A stretch of DNA of 55,519 bases. It comes from Opitutia bacterium (lineage in GTDB: Bacteria > Verrucomicrobiota > Verrucomicrobiia > Opitutales > T3Sed10-336). The position numbers and the translations under genes are program-made. Below, piece after piece: positions 1 to 55,519 of the stretch (within the stretch, counting starts at the first letter, position 1; the number at the start of each line of letters is the position of its first letter). Below the pieces are notes generated by a model that searched no databases, was not told the origin of the DNA, and saw only the letters and a list, made by a program, of their open reading frames with translations. The stretch covers positions 1 through 55,519 of the forward strand of contig JBJHCF010000035.1 of NCBI GenBank assembly GCA_050506795.1. Reading direction: 5' to 3'.

Positions 1-79
1 AAGCACTTCGACTCCGGCTAATGGCATCAAGCTTCCGGCGGGTCTCTTCGTCCAATTTAATTTCGGTTGCACGTCTCAT
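1..79 (-). CDS. IS630-family transposase N-terminus (partial, cut by window edge)
   Basis: ATG at 79 reads MRRATEIKLDEETRRKLDAISRSRSA, like the IxLxxEERxxLxxxxRSR start of IS630 transposases. Too short for the ORF track. Confidence 0.6.
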   Translation of the reverse strand, partial: MRRATEIKLDEETRRKLDAISRSRSA

Positions 80-136
80 AGGGAATATGAAACCAGAACG
101 GCCTATATGTTCCATTATTTATGGCGGTCTACACTA
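1..136 (-). mobile_element. Left end of a probable IS630-family insertion sequence, running off the window
   Basis: Minus strand starts TAGTGTAGACCGCCATAAATAATGGAAC at 136, resembling an IS630 TA-target end, and is followed by a transposase-like N-terminus. Confidence 0.6.
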
Positions 137-253
137 ATCATTAATGAAAGGTTTAGGAGATGAGAACCTTCAGCGCAGCTTGGGATTTCTTTTTCTCCGT
201 GGGGTACCGAAAAAATCCTTCATCCGCGCCTGCCGAGAGGGCGTGATTCCAGC

Positions 254-2116
254 ATGTCCAAAGAAAAGGTTCAGTTTAAATCGAATGTGGTCATTCGTTT
301 TGCCGGAGATTCCGGTGACGGCATCCAGTTGACCGGCACGCAGTTCACGACCTCCACCGCTCTGGCGGGAAACGATCTGGCGACTTACCCGGATTATCCG
401 GCGGAGATACGGGCTCCGGCGGGCACGATTGCCGGCGTTTCGGGATTTCAGCTCCACTTCGGGAGCGACGAGATTCACACTTCGGGCGACTTTTCCGATG
501 TGCTGGTGGTGATGAACGCGGCGGCGCTCAAGGCCAATATCAACCACCTGAAAAAGGGCGGAATCATCATCGCCAACGAGGACGGGTTCGACGAAAAGAA
601 TCTGCGGCTGGCCAAGTACATCGACGGGGTCAATCCACTGCAGGACGGCTCTCTGGAGGAATTTCAGGTGCACATCGTCCCGGTGACCAAACTGACCCGC
701 GAATGCCTCAAGGACACCGGTCTGGGCGTCAGGGAAATGGACCGTTCCAAGAACATGTTTATTCTGGGGCTGCTCTATTACATGTACAGCCGTTCGATGG
801 ATCCCACCATCAACTTTTTGCAGAGTAAGTTCGCCAAAAAGCCGGAGGTCGCGGAGGCCAATATCAAAGCACTGAAAGCCGGTTACGCCTTTGCCGACAC
901 CACGGAGATTCAGCACGGGCGTTTCGAAGTGAAGGCGGCTCCGATGGAGAAGGGAATCTACCGCAGCATTATGGGCAACCAGGCAACCGCGTTCGGATTG
1001 ATCGCAGCGGGTTCCCAGGCCGGTTTGCCCATTTATTACGCCACCTATCCCATCACCCCGGCTTCGGACATCCTCCACGAGTTGTCCCGGCACAAGAATT
1101 TCGGCGTGGTCACTTTGCAGGCCGAAGATGAAATATCGGCGGTCTGCTCGGCTATCGGGGCCTCTTACGGCGGCAGCCTGGGCGTGACCGCATCTTCCGG
1201 ACCGGGGATTTCGCTGAAAACAGAAGCGATTTCGCTGGCGACCATTTACGAAATCCCCCTGGTGATCTGCGATATTCAACGAGCCGGACCTTCCACCGGA
1301 CTGCCGACCAAGATGGAGCAGGCCGACCTCATGCAGGCGATTTATGGTCGGTCGGGCGAAGCCCCGTTGCCGGTGGTGGCGGCCAACAGTCCGGCCGACT
1401 GCTTTGAAGCCGTTTTCGAAGCCTGCCGCCTGGCGTTGGAGTTTATGACGCCGGTGTTCTTTTTGAGCGACGGGTACCTTGCCAACGGCGCCGAGCCCTG
1501 GCGCTTTCCCAGTAAAGCCGATCTTGCCGGCATCAACGTTTCCTTCGCCGGAACGAAGGACCGTGAGAACGGTGTGTTCCTGCCGTACAAGCGGGACGAG
1601 CGCTTGGTCCGCAAGTGGGCCACTCCCGGCACGCCGGGCCTGGAGCATCGCATCGGCGGACTGGAGAAAGAGGACCTCACCGGGAACATATCCTCGGATC
1701 CGGAGAATCACGAGAAGATGGTCAAAATCCGTCAGGCCAAGATCGACGGCATTGCCGATCATATTCCCGAACAGGCCCTCGACTCCGGGCCGGAGGAAGG
1801 AAAGATCCTGGTGATCGGCTGGGGATCGACCTACGGCACCATCAAGGCGGCGCTCCGGCAACTCCGTGACGAAGGGATCGAAGTGGCCCATGCCCACCTC
1901 CGCTACCTGAATCCTTTTCCCCGCAATCTGGGTGATCTGCTTGGTCGGTACGAAAAGATTCTGGTTCCGGAAGTGAATAATGGCCAGTTGGTGCGCCTGC
2001 TGCGGGATAAGTACCTCGTGCCAGCCGTCCCGTACAACAAGATCAAGGGCCAGCCGTTCGCCGTGGCCGAAATCAAGAATAAGGTTTGGGAGATCCTCAA
2101 CGCCGCGGAAAAGTAA
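254..2116 (+). CDS. korA: 2-oxoacid:ferredoxin oxidoreductase alpha subunit (gamma-alpha fusion)
   Basis: Motifs IRFAGDSGDGIQLTG, YPITPASDILHEL, QAEDEI, QRAGPSTGLPTK; 620 aa. Confidence 0.95.
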   Translation: MSKEKVQFKSNVVIRFAGDSGDGIQLTGTQFTTSTALAGNDLATYPDYPAEIRAPAGTIAGVSGFQLHFGSDEIHTSGDFSDVLVVMNAAALKANINHLKKGGIIIANEDGFDEKNLRLAKYIDGVNPLQDGSLEEFQVHIVPVTKLTRECLKDTGLGVREMDRSKNMFILGLLYYMYSRSMDPTINFLQSKFAKKPEVAEANIKALKAGYAFADTTEIQHGRFEVKAAPMEKGIYRSIMGNQATAFGLIAAGSQAGLPIYYATYPITPASDILHELSRHKNFGVVTLQAEDEISAVCSAIGASYGGSLGVTASSGPGISLKTEAISLATIYEIPLVICDIQRAGPSTGLPTKMEQADLMQAIYGRSGEAPLPVVAANSPADCFEAVFEACRLALEFMTPVFFLSDGYLANGAEPWRFPSKADLAGINVSFAGTKDRENGVFLPYKRDERLVRKWATPGTPGLEHRIGGLEKEDLTGNISSDPENHEKMVKIRQAKIDGIADHIPEQALDSGPEEGKILVIGWGSTYGTIKAALRQLRDEGIEVAHAHLRYLNPFPRNLGDLLGRYEKILVPEVNNGQLVRLLRDKYLVPAVPYNKIKGQPFAVAEIKNKVWEILNAAEK

Positions 2117-2134
2117 GCGTCACCTTTCATTATC

Positions 2135-3184
2135 ATGTCATCGACACAGACTCCGGAAAAAACCTCCAACTTCACCAGCAAGGACCTGGTTTCGGACCAG
2201 GATATCCGTTGGTGCCCCGGCTGCGGGGACTACTCGATTCTCAAGCAGGTGCAGAAGGTTCTGCCCGAACTTGGCCTGCAAAAGGAGAACATTGTTTTTG
2301 TCTCGGGCATCGGGTGTTCATCCCGTTTTCCCTATTATATGAACACCTATGGGATGCATTCCATCCACGGGCGCGCGGCCTCGATCGCCACCGGCCTGAA
2401 GGTGAGCCGGCCCGAGTTGAGCGTCTGGGTGGTGACGGGTGACGGCGATTCCCTCTCCATTGGAGGGAATCATTTTATTCACACTCTCCGCAAGAATCCG
2501 GATCTCAATATCCTTCTTTTCAACAACGAGATTTACGGTTTGACCAAGGGGCAGTTCTCTCCGACCTCCCCGGCGGGCAAGGTGACCAAGTCCAGCCCCA
2601 TGGGGTCGGTCGAGCATCCGTTTAATCCTGTCGCATTGGCACTCGGGGCGGCCGCCACCTTTGTGGCCCGTTCCATGGACCGCGACCCCAAGCATTTGCA
2701 GACCATGATCCGGCGTTCGGCCGAGCATACGGGAACATCCCTCCTGGAGGTGTATCAGAACTGCAACGTGTTCAACGACGGAGCGTTTCACGCCTTCACC
2801 GACCGTGCCACCAAAAACGATCACGCGCTGTTCCTCGAGCACGGCCAACCGCTGTTGTTTGGTGAAGGCAATCGCAAGGGAATTCGTCTTCAGGATGGCT
2901 GTCACCCGCGCATCGTCGATATGGAGAACGAGAGCCTGTCGGCAGACGATCTATGGATCCACGATGAAAATGATTCCCTCAAGGCGGGACTGCTGGCCCG
3001 TCTATCCGAAAACGAACCCGGTGAAAACGGGGTTTTCCCCAAGGCCTTCGGCGTTTTTTACGCCACCGAACGTCCCTGTATGGAGACCGCGGTGCAGGCT
3101 CAGATTGAAAGCGCGCGCGAACGGATGGGGGTCGGCGATCTCGATGCCCTGATCCGGGGCGATCATATCTGGGAGATCAAATAA
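2135..3184 (+). CDS. korB: 2-oxoacid:ferredoxin oxidoreductase beta subunit
   Basis: WCPGCGD, SGIGCSSR, HSIHGRA and TPP motif GDGD...NNEIYGLTKGQ. Confidence 0.95.
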   Translation: MSSTQTPEKTSNFTSKDLVSDQDIRWCPGCGDYSILKQVQKVLPELGLQKENIVFVSGIGCSSRFPYYMNTYGMHSIHGRAASIATGLKVSRPELSVWVVTGDGDSLSIGGNHFIHTLRKNPDLNILLFNNEIYGLTKGQFSPTSPAGKVTKSSPMGSVEHPFNPVALALGAAATFVARSMDRDPKHLQTMIRRSAEHTGTSLLEVYQNCNVFNDGAFHAFTDRATKNDHALFLEHGQPLLFGEGNRKGIRLQDGCHPRIVDMENESLSADDLWIHDENDSLKAGLLARLSENEPGENGVFPKAFGVFYATERPCMETAVQAQIESARERMGVGDLDALIRGDHIWEIK

Positions 3185-4570
3185 TTGCGGAGAACGTTAC
3201 TGGTTAATGGTGAACCGATAACCGTTAACGAAAAAGCGATAAAGCAGAATCCTCCAGTCAAACGGGCTTCGATCCACACGCTGGGTTGCCGGCTGAACCA
3301 GTCGGAGAGCTTGCTGCTTCGCGATAAGTTGGAGGCGCGGGGATACCGTGTGGTGCCTTTCGGCGAGGAGGCCGATCTGGGAATCGTCAACACCTGCACC
3401 GTCACCAACCTGGCCGACGCCAAGTGTCGTAACGTCATACGGTCATTCATACGCAAAAACCCCCGCGCCTTTACTGCGGTTATCGGATGTTATTCCCAGA
3501 TGGGGCACAAGGCGATCGCGGAAATTCCCGGGGTGGACCTGATTGTGGGCAACCAGGAAAAGCTTTCGGTACTGGATTACATTGAGCTCGGGAAAAACGA
3601 GGTTCCCTTGATCGTGCGCGACCGCATCGACAAAACCGATTTCTCCATTAACTTTGCCGGCGATTGGCCTTTCAACAAGCGCGCCAACCTCAAGGTTCAG
3701 GACGGGTGCGATTTTATGTGTTCCTTCTGCATTATCCCCTTCGCCCGCGGCCGCGCGCGGGCTCGGGATTTTGATAACCTGATGGACGAAGCGCGCGCCC
3801 TGGCGGAGCGCGGAGTGCGCGAACTGGTTTTGACCGGGGTCAATATCGGCACTTACTTTCATGCGGGACGCGGAATCCTGGAAATGGTGGACGCGCTCAA
3901 CGCGGTTCCCGGCATCGACCGGATTCGTATCAGCAGCATCGAACCGACCACCATTCCGGAGGAGCTGTTTGTTCGTATGCGGGACCCGTCGCACGCGCTG
4001 CTTCCTTTTCTCCACATTCCCCTGCAGTCGGGGGTGGACCGCATTCTGCGCGCGATGCGGCGCAAGTATTCAGTGGCTGAATACCTTGAATTTATCCATC
4101 GGGCGAATGACGCCGTGCCGGACCTGTGTATCGGCACCGACATCATGGTGGGTTTTCCGGGGGAAACGATCGAGGAGTTCGATGAGACCTGCAGCGTGCT
4201 CAGGGAGAATCCGTTCGCCTATTGCCACGTCTTCACCTTCTCTGAGCGCGAAGGCACGCCCGCGGAGCGTATGGACGGTCAAGTCCCGGTTCCGGAGCGC
4301 GCCCGCCGGAGTGCGGAGTTGCGACGTCTGAGCGCCGAGCGGCGGCGGGAGTTCCATGCGAGCCGGCTCGGGAAAAGGGTCCGGGTATTGTTCGAAGACC
4401 CCAAACCCGAACTCTGGACCGGATACACGGACAACTACATCCGAGTCGTGGTTTCGGCCGGCGATGTGCCCGACGAGTGGGGCGACCTGAGCAATCGGGT
4501 GGGCCGCGTGCGGCTCGAACGCCTGAGCGCCGACTTCGTCGAAGGCCGTCTGGAAGAGATGGAGGAGTGA
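3185..4570 (+). CDS. mtaB: tRNA t6A37 methylthiotransferase MtaB (radical SAM); start uncertain
   Basis: TLGCRLNQSES, NTCTVT, KVQDGCDFMCSFCIIPFARG (CxxxCxxC), RIRISSIEP, GYTDNYIRV. Confidence 0.9.
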   Translation: MRRTLLVNGEPITVNEKAIKQNPPVKRASIHTLGCRLNQSESLLLRDKLEARGYRVVPFGEEADLGIVNTCTVTNLADAKCRNVIRSFIRKNPRAFTAVIGCYSQMGHKAIAEIPGVDLIVGNQEKLSVLDYIELGKNEVPLIVRDRIDKTDFSINFAGDWPFNKRANLKVQDGCDFMCSFCIIPFARGRARARDFDNLMDEARALAERGVRELVLTGVNIGTYFHAGRGILEMVDALNAVPGIDRIRISSIEPTTIPEELFVRMRDPSHALLPFLHIPLQSGVDRILRAMRRKYSVAEYLEFIHRANDAVPDLCIGTDIMVGFPGETIEEFDETCSVLRENPFAYCHVFTFSEREGTPAERMDGQVPVPERARRSAELRRLSAERRREFHASRLGKRVRVLFEDPKPELWTGYTDNYIRVVVSAGDVPDEWGDLSNRVGRVRLERLSADFVEGRLEEMEE

Positions 4571-4711
4571 AGGGGCTTTTTGACCCTCAGGTAATAGGAC
4601 TTTTTGCAGTGCTTAAGGTTTTTCAACGTTTCGATCGCTAAAATGCGGGGCGGTCGGCAGGGACGTAATGTGGGGTTTCCTGACGAATTATTGCCGGTAG
4701 ATGTGGGTTGA

Positions 4712-5950
<1,239 letters not shown>

Positions 5951-6080
5951 GGCGGTGGTGACCGATGCGGATTACCAGCCGAAACAGGTTTTTCGCGCTG
6001 TGGTCGATGGGGCCCGTGAGCAAGAGTGATTGCGGTTATTCGGTTTACGAATTCGGTAGCGTCAAACAAGAAAGGACTAC

Positions 6081-7367
6081 GTGATGAGAGTTTCGGTAAG
6101 TATACTGGTTTGCATTATGGGATATTTTTCAGCTGCTGTGAATGCCGACGAGGCTGACGGCCGTCGGGGCGAGATGGTCCCCTGGGAGAATGGCGCCTGG
6201 GAAACCGGCGAATATCGAAACCTGCTCTATGAGGCCGGCTACGATCGGGAAGAGATCGATGCCAAACTGGCCCAGGCGTATTACGACCTTTTTGAAGGCC
6301 CGAACCGGGTGTACTTCGAAGTGGGCGACGACATGGCTTATGTGTCGGACATCAAGAACCGCGACGCCCGCACCGAGGGTTTGTCCTACGGGATGATGGT
6401 GGCGGTGCAGTTGGACGAGAAAGAGGTATTCGACCGTCTGTGGCGCTGGACCGTCGAATACATGCAGCACCAGGAGGGGCCGCGCGAGGGCTATTTCGCC
6501 TGGTCGGTTAATCCCGAGACCGGTGAGAAGAATTCGCTGGGGTCGGCTTCGGACGGCGAACTGTTTTTCATCACCGCTTTGTTGTTTGCGTCCAATCGTT
6601 GGGGCAACGACACCGGTATTGATTATTATGGCGAAGCCCGTCGGATTCTGGATGCCATGTGGAGCAAGGATGGAACCGACGGGGTGCACAATATTATCAA
6701 TGTTGAGCACAAGATGATCACGTTTGTTCCGGAAGGCCGAGGGTACGATTGGACGGATCCTTCCTACCACGTGCCGGCGTTCTTCGAAATCTGGGCCGAA
6801 TACGCGAATGACGGACGCGAAGACTTCTATCGCGAATGTGCCGATGTGGCCCGCCAGTACCTGCATAAAGCCTGCCATCCGGAGACCGGCCTGACCCCGG
6901 ATTATGCCCATTACGACGGTTCACCCCTGCCGGGACGCATGAGTGATTTCGGCTTTGATTCGTGGCGGGTGCCAATGAACATCGCCATGGATTATTCCTG
7001 GTTCGCCAAGGACACGGAGTGGCAGATCGACTATGCCAACAGGCTTCACGACTTTCTGTACTCGCAAGGGGTCAACTCCTTTCTGGATCAGTACAGCATC
7101 GACGGTTCTCCTCGCGAAAGAATTATGACCGCGCCCGGATACACCAGCGCGCGGCATTCCCTGGGGTTCGTCAGCACCGCCGCTACGGCCGCGATTATGA
7201 GCACCCAGGAGAAAGGGTGGGAATTTATCGACGGCCTGTGGAATGCCAAACTGGAGCCGTATGAAGACGGCTACTTCGATCCGTATTACGACGGATTTTT
7301 ATACTTGTTCAGCTTGATGCACCTCAGCGGTAATTACCGGATCATTACGCCGGCCGACAGTGATTGA
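6081..7367 (+). CDS. Glycoside hydrolase family 8 (xylanase / reducing-end exo-oligoxylanase-like)
   Basis: RTEGLSYGMM, SASDGE, TDPSYH, FDSWRV, YYDGFLY motifs; N-terminal signal peptide. Confidence 0.9.
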   Translation: MMRVSVSILVCIMGYFSAAVNADEADGRRGEMVPWENGAWETGEYRNLLYEAGYDREEIDAKLAQAYYDLFEGPNRVYFEVGDDMAYVSDIKNRDARTEGLSYGMMVAVQLDEKEVFDRLWRWTVEYMQHQEGPREGYFAWSVNPETGEKNSLGSASDGELFFITALLFASNRWGNDTGIDYYGEARRILDAMWSKDGTDGVHNIINVEHKMITFVPEGRGYDWTDPSYHVPAFFEIWAEYANDGREDFYRECADVARQYLHKACHPETGLTPDYAHYDGSPLPGRMSDFGFDSWRVPMNIAMDYSWFAKDTEWQIDYANRLHDFLYSQGVNSFLDQYSIDGSPRERIMTAPGYTSARHSLGFVSTAATAAIMSTQEKGWEFIDGLWNAKLEPYEDGYFDPYYDGFLYLFSLMHLSGNYRIITPADSD

Positions 7368-7370
7368 GCG

Positions 7371-8756
7371 CTAATCTTTCCTGTGGAATTGCCACCAGTC
7401 GAAATTGAAGAGGGTGTCTTCGGTTCCTCTGAAGACGAAGGTGATGTCGTTCACTCCGTTCACTTCCTCCACGTCGCACGATTTAACCGACCAGTCCAGC
7501 CACCCTCCGGTGTTCTCCACTTCGCAAACGCCCAACAAAGGGCCGTCGACTCCGCTGAGGCGCACCTCGATCCTGGAGCCCGACGTGTTTGAGGCGACAC
7601 TCGCTTCGAAACTTGCGGGCCCGTCGCCGAAATCGACGGAGCGGACTTTGATGTAGTCGCCGTCGCTGATATTGGTCACGTACACGCCGATCTCGTCGTC
7701 GGTATCGACACTGACCCTGCGGGACCAGGCGATGGTTTCCGCTTCGACCCGAGAGTAGGGGTCGAGATAGCCGACCGGCTCCGTGATTCCCTCGCGGGTG
7801 GGAATAATCTCCGGAATGGTTCCATCCGGATTGTACTCAAACTGCTCGACGCAGACCGAACGATTGAATCCGCCGCCACCGGGAAGTCCTTGGTTGTGGT
7901 AGAACAAATAGGAATTCCCTTTGTAATCAATAACTCCCGGATGGTTGGTGAAGGCGAGGTTGGGGTGCCTGTCCATGATGAGTCCCTGATAGGTCCACGG
8001 CCCGGTCGCGGTTGGCGCGGTGGAGTAGGCGATCACTTCGGGGATTCCTCCGGCGGCGAAAACCATGTAGTAGATGTCGCCTCGCTTGTAAAGCCACGGG
8101 GCTTCCTCGTAATTGGAGCTGTGTCGTTCATCCGGATTGTCCCGAGGCCCGAAGGCCTCCGGAGTCATTTCGACCGTAACGATGCCGTTGTTGCCGATGC
8201 TCCGGTCGTAGGAAATCATGTCCTCGTTCAGCTTCACATAGTACAGGTCGGGGTTTCCCCAGTACAGGTAGGCCTGACCATCGTCGTCGATAAAAACGGT
8301 GGGATCGATATCATTCCAGATGTGGTTGCTTTCGATCAACCTCCGGCCGAGCGGGTCGGAGAAAGGACCGTAGGGGTTGTCCGCGACCAACACCCCGATG
8401 CCGCCGCCGTGGATGGGACAGTAGAAATAAAACTTTCCGTCCCTTTCGATTGCTTGCGGCGCCCAGGCCCCGTTGTCGCGTCCCGACCACGGAAAATCCT
8501 CCAGCGATGCGACGCTGCCGTGGGCCGTCCAGTTCACCATGTCCGTGGTCGAGAACAACTGCCAATCGTGCATGGTGAAGAAGTTGGACGTCGTGTGCTC
8601 GTCATGGGTCGTGTAGAGATAAACCCGGTCATTGTACACCATGGGGGCGGGGTCCGCCGTGTACTTCGTCTGCACGATGGGATTCTGACCGTATCCCAGG
8701 GATAGACCGCAAGTGAGGGAACAGAGGGCTGCGATTGGTTTTATTAGCGATTTCAT
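7371..8756 (-). CDS. GH43 xylosidase/arabinofuranosidase with C-terminal CBM6
   Basis: Start reassigned to ATG 8756 (MKSLIKP, signal peptide). TADPAP, AWAPQ, IDPTVFIDDDGQAYLYWG, EAPW; CBM6-like RVEAET...VDFG...TGGW...FNFDWW. Confidence 0.9.
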   Translation of the reverse strand: MKSLIKPIAALCSLTCGLSLGYGQNPIVQTKYTADPAPMVYNDRVYLYTTHDEHTTSNFFTMHDWQLFSTTDMVNWTAHGSVASLEDFPWSGRDNGAWAPQAIERDGKFYFYCPIHGGGIGVLVADNPYGPFSDPLGRRLIESNHIWNDIDPTVFIDDDGQAYLYWGNPDLYYVKLNEDMISYDRSIGNNGIVTVEMTPEAFGPRDNPDERHSSNYEEAPWLYKRGDIYYMVFAAGGIPEVIAYSTAPTATGPWTYQGLIMDRHPNLAFTNHPGVIDYKGNSYLFYHNQGLPGGGGFNRSVCVEQFEYNPDGTIPEIIPTREGITEPVGYLDPYSRVEAETIAWSRRVSVDTDDEIGVYVTNISDGDYIKVRSVDFGDGPASFEASVASNTSGSRIEVRLSGVDGPLLGVCEVENTGGWLDWSVKSCDVEEVNGVNDITFVFRGTEDTLFNFDWWQFHRKD

Positions 8757-9155
8757 GAATGCGTTATAAAAGGTTTGGTTCACAGGAGCGCGATGCCATG
8801 AAAGTGAGGAGGACGGGGACGTCCGTTTCCGAGTGCCTGGGAAACCGAAATGACCATTTTGATGAGGATGAACACCCTTCGACCCGAGCACGACCAAATG
8901 AGGTATGCGGTTTTTGTCCAGTCCGTTGCATTTGTTGGCATCGGTTGTTTCGCACGAATCCCTGTCTCCTTCATCGGATATTCCTCAGGGACCCAGCTAT
9001 TGTTTGTTGTTTCGAGATTGCCTTTTGGCGTCTTGGTTTTTCAATGTGGATTGAGTCAACGATTATGACTGAAACCGGCGGCGACCGAAGATTGTTGGCG
9101 CGCTTATTAATAAGGACCACGCCGGGTTCCCCCGACGCCGAAGAAAACTGAAAGC

Positions 9156-10481
9156 ATGGAGATGAGCATGAACGAAAAGATCAAAAGTTCCGTATCCAGT
9201 CTGAACCGGGCCTATTCGCGCCGGGATTTCATCAAGACCTCCACTGCGGCCGGCATTCTGGCGGCGGCCCATGCGATACCGGCCTATGCGGCCGGCAGCG
9301 ACGATACGCTGAAGATCGGGATCGTCGGTTGCGGGGATCGCGGCACCGGGGCATTGAGGAATGCTTTTGATTGTGCCGAAGGGAGCCGGGTTCGGCTGGT
9401 GGCGATGGCGGACGTTTTTCAGGACAAAATCGACCGCTGCCTGGGGGGCGTGAGGAACTCCCACCCGGGCAACGTCGCGGTTCCCGACGAGCAGATCTTC
9501 GTCGGGTTCGATGCGTGCAAGCGCCTGCTCGAAACCGATATCGACATCGTGTTTCTGACCACCCCGACCCATTTTCGTCCGATGGAGCTGCGCGCGGCAA
9601 TCGAGGCGGGTAAACACGTTTTCGCCGAAAAGCCGTTTGGCGTCGATCCGGTCAACACCCGCACGATCTTCGAAACCGCCGATCTCGCGGATGAGAAAGG
9701 GTTGTCGATTGTTGTCGGCACCCAGCAACGGTATCAGCCGCATTACCAGGAGATCATCGAGCATATTCGCGACGGCCGGATCGGTGACGTTGTCGGAGCG
9801 CAGGTCTATTGGCTTTGGGGATTTCAGGATTGGCATCTTAATCCGCGCCGGCCGGAGTGGTCGGACATGGAGTGGCAGCTGCGCAATTGGCCCTACTTCG
9901 TTTGGCTGTCGGGAGACCACGTGGTCGAGCAGCATTTTCACAATGTTGATGTCATGAACTGGGCCATGGGGGGGCCGCCGACTCAGGCCATCGGAATGGG
10001 CGGCCGCCAGGCGCGAACGGAAGAAAAGTACGGAAACATCTGGGACCACTTCGCGGTTGAGTTCGAGTATCCGGGTGGAGTGCGAACCCTGGGCATGGCC
10101 AGCCAAATCAACGGCACGACCTCACGGGTCGGCGAACGCATCGTCGGCACCAAGGGTACCACCTGGACGACCCGGGACGAGGGCCGGATCCAGGGTGAAA
10201 ATCCCTGGCAATACGAGAGGCGCGTGGTCAGCGGCATGGAGGAAGAACATGCAAAACTGATTCGCAGCATCCTTGACGGTGAACCCATCAATGAGGCGAG
10301 GCGGGCCGCCGAGACCAATATGACCGTGCTTATGGCCCGGATGAGCGCCTACACCGGACGCGCTATCTCCTACAATTGGGTGCGGAATGCCTCGCGGCTC
10401 GACATGTCGCTGGATCGCTACGAATTGGGCGACATGCCGGTGCATCCGGTCGCGATTCCCGGTCAGGTGGAAATGATCTGA
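9156..10481 (+). CDS. Tat-exported Gfo/Idh/MocA family oxidoreductase
   Basis: SRRDFIK twin-arginine motif; GIVGCGDRG Rossmann motif; GKHVFAEKP; EQHFHNVD. Confidence 0.9.
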   Translation: MEMSMNEKIKSSVSSLNRAYSRRDFIKTSTAAGILAAAHAIPAYAAGSDDTLKIGIVGCGDRGTGALRNAFDCAEGSRVRLVAMADVFQDKIDRCLGGVRNSHPGNVAVPDEQIFVGFDACKRLLETDIDIVFLTTPTHFRPMELRAAIEAGKHVFAEKPFGVDPVNTRTIFETADLADEKGLSIVVGTQQRYQPHYQEIIEHIRDGRIGDVVGAQVYWLWGFQDWHLNPRRPEWSDMEWQLRNWPYFVWLSGDHVVEQHFHNVDVMNWAMGGPPTQAIGMGGRQARTEEKYGNIWDHFAVEFEYPGGVRTLGMASQINGTTSRVGERIVGTKGTTWTTRDEGRIQGENPWQYERRVVSGMEEEHAKLIRSILDGEPINEARRAAETNMTVLMARMSAYTGRAISYNWVRNASRLDMSLDRYELGDMPVHPVAIPGQVEMI

Positions 10482-10595
10482 GCGGGATTATTCGCGTGAA
10501 TAATTCAGGCTGAGTGCCGCAACATTATTAAGCGATTGCGCCCGACCGGCTCCGACCTGATTCGGGGCGGGCGGCGGGCGCACCGCTTCCGCCTG

Positions 10596-10619
10596 GGAGT
10601 GCGGGCCTCGGTGCCCGCA
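10596..10619 (+). repeat. REP-like short palindrome
   Basis: GGAG-TGCGGGC-CTCGGT-GCCCGCA, a 7-bp stem between convergent genes; similar stem GCGGGCATCCTGCCCGC at 42695 and 45210. Confidence 0.45.
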
Positions 10620-10652
10620 ACAATGGACCCGGAACACCGGGTCTCATTCCGC

Positions 10653-12017
10653 TCATGGGCTATCGGTTGCCGGCAGGGCGATGGGTTCGGCGGTGGCGCC
10701 GGGGGCCGGTTCAATGTTCAGCAGGCGGGCAACGGTGGGGTGAAGTTGCAGGGAGTGGACGGGACCTAGGTCCACTCCGCCCAGCGGTTCGGGGTGGCGT
10801 TGGAAGAGAGCGACGGTTTTCATGTTCGGGTCTTCGCGTGGATCGTAACCGTGCATCCCGAGGGGCCCGCCGGCTTCGGCGGCGTTCGCGGTCAATTCCG
10901 CCGGGGTGCGGCTGAAGCTGTATCCGGGGTCGAGCACCAGCACCAGGTCGCCGGTGCGACCGGGGTGGTTGTAGGCCCATTCCGGGGGAAGAGTGTCGCG
11001 GGTGTAGGCCCGGACGAAGGGATACTCGTCGATGCGATCGATGACCGCGGCGGCCAGGGTTTCCATTTCCGGTGACTCCGTTTCTGAGCTCAGATACAGG
11101 TGGGCCACGTTTCCTCCGAACATCAGCAATCCGTCGTCCGCCTGCTCGAGGCCGGCCAGCCGGTCCGGGTGGACGAGGGTGTGCACGGGGCTCATGCCGT
11201 GGTCGGAGGTGACGATGAAATAAAACCGGTCTTGCGGCCGCATGCGTTGGTCCCACGCCTCAACCAAGCGGTCGTAGTGCCGGCCGAGGAGGGCATCGAT
11301 TTCCTCCATCGCCTCGATGACGGCATCCGAGTCGGGTCCGAGGCGGTGGCCGGGAGCGTCGGGTCCGACCGCGTATCCCATAATCAGCCGAAAGGGCTCA
11401 TCGGCGTCGTCGTTTGCCCAGTACTCGAACGGTCGCGCCAGGCGTGCGGCGTTATCGAGGTCCCGCCGGTAGGCGGGGTCGAAGATTTCCGCGGCGTTGG
11501 GACCGGTCTGATCGTGGGCCAGAACCCAGTCGAGGGAAATCACCCGCAGGTTCTGCCGCGCGGCGGTGTTCCAGATCGGCTCGGCCTGCAGCAGGCGGGA
11601 ATCGCTGGGGTAGTGGTGTTGTTCGCCGGTTTCCCGATCGTAGAACCGGTTCATGGGGATGCCGTGTTCGCGCACCGGAACTCCGGTGGCCTGGGAAACA
11701 TGCACCGGAAAGGTGAATGAGGGAAAGACCACCTCGTGTTCCCGGCTGAAGGCCCCTTCGTTCATGAGGCGGTCAAAGAAGGGCGTGTTGCCCCGATCGA
11801 GGTAGTCCGGACGAATCCCGTCGATGCTGATCCAGAACACCGCCGTGACCGGTTCGATGTTCCTGGTTTCCTCACGACCGAACCGTTGTGCCTCGCCGGG
11901 CGTAATGTGTTGTTCGCCGAGTCCGGGCGGGACGCGTTGCTGGATCAGCATGAGGGCGATGCCGCCCGCCAGGAATGCGGTCAGCAGGCCGAGAAATATC
12001 AGATCTTTCTTTTTCAT
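10653..12017 (-). CDS. Alkaline phosphatase superfamily nucleotide pyrophosphatase/phosphodiesterase
   Basis: ISIDGIRPDY, FPSFTFPVH (catalytic Thr), PDAPGH, TSDHGM, GMHGYD; N-terminal membrane anchor. Confidence 0.9.
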   Translation of the reverse strand: MKKKDLIFLGLLTAFLAGGIALMLIQQRVPPGLGEQHITPGEAQRFGREETRNIEPVTAVFWISIDGIRPDYLDRGNTPFFDRLMNEGAFSREHEVVFPSFTFPVHVSQATGVPVREHGIPMNRFYDRETGEQHHYPSDSRLLQAEPIWNTAARQNLRVISLDWVLAHDQTGPNAAEIFDPAYRRDLDNAARLARPFEYWANDDADEPFRLIMGYAVGPDAPGHRLGPDSDAVIEAMEEIDALLGRHYDRLVEAWDQRMRPQDRFYFIVTSDHGMSPVHTLVHPDRLAGLEQADDGLLMFGGNVAHLYLSSETESPEMETLAAAVIDRIDEYPFVRAYTRDTLPPEWAYNHPGRTGDLVLVLDPGYSFSRTPAELTANAAEAGGPLGMHGYDPREDPNMKTVALFQRHPEPLGGVDLGPVHSLQLHPTVARLLNIEPAPGATAEPIALPATDSP

Positions 12018-12206
12018 GAATCGATTCCGGAAACGGCAACCGGCTTCCGGTCTTCGGAGCCGAGGATCCTATCCGCTCTGCCGCCGTGGAAACAACGTCG
12101 AAAAATCCGCCGCGGCAACCTTTTCCGCAGGCCTATTTGCCTTGTAATCCGGCGGAACCGGAGGGAATCGCTTTTAATTGGGCGTTGATTGGGGTACGAT
12201 AATCGA

Positions 12207-13055
12207 ATGACTGAGACTCAAACCGGACGACGCTTGTCGGCCTGGCGGATCATTCGTTTTTTTGTCGTTGTTTATGCGGGGTTGGTGATTCTTATGGGAT
12301 GCTTCCAGCGCAGTTACATCTACTATCCGGCAACCGAAGAAATGTCGTTGCTGGAGGCCGCGGCGGAACGGGAGGGATTGGTGCCCTGGCGGTTGGCTGA
12401 TGGCGAGGCTGCCGGTTGGCGGCCGTTGGACCGGGGCGACGGGCCGCGCATGGTGGTTTTTCATGGCAATGCCGGGTACGCGCTGTACCGGACTTATTAT
12501 CCGCAATTCTTTTCCTGGGCCGAGAACGGGGATGAGTGGGAGGTACTTCTGTTCGAGTACCCGGGGTACGGCGCTCGGGATGGACGTCCTTCGGAGAAAA
12601 ACTTCGTCGAAAGCGCGCGGGCGGCGGTGCGGGACCTTTTGGAGGAAGAGCCGGACCGACCGTTGTATCTGCTGGGAGAATCCCTCGGCAGCGGAGTGGC
12701 CGGCTGGATTGCGGGCGAGAGTCCCGACGATATCGACGGCCTGCTGATGGTGACGCCCTTCACTTCGCTGGCCGACGTTGGCTCGGCGCACTTCCCCTAT
12801 CTCCCGGTGCGGCTTCTGCTGCGCGATCGATATGATTCGGTCGAACACCTGCGTGATTACTCCGGACCCATGGCGGTGCTGCTGGCTGCCGGCGATCGTG
12901 TGGTCCCCGCCAGACTTGGCCGGGAGCTGTACGAAGGGTATTCCGGGCCAAAACGTCTGTGGGAAATCGAGGGCGCCGATCACAACACTCTGTTTGACCG
13001 CACCGGAAGCGATCTTTGGGAGGAGATCCTGAGCTTCCTGCTGAATGGCGAGTGA
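12207..13055 (+). CDS. Membrane-anchored alpha/beta hydrolase (ABHD/BEM46-like)
   Basis: FHGNAG, EYPGYG..G.PSE, GESLGSG, DRVVP, GADHN. Confidence 0.85.
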   Translation: MTETQTGRRLSAWRIIRFFVVVYAGLVILMGCFQRSYIYYPATEEMSLLEAAAEREGLVPWRLADGEAAGWRPLDRGDGPRMVVFHGNAGYALYRTYYPQFFSWAENGDEWEVLLFEYPGYGARDGRPSEKNFVESARAAVRDLLEEEPDRPLYLLGESLGSGVAGWIAGESPDDIDGLLMVTPFTSLADVGSAHFPYLPVRLLLRDRYDSVEHLRDYSGPMAVLLAAGDRVVPARLGRELYEGYSGPKRLWEIEGADHNTLFDRTGSDLWEEILSFLLNGE

Positions 13056-13088
13056 CCTGGCGTTTGCCCCGCTTTCGGCGGCAGGCGA

Positions 13089-14036
13089 TCAGTCCGCCTG
13101 CTCGGCCAGCCAGCGTTCCGCTTCGATCGCTGCCTGGCATCCCATTCCGGCCGCGGTGATGGCCTGGCGGTACACGTGATCGACGCAGTCTCCGCAGGCG
13201 TAGACCCCGGGCAATTTGGTTTTTATCTGACTGCCGCTGACCGGCACAATGTAGCCGTTTTCATCAAGATCCAGCACTCCTTCGAACGGTTGGGTGTTGG
13301 GGATATGCCCGATGGCGATGAAGACTCCCTTGCACTCAAGTTCGCTGACTTTGTCTGTTTTGCGGTTGCGCAGCCTTACGCCGCGCACGGCTTTGTCTTC
13401 CGCGCCAAGGATATCCTCCACCACGGTGTCCCACAAAACCTCGATCTTTTCATGGGCCAGTACGCGGTCCCGCATGATCTGCGAGGCGCGCAATTCATCG
13501 CGGCGGTGGATCAGCGTGACTTTGGAGCAGAAACGGGTCAGGAAAAGGGCTTCCTCGCAGGCGGAGTCGCCGCCGCCGACCACTACGACGTCCATGTTGC
13601 GGTAGAAGGCGCCGTCGCAGGTGGCGCAGGTGGTCACCCCGCCGCCGCCAAACAGTTGTTTCTCCGAGTCCAGGCCCAGCAGACGCGGGGAGGCTCCAGT
13701 GGAGATAATGACGGTGTGAGCCCGGAACTCCTTTTCCGCGGTGGAGACCAGGTAGGGTCTCTGGGTGAAATCGACCTTATTGACGCGCCCTTGCAGGAAT
13801 CGGGTGCCGAAGCGTTTGGCTTGTTTCCGCATCTGATCCATCAGGGTGAATCCGTCGATACCGCTTTCGAATCCGGGGTAGTTCTCAACCTCCGAGGTCG
13901 TTGTCAATTGACCACCCGGCTGATCCCCTTCGATCACCAGAGGTTCCAGGTTGGCCCGCGCGGTGTAGATGGCCGCGGTCAAACCGGCGCAGCCGGTTCC
14001 GATAATGACCACGTTTTCAGTGGGAATGTCGCTCAT
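13089..14036 (-). CDS. trxB: Thioredoxin-disulfide reductase
   Basis: Start ATG 14036 (MSDIPTE). [42 protein letters not shown]. Confidence 0.96.
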
Positions 14037-14159
14037 AGGCCGTCCAGCTAAGAGGAGTTTGGGGGAAGTGAGAAGGTAAAAGTTGAACGGAATAGGGAAC
14101 CGTCCGCCTTTCCGTTTCTGCTTTATTTTCGGAGTGATCCGAACAGAATACGACCAGAG

Positions 14160-14828
14160 ATGGCCACCAGCACCGTAGAGAACTACATCAAACACATTTA
14201 CCTGGAGGAGCAGCGGGTCGAGGGAGACCCGGTTCCCATGGGAAAACTGGCGGCGGCGCTGAAGGTTTTTCCCGGGACGGCCACCACCATGATCAAGTCG
14301 CTGGCCGAAGCCAACCTGGTCAATTACGAGGCCCGGGTGGGAGTGCGTTTGACCGAAAGTGGGCGCAAGCTGGCCCTGCATGTGCTTCGCCGGCATCGGG
14401 TGATCGAGCTGTTCCTGGTCAAAGTGCTGGACATGAACTGGTCTGAGGTTCACGAGGAGGCGGAAAACCTGGAGCACGTCATTTCGGATGAAGTTCTCGG
14501 GCGTATGGAAAAACACCTGGGGTATCCCACGGTGGACCCACACGGGGATCCCATCCCCAATCCCAAGGGCGAGCTGGACGAACGCGAGTTGGTCAATCTG
14601 ACCGAGTGTGGCGTCAACAGCACCGTGATCATCGGCCGAGTTCTGGACCAGGAGGCTGAGTTCCTGCGCTTCCTGGAAAAGAACGGGCTGGAACTGGGCG
14701 TGAAGGCCGAGGTACTGGGCATGGATACGGTGGGGCAGACGCTTACGCTACGGGTTGCCGACGGGAATACGGTGACGGTCAGCCTGACGGTGGCCAAAAA
14801 AATCGAGGTCGAGCGTACCGGCCGGTAG
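14160..14828 (+). CDS. DtxR/MntR family metal-dependent repressor with FeoA-like C-terminal domain
   Basis: [35 protein letters not shown]. Confidence 0.92.
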
Positions 14829-14832
14829 GCTG

Positions 14833-16635
14833 CTAGAATTTCCAGAAGATCGGAATAATCAGCATCGCCCCGACGAAGTAGAGCAGGTTCAGCGGCACGC
14901 CGACTTTGGTGAAATCTGTGAAACGGTAGCCGCCGACGCCGTAAACGTAGGTGTTGGTCTGGTAACCGATGGGGGTCGAAAAACTCGCCGATGCGGCGAT
15001 GGCGACCGCGATAAGGAAGGGACGGGGGTCCACATGCAGGGACTCGGCCAGGCCAATGGCCAGCACGGCCACCAGCAGGGCGGCGGCATTGTTGGACAGG
15101 ATTTCGGTGAGAATATTCGTCAGGAGGTAGATACAGGCCAGGATGAAATAGGGCTGCATGGATTCCGGGATATACGCTTTAACGAAGCCGATGAGGTTCC
15201 ACGCCAGATAGGCCGATGCTCCCGTTTCCTCCATGGCGATGCCCATGCCGAGCATACCGAAAATGATGAAGAGAATGCTCCATTGGATGGAGGCGTAACC
15301 TTCCGTGGGCTTTAGGCACCCGCTTAGAAAAATGATGACCACCCCGACCACCGCGGCGACTTCGATTGGCAGAATTCCGGTGCTCGCGGTGAACACTACG
15401 CCGGCGATGGTTCCCAGGACGATGGGAATTTTCCGCCGCATGTTTTGGGCCGGGATCGGCGGCCGGTCGATCAGCATGATGTCTTCGGCATTCCGGAGAT
15501 TATTGACCGCGCGATCCGTTCCCAGCATGAGGAGTGTATCGCCGAATTCCATACGGAGGGTCTCCAGTTGTTCCCGGACGTTGCGACCGCGACGGTGGAT
15601 GGCGAGAATGATGACCCGGTAGCGCTGCCGAAAATTGATTTCCCGGACGGTTTTGCCGATCAGGGGGGAGTTCACGCCGATGATCCCTTCCACCAACAAT
15701 CCTTCATGGGCGGCGATCTGCTCGAGGCCCAGTCCGGATTCGGCGACGAAGTCAATGCCTTCAACGTTTCTGGCGTGGGCAATCCCGGAGGGACGGCAGG
15801 CGAGGACCAGCCGGTCGCCGGTGTCGAGGTCGATGCGGTTGAGATCCCCGGGGACCGCAACGCCGTCCCGTACGATTTCCATGATGCGGATGCCTTTGGC
15901 TTTGGTAAGCCCCGATTCCTCTGCCGATTTGCCGACCAGCGGAGAATCGTGCTGGACGAAAGCTTCGGTGATGTATTCCCGGCGTTCGTCTTCCGACAGA
16001 ATCGAAGTGAGGGTTTCGCGAACCGGCAGCAGCTTCCGGCCGAAGAGAATGAGGTACAGGATCCCGATGAAGAGAATGGGCAGCCCGACCTTGCCGATTT
16101 CGAACATGCCGAAGGGATCCAGCCCGCGACTTTGGCCCACGCTGCTCACCAGCAGGTTGGTGCTGGTTCCGATCAGCGTGCAGGTGCCGCCGAAAATGGA
16201 GGCGTAGGACAGGGGGATGAGGAGTTTGGAAGCCGGGACATCCAGTTTTTTGGCCAGGCTCAACACCACGGGCATGAAGACCACTACCACCGGAGTGTTG
16301 TTGATGAAGGCCGAAATGGACGCCACCACCAGGAGCATGAAAAAGACGAACCAGGTGAACCCGAGTCGGGTGAGACCCTCCATGGAACTGGCCAGCGTCT
16401 CGATAACCCCGCATTTGCTCAGGGCGGCGCTGAGGATGAACATGGCGCCGACCGTGATCGGGGCCGGGTTGGCGAACACATCCCAGGCCCGTTCGTGGGG
16501 CAGCAATCCGGTCAACAGGATGATCGCGAACAGCGTCATGGCGGTCAGGTCGGCGGGGATTTTTTCCCAGGCGAAACTGACCAGGGTCAGCACAAGAAGG
16601 ACGTAGACGGCGACTATTTCGGGAGTCAGTTCCAT
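14833..16635 (-). CDS. SLC13/DASS family permease with two TrkA-C domains
   Basis: SAFINNTPVV, GGTCTLIGTSTNL, LTEILSNNA, STPIGYQTN, GGYRFTDF; many TM segments. Confidence 0.9.
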   Translation of the reverse strand: MELTPEIVAVYVLLVLTLVSFAWEKIPADLTAMTLFAIILLTGLLPHERAWDVFANPAPITVGAMFILSAALSKCGVIETLASSMEGLTRLGFTWFVFFMLLVVASISAFINNTPVVVVFMPVVLSLAKKLDVPASKLLIPLSYASIFGGTCTLIGTSTNLLVSSVGQSRGLDPFGMFEIGKVGLPILFIGILYLILFGRKLLPVRETLTSILSEDERREYITEAFVQHDSPLVGKSAEESGLTKAKGIRIMEIVRDGVAVPGDLNRIDLDTGDRLVLACRPSGIAHARNVEGIDFVAESGLGLEQIAAHEGLLVEGIIGVNSPLIGKTVREINFRQRYRVIILAIHRRGRNVREQLETLRMEFGDTLLMLGTDRAVNNLRNAEDIMLIDRPPIPAQNMRRKIPIVLGTIAGVVFTASTGILPIEVAAVVGVVIIFLSGCLKPTEGYASIQWSILFIIFGMLGMGIAMEETGASAYLAWNLIGFVKAYIPESMQPYFILACIYLLTNILTEILSNNAAALLVAVLAIGLAESLHVDPRPFLIAVAIAASASFSTPIGYQTNTYVYGVGGYRFTDFTKVGVPLNLLYFVGAMLIIPIFWKF

Positions 16636-16759
16636 GGATGGAGAAGCGGCCGCGGGAGCGGATCAGGATTCGGGCGGCTGGGCCGGGGCGAGGGTATTCG
16701 TCCGAGTTGGGGAGACTCTACCGCAAGCAGCCTTTGCGCGTGGAGGACAGCGACTCACT

Positions 16760-17839
16760 TCAGGAGTTTCGCGAACGGTTGGTCTGCGCCGAACCGGATT
16801 TTTCCGGCTCTTCCGTGGCCATGGTTTGTTCGCCTTCGCTACCTGGCGCCGGTTCCGCGGGAGGAGGGGCCGGCTCCTCCTCTGCGTAAACCCCCATGGA
16901 ACGGAATTTCTCGTAACGTTTGTCCAGAAGCTCCTTCGACGATAAACGGCTGAGGCGGGGCAAATGGATCTTCAGGGCGTTCTTGAGAGTGGCGAAACAT
17001 TCCTCGGGTGAGTTGTGGCCTCCGCCAAAAGGTTCCTCCAGCACTTCGTCCACAATTTCCAGCCTGAGTAGGTCCTGGGCGCCGAGCTTCAAAGCTTCGG
17101 CCGCCTGCGGCGAATTGGCACGGTCCTTCCAGAGAATCGCGGCGCACCCTTCCGGTGAAATGACCGAGTAGTAGGCGTTTTCAAAAATCAGAACCCGGTC
17201 GGCGACCCCGATGCCGAGCGCTCCACCGGATCCCCCTTCGCCGATCACGATGGAGACGATGGGGACTTTGAGGATGCTCATTTCCCTGATGTTGACCGCG
17301 ATGGCCTCGGCCACATGACGTTCTTCGGAAGCGATTCCCGGAAACGCTCCCGGGGTGTCGATGAGAGTCACGATCGGTAAATTAAAGCGCTCCGCGGCTT
17401 TCATCAGCCTAAGCGCTTTGCGGTACCCCTCGGGATGGGGGCAACCGAAATTGCGCCTGAGGTTTTCCTTGGTGTCGCGGCCTTTTTGCTGGCCGATGAC
17501 CATCACGGCGCGCCCCTGAAAGAAGGCGGGTCCACCAATAATGGCCTGGTCATCCCCGAAAACGCGGTCGCCGTGTAATTCCTGGAAATCCTGAAACACC
17601 GCGCCGATATAATCCAGCGCGTAGGGGCGCTTGGGGTGCCGGGCGATCTGTACTTTCTGCCAGGCGTTGAGGTTCGAATAGAGGCTGCGCTTGGTCGCCT
17701 CGATCTTTTTTTCGATCGCAGCGATTTCCTCCGAGACATCGACCTTGTTTTCCAACGAGAGTTGATTCAGGGCCTCCAATTGGCGGTCCAGGTCGCGCAA
17801 AGGTTTTTCGAACTCGAGAATGTACTCGGATTTCTCCAT
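16760..17839 (-). CDS. accA: Acetyl-CoA carboxylase carboxyltransferase alpha subunit
   Basis: LEFEKP, ARHPKRP, ELHGDR, PEGYRKALR, GEGGSGGALG, YSVISPEGCA. Confidence 0.97.
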   Translation of the reverse strand: MEKSEYILEFEKPLRDLDRQLEALNQLSLENKVDVSEEIAAIEKKIEATKRSLYSNLNAWQKVQIARHPKRPYALDYIGAVFQDFQELHGDRVFGDDQAIIGGPAFFQGRAVMVIGQQKGRDTKENLRRNFGCPHPEGYRKALRLMKAAERFNLPIVTLIDTPGAFPGIASEERHVAEAIAVNIREMSILKVPIVSIVIGEGGSGGALGIGVADRVLIFENAYYSVISPEGCAAILWKDRANSPQAAEALKLGAQDLLRLEIVDEVLEEPFGGGHNSPEECFATLKNALKIHLPRLSRLSSKELLDKRYEKFRSMGVYAEEEPAPPPAEPAPGSEGEQTMATEEPEKSGSAQTNRSRNS

Positions 17840-17912
17840 TTAGGTACCGAGAATTATGGGTTTGGCGAGGGTTGTCAATAAACGCGGTTCACCGGGATCG
17901 GTTCGATCTTCC

Positions 17913-18281
17913 TTAGCGGTCCGCTGCGGTCGATTCTCCCGGACTTTCATTTTCCAGCTCGTTTTTCCATCCCAGCATCCTGGCCTGGGCTCCGTGCTTC
18001 TCCGCGGTGGCCTTGTCGCCTTTCTCCATGTAGATGCGGGATAAGCTGGTATGGATGTGGATGTCGTCGGGTCGGAGAGCCAGCGCTTTCTCCGCCGCGT
18101 CGCGGGCGTCGTCGAACGCCCGCTCGCTGAAATGAACCTCGCACTTGGCATGCCAGGCTTCAAAACAACGGGGATCGGCGGCCAGGGCGCGCTCGAGTTT
18201 TTCCAGAGCGGCGCGGTTTTCACCCATGGTGAAATCAAAAGTGGCTTCCTCCACCAGTTCCTGTAATTCATCCGGCGACAT
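17913..18281 (-). CDS. Small TPR protein
   Basis: Start ATG 18281 (MSPDELQ); TPR-like helices (ALAADP, ALALRPDD, HTSLSRIY). Confidence 0.75.
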   Translation of the reverse strand: MSPDELQELVEEATFDFTMGENRAALEKLERALAADPRCFEAWHAKCEVHFSERAFDDARDAAEKALALRPDDIHIHTSLSRIYMEKGDKATAEKHGAQARMLGWKNELENESPGESTAADR

Positions 18282-18367
18282 ACGTACCCCGAGGCTCGCC
18301 GTCGCCGGACCCGTTGTCAAGCGACACGCCAGGTTCGTCTCGGCATCGCGCCGGAAACGGTTCCCGG

Positions 18368-19870
18368 TCATCCCAGGGCCTGTCCCAGCCCCTGGATGAT
18401 TTCTTCAACGGGTTCGGCGCCGATGCTGAGCCGTATCAGGTCGGGATTGATCCCCCGGGACTCCAGGTGCCGGCGTCCTTCGGGGGTTGATGCCAGATCG
18501 TAGTGGGCGAGGTACATGAAAGGGCACATCATGGTGAACCCGGTGCCGAAACTCGGTCCCTTTACGAACGGCGCGGCGTCGTAGAAATCGGCCAGCGGCA
18601 TGGCCAGGTCCAGGGTGAGAATACCTCCGGGCCGGTCGGGGTCGCGGGAGAGCGCCCGGTAGTCGGCTGCGTTGCGGTCGCTGCCGGTCCAGTGCAACCG
18701 CTTGATCCGCGGGTGTTTCTCCAGGAATTCCGCCACCGCCAGGGTATTCCGGTTGATTTTTTCCATGATGGCCGCGCTGTCGCCGATCTGGGCCGCCAAC
18801 TGTTCCAGGTCCCGGCGGTAGGGCGGTTCGTGACACTCGCGGGCCAGCCGCAGCCATTCCCGGGCGAAGGGCTTGTGGCGGGGATTAAAAGCGGCCAGCC
18901 CCATCATGACGTCACCGCGGTGCCCGTAATACTTGGTCAGGCTGTGAAGCACGACATCGGCCCAGGGCAGGACATTGACATTATGAAAGCTGGCCAGGGT
19001 CGGATCGACAAAAAGAAGCGCGCCGGTGCGATCACAAAGCTGACGCAAACGCGGCAGGTTCGCCGTTTGCAGGAGCGGGTTGGTGGGGGTTTCCGTAATG
19101 ACGCCGGCGATCCGGTCGCCCTCGCGGGCGAAAATGTCTTCCAATTCGCTGAGATTGGAAGCGTCGGCCAGTGCGATGTGGTCCTCGTCCGGTCCGAGGA
19201 AGGTTTCCAGGATGCGAATGGTGTCGAGATAAAGCCATCCAAGCTGGATCCAAAGCTTTTTCTCCCGAGGACGCTGCAACTCCCGGGCCGCGTGGAAGGC
19301 GGAATAAAAGGCGTTCATTCCGCTGCGGCAAAGGAGGAGGTATTCCGGGTCGGCTTCGGGGCAGGATTCGTGCAGCCCGTTGAGAACGGTTTCGCGGGGG
19401 TCGACGGGAGGTGCGCTTTCGGAATGGACGGAGTCGATAAGGCCGGATTGGAAGAGACAATCCTCGGCCTGGCGCGATGAGATACCACAGCCGGTGTGCT
19501 GGAAGAAACGCTTGGTACGCAGGGCGGTTTCCGCATGGTCTGGCATCCGCACCGCTTGAAGTGGCCCCCAGGGGCGATGGATGGTTTCAACCGGGGAAAG
19601 GAAGCGTCGCAGGCCTTCCGCCGCGTTCACCGAGGGCGCCAGGGCAACAGCGAAATCCCGCCAGCCGAGCTCCCGACGGACGTGCTCGGTGAGCTGTCGC
19701 ACGAAGGTGTGCTCCACGAAGCGGGGGTATCCGATGATCACATGACGTCTGACCGTCGGATCGTTCTCTTCGTAACCGATAACGTCGCGCAGGGTGGGCA
19801 GGCTGCAGCAAACGGCATGGGGGCTGTCGGGAACCCGCGCCCCGACTGGATATGATGGAAACAGTTTCAT
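18368..19870 (-). CDS. PLP-dependent Cys/Met metabolism enzyme, long-form cystathionine gamma-synthase-like
   Basis: Start ATG 19870. SGMNAF, ETPTNPLL, VDPT, HSLTKY (PLP lysine), GDVMMG, IRLSIGAE. Confidence 0.85.
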   Translation of the reverse strand: MKLFPSYPVGARVPDSPHAVCCSLPTLRDVIGYEENDPTVRRHVIIGYPRFVEHTFVRQLTEHVRRELGWRDFAVALAPSVNAAEGLRRFLSPVETIHRPWGPLQAVRMPDHAETALRTKRFFQHTGCGISSRQAEDCLFQSGLIDSVHSESAPPVDPRETVLNGLHESCPEADPEYLLLCRSGMNAFYSAFHAARELQRPREKKLWIQLGWLYLDTIRILETFLGPDEDHIALADASNLSELEDIFAREGDRIAGVITETPTNPLLQTANLPRLRQLCDRTGALLFVDPTLASFHNVNVLPWADVVLHSLTKYYGHRGDVMMGLAAFNPRHKPFAREWLRLARECHEPPYRRDLEQLAAQIGDSAAIMEKINRNTLAVAEFLEKHPRIKRLHWTGSDRNAADYRALSRDPDRPGGILTLDLAMPLADFYDAAPFVKGPSFGTGFTMMCPFMYLAHYDLASTPEGRRHLESRGINPDLIRLSIGAEPVEEIIQGLGQALG

Positions 19871-19895
19871 CAATGGATTTGGACAGCGTCTTAAA

Positions 19896-19944
19896 TCCGA
19901 CCGATCGGTCGGATCGGACCAATCAGATCGATCAGACTGATCCG
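19896..19944 (+). repeat. Degenerate 9-nt tandem repeat (5 units) containing an 18-bp perfect palindrome
   Basis: TCCGACCGA TCGGTCGGA TCGGACCAA TCAGATCGA TCAGACTGA; units 1+2 form TCCGACCGATCGGTCGGA. Confidence 0.7.
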
Positions 19945-19955
19945 CCTCGAACACG

Positions 19956-20171
19956 CTAGAACAGAGACAGCGCCTGAGCGCTTTCCAGCATGATCCAACT
20001 GAAGGCCGCCAGAACCAGGATCAACACCGCATACGCTGCGATTCGCCGGCGACGCATCTTCTTTTCGTAGTGATCCGGGTTGATCCGCTCGCGAAAGCCG
20101 CTCTGCTGCAGAAAACTGACGAACTGCGGGTTCTTGATGTTGTCGTGGGATCCACTCTCGCCCGCCTTCAT
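19956..20171 (-). CDS. Small hypothetical membrane protein
   Basis: MKAGES... with an RRRR patch then one hydrophobic helix; co-oriented with downstream genes; start uncertain. Confidence 0.55.
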   Translation of the reverse strand: MKAGESGSHDNIKNPQFVSFLQQSGFRERINPDHYEKKMRRRRIAAYAVLILVLAAFSWIMLESAQALSLF

Positions 20172-20478
20172 AAGGCCGAAGTTGAACTTTCGGACTTTGA
20201 AGCGTAAGCGGTTTTTTCGAGTGGTGATGTACACGGCGGAAGAGTTCGGTTGGTCGTTTTGTGGCGCTGGTGAATCTATCGTGGTTCACCATTAATGAGT
20301 GTCTCTCCGAAAGGCAAGAGTTCGCCTGGATTTTGAAATCTTTTTTATAGATAATTGGTGTGAGGGAAGTTGAGAGATTGACGCCGTGTGGTGTCCATCT
20401 CGCCGCTTCCGTTGCGGACGGGTTTGACCTCACTCCGCGATTGCCCTTTGCGGCAAATCATCTTTCAATTGCCGGCTT

Positions 20479-21774
20479 ATGCATCATTTCAAGTATCGGG
20501 ATGGCAAGCTTTTCTGCGAGGATGTGGCGCTTGAGGAGATCGCGTCACGCCACGGCACGCCCTGCTATGTCTACAGCGCCGGCACCATGCGCGACAACTT
20601 CCGGCGACTGGAGGAAAGCCTGTCCGGATTGAACGTCCGTATCTGTTACGCCATGAAGGCGAATTCGAACCTCGCCGTCCTGCGGGTCTTCTCGGGTATG
20701 GGCGCGGCCTTCGACCTGGTCAGCGGCGGCGAGATCCGCCGGGTATTGGCGGCGGGCGGCAGCATAGGGGACAGCGTCTTTGCCGGGGTGGGCAAGTCGG
20801 TGGAGGAGATTGAACTCGCGCTGCGCAACGGCATTTTCAGCTTCCACGTCGAAAGCGAGGCCGAACTGGAACGAATCGACGAGGTGGCCGGGCGCTTGGG
20901 AATTCGGGCGCCGGTGGCGGCCCGGATCAACCCCGATGTCGATGCCGGCACCCACGCCAAGATCACCACGGGTAAAAGCGACAACAAATTCGGAGTGGCC
21001 TACGACAGCGCGGAAGCGTTCTATCGACGGGCGGCTGAATTGGAGAATCTCGAAATTCGCGGCGTGCAGATCCACATCGGCTCCCAGATCACCAAACTCG
21101 ATCCGTTCGTTGCCGCGGTGAGCAAGATGCTGCCTTTGGTCCGGCGGCTCAAGGAGGTCTATGGCATCCGTTACTTCAGTGTCGGCGGCGGAATCGGCAT
21201 CGTTTACGACCAGGCGTTGGCCAGCGGTGAGGCGGCCTGGTGGCAGGACAAAAACGGAGGTGCCGAGCTGCTCACCCCGGAAAGGTATGGAGAGGCATTG
21301 ACTCCTATTCTACGTGACCTCGACCTGGAAATCCTTTTGGAACCGGGGCGTTTTCTGGTCGGAAACGCTGGAGTGCTTCTGACCACGGTTGAGCACGTCA
21401 AACAAAACCCCGACCGGAGGTTCGTCATTGTGGACGCCGCCATGAACGACTTGCTGCGGCCGGCCATGTACGAGGCTTTTCACGAAATCGTTCCCCTCGC
21501 GGAGAGCGACGGGGGGGCTGAAGCCGACGTGGTCGGGCCGATCTGCGAATCCGGCGATTGTTTTGCCAAAGGACGGCGTCTCCCCGAGGTCGGTGAAGGA
21601 GATCGGCTGGCCCTCCTGAGCGCCGGCGCTTATGGGTTTGTCATGGCCGGACGCTACAACACGCGGCCCATGCCGGCGGAAGTGCTGGTCGATGGTGGGC
21701 GTTCGGCCGAGGTCACCTCGCGCGAGACCTTCGAGCAGATTATCGCCAACGAAACCGTTCCGGATTTCCTGTGA
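20479..21774 (+). CDS. lysA: Diaminopimelate decarboxylase
   Basis: GTPCYVYS, YAMKANSN, RINPDVDAGTH.KI.TG...KFG, HIGSQ, EPGRF, GPICESGD, YNTRP. Confidence 0.97.
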   Translation: MHHFKYRDGKLFCEDVALEEIASRHGTPCYVYSAGTMRDNFRRLEESLSGLNVRICYAMKANSNLAVLRVFSGMGAAFDLVSGGEIRRVLAAGGSIGDSVFAGVGKSVEEIELALRNGIFSFHVESEAELERIDEVAGRLGIRAPVAARINPDVDAGTHAKITTGKSDNKFGVAYDSAEAFYRRAAELENLEIRGVQIHIGSQITKLDPFVAAVSKMLPLVRRLKEVYGIRYFSVGGGIGIVYDQALASGEAAWWQDKNGGAELLTPERYGEALTPILRDLDLEILLEPGRFLVGNAGVLLTTVEHVKQNPDRRFVIVDAAMNDLLRPAMYEAFHEIVPLAESDGGAEADVVGPICESGDCFAKGRRLPEVGEGDRLALLSAGAYGFVMAGRYNTRPMPAEVLVDGGRSAEVTSRETFEQIIANETVPDFL

Positions 21775-22553
21775 AAACGACCGTACGCACCATTCGCTCC
21801 CTCAAGGGACAAAGACCGGTGGTCGCGGTCACCGCCTATGACTTTACTTCCGCCCATTATGCTTCGCGGGCCGGGGTTGATGTCATTCTGGTGGGTGATT
21901 CCCTGGGCAACACGGTGCTCGGATTCGAGTCCACCGTGCCCGTGACCCTGGAGATGATGCTGCACCACACCCGGGCGGTGACCCGTGCGGCGCCGGACGC
22001 CCTGGTGGTGACTGATATTCCGTTCGGGGTGGCCCACCGCGACTTCGATCATCTCCTGCAGGCCAGCGCGCGCTGTCTTCAGGAAGGAGGCGCTCAGGCG
22101 GTCAAAATCGAAGGCGGCGAGCAAATGGCGGACCGGATCGCTCGGTTGGTCGATGCCGGGGTTCCGATTCTGGGGCATGTCGGTCTCCTGCCGCAACAGG
22201 TGCTCCGCCTGGGCGGTTACCGCAAGTTCGGTAAGACCCCGGACGAAAGGCAGCAACTTTTGGCAGACGTGCGGGCCGTGGAAGAGGCCGGGGCGTTTGC
22301 CATCGTGGCGGAAATGGTCGAATCGGATTGCACGCGCGAACTGGCGGCCGCGGTGACGGTTCCGGTCATTGGAATCGGCGCCGGCTCCCACTGTGACGGG
22401 CAAATTCTGGTATCGCACGATCTGCTGGGCCTGACCGCCGGGAAAACCCCGTCATTCGTCAAACGCTACGGGGAACTGGGTGCGGCCATGGAGGAAGCTT
22501 TTGCCCGATATGCCGCGGAGGTGCGGGAAAAACGATTTCCGGAGGAGTCATGA
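21771..22553 (+). CDS. panB: 3-methyl-2-oxobutanoate hydroxymethyltransferase
   Basis: TAYD, ILVGDSLG, AVKIEGG, GHVGLLPQ, IGIGAG..CDGQILV. Confidence 0.97.
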   Translation: MKTTVRTIRSLKGQRPVVAVTAYDFTSAHYASRAGVDVILVGDSLGNTVLGFESTVPVTLEMMLHHTRAVTRAAPDALVVTDIPFGVAHRDFDHLLQASARCLQEGGAQAVKIEGGEQMADRIARLVDAGVPILGHVGLLPQQVLRLGGYRKFGKTPDERQQLLADVRAVEEAGAFAIVAEMVESDCTRELAAAVTVPVIGIGAGSHCDGQILVSHDLLGLTAGKTPSFVKRYGELGAAMEEAFARYAAEVREKRFPEES

Positions 22554-23554
22554 ACTTTTGTATTGTCGGAGCCGGAGCCTGGGGAACCGCCATGGCGCTG
22601 CACCTGAATCGCCTGGGCCACGTGGTGACTTTAGTCCCGCGCCGGTTCGAGCACGCGCTGGAATTGTCTTCGGCTCGGGAAAACGCGGACTATCTTCCCG
22701 GCCAGGAGCTCCCTTTGAGCCTCCAGATCGGGCACGAACTCAAACCATCGCTGATGGAGGCCGAGGTCGTTCTTCTGGCCTGCCCGTCCCACGGAATGCG
22801 CGCCACATGCGAGGCCATCAAGGAAAACCTCGGGGCCGCCCGGTCAATCGAGCTTTTTGTCAGCCTGGCCAAGGGGCTGGAGGAAGAAACACATCTTTCG
22901 CCGGTGAGCGTGGCATCGCAGATTCTTCCGGACTACCATCACGCGGTGCTGACGGGCCCAACCGCGGCCGGTGAGGTGGCGGAGGGCAAACCGACCGCCA
23001 TGGTCCTGGCGGCGTCGGCGGACTACCGCGGGCTGTCGGAGGCGCAGGGGGCGGTCAGTGGAGATCGTCTGCGGGTTTACCGGAGCACCGACGTGACCGG
23101 TGCGGAGCTGGGCGGGTGCCTCAAAAATATCTATGCCATCGCCGCGGGCTGTTCCGACGGATTGGGCCTGGGTGACAACGCCAAGGCGGCCTTGCTGACC
23201 CGGGCGTTGGCCGAGATGGTCCGACTCGGGGTGGCGCTGGGAGCAAAGGCTGAAACCTTTTTCGGGCTCAGCGGTTTCGGTGACCTGGTGGCGACCAGCC
23301 ACGGCTCCTGGAGTCGCAACCGCAGCTTCGGACAACAAATCGGCGAAGGAGAAACCGCGGTTTCGCTGCTCGAAGGCCGCAAGAGCGTGGTGGAAGGCTA
23401 CCGAACGACGGCGGCCTTTTATCAGCTTTGCGAGCAACGCCGTCTCGACGCGCCCATCCTGCGCGAGGTCCACCGTATTCTCTACGGTCGCAAAGACCCC
23501 GCCGAGGCACTGGAAGACCTGATGAGCCGGGAATTGCGGGAAGAGGGGGTTTAG
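22550..23554 (+). CDS. gpsA: NAD(P)H-dependent glycerol-3-phosphate dehydrogenase
   Basis: GAGAWGTA, KGLE, ELGGCLKNIYAIAAG, GDNAKAALLTR, GDLVAT..SRNR. Confidence 0.96.
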   Translation: MNFCIVGAGAWGTAMALHLNRLGHVVTLVPRRFEHALELSSARENADYLPGQELPLSLQIGHELKPSLMEAEVVLLACPSHGMRATCEAIKENLGAARSIELFVSLAKGLEEETHLSPVSVASQILPDYHHAVLTGPTAAGEVAEGKPTAMVLAASADYRGLSEAQGAVSGDRLRVYRSTDVTGAELGGCLKNIYAIAAGCSDGLGLGDNAKAALLTRALAEMVRLGVALGAKAETFFGLSGFGDLVATSHGSWSRNRSFGQQIGEGETAVSLLEGRKSVVEGYRTTAAFYQLCEQRRLDAPILREVHRILYGRKDPAEALEDLMSRELREEGV

Positions 23555-23725
23555 TCCCTTGATTCTGAAATCTTGCGCCAATCGTGCAAGGTTTTCTGGA
23601 GGGCAACGCTCCGCCGTTGCCGCCGAATTGGCAAGACCAGGAAGGGGAGTGATTCCCGGTCCCGCAAACGAAAAGCGCGATCCGTCTGGGACGGACCGCG
23701 CTTCAATGTTGAGGAGGATGGGAGA

Positions 23726-24490
23726 TTATTTACGCCGGCGCCACAACGCGAACGCCAGGAACAATCCACCAAGGATCGCGGCGTAGGTCGATGGCTCGGG
23801 AACCTGGACGAGTTGGATGGCGCTCACACCGCCGTCGCTGGATACGATTCTCAGATCGATCGCGTCACCAGCGGGTGAGATTCCCGGAAAGAAACTGTAG
23901 TTCGCCCCTTCCGTCATATCGTTGTAGGTCGCGGTATCGCGGTTGGGGTTCAATGTTTGCTGGAGGATCGATCCACTGCCCGCCGTGATCGAATAGTCGA
24001 CCGAGTTCTCATTCCAGCCCCAGGTGAAATAGACGTACAAATTATAGATCGCATTTGGATCGAGGTTCCGGAACTGCATGGTGGAGTCGATGTTGCCCAC
24101 GCCGTAGTACCCGTGAAAGAGGGCGCTTCCGGCGGCGAAGGTGTTGGTTCCGTGGTGCACGTTCAACGGATTGCCTGCCAGGGGGCCGTCTTCGACCCAG
24201 GAAAGACCGATCGAATTGCCGCCGTTTGCGTCCTGCATGCTCAGCGGAGTTTCCGGGACATAGGGATCGCGCTGCGGTGCGATGATATTGTTCCACTGGT
24301 TGCCTCCGAACGATCCGGCCTGCAGCACGAGTCCGTCATCAACCGTAATTGGGGTCGCGTTGTTTTCGTGGCCCGCGAAATTGATGTTCCAGAGGTTTAG
24401 CGTCTGGGCCGAGGCTGCGATAGCTCCGAGACACAGAGTGGCAAGAGTCAGGCCGGCGATTTTTTTGAGGCGGGATTGTTTCGTGTTCAT
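23726..24490 (-). CDS. PEP-CTERM sorting domain surface protein
   Basis: Start ATG 24490; signal peptide ending ASA; C-terminus VPEPSTYAAILGGLFLAFALWRRRK. Confidence 0.93.
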   Translation of the reverse strand: MNTKQSRLKKIAGLTLATLCLGAIAASAQTLNLWNINFAGHENNATPITVDDGLVLQAGSFGGNQWNNIIAPQRDPYVPETPLSMQDANGGNSIGLSWVEDGPLAGNPLNVHHGTNTFAAGSALFHGYYGVGNIDSTMQFRNLDPNAIYNLYVYFTWGWNENSVDYSITAGSGSILQQTLNPNRDTATYNDMTEGANYSFFPGISPAGDAIDLRIVSSDGGVSAIQLVQVPEPSTYAAILGGLFLAFALWRRRK

Positions 24491-24820
24491 TTGTCTGTTT
24501 TCGGGTTCTATTTGGGCGTTTAGATTGGAAAGGGAAAGCACCGGCTATCCGGTGAGATGGAGAAAATGCACAATACAATGGCATTCTCCGTGGCGTCTTC
24601 GGTCATGGACGAAAGGATATAATTCCCTTCCTGTTAGGGAGTTGGTCCGGATTGGTTGATTTTGCAACGACCCAGTCTGTTGACAGTAAGAATATTGGGT
24701 TTGGGCAAGTTTGCCGCGCAACGTTTAATCCCAGGAGGCTATCGGGCTGACAGGCCGCCAGAAATGGACCCATCGGTTTTGTACTTGGTGCAACGAGAAT
24801 TAGGAGGATACGATGGATGG

Positions 24821-25588
24821 GTGGATTTATATTTCAGAAGATTTGGAAGCGGGGGTGGTCGGCGACCGCTGGTGATTCTCCATGGATTGCTGGGTTCGTC
24901 GCGAAACTGGACGACGGTTGGCTCGCATTTGACGGGTGACCGCCGGGTGTTCGCGTTGGATTTGCGCAATCACGGGGCGTCCCCCCATGCGCCCACCCAC
25001 ACCTATTCGGAAATGGTGGGAGATGTGATCGAATGGATGGATGGCCGTGGGCTGGACCGCGTTGATTTGTTGGGCCACAGCATGGGCGGTAAGGCGGCCA
25101 TGCGCCTGGCGATGGATTATCCGGACCGGGTGGGCGCACTGGTCATCGTCGACATTGCTCCCCGCGACAACCCGCCGTATAACCAACGCGCCTTCGGCGC
25201 TTTGAATGCCCTCCCGCTCGGCGAAATCGGTTCGCGCGGGGAGGCGGAGACGTTTCTGTACGAGCGGTTGCGGAATCGTTTTTTCTGTCAGTTTCTGCTT
25301 ACCAACTTGGTGCGTGGCGACAAGGGATTCTCCTGGCAAGTTAATTTGCCGGTGTTGACCGAAAGCCTGCCCCATCTGGCCGCATCACCCCTGGAACCAG
25401 GTGAGGTTCACGCCGGGCCGGCGCTTTTCATCCGCGGCGGCCGTTCCGATTTTGTCCGGGATGAGGATGAGCCCGTTATTCGGCGGCATTTTCCGGATGT
25501 CCGCATTGAATCGATCGAGGACAGCGGTCACAACCCCCACATTGAACAGCGGGAAGAGTTTGTCAGGCGGGTCGCCGGCTTCCTGTAG
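24821..25588 (+). CDS. Alpha/beta hydrolase (YbfF/ABHD11-like esterase)
   Basis: GTG 24821 downstream of AGGAGG; LHGLLGSSRNW, DLRNHG.SP, GHSMGGK, VDIAP, GHNPH. Confidence 0.88.
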   Translation: MDLYFRRFGSGGGRRPLVILHGLLGSSRNWTTVGSHLTGDRRVFALDLRNHGASPHAPTHTYSEMVGDVIEWMDGRGLDRVDLLGHSMGGKAAMRLAMDYPDRVGALVIVDIAPRDNPPYNQRAFGALNALPLGEIGSRGEAETFLYERLRNRFFCQFLLTNLVRGDKGFSWQVNLPVLTESLPHLAASPLEPGEVHAGPALFIRGGRSDFVRDEDEPVIRRHFPDVRIESIEDSGHNPHIEQREEFVRRVAGFL

Positions 25589-25804
25589 GGCGCTGCTCCA
25601 ACGCCACCATAATAAAGCGTGGCTCCCTGGAGGGCGGTTCTCCCGCGCTGCCGAACGGGTTTGATCCAGATGGGGCTCCGCGTTAATTTGCCAGGCAATA
25701 TAACGTTGACACTGGAGGGGCGGTGCTCCCGCGCCGCCGCTAATTATCCTGCCAGGCAAAATAAAATTGACGAACCAGGCGGGCGGTCGGAGCGGCCCGC
25801 GCCT
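25585..25804. repeat. Cluster of REP-like GC-rich repeats with a duplicated spacer
   Basis: CTGGAGGGCGGTTCTCCCGCGCTGCCG (25627) and CTGGAGGGGCGGTGCTCCCGCGCCGCCG (25712); spacers with TGCCAGGCAA.ATAA..TTGAC at 25684 and 25741; a related inverted unit at ~25782-25805. Confidence 0.6.
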
Positions 25805-26214
25805 CAAGCATGGGTGGTCCGTTCGGGGAAATGGCGTACGTAGAAGGGGAGTGACGCCTGGTGCCGGCCGTCGATTGAAAGGTCGATCTGGTACTCGCCG
25901 TATTTCTCCAGGCGCATGCCCTGGACGTTCAGAATGAGGTTGACGGCGTTCGACTCGACATCGGGCCCGATGCGTACGTTGATCTTTCCGTTCATGGGCG
26001 GCATGATGTCTTTTCCGTCCATGTCGATCACGTTGATGGTCATGGCGTGTTCTCCCTCTTCGGAACGGTCGAAGCGGATGCGGCAGGCGATGGCGCAGGC
26101 GGAGTGAACCACCGGAGCCTGGCGGGCGAAAATATTGTCGAAAGCCCCGAGGACGTTGAGTTTACCCTGTTGGTTGGTGGCGGCGTCACAGAGGAGGAAG
26201 GCTTCGGTTTTCAT
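25804..26214 (-). CDS. Hypothetical protein (DUF6941-like beta-sandwich)
   Basis: Start ATG 26214; FLLCDAA...GKLNVLGAFD.I, GEY.IDLSIDG. Confidence 0.7.
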   Translation of the reverse strand: MKTEAFLLCDAATNQQGKLNVLGAFDNIFARQAPVVHSACAIACRIRFDRSEEGEHAMTINVIDMDGKDIMPPMNGKINVRIGPDVESNAVNLILNVQGMRLEKYGEYQIDLSIDGRHQASLPFYVRHFPERTTHA

Positions 26215-26388
26215 GAGTCTGGTTTGGCTATGGTATTCAATCGAGTTGAAGGTCCACCGTAGCCGAGTTCCGCTACCGGGCACAATCTTTATCCGGAACG
26301 GCTCGAGTCGATCGCCCGGCGGCTACGAACCGGGAAAGTGGGATTTTACTGACATTTCCCGCCCGGTCGCCAGGATGGCGAGTTTCTT

Positions 26389-27192
26389 ATGAGCGGTTGG
26401 ACGGACAGTCACACACATTTGGAAACCTTCGCCCGGAAAGACGAGCTGGAGGAAGTCCTGGACCGCGCTGGGCAGGCCGGTGTCGAGCGGTTGGTGACCA
26501 TTGGGACTTCGCCGAAGGACTGGTCGTTGTACCGTTCTTTGGCGGAAAGGTATCCCGCACGGATTACCTTTACGGCCGGACTGCACCCGTGCGACGTCGA
26601 TGCGGATTGGGAGGCGTCACTCGAGGAATTGCAGCAATTTCTGCGCGGTGGCGCCCGCCCGGTGGCCGTCGGTGAAACCGGCCTGGACCGGTTCCACCTG
26701 CCGAAGGAACCCGAGCGGGCGGCCGAGTTGTTCGGCCAACAAAGGGCGGCCTTTGAGGCCCAGATCGCGATCGCTTCCGCGGAGGCGCTTCCCCTGGTGG
26801 TGCATTCCCGCGGCGCTTTCCACGAGTGCCTGGAGGTGATCGATTCGTCGGGGTTCGACTGGTCGAGGGTGGTCTTTCACTGTTTTTCCGAAGGGGTTGA
26901 TGAGGTCCGCGCCCTGAACCGGCGGGGCGGCTGGGCGTCCTTTACCGGAATTGTGACCTACCGAAGCGCGCAAAACGTCCGCGAGGCGCTGCGCGACCAG
27001 GGCGCGGCGCGCTTGATGGTGGAGACCGATGCGCCCTATCTCGCTCCGGTGCCGCACCGCGGCAAGCGAAACGAACCCGCCTACCTCGTAAACACCGGCA
27101 TGGAAGCAGCCCGGGTGCTGGGGATGGATCCCGCAGAATTGGCCGAGGTTACCACGGCCAACGCGGTGACGTTCTTCGGTCTGGAGCTCTGA
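26389..27192 (+). CDS. tatD: TatD family nuclease
   Basis: DSHTHL, GLHP, VGETGLD, VVHSR, FHCFS, VETDAPYLAPVPHRGKRNEP. Confidence 0.95.
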   Translation: MSGWTDSHTHLETFARKDELEEVLDRAGQAGVERLVTIGTSPKDWSLYRSLAERYPARITFTAGLHPCDVDADWEASLEELQQFLRGGARPVAVGETGLDRFHLPKEPERAAELFGQQRAAFEAQIAIASAEALPLVVHSRGAFHECLEVIDSSGFDWSRVVFHCFSEGVDEVRALNRRGGWASFTGIVTYRSAQNVREALRDQGAARLMVETDAPYLAPVPHRGKRNEPAYLVNTGMEAARVLGMDPAELAEVTTANAVTFFGLEL

Positions 27193-27233
27193 CAGAGGCG
27201 AATGCCGGGCGCACGGCGAGCCGGGTTTGGGGA

Positions 27234-27536
27234 TTAGCTTTCCTCGAACTTTCTCTCGAATAACTCCTCCAGGGCGCGACAGGCGTCCTCGGCGTCGTCT
27301 CCGTTGGCCATCACCTTTAATCTGGAGCCCTGACCCGCGGCAAGCATCATCAGGCCCATGATGCTTTTGCCGTCGACAACCTCATCGTCCTTCTCAAACG
27401 AAATCTCCGATTTGAACTTGTTGGCCACCCGGACAATCATGGCGGCCGGACGCGCGTGCAGACCCATCTTGTTTTTCACTTCAAGGGTCGTCTCGTGTCC
27501 GTCGTCGGTGGTCTTGGTGTTGCCCGATTCCATCAA
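27234..27536 (-). CDS. ptsH: HPr phosphocarrier protein
   Basis: NKMGLHARPAA and GKSIMGLMMLAA motifs. Confidence 0.94.
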   Translation of the reverse strand: MMESGNTKTTDDGHETTLEVKNKMGLHARPAAMIVRVANKFKSEISFEKDDEVVDGKSIMGLMMLAAGQGSRLKVMANGDDAEDACRALEELFERKFEES

Positions 27537-27734
27537 ATGTCAGTTTTCGTTCCTCGAGAAACAGGTTCTCAGGTTAATTCCAGCTGGTATAAAGGTTATT
27601 CAGAATGGCAATGGTGGCCCAAATTTTTTCGAAAAGCAAGAATTTCGGAATCTGACTTCAAGGAACAGGGCCAGGCCCGGTGGTTGGTTGCGCGCTGGCA
27701 TTTCCTTCGGTGGGTCCGCTGATAGGCGCGGGCT

Positions 27735-29498
27735 TCAGGTGGCGTCTTCCGGGATGGCGTCCCTTTGAATTTGCCACATCCGGGCGTAAAGACGACCCGA
27801 GGAGATGAGTTCGCGATGGGTACCCTTTTCCACGATTGTGCCGTGCCGCAGGACCACGATTTGGTCGGCCTGCTGGACGGTGGACAGGCGGTGGGCGATG
27901 ATCAGGACGGTGCGGTCCTTCATCAGACGATTGAGCGCGTTTTGGATCTTGCTTTCAGTCAAGGTGTCGACGCTGGCGGTAGCTTCGTCGAGGACCACCA
28001 TGCCGGGGTTTTTCAAGAGGACGCGGGCGATGGTCAGCCTTTGTTTTTCTCCCTGGCTCAGGCGAACGCCGCGTTCGCCGATCTGGGTATGGACTCCGTC
28101 GGGCAGACGTTCGACGAACTCGGCGGCGCGGGCCGCCTCCAGCGCGGCCCGGATCTCGTCGTCCGATGCCTCCTCCCGTGCCAGCCTAAGATTCTCGTCC
28201 ACGGTGCCTTCGAAAAGAAAGGGTTCCTGCGGCACGTATCCGATATTGGAGCGAAGCTGATGCAGGTCGATGTTTCGAATGTCGATTCCGTTCAGTAGAA
28301 CCTGGCCCCCGGTGACGTCGTAATAGCGGAGCAGGAGGTTCGCCAGGGTGCTCTTGCCGGCGCCGGTATGGCCGACCAAAGCGGTTACCTTTCCGGCCGC
28401 CAGGGTCAGGTCGATACCCTCCACCACCGGCGCCCTGTCCTGGTAGGCGAAGGAAACCTTTTGGAATACGACCTCGATTCGCCCGCCGGGAAAATCGACC
28501 GGATTGGCGACGTTTTCGACCGCGACCGGGTGGTCGAGGATTTCGAAAACGCGATCTCCCGAGGCTTTGCCGGCGCTGACCAGTTGGTTGACCTGGTTGA
28601 GGCGGTTGATGGGCTCGTAGAACATGGCGCAGTAGAGGAAGAACTCCACCAATTGGCCGTGGGTCATGCGGCCTTCCATCAGGAGGTACCCGCCGACGCC
28701 CAGCACGAGAACCGCCCCCATGCTGCCGATGAAGCTGCTGCTGGAGATGTAGGCGGAATAGCGAAACATGGCCTTGAGGGTGCTGTCGCGCAGTTTGCAG
28801 GCGCGTCCGCTGAAACGTTGGCGTTCCCTCCCGTGCAGGGCGAAGGCGTTGATCAGACGGTTTCCCTGGAGGTGCTCCACCAGCAGGCTGTTCAGGCTGC
28901 CGGCGTTTTCCCGGATTGCCTTCCAATTGCGACGAGTGAGCCTCGCGTGGCGGTAGCCAAGAAACATCAGGACCGGCAGCGGCAGCATCACCAGGATCGC
29001 CAGGCCGGGCTGGGAGAGAAAAAGCATCACCGCGACACCGACAATGGTGAGCACGGCGGTCAGGCCCTGTTCGGTGCCATCGAGGATGGCGCGCTCCACA
29101 TTTTGCACATCTTCGATAACCCGGGAGGCGATTTCGCCGCTGGGCCGCTGGTCGTAGTAGGCTATCGGGAGGTCGAGGAGCTTGTTGTGGACATCGTGAC
29201 GTAGGTCCAGGAGCACCTTCTGTTCGAGGGTGTTGTTGATGCGGATACGGGCGAAATTCAGGGTGTCGCGTCCGAGGTAACAAATCACCACCACCAGCAC
29301 GCCCCAGAGGAGGGCGGTCGGCTCGCCTCGGGGAATGATGTCGTCGATTACCACCGAGATTATTTTCGGAATGGCGATCAGGAACAGCGTGCTGCCCACG
29401 GCGAGCAGGAGAGTGAAGGCGAAAAGCTTCCGGTAGCGGAGAATATAGCCGGCGACTCGCCAGACGGTGTTGGATGGTGAAGGTTCCTGGCTTGGCAT
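27735..29498 (-). CDS. ABC exporter, fused permease/ATPase (MsbA/MdlB-like)
   Basis: Six TM segments; Walker A GHTGAGKST; signature LSQGEKQR; Walker B VLDEAT; IAHRLST. Confidence 0.93.
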   Translation of the reverse strand: MPSQEPSPSNTVWRVAGYILRYRKLFAFTLLLAVGSTLFLIAIPKIISVVIDDIIPRGEPTALLWGVLVVVICYLGRDTLNFARIRINNTLEQKVLLDLRHDVHNKLLDLPIAYYDQRPSGEIASRVIEDVQNVERAILDGTEQGLTAVLTIVGVAVMLFLSQPGLAILVMLPLPVLMFLGYRHARLTRRNWKAIRENAGSLNSLLVEHLQGNRLINAFALHGRERQRFSGRACKLRDSTLKAMFRYSAYISSSSFIGSMGAVLVLGVGGYLLMEGRMTHGQLVEFFLYCAMFYEPINRLNQVNQLVSAGKASGDRVFEILDHPVAVENVANPVDFPGGRIEVVFQKVSFAYQDRAPVVEGIDLTLAAGKVTALVGHTGAGKSTLANLLLRYYDVTGGQVLLNGIDIRNIDLHQLRSNIGYVPQEPFLFEGTVDENLRLAREEASDDEIRAALEAARAAEFVERLPDGVHTQIGERGVRLSQGEKQRLTIARVLLKNPGMVVLDEATASVDTLTESKIQNALNRLMKDRTVLIIAHRLSTVQQADQIVVLRHGTIVEKGTHRELISSGRLYARMWQIQRDAIPEDAT

Positions 29499-29593
29499 CT
29501 GTGAGGTTTACGCTTGGGGCTCCGGCCGCCGGGAGCAAGATTTTGATCGTTGCCTAGAACCGGCGCGCTGGTGTACCGATGTTGTTCTTCCTC

Positions 29594-30016
29594 ATGTCTT
29601 CCACCGAATTCCTCCCGTCTCCCTACCTGCCGCACCCTTGCGGGTTGATGCATCTGCCCCGGATGGTGGAAAAGATCCGGCGCCACTGGGCGGGTGAACT
29701 CTCCGCCGATTACGCCCGAACCCTGGGCCGCGGCTTCGACGATCTCCTGTGCGAGCACCTCGGCGTTCCATTTGCCTCGTTTCTTCAGGCTCTGGAGGGT
29801 CAGAAGCTTCCCGCGGAGATCGAAACGGCGGTCCTGGATCTCATTCCCGAGGACCCGCGGGCACACGTTTGGAACCGGAAACTGGTCCAGCGCGGTTTAA
29901 GCGGCTATTCCCGGGAGAGACTGGACATCCGCAAACGCGAAGTGGGTCTGGAGCACCGGGAGGACATCCTCACCATGTGCGATCTCCTGGAAGTGCACGA
30001 GGGACGTCTACCCTGA
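29594..30016 (+). CDS. DUF5069-like protein
   Basis: GLMHLPRMVEKIR..AGEL..DY...GFD..LC.HLGV pattern. Confidence 0.7.
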   Translation: MSSTEFLPSPYLPHPCGLMHLPRMVEKIRRHWAGELSADYARTLGRGFDDLLCEHLGVPFASFLQALEGQKLPAEIETAVLDLIPEDPRAHVWNRKLVQRGLSGYSRERLDIRKREVGLEHREDILTMCDLLEVHEGRLP

Positions 30017-30048
30017 AGGTCAACCCATCGAACGGAGAGAATTCCATT

Positions 30049-30963
30049 ATGTCCGAATACATCCAGGCCAACACGAACGGTCGATTGCACGACGCGGCGG
30101 AACCTTCGCTGTCCCCGCTCGACCGGAGTTTCCTGTACGGCGACTCCATTTACGAGGTCTTCCGTACTTATGACGGAGTGCTCTTCGCCTTTCAGGAGCA
30201 CTGGGATCGCCTGCGCCGGTCGGCCGGAGCGATCGGGCTGGAGATTCCTTTTGACGAAGGGGTGCTCCAGACGGAGATCCGGCGGACGGTATCGGCGTAT
30301 TTCGAGAAGGTGAAGCAGAAGACCGACCTTTATATCCGCCTGCAGATCTCCCGCGGCAGCGGCCCCATCGGGCTGGACACCGGTCTGGCGGAAAACCCGG
30401 TTTTTGTATTGCTGGTACGGCGCCTGCCCGCTCTTCCGGAGGAAAAGGCCGCCAAGGGTCTGCGGCTCGCGGTTTCCCGTACCCTGTACCGGAATTCCCC
30501 GCAGACCCTGAATCCGGCGTGGAAGACGGGCAATTACCTCAACAATATCCTCTGCCTCCGGGAAGCCCGGCTCAAGGGAGCCGACGAGGTCCTGATGCTC
30601 AACCTGGATGGAGCGGTCACGGAGGCTTCCATCTGCAACATCTTTTTTGTGCGGGGAAAGTGTTTGGTGACCCCGCCGGCGGATGCGGGAATTCTTCAGG
30701 GAATCACTCGCAAAATCGTTTTGAGCGAAGCTGGGCTCGCCTGGAAGATCGATATTTCCGAAGAACCCGTTTATGCCGGTCAGTTGGAGGAGTTCGACGA
30801 GTGTTTCCTCACTTCGACTACGCGCGATATCGTTCCGGTATGCCGGATTGAGGATGTGCGTTTCAAGGTCAACAAGCGCACCCTGACCTCCCGTTTGAAG
30901 AAGATGTTTGCCGAGTACGTGCAAAAGCGAAGCGAGCGGGAGAAGGTGATGAAGATTTTTTGA
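30049..30963 (+). CDS. Class IV PLP aminotransferase (branched-chain / D-amino acid / ADC lyase family)
   Basis: Start ATG 30049; DRSFLYGDSIYE, HWDRL..SA, KTGNYL, VTEAS..NIF, ILQGITR. Confidence 0.9.
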   Translation: MSEYIQANTNGRLHDAAEPSLSPLDRSFLYGDSIYEVFRTYDGVLFAFQEHWDRLRRSAGAIGLEIPFDEGVLQTEIRRTVSAYFEKVKQKTDLYIRLQISRGSGPIGLDTGLAENPVFVLLVRRLPALPEEKAAKGLRLAVSRTLYRNSPQTLNPAWKTGNYLNNILCLREARLKGADEVLMLNLDGAVTEASICNIFFVRGKCLVTPPADAGILQGITRKIVLSEAGLAWKIDISEEPVYAGQLEEFDECFLTSTTRDIVPVCRIEDVRFKVNKRTLTSRLKKMFAEYVQKRSEREKVMKIF

Positions 30964-30968
30964 AGGCT

Positions 30969-33900
30969 ATGAAGAAACTGCTAGTTGCCAATCGTAGTGA
31001 AATTGCCATTCGGGTCTTCCGCTGCGCCACCGAGCTGGGGATGCGCACGGTGGCCATTTATGCTGATGAGGATCGCTTTGGGGTACACCGCTTCAAGGCG
31101 GACGAAGCCTACGTGGTCGGTCATGGGAAGGGGCCGGTCGGCGCCTACCTGGACATAGAGGGCATCATCGCTCTGGCGAAGGAGAAAGGCGTGGACCTGA
31201 TTCACCCGGGTTACGGCTTCCTCGCTGAAAATGCCGAGTTCGCCAGGGCCTGTGGTGAGGCTGGAATCACCTTTGTGGGACCCCGGCCCGAGATCCTTGA
31301 GCAGATGGGCGACAAGACCGCCGCCCGCGCCCTGGCGGAGAAAGCCGGAGTCCCCGTGTTGCCCGGAACGGAAAAGCCGATCCGGGACGCAAAAACCGCT
31401 TTGAAAAGGGCGGGGGAAATCGGTTTTCCCCTGATCATCAAGGCGGCCTATGGAGGCGGGGGCCGCGGAATGCGGGTCGTGCAGGAGGAGAAAGATCTGG
31501 AGCGCCTGCTGCAGGAGGCCCGGTCCGAAGCCGAACGCGCCTTTGGGAATCCGGCGGTTTTCCTGGAGCGCTACATCTCGCGGGCCAAACATATCGAAGT
31601 ACAGATCGTCGGCGACCAGCGTGGCAACCTGGTTCACCTGCACGAGCGCGACTGCTCCGTGCAGCGGCGGCACCAAAAAGTGGTGGAGATCGCGCCCTCG
31701 GTCGGGGTCGCCGATTCGGTGCGGGCGGAGCTCTGCCAGGCGGCGGTGGCCATCGGTCGCGCCGTCGGCTACGACAACGCCGGCACGGTGGAATTTCTGT
31801 TGGATTACGATACCAACGAGTGGTTCTTCATCGAGATGAATCCGCGTATCCAGGTCGAGCATACGGTTTCGGAAATGATCACCGGCCTGGATATCGTCCG
31901 CGCGCAGATCGAGGTGGCCCAGGGGCATTCGCTGCACGGAGCGCGGGTCGGGTTTCCCCGCCAGGACGCCGTTCCGCGCATTGGATGCGCCGTCCAGTGC
32001 CGCATCACCACGGAGGACCCGGAGAACAACTTTATCCCGGACTACGGCAAGATCCTCAACTACCGGTCGGCTTCCGGCCTGGGGATTCGTCTCGACGGGG
32101 CCCAGGGGCATACCGGGGGCGAAATCACTCCTTTTTATGATTCGTTGCTGGTCAAGGTCACCGCGTTCGCGCCTGATTTCGAGACGGCACTGCGCCGCAT
32201 GGACCGTGCCTTGCGGGAATTCCGTATTCGCGGCGTCAAATCGAACATTCCGTTCCTGGAGAACGTCATTCATGACCAGACGTTTCGTGCCGGCGAGGCC
32301 ACCACGCGACTCCTGGACACCCGCCCCGAGCTCTTCAAGTTCAGTCCGCGCCGGGATCGGGCCACCCGCCTGTTGAATTTTCTGGGCGATGTGGTGGTCA
32401 ACGGCAACCCGCACGTCAAGGGCCGCCTGCCGGCGCGCCCGCCGTCCAATCCGGCGCCGCTGCCTTTCGATCACCTGGCGTCGCCGCCGCCGGGGACGCG
32501 AAACTATTTGCTGAAACACGGTCCCCGCAAGTTCGCCGAGTGGACGGCGAAACAGAAGCGCCTGCTGCTGACCGATACCACTCTGCGAGACGCCCATCAG
32601 TCGTTGTTCGCCGCCCGCATGCGGACCTACGACATGCTCGCCGCCGCCGACGCCATCGCCCGGAGGGCCCCGGAACTGTACAGCCTGGAGATGTGGGGCG
32701 GCGCCACGTTTGATACCTCGATGCGATTCCTGCGCGAGGATCCTTTCGAACGCTTGCGGCTGCTGCGGGAAAAGGTTCCCAACATTTGTTTCCAGATGCT
32801 GCTGCGAGGCGCCAACGGTGTCGGTTACACCAATTATCCCGACAACGTGGTCGCCGGTTTTGTGAAGCATTCCGCGGAGGCGGGGATGGATATTTTCCGC
32901 ATCTTCGATTCGCTCAACTACCTTCCGAATCTCAAGGTTTCGATGGACGCCGTGCTGAACAAGACCGACGCGGTCTGCGAGGCGGCCATCTGTTACACCG
33001 GCGACATTCTGGATCCGGACCGGCAGAAGTATTCACTTAAGTACTACGTCGATCTGGCCAAGGAACTGGAAAAGCGGGGCGCTCACATTCTGGCCATCAA
33101 GGACATGGCTGGCCTCTGCAAGCCGTATGCGGCCACACTCCTGGTGAAGACCCTGAAGCAGGAGGTCGGCATCCCCATTCATTTCCACACTCACGACAGC
33201 AGCGGCATCGCCGCGGCTTCGCTTCTGCGGGCCTCGGATGCCGGGGTAGATGTGGCCGACGCCGCCATTGCCTCGATGTCGGGTTCCACCAGCCAGCCGA
33301 ACCTCAATTCGATCGTGGCGGCCCTGCGTCACACCCCCCGGGACACGGGTCTGGATCTGGCGGTGTTGAATGAATTCACCTATTACTGGGAGGACGTGCG
33401 CCGGATTTATTTGCCGTTCGATACCAGCCCGCCTTTCGGCAGCGCCGAGGTGTATTATCACGAGATGCCGGGCGGCCAGTACACCAACCTTCGGGAACAG
33501 GCCGAATCCATGGGACTGGGACGCCGGTGGCGCGAAGTGGTGCGCTATTACCGGGAGGTGAACGACCTGTTCGGGGACATTGTCAAGGTCACGCCCAGCA
33601 GCAAGGTGGTCGGCGACATGGCCATGTTCCTCATCACCCGGGGAATCGAACCGTCGGAGGTGCCGAACCTCGAACCCGGAACCTCGTTCCCGGAATCGGT
33701 GGTCGATCTTTTCGCCGGCGGCCTGGGCCAGCCGCCTGGCGGGTGGCCAAAAAAACTGCAGAAGGTGATCCTCGGCAAACGCAAACCGTCGCGCGGCCGT
33801 CCCGGAGCGGACAAGCCGGCGCTGGATCTGAAAAAGGAGGCGGTCGAACTGGAGAAGAAGCACGGGCGGAAAGTGACGGACGACGATCTGTTCGCTCACT

Positions 33901-34409
33901 TGATGTACCCGCAGGTCTACGACGAGTTCAGGGCCTTTCACCGCCAGTACGGCGACGTCTCCGTCCTGCCCAGCCCCGCCTTTTTCTACGGCCTGCAGCC
34001 GGGCGAGGAAATCAGCGTCGAGATCGAGGAAGGCAAGACCTTGTACATCAAACTCGTGAACGTGGGCGATGTCGACGAGGACGGGCGCCGGCCGGTGACC
34101 TTTGAGCTCAACGGCAAGGCACGCGAGGCGCTCATCGCGGACAATTCGGTGCAGCCCGAGACCAAACGGAGGGAGAAAGCGGATCCGGCGGACCGGGGTC
34201 AGGTGGGAGCGCCCATTCCGGGGATGGTGACCAGCATTCCCGTGTCGGCCGGCGATCGTGTGGCCGCAGGAGATAAACTGATGACCCTGGAGGCCATGAA
34301 AATGCAGACCACCGTTTACGCGCCCGCCGACGGCGTGATCGAAGAACTGCTGGTGGCGGTGGGAGACGCGGTCGAAAGCAAGGATCTTTTGGCGCGTTTG
34401 CGCGTCTAA
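30969..34409 (+). CDS. pyc: Pyruvate carboxylase
   Basis: VANRSEIA, ERDCSVQRRHQK, DTTLRDAHQS, IKDMAG, HFHTHD, biotinylation motif EAMKM. Confidence 0.98.
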   Translation: MKKLLVANRSEIAIRVFRCATELGMRTVAIYADEDRFGVHRFKADEAYVVGHGKGPVGAYLDIEGIIALAKEKGVDLIHPGYGFLAENAEFARACGEAGITFVGPRPEILEQMGDKTAARALAEKAGVPVLPGTEKPIRDAKTALKRAGEIGFPLIIKAAYGGGGRGMRVVQEEKDLERLLQEARSEAERAFGNPAVFLERYISRAKHIEVQIVGDQRGNLVHLHERDCSVQRRHQKVVEIAPSVGVADSVRAELCQAAVAIGRAVGYDNAGTVEFLLDYDTNEWFFIEMNPRIQVEHTVSEMITGLDIVRAQIEVAQGHSLHGARVGFPRQDAVPRIGCAVQCRITTEDPENNFIPDYGKILNYRSASGLGIRLDGAQGHTGGEITPFYDSLLVKVTAFAPDFETALRRMDRALREFRIRGVKSNIPFLENVIHDQTFRAGEATTRLLDTRPELFKFSPRRDRATRLLNFLGDVVVNGNPHVKGRLPARPPSNPAPLPFDHLASPPPGTRNYLLKHGPRKFAEWTAKQKRLLLTDTTLRDAHQSLFAARMRTYDMLAAADAIARRAPELYSLEMWGGATFDTSMRFLREDPFERLRLLREKVPNICFQMLLRGANGVGYTNYPDNVVAGFVKHSAEAGMDIFRIFDSLNYLPNLKVSMDAVLNKTDAVCEAAICYTGDILDPDRQKYSLKYYVDLAKELEKRGAHILAIKDMAGLCKPYAATLLVKTLKQEVGIPIHFHTHDSSGIAAASLLRASDAGVDVADAAIASMSGSTSQPNLNSIVAALRHTPRDTGLDLAVLNEFTYYWEDVRRIYLPFDTSPPFGSAEVYYHEMPGGQYTNLREQAESMGLGRRWREVVRYYREVNDLFGDIVKVTPSSKVVGDMAMFLITRGIEPSEVPNLEPGTSFPESVVDLFAGGLGQPPGGWPKKLQKVILGKRKPSRGRPGADKPALDLKKEAVELEKKHGRKVTDDDLFAHLMYPQVYDEFRAFHRQYGDVSVLPSPAFFYGLQPGEEISVEIEEGKTLYIKLVNVGDVDEDGRRPVTFELNGKAREALIADNSVQPETKRREKADPADRGQVGAPIPGMVTSIPVSAGDRVAAGDKLMTLEAMKMQTTVYAPADGVIEELLVAVGDAVESKDLLARLRV

Positions 34410-34417
34410 TCCCAAAG

Positions 34418-35959
34418 ATGAAAAGGCGCGATAGGGTCAAGGCATTGAATCCCGCTGGATCGAAATTCATCCGCCGCGCCTCCCCGGCGATGGTGGCTGC
34501 GGCAGTGCTGGGGTTGACACCGCTTATTGCCGCGGGCGATGAAATCGAGGTGACCGTGCATCCGGAAGACGCCTTTCAGGTCCATGAGGGATTCGGTACC
34601 TCGCTCGCGTGGTGGGGGAACGTGATTGGCGGGTGGCCGGAAGAGAAGCGCGAGCATATCGCCGATCTGGTGTTCGATCCGGAGAAGGGCCTCGGCTTCA
34701 ACATTGTCCGGTACAACATCGGCGGGGGCGACAACCCCGAGTTGGAGCCCTATTTGCGTCCGGGCGGCGATGTCCCCGGGTTTCAGCCGGAGCCGGGGGT
34801 TTGGGATTGGAGTGCGGACGAGAACCAGCGGTGGGTTCTGATGGCCGCCCGGGAGCGGGCCGGCGATGAGTTTCTGGCGGAGGCGTTTTCCAATTCGCCG
34901 CCGTATTGGATGAACCACACCAACGACGTGCACGGCAACCAAGGCGAGGATAATCTCAAGCCGGAATACTACGATGCATTTGCCGAATACCTCACCGAGG
35001 TCGTCCAACATTTTCGCGACGAATACGATTTGGTCTTTCGCACCCTGGCGCCGTTCAACGAACCCGAACTGGCCTGGGGAAGTCCCAGTCACCGCGGGCA
35101 GGAAGGCTGCCATTTTCGGGTGGCCACCCAGGAGATCATTATTGAAAAGGTCTATGACGAACTGAGGGAGCGCGAATTGGAAACCGTGATCAGCGCCATG
35201 GACGGCGCGCATTACTGGAACACCATGCGCCAGTACAACGAGTACGGCGAGGCGACCCGTTCCCGCGTCGCCCAGATCAATTCCCACGGCTACGAAGTGA
35301 ATCCCGGCGCCATGCGCGAACTGCGCAACCTCGCGGCACGGGAAGGCAAACGACTGTGGATGTCGGAACTCGACGGCGGGGGCGGACGCAGTTCCTGGGG
35401 GTCTTTCGCTCACGATCCCGAGGACATGGTGCCGGCATTAAACCTTTCGCGCCAGGTCTACCGCACCCTGAAGGATTTGCGCCCGGCGGCGTGGATTTTC
35501 TGGCAGGCGGTGGAGAACTGGGCGCACAACATCAACTCCAATCACAACTGGGGCCTGATTCACGCGAACTTCGAGGAAGAAGGCGCGCAGGGGCTGGGTG
35601 AGTTCGACTACACGACGAACAAGAAGTTTTACGTCATGGGTCAGTACTCGAAGTTCATCCGCCCAGGCGACAGACAGATTCGCATCGATCAGGACCGGGC
35701 GGTGGCGTTTATTAATCGCAACGGCGACAGGCTGGTGATCGTGCAGACCAATGAGGAGGAGGAACCGTTCGATTTCCAATACGACCTGTCGCGGTTTGCC
35801 TCGATTGAGGGTCCGGTGGAAGCCTACCGGACATCCGCGTCGGAAAACCTGGAGCGACTGGAACCGATGGAAGTGTCGTCCGAGGGACACCTCGACACCA
35901 CGGCGCCGGCGCGATCGGTCACGACCTTTTTAATCCCGATAACCCTTTCCGAATCGTGA
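34418..35959 (+). CDS. GH30 glycoside hydrolase (endo-beta-1,6-galactanase-like)
   Basis: GTSLAWW, RYNIGGG, AFSNSPPYWM, acid/base PFNEP, nucleophile LWMSE; hydrophobic signal segment; start uncertain. Confidence 0.85.
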   Translation: MKRRDRVKALNPAGSKFIRRASPAMVAAAVLGLTPLIAAGDEIEVTVHPEDAFQVHEGFGTSLAWWGNVIGGWPEEKREHIADLVFDPEKGLGFNIVRYNIGGGDNPELEPYLRPGGDVPGFQPEPGVWDWSADENQRWVLMAARERAGDEFLAEAFSNSPPYWMNHTNDVHGNQGEDNLKPEYYDAFAEYLTEVVQHFRDEYDLVFRTLAPFNEPELAWGSPSHRGQEGCHFRVATQEIIIEKVYDELRERELETVISAMDGAHYWNTMRQYNEYGEATRSRVAQINSHGYEVNPGAMRELRNLAAREGKRLWMSELDGGGGRSSWGSFAHDPEDMVPALNLSRQVYRTLKDLRPAAWIFWQAVENWAHNINSNHNWGLIHANFEEEGAQGLGEFDYTTNKKFYVMGQYSKFIRPGDRQIRIDQDRAVAFINRNGDRLVIVQTNEEEEPFDFQYDLSRFASIEGPVEAYRTSASENLERLEPMEVSSEGHLDTTAPARSVTTFLIPITLSES

Positions 35960-36270
35960 GTGCGGCGCCGGAAGACGAACCCGCCGAAGACGAGCCGGTG
36001 GAGATTCCCATCACCGACGAACTGGATCTGCACACCTTCCAGCCCCGCGAGGTCAAGGACCTGGTTCCCTACTACCTGGAGGAATGTCGCGACCGCGGCA
36101 TTCACACCGTTCGGGTGATCCACGGCAAAGGCAGCGGCACGCTGCGGGAAACGGTGCATTCGCTCCTGCGAAAACTCGACTTCGTCCGCGATTTCCACCT
36201 CGCCGACGAAGCCTCCGGCGGCTGGGGCGCCACCCGCGTCCACCTCAAGCCGAAAGACCCAACAAAGTAG
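35956..36270 (+). CDS. Stand-alone Smr domain protein
   Basis: ELDLH, VIHGKGSG.LR, GGWGATRV. Confidence 0.92.
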   Translation: MSAAPEDEPAEDEPVEIPITDELDLHTFQPREVKDLVPYYLEECRDRGIHTVRVIHGKGSGTLRETVHSLLRKLDFVRDFHLADEASGGWGATRVHLKPKDPTK

Positions 36271-36399
36271 GTCTATAGGCGCTCCGCCGCCTTCTCAGCG
36301 CCGCCGCGCAACTTCTGGCAACGCTGGACGCCTCTCAGTTAGGATCACAACTGACGATGCTGAGTGGAAGGACTTGAACTTTTCTTGTGATTGAGAACT

Positions 36400-36430
36400 T
36401 ACAGATAGCAAATATGGTTTGCTATCTGTA
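36400..36430. promoter_or_regulatory. Perfect 13-bp inverted repeat (operator or hairpin)
   Basis: TACAGATAGCAAA-TATGG-TTTGCTATCTGTA, 39 nt upstream of the ORF at 36470. Confidence 0.5.
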
Positions 36431-36469
36431 GGAAAAGGCGACATCGGGTTTATTTAAACGAGAGGGAGT

Positions 36470-37342
36470 ATGCTCATGAAGAAACTGTATGTTGGATTAG
36501 GAATGTATCCGCAGTTAAGTAAAATAGTGTTTATTTATTCGGTGTGTTTGGCTGTCCCTTGCATCACTGTGTTTGCGAATTCGATTGCTAAGTTGGGAGA
36601 AGTCAGCCTCGCCGGGAATCAGTATCCGATCCTTGCGGTATCTGGAAAGGATTTTGCGGACAAAAATGAGTTTTTTGAAAAGCTTTTCGATGACATAAAT
36701 AGAATTTCTAACGCCAATCGCTATTATTTTCAACGGTATGATGAGGAGTTTATTGGTCGTGTTGGCGATAGAGACGAGGATCTTAGACAGGCAATTTTTC
36801 CTTGGTATGATCGGGTGATTCAAGGGGGATTTCAGCGATCTAATATTTGGGGAGCTCTTCGACTCAGCGGGGGATGGGGGATGATGCTCGAAGTATATGT
36901 GATTGATAAAAAAGTTACGTTTCTTGTTCCGCCGGAAACAGTGGATTATTCCCTAAAAGAGAACTGGGAAGTATATCGGAAATACGAAAGTGAGTTTTTG
37001 GAATTGCGCGCCAGTTTGATTCGGTTGAATGATAGTATTCGATGGGGGACTCATGTTGATGTTGCCCAATCTCTCCGTGATTTGTGTAAAAGCGATTCCA
37101 TGTTTGAAGGTCTCATGGACCTCTGGGGAAGATCGGAACGTTGCGCAGAGGTACTATTTGAAGACTTCTTAGCCGAGCATGCGTACGTTCGGCACCCAGG
37201 CGAGGACGGTCACATTACAGTTGGGGCAATGCTACAGTGGCGATATTGTGATGATAGTAGGGATAATAGAATGCTAGAGGCTATTATGGTGTATGATGAA
37301 GGGTGGAGTTTTTTGAGTGTTAGGCACCCGGAGGATTACTGA
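36470..37342 (+). CDS. Low-GC hypothetical protein, possible orphan immunity protein
   Basis: 290-aa ORF with GAGGGAG RBS, visibly AT-richer than flanking genes, hydrophobic N-terminal segment; no family recognised. Confidence 0.6.
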   Translation: MLMKKLYVGLGMYPQLSKIVFIYSVCLAVPCITVFANSIAKLGEVSLAGNQYPILAVSGKDFADKNEFFEKLFDDINRISNANRYYFQRYDEEFIGRVGDRDEDLRQAIFPWYDRVIQGGFQRSNIWGALRLSGGWGMMLEVYVIDKKVTFLVPPETVDYSLKENWEVYRKYESEFLELRASLIRLNDSIRWGTHVDVAQSLRDLCKSDSMFEGLMDLWGRSERCAEVLFEDFLAEHAYVRHPGEDGHITVGAMLQWRYCDDSRDNRMLEAIMVYDEGWSFLSVRHPEDY

Positions 37343-37414
37343 CATGAGTAACGTGAGGTGGTCCGTAAGCGTCCGCTCGGCGTCCCCCTGTGAAGGGATG
37401 CCGAGTTCGGGGAA

Positions 37415-37647
37415 GACGCAAAGGGATCAGTCCGTTGTTTGTTGACTTTTGTCTTGCGTGAAGAAAAGCGATAGCCAGTTTGATCTGCATGGCAAGGAAG
37501 CTGCGGATTCAGTATCCTGGAGCGATGTATCACATCATTAATCGCGGGAACTACCGAAAAGACCTGTTCGAGAGCGTGGGCGCGGCGGAGGCTTTCTTGA
37601 TGGTGCTAGGTGAAGCCGTTCCGAGGTTTGGCTGGAAGCTGCATGCG
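37415..37647 (+). pseudogene. Truncated third copy of the Y1 HUH transposase element (degenerate left end + first 53 codons)
   Basis: Left end GACGCAAAGGGATCAGTCCGTTGTTTGTTGA; ATG 37489 MARKLRIQYPGAMYH...GWKLHA; similarity stops at 37647, just before another left end. Confidence 0.9.
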
Positions 37648-37651
37648 AGGG

Positions 37652-37748
37652 AGGCAAAAGGGGTCAGGCCGTTGTTTGTTGATTTCCGGCTTGCGTGTAG
37701 GGAGGAGGGAACAAACAACGTCAGGTCTGTACACTTGACTGAACCCCT
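37652..37748 (+). mobile_element. Miniature non-coding derivative of the element
   Basis: Full 31-bp left end 37652-37682; internal inverted AACAAACAACG (37710-37720); degenerate right end CTGAACCCCT (37739-37748). Confidence 0.55.
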
Positions 37749-37866
37749 CTCACGACGGGTTACTGCTCGCCACTTTGCATGACGGCTAATGACAACTCCA
37801 TCTTGTGGAGAGTCAAAAGCTGACGTTTTCCCGGTCGCTCACGCTCTCGCCCAAAAGAAAAGAGGG

Positions 37867-38900
37867 AGGCAAAAGGGGTCAGGCCGTTGTTTGTTGACTT
37901 TTGTCTTGCGTGAGGAAGCCCAATAGCCAGATTGAGCTGCATGGCAAGGAAGCTGCGAATTCAGTATCCCGGAGCGATGTATCACATCATCAATCGCGGG
38001 AACTATCGAAAAGATCTATTTGAGAGCGTGGGCGCGGCGGAGGCTTTCTTGAGGGTGCTGGGCGAAGCCGTTCCGAGGTTTGGCTGGAAGCTGCATGCGT
38101 ACGTGCTGATGAGAAATCATTATCATCTGGCGTTGGAGACGCCGACACCGACCCTGGTACAGGGGATGCACTGGCTGCAAAGCACCCTGGCCACCCGCTT
38201 CAACAGGTACCGGCGCGAGAGCGGTCACCTTTTTCAGGGGCGCTATAAGTCGATTTTAATCGAGGATCCGGCTGCATTGAGCCGGGTGGTTGATTACATT
38301 CACCTCAATCCGGTGCGAGCAGAGGTTGTGTCAGCCGAGCAGGTGGGTAACTACCGATGGAGCAGCCTGGCGCGTTTTTTGAAGGGAGGTCGGCTGCCGG
38401 GGTTGACGGCGGCCGATTGGTTGGCCGCCGGTGGAGGTTGGCGGGATGATGCGCTGGGATGGAAGGCTTATACGGAACGATTGGTGGAACTTGGCCGAGA
38501 TGAAGCACGCTGGAAGATGGCGGGTCTGGAGGGGCTTTCCCGGAGTTGGGCGATTGGTAGTTCCGGCTGGCGAAGGAAGCTTGCGCGGGAGTATGCTCAG
38601 CGTGTGCTGGAGCCGGGTTTGGAGCGGGAAGAGGTGCGCGAGTTGCGCGAGAGTGCTTGGAGTCTCTGCCTGGAGGAAGAATTGGCGGCGTTGGGAAAAA
38701 CGAAGACGGATTTGAACTGTCGTCCGCGAAAACAGGCATGGAAGCTGGACCTGGCGCAACGTATCCGGGACAAGAGCGCCGCGCCCTACCGCTGGCTTGC
38801 GGAGGCCCTGGATATTGGTCGGCCCGAATCTCTTCGCAGTTACCTTTGCCGTCACAGAGGGATTAAGGATCAACGAACAACGGCCTGACCCCTTTTGCCT
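37867..38900 (+). mobile_element. 1034-bp element: Y1 HUH transposase gene between 31-bp terminal inverted repeats (copy 1)
   Basis: Left AGGCAAAAGGGGTCAGGCCGTTGTTTGTTGA (37867-37897); right TCAACGAACAACGGCCTGACCCCTTTTGCCT (38870-38900); 30/31 complementary; no target duplication seen. Confidence 0.9.
37941..38888 (+). CDS. Y1 HUH transposase (REP-associated tyrosine transposase / IS200-like), copy 1
   Basis: YHIINRGN, AYVLMRNHYHL (HUH), GHLFQGRYKS, catalytic YIHLNPVRA; 315 aa with C-terminal extension; stop codon inside the right IR. Confidence 0.92.
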   Translation: MARKLRIQYPGAMYHIINRGNYRKDLFESVGAAEAFLRVLGEAVPRFGWKLHAYVLMRNHYHLALETPTPTLVQGMHWLQSTLATRFNRYRRESGHLFQGRYKSILIEDPAALSRVVDYIHLNPVRAEVVSAEQVGNYRWSSLARFLKGGRLPGLTAADWLAAGGGWRDDALGWKAYTERLVELGRDEARWKMAGLEGLSRSWAIGSSGWRRKLAREYAQRVLEPGLEREEVRELRESAWSLCLEEELAALGKTKTDLNCRPRKQAWKLDLAQRIRDKSAAPYRWLAEALDIGRPESLRSYLCRHRGIKDQRTTA

Positions 38901-41330
38901 TCTAACAGCGACAGCACCCCGTCGGTAACGTACCAACTGAACCGCCTCGGGCAGGTCGAGGAGGTCTCCGACGGTTCCGGGACGCGCGAATTGAAATATA
39001 CGGACCGTGGCAAGCTGAATGGGGAGGAGTACGTATCGGGTCCTCTCGCCGGAAGAGGGGTTGAACACACTTATCATCCCGATATCGACCGTTTGACTTC
39101 TATCAAGGTTGTCGACGGGACAACTGTGCTCCACACCCAAAGCTACGGTTATCACATGACGAATAACCGCCTGGAAACTGTTTCAGAAGGAAATTTCAGT
39201 ATTGATTATTGGTACGGGGGCCAAACGTATCGTGTAGTTCGCAAAAGTTTTCAACGAGGCTCAACGTTTGTCGAGGAATCCGGGAGGCATCTCGATCGAC
39301 TGAATCGTTACATTCACAGCTATCTTGGGCCGGATTGGCTGACATCCAACGCTCCCCTTTTGCACGAGTATGACTATAATGCGGCGAATCAACGGGTCGG
39401 AATCGAACGGCAGGGAGTTGACGAGCCGATCTGGCGGTGGGACTACGTGTACGACTCGCTCGGTCAGGTGACTTCGGCCCAGCGCCACTGGGGAGAGCTC
39501 GGCGGAACCTCCGATCCGGTTCAGGGCCAGCAGTACACGTACCTCTTTGACGATATTGGCAACCGCACACAAACCACAACGAACGGCGAGACAGTAAATT
39601 ACACGCTTGCGACCGGTTCCTCCGCCGGACTCAACCAGTATGCTGAGCGCGACGTGCCGGACGTGATTGACGTGCTCGGTTTTTCATTGTACCCTGCAGG
39701 TCAATCCACTTTAGAGGTGAATGGCGTGACCGCAGACCATCGAAAGCAATCTTACTTTTACCACCAGCTCGGTAACCTGGGGAATTCGAGCAGCGACCTG
39801 TTCGAGGAGGTCGAGGTTATCGAATACTATCTCGGTAATCCAGTCGCGGAGGACAGCGGGTACTATTTTGTCGCCGAAGACCCGGAGGTGTTCGATTATG
39901 ACGACGATGGGAACCTCCTCTCTGACGGGAGGTGGGAATATAGGTGGGATGCGGAGAACAGGCTTATTGAAGTGGAGGAAATCAGAACGGCGGAGATTCA
40001 GCAGGTCAGACGTAGAAAACTCACGATAATCTACGACGACCAGGGGCGCAAGGTGCGTACTCAGCAGGTTCTGTGGCATCCCGGCAGGCAAGTGTGGGGA
40101 AATTCCACCAACCGTCATTATGTCTACAGCGGATTCAATATTATTGGTGAGGGCTACGTGAATCCGAATAGTAGCGGAAATTGGAACATCGAAACTACGT
40201 ACCTATGGGGCCTCGACGAAGTAGAAATGAATGACTACCGCGTGACTAACAACTGGAGTTCAATAGGCCACTCTTCCGGCGGGGTTGGGGGGTTGCTTCT
40301 GATCAGCGATCACGACCTGAATGAAGCCCATTTCGTACACAGTGATGGAAACGGAAGCGTTGTTGCCCTCATCGATGCCGATGGAAACGGGGAAATTTCT
40401 GCGATGTACGACTATGATCCCTTCGGGAACCTCATCCGTGCCAGCGGCGAAGCCGCCGAACTGAACCCGTTCCGCTTCAGCACGAAGTACCACCACGAGT
40501 TCTATGGATTGTCCTATTACGGCTTTCGGTTTTACAGCCCCGGACAAGGGCGGTTCCTAAACAGGGATCCGATCGGGGAACGTGGTGGGTTGAATTTGTA
40601 CGCGTTTGTGGGGAACGATCCGGTGAATCGGTGGGATTGGTTGGGATTATCGAGCAGTGCTTTTACTCCAGATCGATGGGTGAAGATCCAATGGTTTCCT
40701 GGAATCGAGAAGGCGCTTCGATTGGACCTTCAAATAAAGGAGCGGCATGCAGGGAGTCAGCGATGGAATCGGATTGGACGCCAAAGACTTGCAGCGGCAC
40801 GAGGCCAAGGGATCACTGGTGGCCTAAGAGGGGCGGGGCATATCGGCGTTCAGGCTGCAGTAACATTGGTTTATAACCGGATACAGAGCCGTCTTAGCGA
40901 ACGTATGGAATCTGTCGGCTATTGTCATAGGATCAATCTGCACTATTCCGCTTTCCGCCATCAAGACGCAGGCCAGCTTCCTCTTGGTGCATCTGATATT
41001 CCCGGAAGTCCTTACGGTGAACAGTGGGTGAGTTTTGGACGTTCGTTCACATTGCCGGAAGAGTTCGGGGGTAGAGTGGATGGACGAAATATTGATATCC
41101 TTGGCAGAGGAGAGGTGGAAGCTACGCCTAAGTTACATTACAGGATTTGTAGTGACAATCCGTGTCAATTTGAAAGTTGGTATTGGCGACCTTTGGGTAG
41201 CGTGGATGAATTTTTTGAAGCAATGACAAGTGAGGGTAACGTTGAGGATCTTTGGGATAAGGTGTATGTCCATAGCTGTGACGCTGCATCGAAATCCAAT
41301 GAGTTTTGTGCCAATGTTGGATGCAAATAG
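38895..41330 (+). CDS. 5'-truncated (orphan) Rhs/YD-repeat core with variable C-terminal putative toxin domain
   Basis: YD repeats (YVYDSLGQVT, FDDIGNRT, YDDDGNLLSDG); core YDYDPFG..NPFRFSTKY..YYGFRFYSP..GRFLNRDPIGERGGLNLY.FVGNDPVNRWDWLGL; then 226 unique residues. The only start is a TTG inside the element IR. Confidence 0.9.
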   Translation: MPSNSDSTPSVTYQLNRLGQVEEVSDGSGTRELKYTDRGKLNGEEYVSGPLAGRGVEHTYHPDIDRLTSIKVVDGTTVLHTQSYGYHMTNNRLETVSEGNFSIDYWYGGQTYRVVRKSFQRGSTFVEESGRHLDRLNRYIHSYLGPDWLTSNAPLLHEYDYNAANQRVGIERQGVDEPIWRWDYVYDSLGQVTSAQRHWGELGGTSDPVQGQQYTYLFDDIGNRTQTTTNGETVNYTLATGSSAGLNQYAERDVPDVIDVLGFSLYPAGQSTLEVNGVTADHRKQSYFYHQLGNLGNSSSDLFEEVEVIEYYLGNPVAEDSGYYFVAEDPEVFDYDDDGNLLSDGRWEYRWDAENRLIEVEEIRTAEIQQVRRRKLTIIYDDQGRKVRTQQVLWHPGRQVWGNSTNRHYVYSGFNIIGEGYVNPNSSGNWNIETTYLWGLDEVEMNDYRVTNNWSSIGHSSGGVGGLLLISDHDLNEAHFVHSDGNGSVVALIDADGNGEISAMYDYDPFGNLIRASGEAAELNPFRFSTKYHHEFYGLSYYGFRFYSPGQGRFLNRDPIGERGGLNLYAFVGNDPVNRWDWLGLSSSAFTPDRWVKIQWFPGIEKALRLDLQIKERHAGSQRWNRIGRQRLAAARGQGITGGLRGAGHIGVQAAVTLVYNRIQSRLSERMESVGYCHRINLHYSAFRHQDAGQLPLGASDIPGSPYGEQWVSFGRSFTLPEEFGGRVDGRNIDILGRGEVEATPKLHYRICSDNPCQFESWYWRPLGSVDEFFEAMTSEGNVEDLWDKVYVHSCDAASKSNEFCANVGCK

Positions 41331-41376
41331 AGCGCTGTCGTCCTGAGTGGTACATAAGTATTATATATAGTCGAAT

Positions 41377-42204
41377 ATGAGTACCTTGAATGCGAAATTG
41401 AAAGAAATTCTTCCTGCATTGTCGTTTATAATCGGGACTTCAGCTGTTTTGTTTTTAGGTGGTCTTGGCGCTGAAGGCATGATGAGAGGAGAAGACGAAG
41501 CGAAAGATATTTGGACAGTTCGCCACGAACGGTATTTATCCGAGGGTGCTCAAGCGGCAATTACACAGAGGTATTGGGATATTCAACGTCTTATAGAGAA
41601 AAAGAAATTCGGAAACGCCTTGGCGCTTTTGGCAAAGCATGAAGAAGAATTTCCGGGACATTGGAGTGTTTGGGCTCTCGCATTGAATACCTACAAAAAG
41701 ATGGGCGATTCAGATAACGCAAAAAAAGCGGCTTTGGCACTGATGACGAGTTCATATACCGCCGATGGCCTGAACTCGTTGCGCTTTATCGAACCGGCTT
41801 TATTCTTTCACGAAGAGGGGGATACCGAGTTTGCTGTGGAGATTCTAAGGTTCGGATGGAGTTACCTGGATAGAGTCGGAGAGTCCGATTGGACGTTGCT
41901 GGACCTCGAAGTCCGTATATTGCTTGAGTCCGGAAATTCAACGAACGCGCTGCGTCGCGTGAAAACGATTTCTGATGGATATCCAATCCGACCGGGCGGT
42001 GTGCATGATGTGAAAATCCGGCTTTTACGGCGACTTGCCGAGGAGGAGGGAAGGGAGGAATATCTTGAACGCGCCCGAGAGATCGAACGTGTAATAAGCG
42101 AATATGAAGAGGAAGATCGAAGGCTTAGGGAGGAATTTCGAGACTCATGGATGCGATCTGCTGAAGAAGTTGAGAGGACGCGGATGGAGGAAAGCGAAAA
42201 TTGA
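41377..42204 (+). CDS. Putative cognate immunity protein (signal/TM segment + TPR-like helices)
   Basis: Directly downstream of the Rhs C-terminus, same strand, lower GC; N-terminal hydrophobic segment; helical repeats. Confidence 0.65.
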   Translation: MSTLNAKLKEILPALSFIIGTSAVLFLGGLGAEGMMRGEDEAKDIWTVRHERYLSEGAQAAITQRYWDIQRLIEKKKFGNALALLAKHEEEFPGHWSVWALALNTYKKMGDSDNAKKAALALMTSSYTADGLNSLRFIEPALFFHEEGDTEFAVEILRFGWSYLDRVGESDWTLLDLEVRILLESGNSTNALRRVKTISDGYPIRPGGVHDVKIRLLRRLAEEEGREEYLERAREIERVISEYEEEDRRLREEFRDSWMRSAEEVERTRMEESEN

Positions 42205-42263
42205 CGTAACTAAACAAATGTTGCCGGTCAACTTCTCATGGTAAGGACAAATCGAAATAGGGT

Positions 42264-42279
42264 AGGCAAAAGGGGTCAG
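42264..42279 (+). repeat. Isolated outer half of the element end
   Basis: AGGCAAAAGGGGTCAG, 16/16 identical to the first 16 nt of the left IR, then unrelated sequence. Confidence 0.85.
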
Positions 42280-42323
42280 TAAATGTCCGGACAACCACCC
42301 TCTATACATGCCCGCCCTATCGG

Positions 42324-42426
42324 GGTATGATCCGAGGACATTGGTAACACTTTATCTGAGGACATCGGTTACACATTCTGACGGCAATTATGCCGTGGAA
42401 AACGACCGAACCGATGACCGAAAAAG
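42324..42426 (+). mobile_element. Remnant left end of an IS481-family element
   Basis: Two tandem 24-bp units (ATCCGAGGACATTGGTAACACTTT / ATCTGAGGACATCGGTTACACATT, 20/24), then ATG 42390 MPWKTTEPMTEK, a typical IS481 transposase start, cut after ~12 codons. Confidence 0.7.
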
Positions 42427-42755
42427 GACCAGGAACGGGTCAGGCTTAAGCGCTTAAGTATTCCACTTCCTGAATACCCCCCTTTTTTCCTCGACCCAAC
42501 GGGAACCAGCCCGCTCTTGGTTCCAATCGGCAACCCCCCCCTCGGGTCTCTCGGCGGGCCGGGATTGCCCTTGAAAGCTTGCCGGGCTTTTCCCGCGTCC
42601 GCGGGATGCTTCTGACGTCGTACCTTTCCCGACTGTTCGGATTTCCGGGGTTTGTCGATCTGTCTTTACCCGGTTGTATCACGTACCTGTTAACGCGGGC
42701 ATCCTGCCCGCCATGAATTCGTGTATTTCGCGTAGTTCGTGGTCAAAACTCCCGG

Positions 42756-42800
42756 AAAAAATCTCACGCCCACTCCCTTCGGGCGGAACCGGGCGTGAGA
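42756..42800 (-). terminator. Probable intrinsic terminator for minus-strand transcription (second copy at ~45269-45315)
   Basis: Stem TCTCACGCCC / GGGCGTGAGA next to an A6 tract (U tract on the minus strand); loop is long (19 nt). Confidence 0.4.
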
Positions 42801-42857
42801 ATTGAACCGATATTCGCCCAATTCAATTTTTGATAGTAAGCCGTTGCGGGAAAGGGG

Positions 42858-42883
42858 TTCGCCGGCTGAAGCCTGGCGCTACA
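42858..42883 (-). repeat. GTAG-type REP sequence
   Basis: Minus strand GTAG-CGCCAGGCT-TC-AGCCGGCG; identical at 55419-55444, one mismatch at 45373-45398. Confidence 0.7.
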
Positions 42884-43124
42884 TAGAGCCTAATACGCGA
42901 ACGCTGGTCGGCCTTCCTGTTCTCCGGTCTGTGGGTTGTGGTGGAACCGTTCTCTTCGGAACCGTTTCCCGAAGATAACTTGACATCCCCTGCGCCAGTA
43001 ATGCATTAATAATGTCAGGATGCATCGCCGATGCCGACGCGTGATGATAGCCGGCTTCATTGCGGCAATGAAATCGTTTTGATCCTTCGGGTGATGTGGG
43101 TCGGTATTTTTATACGTTAGACTA

Positions 43125-43232
43125 ATGAAGCCTCTGTCCGCTGTTTTGCTCTTGTTTATCCTGGTCGGAGGCGCCGGTGTTCTGTGGTTGATGTGGGATC
43201 CAGGGAAACCCCTGGCCGCGACCGAGGCGGGC
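43125..43232 (+). pseudogene. First 36 codons of a second copy of the DUF1549/1553 gene, cut by the element's left end
   Basis: MKPLSAVLLLFILVGGAGVLWLMWDPGKPLAATEAG versus MKPLSAALLLFILLGGAGVLWLMWDPGKPMAANEAG at 45640. Confidence 0.9.
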
Positions 43233-43236
43233 GGAA

Positions 43237-44270
43237 GGGCAAAAGGGGTCAGGCCGTTGTTTGTTGACGTTTGTCTTGCGTGAGGAAGACCAATAGCCAG
43301 TTTGAGCTGCATGGCAAGGAAGCTGCGAATTCAGTATCCCGGAGCGATGTATCACATCATTAATCGCGGGAACTACCGAAAAGATCTATTTGAGAGCGTG
43401 GGCGCAGCGGAGGCTTTCTTGAGGGTGCTGGGTGAAGCCGTTCCAAGGTTTGGCTGGAAGCTGCATGCGTACGTGCTGATGAGGAATCATTATCATCTGG
43501 CGTTGGAGACGCCGTCGCCGACCCTGGTACAGGGTATGCACTGGCTACAAAGCACCCTGGCCACCCGCTTCAATAGGTACCGGCGCGAGAGCGGTCACCT
43601 TTTCCAGGGGCGCTATAAGTCGATTTTAATCGAGGATCCGGCTGCATTGAGCCGGGTGGTTGATTACATTCACCTCAATCCGGTGCGAGCAGAGGTTGTG
43701 TCAGCCGAGCAGGTGGGCAACTACCGATGGAGCAGCCTGGCGCGTTTTTTGAAGGGAGGTCGGCTGCCGGGGTTGACGGCGGCCGATTGGTTGGCCGCCG
43801 GTGGAGGTTGGCGGGATGATGCGCTGGGATGGAAGGCTTATACGGAACGATTGGTGGAACTTGGCCGAGATGAAGCACGCTGGAAGATGGCGGGTCTGGA
43901 GGGGCTTTCCCGGGGTTGGGCGATTGGTAGTTCCGGCTGGCGAAGGAAGCTTGCGCAGGAGTATGCTCAACGTGTGCTGGAGCCGGGTTTGGAGCGGGGA
44001 GAGGTGCACGAGTTGCGCGAGAGTGCTTGGGGTCTCTGCCTGGAGGAAGAATTGGCGGCGTTGGGAAAAACGAAGACGGATTTGAACTGTCGTCCGCGAA
44101 AGCAGGCATGGAAGCTGGACCTGGCGCAACGTATCCGGGACAAGAGCGCCGCGCCCTACCGCTGGCTTGCGGAGGCCCTGGATATTGGAAGGCCCGAATC
44201 TCTTCGCAGTTACCTTTGCCGTCACAGAGGGATTAAGGATCAACGAACAACGGCCTGACCCCTTCTGCCT
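43237..44270 (+). mobile_element. 1034-bp Y1 HUH element with terminal inverted repeats (copy 2)
   Basis: Left end 43237-43267, right end 44240-44270 (28/31 complementary); same length as copy 1; no target duplication seen. Confidence 0.9.
43311..44258 (+). CDS. Y1 HUH transposase, copy 2
   Basis: Same motifs as copy 1; about 22 nt and 6 aa differences by manual comparison. Confidence 0.92.
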   Translation: MARKLRIQYPGAMYHIINRGNYRKDLFESVGAAEAFLRVLGEAVPRFGWKLHAYVLMRNHYHLALETPSPTLVQGMHWLQSTLATRFNRYRRESGHLFQGRYKSILIEDPAALSRVVDYIHLNPVRAEVVSAEQVGNYRWSSLARFLKGGRLPGLTAADWLAAGGGWRDDALGWKAYTERLVELGRDEARWKMAGLEGLSRGWAIGSSGWRRKLAQEYAQRVLEPGLERGEVHELRESAWGLCLEEELAALGKTKTDLNCRPRKQAWKLDLAQRIRDKSAAPYRWLAEALDIGRPESLRSYLCRHRGIKDQRTTA

Positions 44271-44376
44271 TCTACGCGTAAACTGACCGAAAAGATTGAA
44301 CGTTCCAAAGATTACTGATCAAGAGGCGGTTGCAATTTGGGACAGGTACTATTCTATGGGAACGGGTGGCTATCTG

Positions 44377-44766
44377 ATGAATAGGGCTCTTATAGTTTTT
44401 GGAATAGTATCCATTGTGGCGTTGTTAGCTCTTGCTGTGGTAAGCCTGCCGTCTTCAGTGAGAGAGAGTGCTTGGAAACAAGGGGCAGGTATTCATGTTC
44501 AGCCTGGAAAACCGGTCGTTTCACCCTCGGGAACTTATCTCCTTAGCATGATTTGTTCCGACGAGTTAAGCGCTCTGGGTAAGTGCCACTTTTTGATAAG
44601 AAGGCTTCCCCATGGCTCATTAGAGGAAATGTTTCCAGTTATAGAGTTTGGCCTAGAGAAGGATTTTGAGCTGTTTTGGACTGATGACGATGTCGTGATT
44701 ATGCATTACAGAGGAGGACTCCTTCAATGGGAGAAACTGCATGACGTATGGAACCTCCAACAGTAG
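44377..44766 (+). CDS. Low-GC hypothetical membrane-anchored protein, possible orphan immunity protein
   Basis: ATG 44377 MNRALIVFGIVSIVALLALAVV (TM segment); frame open from 44296; SPSG.Y and FWTDDD beta-strand motifs. Confidence 0.55.
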   Translation: MNRALIVFGIVSIVALLALAVVSLPSSVRESAWKQGAGIHVQPGKPVVSPSGTYLLSMICSDELSALGKCHFLIRRLPHGSLEEMFPVIEFGLEKDFELFWTDDDVVIMHYRGGLLQWEKLHDVWNLQQ

Positions 44767-44802
44767 GGACGTCGGAAAGACGTCAGGTAACTCTTTACGA
44801 TA

Positions 44803-44910
44803 TTCCACCCTTTTCGCCCTTTTTGCGGAGCGGCTTGCCGGAGCATTGGGAAGATTGCCAGGACTGGGGGCATTTTGTTTGCCCACGAAAGGCACGAAAC
44901 ACACGAAAAG
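44803..44910 (+). repeat. Three adjacent blocks of degenerate 9-nt periodic repeats
   Basis: TTCCACCCT TTTCGCCCT TTTTGCGG; CCGGAGCAT TGGGAAGAT TGCCAGGAC TGGGGGCAT; CACGAAAGG CACGAAACA CACGAAAAG. Confidence 0.6.
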
Positions 44911-44940
44911 GAGATGGAGAAACAGCCATCGCTGAAAGGA

Positions 44941-45747
44941 GACCAGGAACGGGTCAGGCTTAAGCGCTTAAGTGTTCCACTTCCTGAATACACCCCCTTT
45001 TTTCCTCGACCCAACGGGAACCGGCCCGCTCTTGGTTCCAATCGGCAGCCCCCCCTCGGGGTCTCTCGGCGGGCCGGGATTGCCCTTGAAAGCTTGCCGG
45101 GCTTTTCCCGCGTCCGCGGGATGCTTCTGACGTCGTACCTTTCCCGACTGTTGGGATTTCCGGGGTTTGTCGATCTGTCTTTACCCGGTTGTATCACGTA
45201 CCTGTTAACGCGGGCATCCTGCCCGCCATGAATTCGTGCATTTCGCGTAGTTCGTGGTCAAAACTCCCAAAAAAATCTCACGTCCACCCGCTTTAGGGCG
45301 GAACCGGGCGTGAGAATTGAACCGATATTCGCCCAATTCAATTTTTGATTGTAAGCCGTTGCGGGAAAGGGGTTCGCCGGCTGAAACCTGGCGCTACATA
45401 GAGCCTAATACGCCAACGCTGGTCGGCCTTCCGGTTCTCCGGTCTTTGGGTTGTAATGGAACCGTTCTCTTCGGAGCCGTTTCCCTAAGATAACTTGACA
45501 TCCCCTGTGCCAGTAATGCATTAATTGATATCAGGATGCATCGCCGATGCCGAGGCGTGATGATAGCCGGCTTCATGCGGCAGTGAAATCGTTTTGATCC
45601 TTCGGGTGATGTTGATTGGTACTTTTATACATTAGACTGATGAAGCCTCTGTCCGCTGCTTTGCTCTTGTTTATCCTGCTCGGAGGCGCCGGTGTTCTGT
45701 GGTTGATGTGGGATCCAGGGAAACCCATGGCCGCGAACGAGGCGGGC
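44941..45747 (+). repeat. 807-bp direct repeat, copy B (upstream region and 5' end of the intact DUF1549/1553 gene)
   Basis: Aligns with 42427-43232. Confidence 0.95.
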
Positions 45748-48700
45748 CAATGGGCCGAGTCAGCCGAGGGTTCTTACGAGCTCCCGCAGATGATTTCCTT
45801 CAATCATCACGTTCAGCCGGTTCTGTCCGCGAACTGTTACGCCTGTCACGGTCCCGACGCCAACACCCGCGAGGCGAATCTTCGCCTGGACCGGCGGGAG
45901 TACGCATTGACTCCGTCCGAGAGCGGATCGCCCGCGATAGACGAGAACAACCTCGATGCGAGCCCGATTCTCGAACGCCTCCTTTCCGACGATCCGACCA
46001 AGGTGATGCCCCCTCCGGGAGCGCACTCGCAGCTCGAGCCCGACGAGAGGGCGCTGCTGGTTCGTTGGGTCAGGGAAGGAGCGGTTTACGAGGAGCATTG
46101 GGCCCTGATTCCACCGGAAAAAGCCGAACCACCCGAGTTGGAGAACGATACCTGGTCGAGAAGCGTCATCGATGAATTCGTTCTCGACCGCCTGCGGCGT
46201 GAAGGTCTCGAACCGAATGCCCCGGAAGAGCCCCGCACGCTCATCCGTCGCGTAACGCTCGACCTGACGGGACTGCTGCCGGATCCGGCGGATGCCGATT
46301 TGTTCGCGGAGAACCCCTCGGACGAGGCCTACGAAGCCTATGTCGACAAACTCCTCGCTTCACCTGAATACGGAGAACATCGGGCTCGTTACTGGCTCGA
46401 CTACGCCCGCTACGCCGACACCCATGGTCTGCATTTCGACAACAGACGTTCGATCTGGCCCTACCGTGATTACGTAATACGCGCCTTCAATGAGAACAAG
46501 CCCTTCGACACATTTGTGCACGAACAAATCGCGGGAGACCTTCTGCCGTCGGTCACGCTTGATTCACTCATCGCGACGGGCTACATCCGGAGCAATGTTT
46601 CGACCAACGAGGGCGGCGCCATCACGGAAGAAGTGGCCATCAACAACGTGCGGGATCGCACCGAGGCGTTTGGGAGCACGTTCCTCGGTCTGACGGTGGG
46701 TTGCGCCTCTTGTCACGATCACAAATTCGATCCGACCACGGCGAAAGATTATTACCAGCTTTCCGCCTTTTTCACCAATCTTGAGGAAAAGGGGTGGGAT
46801 GAAAATATCCCGGATCCGCCGCCGACCCTGCGCATTCCTCCCGAGGACAGTAAGGCGCGGGCCGAGGAGCTCCTGGAGGAGATGGGCCGCGTCAGGAACG
46901 AACTCGAAACGCGCCGCCGGCAGGCTCCGGACCTTCTCGAAGCGGCCATTGCCGACGGCAATGGCCCCCGGTCAGTTTCCGTCGAAGGCATGGAGCTTCG
47001 TCTCCGTCTGGACGAAGGATCGGGCGACCGCGTCCGCAACTCCGCGCCGGGCGCGGAGGATGAGACCTTTGTCGCCCACACGAATCCGCTGATCTGGGGC
47101 GAACAGTCGTGGCACTGGCCCGGCATGCGAATGGACATGAATTCGCGACTGCCCCTCGGGAACCATGGTGACTTTGAAGGCAGCGATTCTTTTTCCATGG
47201 GCGGCTGGTTTATGCTGCGCCAGAAACCGGCGAACATCCGGACTCCCAATGGCGCCCTTCTCGCACGGATGGGCGGGGCGGATCGCGACGGACACCGGGG
47301 GTGGGATCTCTGGAGCGAGAATAACCGGTTTGCCGCTCATCTCATTCACCGTTGGCCGGATCACGCGATTAAGGTTATCACCAAAGATGCGTTTCCGGAT
47401 CATGAGTGGATTCATGTTTTTGTTACTTATGACGGATCGCACAATGCGGAAAACCTGCGCATCCATGTGAACGGCCGGATCGTGGAAACGGAAATCGCCA
47501 ACAATACCCTGGAGCCGGGCTTGACGACTCGCACCGACTCTCAAATCCACCTCGGCCGGCGCGACGACGAGAGTCCCAAGCGCGAGACGCGTTATCAGGA
47601 CATCCGCATCTACCGGCGCGCCCTGGCGCCCGAGGAGGTCGCTCGCCTTCCATTCGAAGATTACGCGGCCGAGATCGTTGCGGAAAAGCCCGAACCGGCT
47701 GCCTGGAGCACGGATGAACGCTTTGTCGTGATTGACCGTTTCTTCACGGAGTCCGACGAGCAAGCCGCCGCCCTGCGAAGCGAGTTGAACGCGTTGGAGG
47801 TTGCCTTTGAGGAATTGACGCGGGAAGGGACGCCGACGCTCATTGCGAGGGAGAAGGAGAGTCCCGCCTATGCGCACATTCTCGACCGCGGCCTTTACAG
47901 CGCGATCACCGAACGGGTGGAGCCTGGCACGCCGGAATTTCTCCCTCCGATTCCTGAAGGCCAACGGGCGGACCGTTTGGCTTTGGCCGAATGGACAACC
48001 TCTCCGGAGAATCCGCTTCTCGCTCGGGTGACGGTGAACCGTATGTGGCAGGAAATTTTTGGACAGGGCATCGTCCGGACGCCTGATGATTTCGGCATCG
48101 TGGGCGAACGGCCCTCTCACCCGGAATTGCTCGACTGGCTTGCGGTTGAATTTCTTGAAAGCGGCTGGGATGTCAAGAACCTCTACCGCCACCTCGTGCT
48201 TTCGTCCACCTATCGCCAATCTTCGAGGATAACACCGGAAGCCCTCGAGAAGGACCCTTTCAACCACGCTCTTTCCCGCGCGCCCCGTTTCCGCATGGAT
48301 GCGGAGATGATTCGAGACACCGCGCTGCAATCCTCCGGCCTGCTCGTGCAAAAGCTGGGCGGACCTCCGGTCAAGCCGTATCAGCCGGAGGGAATCTGGG
48401 AGGCCGTATCCATGCCGGAGTCGGATACAAAAACCTACGAGCAGGGATCGGGAGACGATCTCTACCGCCGAAGCCTGTACACCTTCTGGAAACGATTCGC
48501 TCCTCCGGCCAGTCTGGAAACCTTCGACGCGCCGGCGCGCGAAGTGGTTTGCAGCGAGCGTGCCCGCACCAATACGCCGCTTCAAGCGCTCACCACCATG
48601 AACGATCCCCAATTCATCGAAGCTTCCCGCATTCTGGCGGAGCGGGCCGTACGGGGGGCGGAAACCTCCGAAGAAAGACTCAACACACTCTCCCGACTGA

Positions 48701-48915
48701 CCCTGGCGCGCCCCTTGAACTCCCGGGAGATTGATACTCTCCTCGAAGCTCAAACGACCTTCCTCTCTCACTTTACCGAGTCCCCCGCCGATGCCGAGGC
48801 GCTGCTGGAGGTGGGCGAAAAAGCAAGAGACTCTTCTCTCGACCCCTCCGAAGTCGCCGCGTGGACGATGGTGGCGAATCAATTCTACAACCTGGACGAG
48901 TTTCTCAATAAATAG
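45640..48915 (+). CDS. Planctomycete cytochrome c + DUF1549 + LamG-like + DUF1553 (PSD1) protein
   Basis: CYACHGPD, RRVTLDLTGLLP, WLDYARYADTHG, GCASCHDHKFDP, ARVTVNRMW, PSHPELLDWLA, TNTPLQAL; start ATG 45640. Confidence 0.93.
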   Translation: MKPLSAALLLFILLGGAGVLWLMWDPGKPMAANEAGQWAESAEGSYELPQMISFNHHVQPVLSANCYACHGPDANTREANLRLDRREYALTPSESGSPAIDENNLDASPILERLLSDDPTKVMPPPGAHSQLEPDERALLVRWVREGAVYEEHWALIPPEKAEPPELENDTWSRSVIDEFVLDRLRREGLEPNAPEEPRTLIRRVTLDLTGLLPDPADADLFAENPSDEAYEAYVDKLLASPEYGEHRARYWLDYARYADTHGLHFDNRRSIWPYRDYVIRAFNENKPFDTFVHEQIAGDLLPSVTLDSLIATGYIRSNVSTNEGGAITEEVAINNVRDRTEAFGSTFLGLTVGCASCHDHKFDPTTAKDYYQLSAFFTNLEEKGWDENIPDPPPTLRIPPEDSKARAEELLEEMGRVRNELETRRRQAPDLLEAAIADGNGPRSVSVEGMELRLRLDEGSGDRVRNSAPGAEDETFVAHTNPLIWGEQSWHWPGMRMDMNSRLPLGNHGDFEGSDSFSMGGWFMLRQKPANIRTPNGALLARMGGADRDGHRGWDLWSENNRFAAHLIHRWPDHAIKVITKDAFPDHEWIHVFVTYDGSHNAENLRIHVNGRIVETEIANNTLEPGLTTRTDSQIHLGRRDDESPKRETRYQDIRIYRRALAPEEVARLPFEDYAAEIVAEKPEPAAWSTDERFVVIDRFFTESDEQAAALRSELNALEVAFEELTREGTPTLIAREKESPAYAHILDRGLYSAITERVEPGTPEFLPPIPEGQRADRLALAEWTTSPENPLLARVTVNRMWQEIFGQGIVRTPDDFGIVGERPSHPELLDWLAVEFLESGWDVKNLYRHLVLSSTYRQSSRITPEALEKDPFNHALSRAPRFRMDAEMIRDTALQSSGLLVQKLGGPPVKPYQPEGIWEAVSMPESDTKTYEQGSGDDLYRRSLYTFWKRFAPPASLETFDAPAREVVCSERARTNTPLQALTTMNDPQFIEASRILAERAVRGAETSEERLNTLSRLTLARPLNSREIDTLLEAQTTFLSHFTESPADAEALLEVGEKARDSSLDPSEVAAWTMVANQFYNLDEFLNK

Positions 48916-48942
48916 GAGCCGTTCCGCAACCGCCTGTGTCCC

Positions 48943-50481
48943 ATGGAAGACAAAGACCCAAACCAACATCTCTGCTCCGATAACTGCGGCGAAGGACCTA
49001 CTGTATGGGATCTTCCGATACCGCAGGGGCTGAAAGACGAGTGGCTGAGGTTGGAAACGCGACGCCACTTCCTGGGGCGGGCTGGAAAAGTGCTGGCCTT
49101 TGCCGGCCTGGCCTCTCTCCTCGGTCGCAGCGGGGATCTCCTCGGAACCCTCGCCAACACAAGCCAATCGCCCGTCCCCCATATCGCTCCAAAGGCCAAA
49201 CGCGCGATTTACCTGTTCATGGCCGGCGCCCCCTCGCAATTCGAAACCTGGGATTACAAACCGAAACTCGCATCGATGTTCGGCCAGGACCTGCCGGAGT
49301 CCGTCCGCGACGGCCAGATTTTGACCGGTATGACCGCCGGCCAGGCCAACTTCTCGATCGCCCCCAGTTATTTCAAATTCGCCCGTCACGGCAATTCAGG
49401 GCATTGGGTAAGCGAACTGTTTCCCCACACCGCCCGTGTGGCCGATGAACTTGCGGTCATCAAGTCCGTTCATACCGAAGCGATCAATCATGAACCGGCG
49501 ATTCTGCAGATCGCCACCGGCAGCATGGTGGGCGGGAAGCCGTCCATCGGTTCCTGGCTCTCGTACGGCCTCGGTGCGATCAATCAGGATTTGCCGACGT
49601 TTGTCGTGCTCACCTCGAAGATACCTCCGGTTGGGAATATTCAGGCGCTGTCATCGCGGTTGTGGTCATCCGGATTTCTCCCTCCCGATCTGGCCGGCGT
49701 GGCTCTGCGTTCCGGCGGGGACCCCGTCCTCCACCTTTCCAATCCGCCGGGCGTTTCCAGGGACCTGCGGCGCACGATGATTGACGGCGTGAGAGACCTC
49801 AATCAGCAGCTTTACGAAAAGGTGGGAGATCCGGAAACAAACGCGCGCATTTCCCAATATGAAATGGCCTTTCGTATGCAGGCCTCTGTGCCGGAGCTCA
49901 CCGACATGTCGAACGAGCCGCAATCAACCTGGGACCTGTATGGCCCCGATGCGAAAGAGCCGGGCACATTCGCCTATAACTGTCTCCTCTCACGGCGCAT
50001 GGCGGAACGCGGCGTGCGTTTCACCCAGATTTTCCACCGCGGCTGGGACGCCCACGCAGACCTGCCCAACAGGATGAAGATCCTGTGCGGCGAAATTGAC
50101 CGCCCCACCTACGCGCTCATCACGGACCTGCGGCAGCGCGGCCTCCTCGACGACACGCTGGTGATGTGGGGAGGGGAGTTTGGAAGAACGGTTTACTCAC
50201 AGGGCGCGCTCCAAGAAGACAATTACGGACGCGATCACCATCCGCGCGCATTCCCGATGTGGCTTGCCGGTGGCGGTGTTAAGCCGGGCCTGTCGTACGG
50301 AGAGACCGACGATTTCTCCTACAACATCGTCAAAGATCCGATGCACGTGCGCGATCTGCACGCAACCATTCTTCATCTCTTCGGGATCGAGCACGATAAG
50401 TTATCGTTCAAATTCCAGGGGCTTGATCAGCGCCTCACGGGAACGGATCCCGCTCGGGTGGTCCGCGACATTATCGCTTGA
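48943..50481 (+). CDS. DUF1501 domain protein (Tat-type RR motif)
   Basis: TRRHFL, AKRAIYLFMAGAPSQ, ERGVRF.QI...GWD.H, GGEFGRT, GRDHHP. Confidence 0.93.
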   Translation: MEDKDPNQHLCSDNCGEGPTVWDLPIPQGLKDEWLRLETRRHFLGRAGKVLAFAGLASLLGRSGDLLGTLANTSQSPVPHIAPKAKRAIYLFMAGAPSQFETWDYKPKLASMFGQDLPESVRDGQILTGMTAGQANFSIAPSYFKFARHGNSGHWVSELFPHTARVADELAVIKSVHTEAINHEPAILQIATGSMVGGKPSIGSWLSYGLGAINQDLPTFVVLTSKIPPVGNIQALSSRLWSSGFLPPDLAGVALRSGGDPVLHLSNPPGVSRDLRRTMIDGVRDLNQQLYEKVGDPETNARISQYEMAFRMQASVPELTDMSNEPQSTWDLYGPDAKEPGTFAYNCLLSRRMAERGVRFTQIFHRGWDAHADLPNRMKILCGEIDRPTYALITDLRQRGLLDDTLVMWGGEFGRTVYSQGALQEDNYGRDHHPRAFPMWLAGGGVKPGLSYGETDDFSYNIVKDPMHVRDLHATILHLFGIEHDKLSFKFQGLDQRLTGTDPARVVRDIIA

Positions 50482-52389
50482 TCAGCCACGGAAACGGCTT
50501 CTCCAGAAACGGGCGGGGAGCAGTGCGGCGGCGGCGAGAAGAATTTGACTGGCGGCGAACAGGAGCAGCCAGCGGAAGCCGGAATCGGTAAAGCCGTAGC
50601 TGTGGAGTCCTATTCCCAGCATGTTGACGCCGAACCAGGACCATGCGGTGGCCACGTTGCCGAGGATGGCCAGGACCATAATGCCGCGTTCCCGAATGAG
50701 TCCTCCCCACCGCGCGTGAAGGATTATAGCGTTCCAAAGGACCAGGATCAGCGCTCCGTTCTCCTTCGGATCCCATCCCCAGAACCGCCCCCAGGATTGG
50801 TCCGCCCAGATGCCGCCCAGGAGGGTGCCGACAAACGTGAACAGCGTCGCGAAGCAAACGACGCCGTAGACCATCCTTCCAAACGAGCGCGCCGTTTCCG
50901 TATCCACGGAACGGGTACACAGACTACGCAGCACGCACACCGCGGCAAGCGACCCGGCAACGAACATGGCGGAATAACCGAGAGTAATGACGACCACGTG
51001 CGTGGCCAGCCAGAAGTTCGTATCCAGAACGGCGTGCATCATCTCCATGGTGTCGCCGTCCAGCGCGAGGCGGTGGGCGATAATCATGGTCAGAAACCCG
51101 ATAACTCCCGCTACCGCCGCTCCCAGTGAGTTGCGCCAGAACCGTTCAATGATCAACCCGAGGACGCAGGCGCCCCAGCCGATGAAGATGGCCGAGGAAT
51201 AGAGATTGGTCACCGGGGGGCGGCCTTCGAGGGTCATCCTGAAAAGGAGCCCCACGGTGTGCGCCGCGAATGCCGTCAGCACAAGCGCAATCGCCGCACG
51301 CCTCAACCAGTCAAGCCGGTGCGGCGCCAACCAGAAGCCGGCGGCGCCGAGGAAAGCCAGTCCGTAAGCGACCAGCGCCTTGTGGAAAAGAGAGAGTCGA
51401 TTGAAGAGGTTTTCCCTTGATGCCTTGCTCACCTCCCGGGGAAACCCCTCCCGAAGTTCCGAAACGTAACGATCCAGGGCGTCATTAAACGCTACCGCAT
51501 CCCCGGAACGGTAGGCGCCGGCCATTTGGGCGTAGGCTTCGAGCCCTGCCGGCATCGGCTCCCCGCGGGCGATCCGCACGAGCGCATCGACCGTGGTCAT
51601 CCAGCCCTCTTCCGGCGCGTCGTCGTTGCGCACCGGAGGGGGGATTATCAACGGCGGGTCGAGTTGGTTCATCACCTCGAAACGCTGAAGGTCACGCTCG
51701 GTCCTGCGGAGGAGTTCCGCATCGTAGGGTGCTCCGGTTTCCCGCGCCATCATCGCGGCGATCCCCTCCGGAGCGTTGGCCGCGAAAGCCCGCAACTCGC
51801 GTTCCCAGTCCCGCGCGTTCTGCGGCTGGACGGTGTTCTGTAATCGCATATAGAGGCCGACTCCGGACCAGAGTTGAATAACGGCCCGTTCGTAGGACGT
51901 GCGTTGCGCCTGGTCGATGCCTCCCACCCTCCGCGCCTCCCGCTGAAGGTCCTCGAGTTTGGCGAGGATCGAGGGCCATGTGAAATGTTTCCCGTCGGTC
52001 CGTGCGCCGGCATCGGCGCCTCGGGAAAGATTGAGAAGACTCTGCAATTCCGGATGATCGATCCGAAAAACCGGCCAGGTGTTGGCGAGCTCCGGATTCA
52101 TCATCATCGCCATCATCCATTCGGTCGCGGTAATCACCGCGCCTTCTCCCTCGTCCGCCAATGGGCGCAGGTCGACCGACTGCCGTTCCCGCAACCGGAG
52201 CAGTGCATTGCGCGCCAGGGAATCCATCGGCTGGATACGCCCGTTGGCAATGACCGGAAGCTGTCCGAAGGCTTCGATCGCAAACTCATCCTCCGCCCCT
52301 GCCGGGCCGCGCAATCCCCAAACCACCCAGACCGCCAAAAGGCCGGCGGCGAGAAATGGGGCATATTTCTGAAGCGTGCTTGAAGTCAT
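50482..52389 (-). CDS. ccsA: Cytochrome c biogenesis protein CcsA (system II type)
   Basis: Start ATG 52389; GRPPVTNLY, VLDTNFWLATHV, WWD motif GGIWADQSWGRFWGWDPKE, GLHSYG. Confidence 0.92.
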   Translation of the reverse strand: MTSSTLQKYAPFLAAGLLAVWVVWGLRGPAGAEDEFAIEAFGQLPVIANGRIQPMDSLARNALLRLRERQSVDLRPLADEGEGAVITATEWMMAMMMNPELANTWPVFRIDHPELQSLLNLSRGADAGARTDGKHFTWPSILAKLEDLQREARRVGGIDQAQRTSYERAVIQLWSGVGLYMRLQNTVQPQNARDWERELRAFAANAPEGIAAMMARETGAPYDAELLRRTERDLQRFEVMNQLDPPLIIPPPVRNDDAPEEGWMTTVDALVRIARGEPMPAGLEAYAQMAGAYRSGDAVAFNDALDRYVSELREGFPREVSKASRENLFNRLSLFHKALVAYGLAFLGAAGFWLAPHRLDWLRRAAIALVLTAFAAHTVGLLFRMTLEGRPPVTNLYSSAIFIGWGACVLGLIIERFWRNSLGAAVAGVIGFLTMIIAHRLALDGDTMEMMHAVLDTNFWLATHVVVITLGYSAMFVAGSLAAVCVLRSLCTRSVDTETARSFGRMVYGVVCFATLFTFVGTLLGGIWADQSWGRFWGWDPKENGALILVLWNAIILHARWGGLIRERGIMVLAILGNVATAWSWFGVNMLGIGLHSYGFTDSGFRWLLLFAASQILLAAAALLPARFWRSRFRG

Positions 52390-52408
52390 TCCAGTATCAG
52401 ACCTCCGG

Positions 52409-53569
52409 TCATTCGATCCCGTTGGGGCGCCATCCTTCGCTTCTGCGCCGGGAGAGAAACCCACCGAGGTGGAGCAGGAATTGATAGGTCAGGCCGGTGG
52501 CGACAAGGAGGCAACCCAGGTAAGGGGCGCCGCGGGCGGGGTTGTGGACGACGAGCAGGATGCTCGTTCCGACGTTGGCGCCGCTTTCGTCCTGGCCCAT
52601 TTGGTGTTGGTAGAAAGTGAGTCCTTCATAGCGAAGCGGATTGTTCATGAAAATATCCACTTCGCGCGTTTCGTTCCTGGCGGGATGGTCGATTCGGATG
52701 CGGCTTCGGAAGTCCCTGGGAATCTCGGTTCCGGGATAAACCTCGTGAGTGGTCTCAAGCAAGGTAACTGCGAACGGATGGGAAACCCGCACGGGACGAA
52801 GAATCAGCAGCCACCCGGTTCCATCGGGGATAATTTCCCGCGGACCGAGCCAGGGCGACAACACCAGCGTTTCGTCACGTCCGCCGTCATAAACGACCTC
52901 GACCGTCGCGAACGGGACATTGACCGCGTTCAACTCCCGGTTCACCGGCCGCGATACGACGACCGGCCGCGCTTTATCGCCGCTATCGTCCTCCCGGGGA
53001 TGAATCTCGCTGTTCGGGTGGTAGTCCTTCAACCGCAATGCAAAGGGTACCTCCGGGTGGGCCAACTCACCCGTGCCGGTCAACACCGAGTCGGGAAAGG
53101 AGACCTCCCATTCGTTCTCACCGCCGGGATCGCGGACCAGCACAATCTCGTGCGCCCGGTCCATTTCGGTGAAATCCTTCGATTCGCCTTCCTGAAGGCG
53201 GAGAAAGGTTTCCACTGACAGCATATCGGTCATCAATTGCCCGAGCAGGAGCACGACGACTCCGAGGTGTGTGAGGTGAATTCCGATTTTCCGTACCGAC
53301 AAGGTAAAGCGTTGGCTGTGCGCGGCGACCAGGTTCAACACAAGGACGGTCCCGAGTAGGTACCCGCCCGGAAGCAGTATCGGCAAGCGAAACCCAAAGA
53401 ACATCGGCCCCCAGACCCACCACTGCTTGAAATAACGCTCCTGCGCTTCGTAAAGCCCCTCGTCGGCCTGCGCCACCGTGCCGATAAAAATCACCACAAT
53501 ACTGACGGCCAGGCAGACGACGGTAAGCCGGAGCGAGGCCAGTACGTTCCAGAAGCGCTTTATCATCAT
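52409..53569 (-). CDS. ResB/CcsB-like cytochrome c biogenesis protein
   Basis: LASLRLTV, FIGTVAQ, GIHLTHLG, MNNPLRY.G.TFYQ; adjacent to ccsA. Confidence 0.85.
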   Translation of the reverse strand: MMIKRFWNVLASLRLTVVCLAVSIVVIFIGTVAQADEGLYEAQERYFKQWWVWGPMFFGFRLPILLPGGYLLGTVLVLNLVAAHSQRFTLSVRKIGIHLTHLGVVVLLLGQLMTDMLSVETFLRLQEGESKDFTEMDRAHEIVLVRDPGGENEWEVSFPDSVLTGTGELAHPEVPFALRLKDYHPNSEIHPREDDSGDKARPVVVSRPVNRELNAVNVPFATVEVVYDGGRDETLVLSPWLGPREIIPDGTGWLLILRPVRVSHPFAVTLLETTHEVYPGTEIPRDFRSRIRIDHPARNETREVDIFMNNPLRYEGLTFYQHQMGQDESGANVGTSILLVVHNPARGAPYLGCLLVATGLTYQFLLHLGGFLSRRRSEGWRPNGIE

Positions 53570-53640
53570 GATTGTGGGAGCAATCGGGTCACAGGAACGG
53601 GAGATCGAAACCATCTGCGCCTTCTCCCGGGTTCCGCCTT

Positions 53641-55236
53641 TCATTCATCCACGGAAACCGACGCGGGATCCGCTTCGAACGGGACCTCGCCGGTCGCCTC
53701 GGCGGGGGGCGTTTGGCCGCGATCAATCACCACTCCGGCCGCCTCAATCCGGCGCTCCAGTTCGCGAATTTCGGCCCGCAACGAATCAATTTCGAAGCCG
53801 TCTTCCAGGCTCGCGCGAAGTCGCTCCGCGCCGTCCGGTGTTATGGAGGTCTGCCAGACATAGACCTGGCGCAGGTTCGGAAGACCCCTCAGGTGGTTCA
53901 GGCCGTCGTCGGTGATTCGGGTGCCGTAAAGGTTCAGGTAACGCAGGCGCTGGAGATCCGAGAGATAACTCAAGCCGGCGTCGCTCACGGAGGTGTTGCT
54001 GAGGTCGAGACGGAGGAGGTTCGTCATCTCCGCCACGTGCGCGAGCCCCTCGTCGGTGACTTCCGTCCGGCTGAGGTTCAGGTTCTGCACGTTCGCCGCA
54101 AGTGGAACCAAACGGGCAAGTTCGGCGTCGCCAAAGTTCGAGCCCGGGGTAATAAACGGAATCTCCACTGCCGGCGTGTCGCGCGCAACCCGGCGAATGC
54201 CGGCGCCGGACTCCGTGCCGAGGCGGTCAACCAACGCGGCAATGGATTCCCATTCCTTCATCGGAGCTGTGGCAGGGGCGGCAAGCAGGCCGAATCGCGC
54301 CTCGAGGATTCGATCGATTTGCGCGGTTGTTTGAATCTCCGTTATCCGCGCGTGCTGTTCGGCGCCGTTGCGGACCCACCAGGTGATCAGGGCAATGTCC
54401 TCCTCCGAAAGCGGCGGCCGATCCCTCGGTGGCATTCGCCGGTCGTCGTCGAGCGGAAGCCTGAGGCTTTCCGCGATCAGCCCGACGTCCGGACCCGAAT
54501 CTCCGCCCTCGATTAGATGGGCATAAGAATCGAGCCGCAGGCCCCCGCGCTGCCGTTCCGTGCCGTGGCATCGGATGCAGTTGGTCCTGAAAATCGGCTC
54601 GATCAGATCCGCAAAGATGATCGCCTCGTGCGGATCGACCACGGACGCCGTGACGCGTTCCGGGAGTCCCAGATAGGAGCGCATCGTCTCCGGCATATAG
54701 GCCGTGAGGTAGTCGGAGCCGTGCGTGAGCGATCCTCCGTAGTGACCCGCCCCCGCGAGCATGGCGGCCGTAACCACGAGCAGAGGATGGTACACGAACG
54801 ACCAGCCGTGAGGAGCGCGCGGAGACCGGCAGACCTTCCAGGCGAGTATCCAGACGGCACATGCGGCGGTCAGGACTCCCAGCCAGCGGTGCCGGAAAAG
54901 CAACTCGTCCGAGTAACCGCCTGGCAGAGCCAGCAGCACTCCCGCCAGAACCGCGAACAGCGCCGCCAACGCCGCCAGCCAGGCCATGACGTAGGTCGCA
55001 TGGTGCAGGATGGCTGAGCGAATACACAGGTCGAGCATTTCCAGGATCAGCAGCGCGAACAGAAAGCCGATTGGCAAGTGGACCGAAACCGGATGCAGCC
55101 GTCCGAAGAAGCGCAAGGAATCGGATGCCTCGGGAAACGACGGCGGCCAGATCGCCAGCGCCAAAAGGGCCAGGGTCATGAGTATCGCCACTGTGGCGAC
55201 AAACCGGTCAAACAGCGAAAATCGCGGCCGGCTCAT
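53641..55236 (-). CDS. DUF2231-like membrane domain + planctomycete cytochrome c + leucine-rich repeat protein
   Basis: Start ATG 55236; GRLHP.SVHLPIG, GHYGGSLTHG, CIRCHG..GGLRLD, MPP; LRRs LNLSRTEVTDEGL and LNLYGTRITDDGL. Confidence 0.88.
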   Translation of the reverse strand: MSRPRFSLFDRFVATVAILMTLALLALAIWPPSFPEASDSLRFFGRLHPVSVHLPIGFLFALLILEMLDLCIRSAILHHATYVMAWLAALAALFAVLAGVLLALPGGYSDELLFRHRWLGVLTAACAVWILAWKVCRSPRAPHGWSFVYHPLLVVTAAMLAGAGHYGGSLTHGSDYLTAYMPETMRSYLGLPERVTASVVDPHEAIIFADLIEPIFRTNCIRCHGTERQRGGLRLDSYAHLIEGGDSGPDVGLIAESLRLPLDDDRRMPPRDRPPLSEEDIALITWWVRNGAEQHARITEIQTTAQIDRILEARFGLLAAPATAPMKEWESIAALVDRLGTESGAGIRRVARDTPAVEIPFITPGSNFGDAELARLVPLAANVQNLNLSRTEVTDEGLAHVAEMTNLLRLDLSNTSVSDAGLSYLSDLQRLRYLNLYGTRITDDGLNHLRGLPNLRQVYVWQTSITPDGAERLRASLEDGFEIDSLRAEIRELERRIEAAGVVIDRGQTPPAEATGEVPFEADPASVSVDE

Positions 55237-55418
55237 TTCGGTTTTCTCATTTTTAAGCGTCACTGGTAGCTCAACCTGTGATTGCGATCCGCAATACGGT
55301 GCGGGAATGGAAGGGATCCTGGAGCCGGGTCTCTCAAAACGCAAATAGTTACGGTCCAGTTCGCGTACAATGGGCGTTTGACCAGACGGCAAAACTGCAG
55401 ACCCCGTACCCCATCGAA

Positions 55419-55484
55419 TTCGCCGGCTGAAGCCTGGCGCTACAGGTTCCCGGGCACCCCGTAGCTCCGTGCTATTAGCCGGAG
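55419..55484. repeat. Pair of oppositely oriented GTAG-type REPs
   Basis: TTCGCCGGCTGAAGCCTGGCGCTAC (55419-55443) and GTAGCTCCGTGCTATTAGCCGGAG (55461-55484), 17 nt apart. Confidence 0.65.
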
Positions 55485-55519
55485 TGTCTTCTTTCGCGGG
55501 AACCGTCGTCCTTACGCCA

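Follow-up and report, generated by a model that had tools for sequence, protein, structure and literature searches.

TIRtron ends at the junctions of truncated Rhs modules suggest a route to spare toxin-tip cassettes

Introduction

How does a truncated Rhs gene come to begin directly at the end of a small transposable element, in a region where that element, its ends and a piece of host DNA recur several times? The question is raised by a 55,519-nt stretch of an Opitutia bacterium (GCA_050506795.1, contig JBJHCF010000035.1), hereafter the window. A first-pass annotation, made from the sequence alone, proposed that a HUH transposase joins its end motif to arbitrary DNA and thereby builds an integron-like array of toxin and immunity fragments. 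Intact Rhs genes followed by truncated core-plus-tip modules, as also found here, are known as C-terminal displacement and are explained by a circle integrating through a single homologous crossover (Jackson et al. 2009, PMC2935791; Kirchberger et al. 2017, PMC5361080). Jackson et al. left the first origin of orphan modules open and knew of no integrase beside Rhs. The loci described here differ from published C-terminal displacement by a transposase gene and its ends at the junction.

Results

The element is a TIRtron, in which a Y1/HUH transposase lies between inverted repeats. The 315-aa protein matches Pfam Y1_Tnp (PF01797), its best structure match is TnpA-REP (4er8), and H60, H62 and Y119 are invariant in 24 of 24 homologues, which confirms the enzyme class proposed initially. 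The terminal inverted arms of the two full copies are 31 nt at 97% and 30 nt at 93% complementarity, and GGGGTCAG occurs at all four ends, fitting the GGGGWSAS consensus. The family-wide end motif is aaaGGGGTCAG followed by a family-specific inner arm, a definition served by 80 metagenome loci that were mostly too short for neighbourhood counts. The window version of the 10-12-nt outer end segment is AGGCAAAA. No hairpins were found at the ends, and their folding is no stronger than that of shuffled sequence (z 0.5 to 1.6). The C-terminus has no match to Pfam Bac_DnaA_C, HTH_23 or HTH_28-like domains at E 0.01, and the structural model places three helices at residues 266-314. A REPtron (RAYT-REP) assignment was rejected, as flanking REP hairpins are absent and NF047646 scores 66.4 bits, below its cut-off of 80. 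An IS200/IS605 assignment was likewise rejected given the 315-aa length, the hairpin-free ends and no IS200 NCBIfam match.

The accessible parts of Di Nocera et al. 2013 (PMC3733652) describe TIRtrons and their TIRYT transposases with the same RAYT-like Y1 gene, terminal inverted repeats with GGGGWSAS, absence of REP hairpins, and long protein with a helical C-terminal extension. We tentatively equate them with TnpA-Y1 subclass 2.1, which the accessible parts of Quentin et al. 2018 (PMC6006769) place in 14.9% of strains and among the largest TnpA-Y1 groups. In those parts, both papers leave transposase activity untested, do not mention Rhs, and give no cut position, one-ended junctions or flank capture.

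The window holds two full TIRtron copies and several fragments (Table 1). The 16-mer end repeat has six matches at up to three mismatches, where shuffled sequence would be expected to give 0.48. The four exact matches lie at 37652, 37867, 38885-38900 (minus strand) and 42264, and those at 43237 and 44255-44270 (minus) carry one mismatch each. A seventh end at 37415 is too degenerate for this search and nevertheless genuine, as the arm 37420-37647 shares about 92% identity with both full elements and has an end-matrix score of 27.6. The repeated motif reported initially is thus real, as are the breakpoints in a transposase copy and in a host-gene copy. The Rhs gene was said to begin mid-repeat at 38901; it does abut the right end, but the fragment itself starts at 38905 because positions 38901-38904 are common to the right end of the second element.

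Table 1. Features of the rearranged part of the window.
Feature	Position	Strand	Remarks
Orphan gene O1, 290 aa	36470..37342	+	GC 0.44; hydrophobic N-terminus; immunity-like by position only
IS66 element start fragment, truncated by TIR end	37363..37410	+	90% match to C14:68171-68123
Degenerate left end and first 53 codons of transposase copy	37411..37647	+	Cut at 37647
Left end fused to broken transposase copy	37648..37683	+	12 nt outside GGGG
Inverted pair of ACGTCAG-type end-like motifs	37717..37827	.	
Full TIRtron copy 1, 1,042 bp	37863..38904	+	Left end, transposase gene 37941-38888 (315 aa), right end
5'-truncated Rhs gene	38905..41330	+	YD repeats, Rhs core, C-terminal tip
Post-tip gene, 275 aa	41377..42204	+	GC 0.475; putative immunity gene by position
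Half end	42260..42279	+	Outer segment and GGGGTCAG; inner arm replaced
IS481-like transposase region, 5' fragment	42324..42416	+	Truncated by second-family end
Duplicated segment D1	42427..43232	+	Second-family TIR end (motif 42436) to first codons of host DUF1553 gene, cut at 43232
Full TIRtron copy 2, 1,042 bp	43233..44274	+	97.5% identical to copy 1
Orphan gene O3, 129 aa from ATG	44377..44766	+	GC 0.46; hydrophobic N-terminus
Segment D2	44941..45747	+	Second-family end (motif 44950); runs on into intact host DUF1553 gene

The Rhs module consists of a truncated core with a variable tip and a small co-oriented gene, which fits an orphan Rhs tip/immunity module. The truncated gene scores above cut-off for TIGR03696 and, starting at its residue 3, can be aligned with the final third of a 2,296-aa Rhs protein on contig C55. 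A relative search with the tip returned the tip alone, and the product of the post-tip gene returned only itself and a weak, sub-cut-off TPR match, so that the toxin and immunity roles of these genes are putative and based on position. No full-length Rhs partner occurs in the window, and the other Rhs genes of the genome, all on other contigs, share at most 35-60% protein identity with the module. Neither orphan gene has a Pfam or NCBIfam match; O1 has no atlas match at 0.9 or above and one unnamed relative at 54%, and O3 has one unnamed relative at 69%.

Other mobile DNA is heaped in the same stretch. The relative of the IS66 fragment on contig C14 sits upstream of an IS66 transposase (C14:66025-66870), and the match ends 12-16 nt outside the end motif. 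The IS481-like fragment shares 75% over 93 nt with the start of a 411-aa ORF at locus L108, for which the top NCBIfam match, IS481, falls slightly under cut-off. D1 and D2 (about 806 bp, 94.5% identity) both start with an end that belongs to a second TIR family, a type also present on contigs C39, C43 and C69. End-like motifs of other families also lie at 37717, 37827 (minus) and 44779. Neither full TIRtron copy is flanked by a target duplication. Around nine related Smr loci, a range of about 1.5 kb held no match to DUF1553, GH30 or a transposase, and the left flank of the window had no match in two genomes of the same genus.

Repeats in a metagenome-assembled genome of 82 contigs could in principle be assembly artefacts. 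The only public run containing the stretch may be the assembly's own source, and bridging was judged on 8 of 64 pieces, among which the 43232 junction is not represented. Contigs from this run nonetheless bridge 35000-37548, 38865-40559 (right end to Rhs), 40538-42456, 44237-44898 and 45697-47000 at a single-copy depth of 12-15, part of the element has a depth of 22, and both D-segment variants are present. The duplicated segments have diverged by 2.5% and 5.5%, and other genomes, including a single-contig one, show the same architecture. Misassembly, which had been named as a possible refutation, is therefore not indicated and seems very improbable.

The ends show a consistent junction signature. 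Each end reaches about 10-12 nt past GGGGTCAG, and its outer boundary is joined to unrelated DNA at arbitrary positions. In a search covering 1-40 nt outside the end motif, 24 of 26 mappable junctions have foreign DNA breaking off at 6-17 nt beyond GGGGTCAG, and 12 of the 26 have it at 11-13 nt; the two clean left-end breaks in the window lie at exactly 12 nt. The earlier suggestion that ends join arbitrary DNA therefore holds, at a near-fixed distance. No target duplication was found at the junctions, and 20 junction targets revealed no consensus by eye. The DNA joined to an end boundary is often the sequence normally found beyond the far side of the element. Among near-perfect tandem duplications, 16 of 18 share just 4-19 nt outside an end. 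Identity outside paired ends rises from 0.44 at -12 to 0.70 at -9 (117 pairs, with 140 within larger duplications dropped), and this profile, which includes non-end repeats, is loosely supportive of the end boundary. The junction signature appears to be new.

TIRtrons are associated with Rhs genes beyond this locus, as the first-pass annotation had predicted. In 39 genomes of the same order, 19 of 73 transposase homologues have an Rhs core at 5 kb or less, compared with 10 of 169 controls from two IS families (6/123 and 4/46; uniform expectation 0.39), although p-values are overstated because related genomes are not independent. Of the Rhs-near homologues, 18 of 19 are co-oriented with Rhs compared with 3 of 10 controls. 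They are spread over 15 genomes in 13 genera, and at least 11 label changes are forced on a quickly built tree. In Burkholderiales, for which the comparison is with an expectation of 0.48 alone, 7 of 57 homologues are near Rhs and all are co-oriented. A homologue adjoins three of the seven Rhs loci in the genome of the window itself. Among the matches listed for other Verrucomicrobiota classes (150 of 253 Rhs), L259 and L260 are co-oriented and L261 is opposite; opposite orientation was also seen at L103 and for one copy on contig C62. A single-protein query found few matches in the classes of genomes G434 and G435 (5/91 and 10/401), and plasmids yielded four distant partial matches. Our literature searches found nothing linking TIRtron or TIRYT with Rhs, and one preprint handles RAYT and Rhs separately (bioRxiv 2024.07.17.603846). 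The Rhs association of TIRtrons appears new.

The element is not dedicated to Rhs. A homologue has no Rhs core within 5 kb in 54 of 73 cases, and at 32 such loci the neighbours are varied ordinary genes. This raises the alternative that Rhs loci are tolerant, often-transferred sinks of mobile DNA, in which TIRtrons insert by both ends and then trim their neighbours by adjacent deletion, with orphan modules pre-existing through homologous recombination alone (Jackson 2009) and ends abutting them where deletion stopped. The many homologues away from Rhs favour such a scenario, as do the IS66 and IS481-like fragments, the likewise enriched control IS, and the 34 of 40 truncated Rhs ORFs that have no detected end near their start. 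IS ends are known to cause adjacent deletion. Yet deletion alone cannot duplicate the element together with its downstream flank, as seen with D1 and D2 in the window and in genome G1141, nor can it yield tandem duplications from the end boundary. The roughly four-fold enrichment over controls, the strong co-orientation and the missing target duplications around both full copies also argue against it. We consider this scenario a serious but rather unlikely explanation.

Ends also mark the starts of truncated Rhs modules in other genomes, as had been anticipated. In six of 40 truncated Rhs ORFs an end was detected no further than 300 nt from the start; four of these ends face outward and three abut. 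There are also long arrays, at L253 and L254, in which no ends were detected. In two genomes a truncated Rhs begins at a right end and is a 97-99% copy of an intact upstream Rhs. At L089, a 986-bp copy (97%) of the Rhs core lying upstream breaks off 12 nt short of the right-end motif. The one-contig genome G1141 has a 2,860-bp Rhs copy (99.3%) that begins 9 nt from a right end, and its element is duplicated around the array together with about 790 bp of flank (1,574 bp, 100%), an arrangement shared with the window. Orphan modules lie downstream of a homologous full-length Rhs at L089 and L249.

An integron-like system in the strict sense, in which the transposase recombines end with end and moves toxin/immunity cassettes bounded on both sides, would be suggested by several arrangements. 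A perfect 16-bp inverted pair brackets the window module, a module on contig C62 lies between ends of different families, ends separate modules in the arrays at L096, L099 and L249-L250, and half ends with replaced inner arms recur (similar ones occur at L095 and L096). Variable-gene arrays adjoining a recombining enzyme are indeed shared with integrons. In contrast to integrons, there is no tyrosine recombinase (no integrase was found among the scanned ORFs of the region) and no hairpin att-like site, and modules do not carry paired recombination sites. Breakpoints within Rhs genes are arbitrary and vary by module, many modules in these arrays start without an end, and no end-bounded cassette was seen to recur identically in a second context. 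Of the initial proposal, the joining of ends to arbitrary DNA is supported and the integron-like label in the strict sense is not; the system is not an integron because one partner is arbitrary. The long Rhs-core homology shared by modules points to homologous recombination. Strict cassette exchange is thus improbable.

Discussion

We propose that one-ended capture by the TIRtron generates circles or duplications that are installed by homologous recombination, and that the TIRtron built the locus in this way, with a probability of roughly 0.55 judged from sequence comparisons. The transposase would act on one end at a time, nicking one strand at the outer end boundary and staying attached through Y119. 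The strand running through the element would then be closed onto a later, arbitrary 3'-OH. The product might be a circle, or a tandem duplication on the sister chromosome, carrying the element and its flank. It would be installed by homologous recombination, with homology provided by the element itself, the Rhs core or the shared flank.

A start at the left end could account for the junctions of the broken transposase and of the host gene with left ends in the window, and for the duplication of each element with its cargo and D segment (E1-cargo-D1, E2-cargo-D2). If capture began instead at the right end, with the element situated downstream of an Rhs-immunity pair, a truncated Rhs would be joined to that end. 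The resulting gene order, from full Rhs through immunity gene and element to truncated Rhs and a further immunity gene, is that of C-terminal displacement. The window module might then be a stranded cassette with its full-length partner absent nearby. The TIRtron would rearrange DNA generally, with Rhs loci as a marked hotspot, and would be one of several routes to orphan modules.

The proposed capture resembles known systems. In IS91/ISCR rolling-circle capture and IS26 translocatable units, one end is fixed and the other variable, the flank is carried along, and re-entry by homology leaves a partial flank duplication. ISCR/IS91 enzymes are of the Y2 type and use distinct ori and ter ends, and IS26 encodes a DDE enzyme. 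The TIRtron would share the fixed and variable ends, the carried flank and the homology-based re-entry, but has a Y1 enzyme and two similar inverted ends that both appear able to start.

Overall, the comparison of loci suggests that TIRtrons help make spare toxin-tip cassettes. A more far-reaching possibility, which we hold only tentatively and think will probably not apply in full, is that TIRYT transposases supply, in several phyla, the circle-making activity so far missing from Rhs C-terminal displacement. They would be selected downstream of Rhs-immunity pairs and capture the tip and immunity gene one-endedly, by a previously undescribed Y1 read-through on inverted ends of the double-stranded type instead of hairpins, thereby seeding and extending toxin arrays. 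With a transposase at orphan-module junctions in two phyla, the origin of orphan toxin modules becomes testable. TIRYT junctions provide a predicted cut position and a candidate one-ended mechanism, and a small HUH enzyme that joins a short defined end to arbitrary DNA could be a useful tool.

Two minor observations concern individual ends. The Rhs frame follows the TGA within the right end in the window, L095 and L096 but not at L089; an in-frame transposase-Rhs fusion was set aside as probably chance. The inverted motif pair upstream of copy 1 is possibly a miniature element of another TIR family, and its motif type also flanks full homologues at L087 and L102, with related sequence on contig C2.

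Element class and distribution

The 315-aa protein of the element is a Y1_Tnp transposase in which H60, H62 and Y119 are invariant across 24 homologues, and its predicted structure (pLDDT 89.4) best matches TnpA-REP. The element ends carry GGGGTCAG and formed no hairpins in a folding check. The element thus fits TIRtron/TIRYT and, tentatively, subclass 2.1 as described in the accessible text of Di Nocera 2013 (PMC3733652) and Quentin 2018 (PMC6006769), respectively. The element class itself is already known. In the accessible part of Bertels 2017, Group 1 is the most IS-like among the RAYT groups. Of 401 genomes from the phylum Verrucomicrobiota, 131 yielded homologues. The paired ends flanking full homologues (97 ends) share the consensus aaaGGGGTCAGgcc, with ACGTCA and GTGTCA as variants among homologues. 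Each of the 16 genomes of genus g72 carries a single distant homologue (~35%), and its location is alike among several of the complete genomes; it may represent a domesticated lineage.

Layout of the repeats

The first-pass annotation had counted seven end-motif copies. Six are recovered with the window's own 16-mer version of the motif (at most 3 mismatches; 0.48 expected), and the degenerate seventh is confirmed by its arm, which over 228 nt shares ~92% identity with the full elements. The two full copies, E1 and E2, are 97.5% identical and both lack a target duplication at their flanks. The segments D1 and D2, which reach into the host DUF1553 gene, are a duplication (94.5% identity) missing from that annotation. 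Each begins with an end belonging to a second family, which recurs on three other contigs of the same genome (C39, C43 and C69). The region therefore runs from E1 through an Rhs fragment, a small gene, a half end and an IS481-like fragment to D1, which is adjoined by E2, an orphan, D2 and the host gene. Most window junctions are spanned at single-copy depth by contigs of one sequencing run, possibly the assembly's own source, and these contigs contain both D variants.

Full elements and duplicated segments in the window
Feature	Description	Position
E1	full element, 1,042 bp	37863-38904
E2	full element, 1,042 bp	43233-44274
D1	duplicated segment, ~806 bp	42427-43232
D2	duplicated segment, ~806 bp	44941-45747

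IS481-like starts recur in this genome (window 42324-42416; contigs C14, C53, C76 and C5), with seven among the matches listed, frames of only 19-111 aa and no long ORF from any of the seven. A short CACGAAA-type repeat (window 44866-44914; also C14, C76, C18, C23 and C47) often directly follows a truncated start of this kind, forming a recurrent mosaic module. Within the duplicated segment, 44976-45055 resembles C18:3404-3482, C18:4664-4739 and C29:65718-65796, which lie just 3' of two other Rhs-immunity pairs without an adjoining TIRYT gene. Such sequences may be a further type of end-like repeat that marks Rhs loci.

Junctions at element ends

A break can be mapped if an intact copy of the DNA beyond the end exists at another place, and the search covered 1-40 nt outside the motif. 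Within this range, homology ends 6-17 nt outside the motif in 24 of 26 mapped junctions, and at 11-13 nt in 12 of the 26. The cut transposase copy and cut host-gene copy previously noted in the window could both be mapped, and each stops leaving exactly 12 nt of outer segment; a window IS66 fragment stops 12-16 nt out from the motif. No target consensus was apparent by eye among 20 junction targets. Among 18 near-perfect tandem duplications that include an end-like motif, 16 (units of 27-147 nt) have just 4-19 nt in common beyond the motif; the remaining two sit within longer repeats. The start is thus nearly fixed, whereas the opposite side varies. This one-ended junction signature is apparently undescribed so far for TIRtrons. 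A further fixed-start, variable-end duplication was seen at L063 (G298:C1:723153-725763), where two identical 252-codon truncated transposase copies stand in tandem before a full copy.

Association with Rhs loci

The comparison covered the 39 genomes of the same order (Opitutales) that have a homologue; homologue counts rest on the 73 of 82 matches listed with coordinates. A search of these genomes gave 95 Rhs cores and, as IS controls, 123 rve_3 and 46 IS66 matches. The enrichment around Rhs genes that the first-pass annotation proposed to test was recovered: 19 of the 73 listed homologues lie within 5 kb of an Rhs core, in 15 of 33 Rhs-bearing genomes, versus 6/123 for rve_3, 4/46 for IS66 and a uniform expectation of 0.39. 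The Fisher p of 4e-5 is overstated because related genomes are not independent. By hand count, 18/19 homologues are co-oriented with the nearby Rhs gene versus 3/10 controls; opposite orientation occurs at L103, L261 and one copy on C62. Rhs-adjacent homologues are scattered across a quick tree of 58 rows (14 label changes, at least 11 forced). All 95 Rhs cores were examined in 79 loci, with 89 recovered by the profile; within 5 kb, 30 of these have a transposase gene or fragment, 39 an end-like motif and 46 either one. A homologue adjoins three of seven Rhs loci in the window's own genome. Six of the first 47 loci had an Rhs match. In Burkholderiales, where 77 genomes gave 122 matches overall, 57 of the matches fall in 30 Rhs-bearing genomes. 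Seven of these 57, from 5 genomes, lie within 5 kb of Rhs (expectation 0.48, without an IS control), and all seven are co-oriented. These comparisons point to a reproducible and polarised link of TIRtrons to Rhs loci. In a 1.2-Mb genome, an Rhs-core fragment lies directly 5' of a co-oriented homologue (G435:C20:65-1031).

The element is not Rhs-dedicated, and several observations count against a role in building Rhs loci. Among the listed homologues, 54/73 have no Rhs core within 5 kb, and 32 loci without Rhs have varied ordinary genes as neighbours (the scan covered 131 of the 132 ORFs extracted, and one was a second transposase copy). With a matrix that misses some end families, an end was detected no more than 300 nt from the start in just 6 of 40 truncated Rhs ORFs; four of these ends face outward and three abut. 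The window's Rhs module has no full-length Rhs partner nearby, and searches found no relatives of its tip or of the gene downstream. At L253 and L254 of one genome (G973), Rhs core-plus-tip ORFs of very small size (~76-250 aa) form dense arrays that lack a transposase match and would represent a different route to arrays.

H-repeat IS elements associate with E. coli rhs and provide a loose precedent. A literature text search for the names tirtron and tiryt returned only Di Nocera 2013 and Quentin 2018, and no literature linking the element to Rhs was found in the freely accessible main texts searched; subscription papers and supplements may bear on the point. The accessible text of Kirchberger 2017 (PMC5361080) invokes homology-facilitated illegitimate recombination and found no integrase, and the text covered of Zhang 2012 does not mention HUH or IS200.

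Array architecture and proposed mechanism

Locus L089 contains a full Rhs gene, a gap roomy enough for an immunity gene, the element and a truncated Rhs. This last gene copies 986 bp from the core of the full one at 97%, ending 12 nt from the right-end motif. A truncated Rhs likewise begins at the right end in L095 and L096. In the single-contig genome G1141, a full Rhs precedes the element, after which come three truncated modules; the first of them repeats 2,860 bp at 99.3%, beginning 9 nt from a right end. On the array's far side, the element and ~790 bp of flank are duplicated at 100%, with the first copy cut by a new left end. D1/D2 in the window form the same bracket. The main rival explanation, insertion into tolerant loci with adjacent deletion of pre-existing orphans, accounts for the trimmed genes but leaves such duplicated flanks unexplained.

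HUH enzymes nick and rejoin single strands via phosphotyrosine. Alongside the observed end boundary, arbitrary partners, duplications, Rhs association and polarity, we suggest that joining by the element would start with a nick at the end boundary, pass through the element and close on a variable site, with homologous recombination afterwards. The proposed steps resemble what is generally known of IS91/ISCR capture and IS26 units. A circle and one-ended transfer between sister chromosomes would leave identical products in sequence. On one metagenome contig (L199), a homologue is surrounded by at least four repeats of a ~2.4-kb unit.
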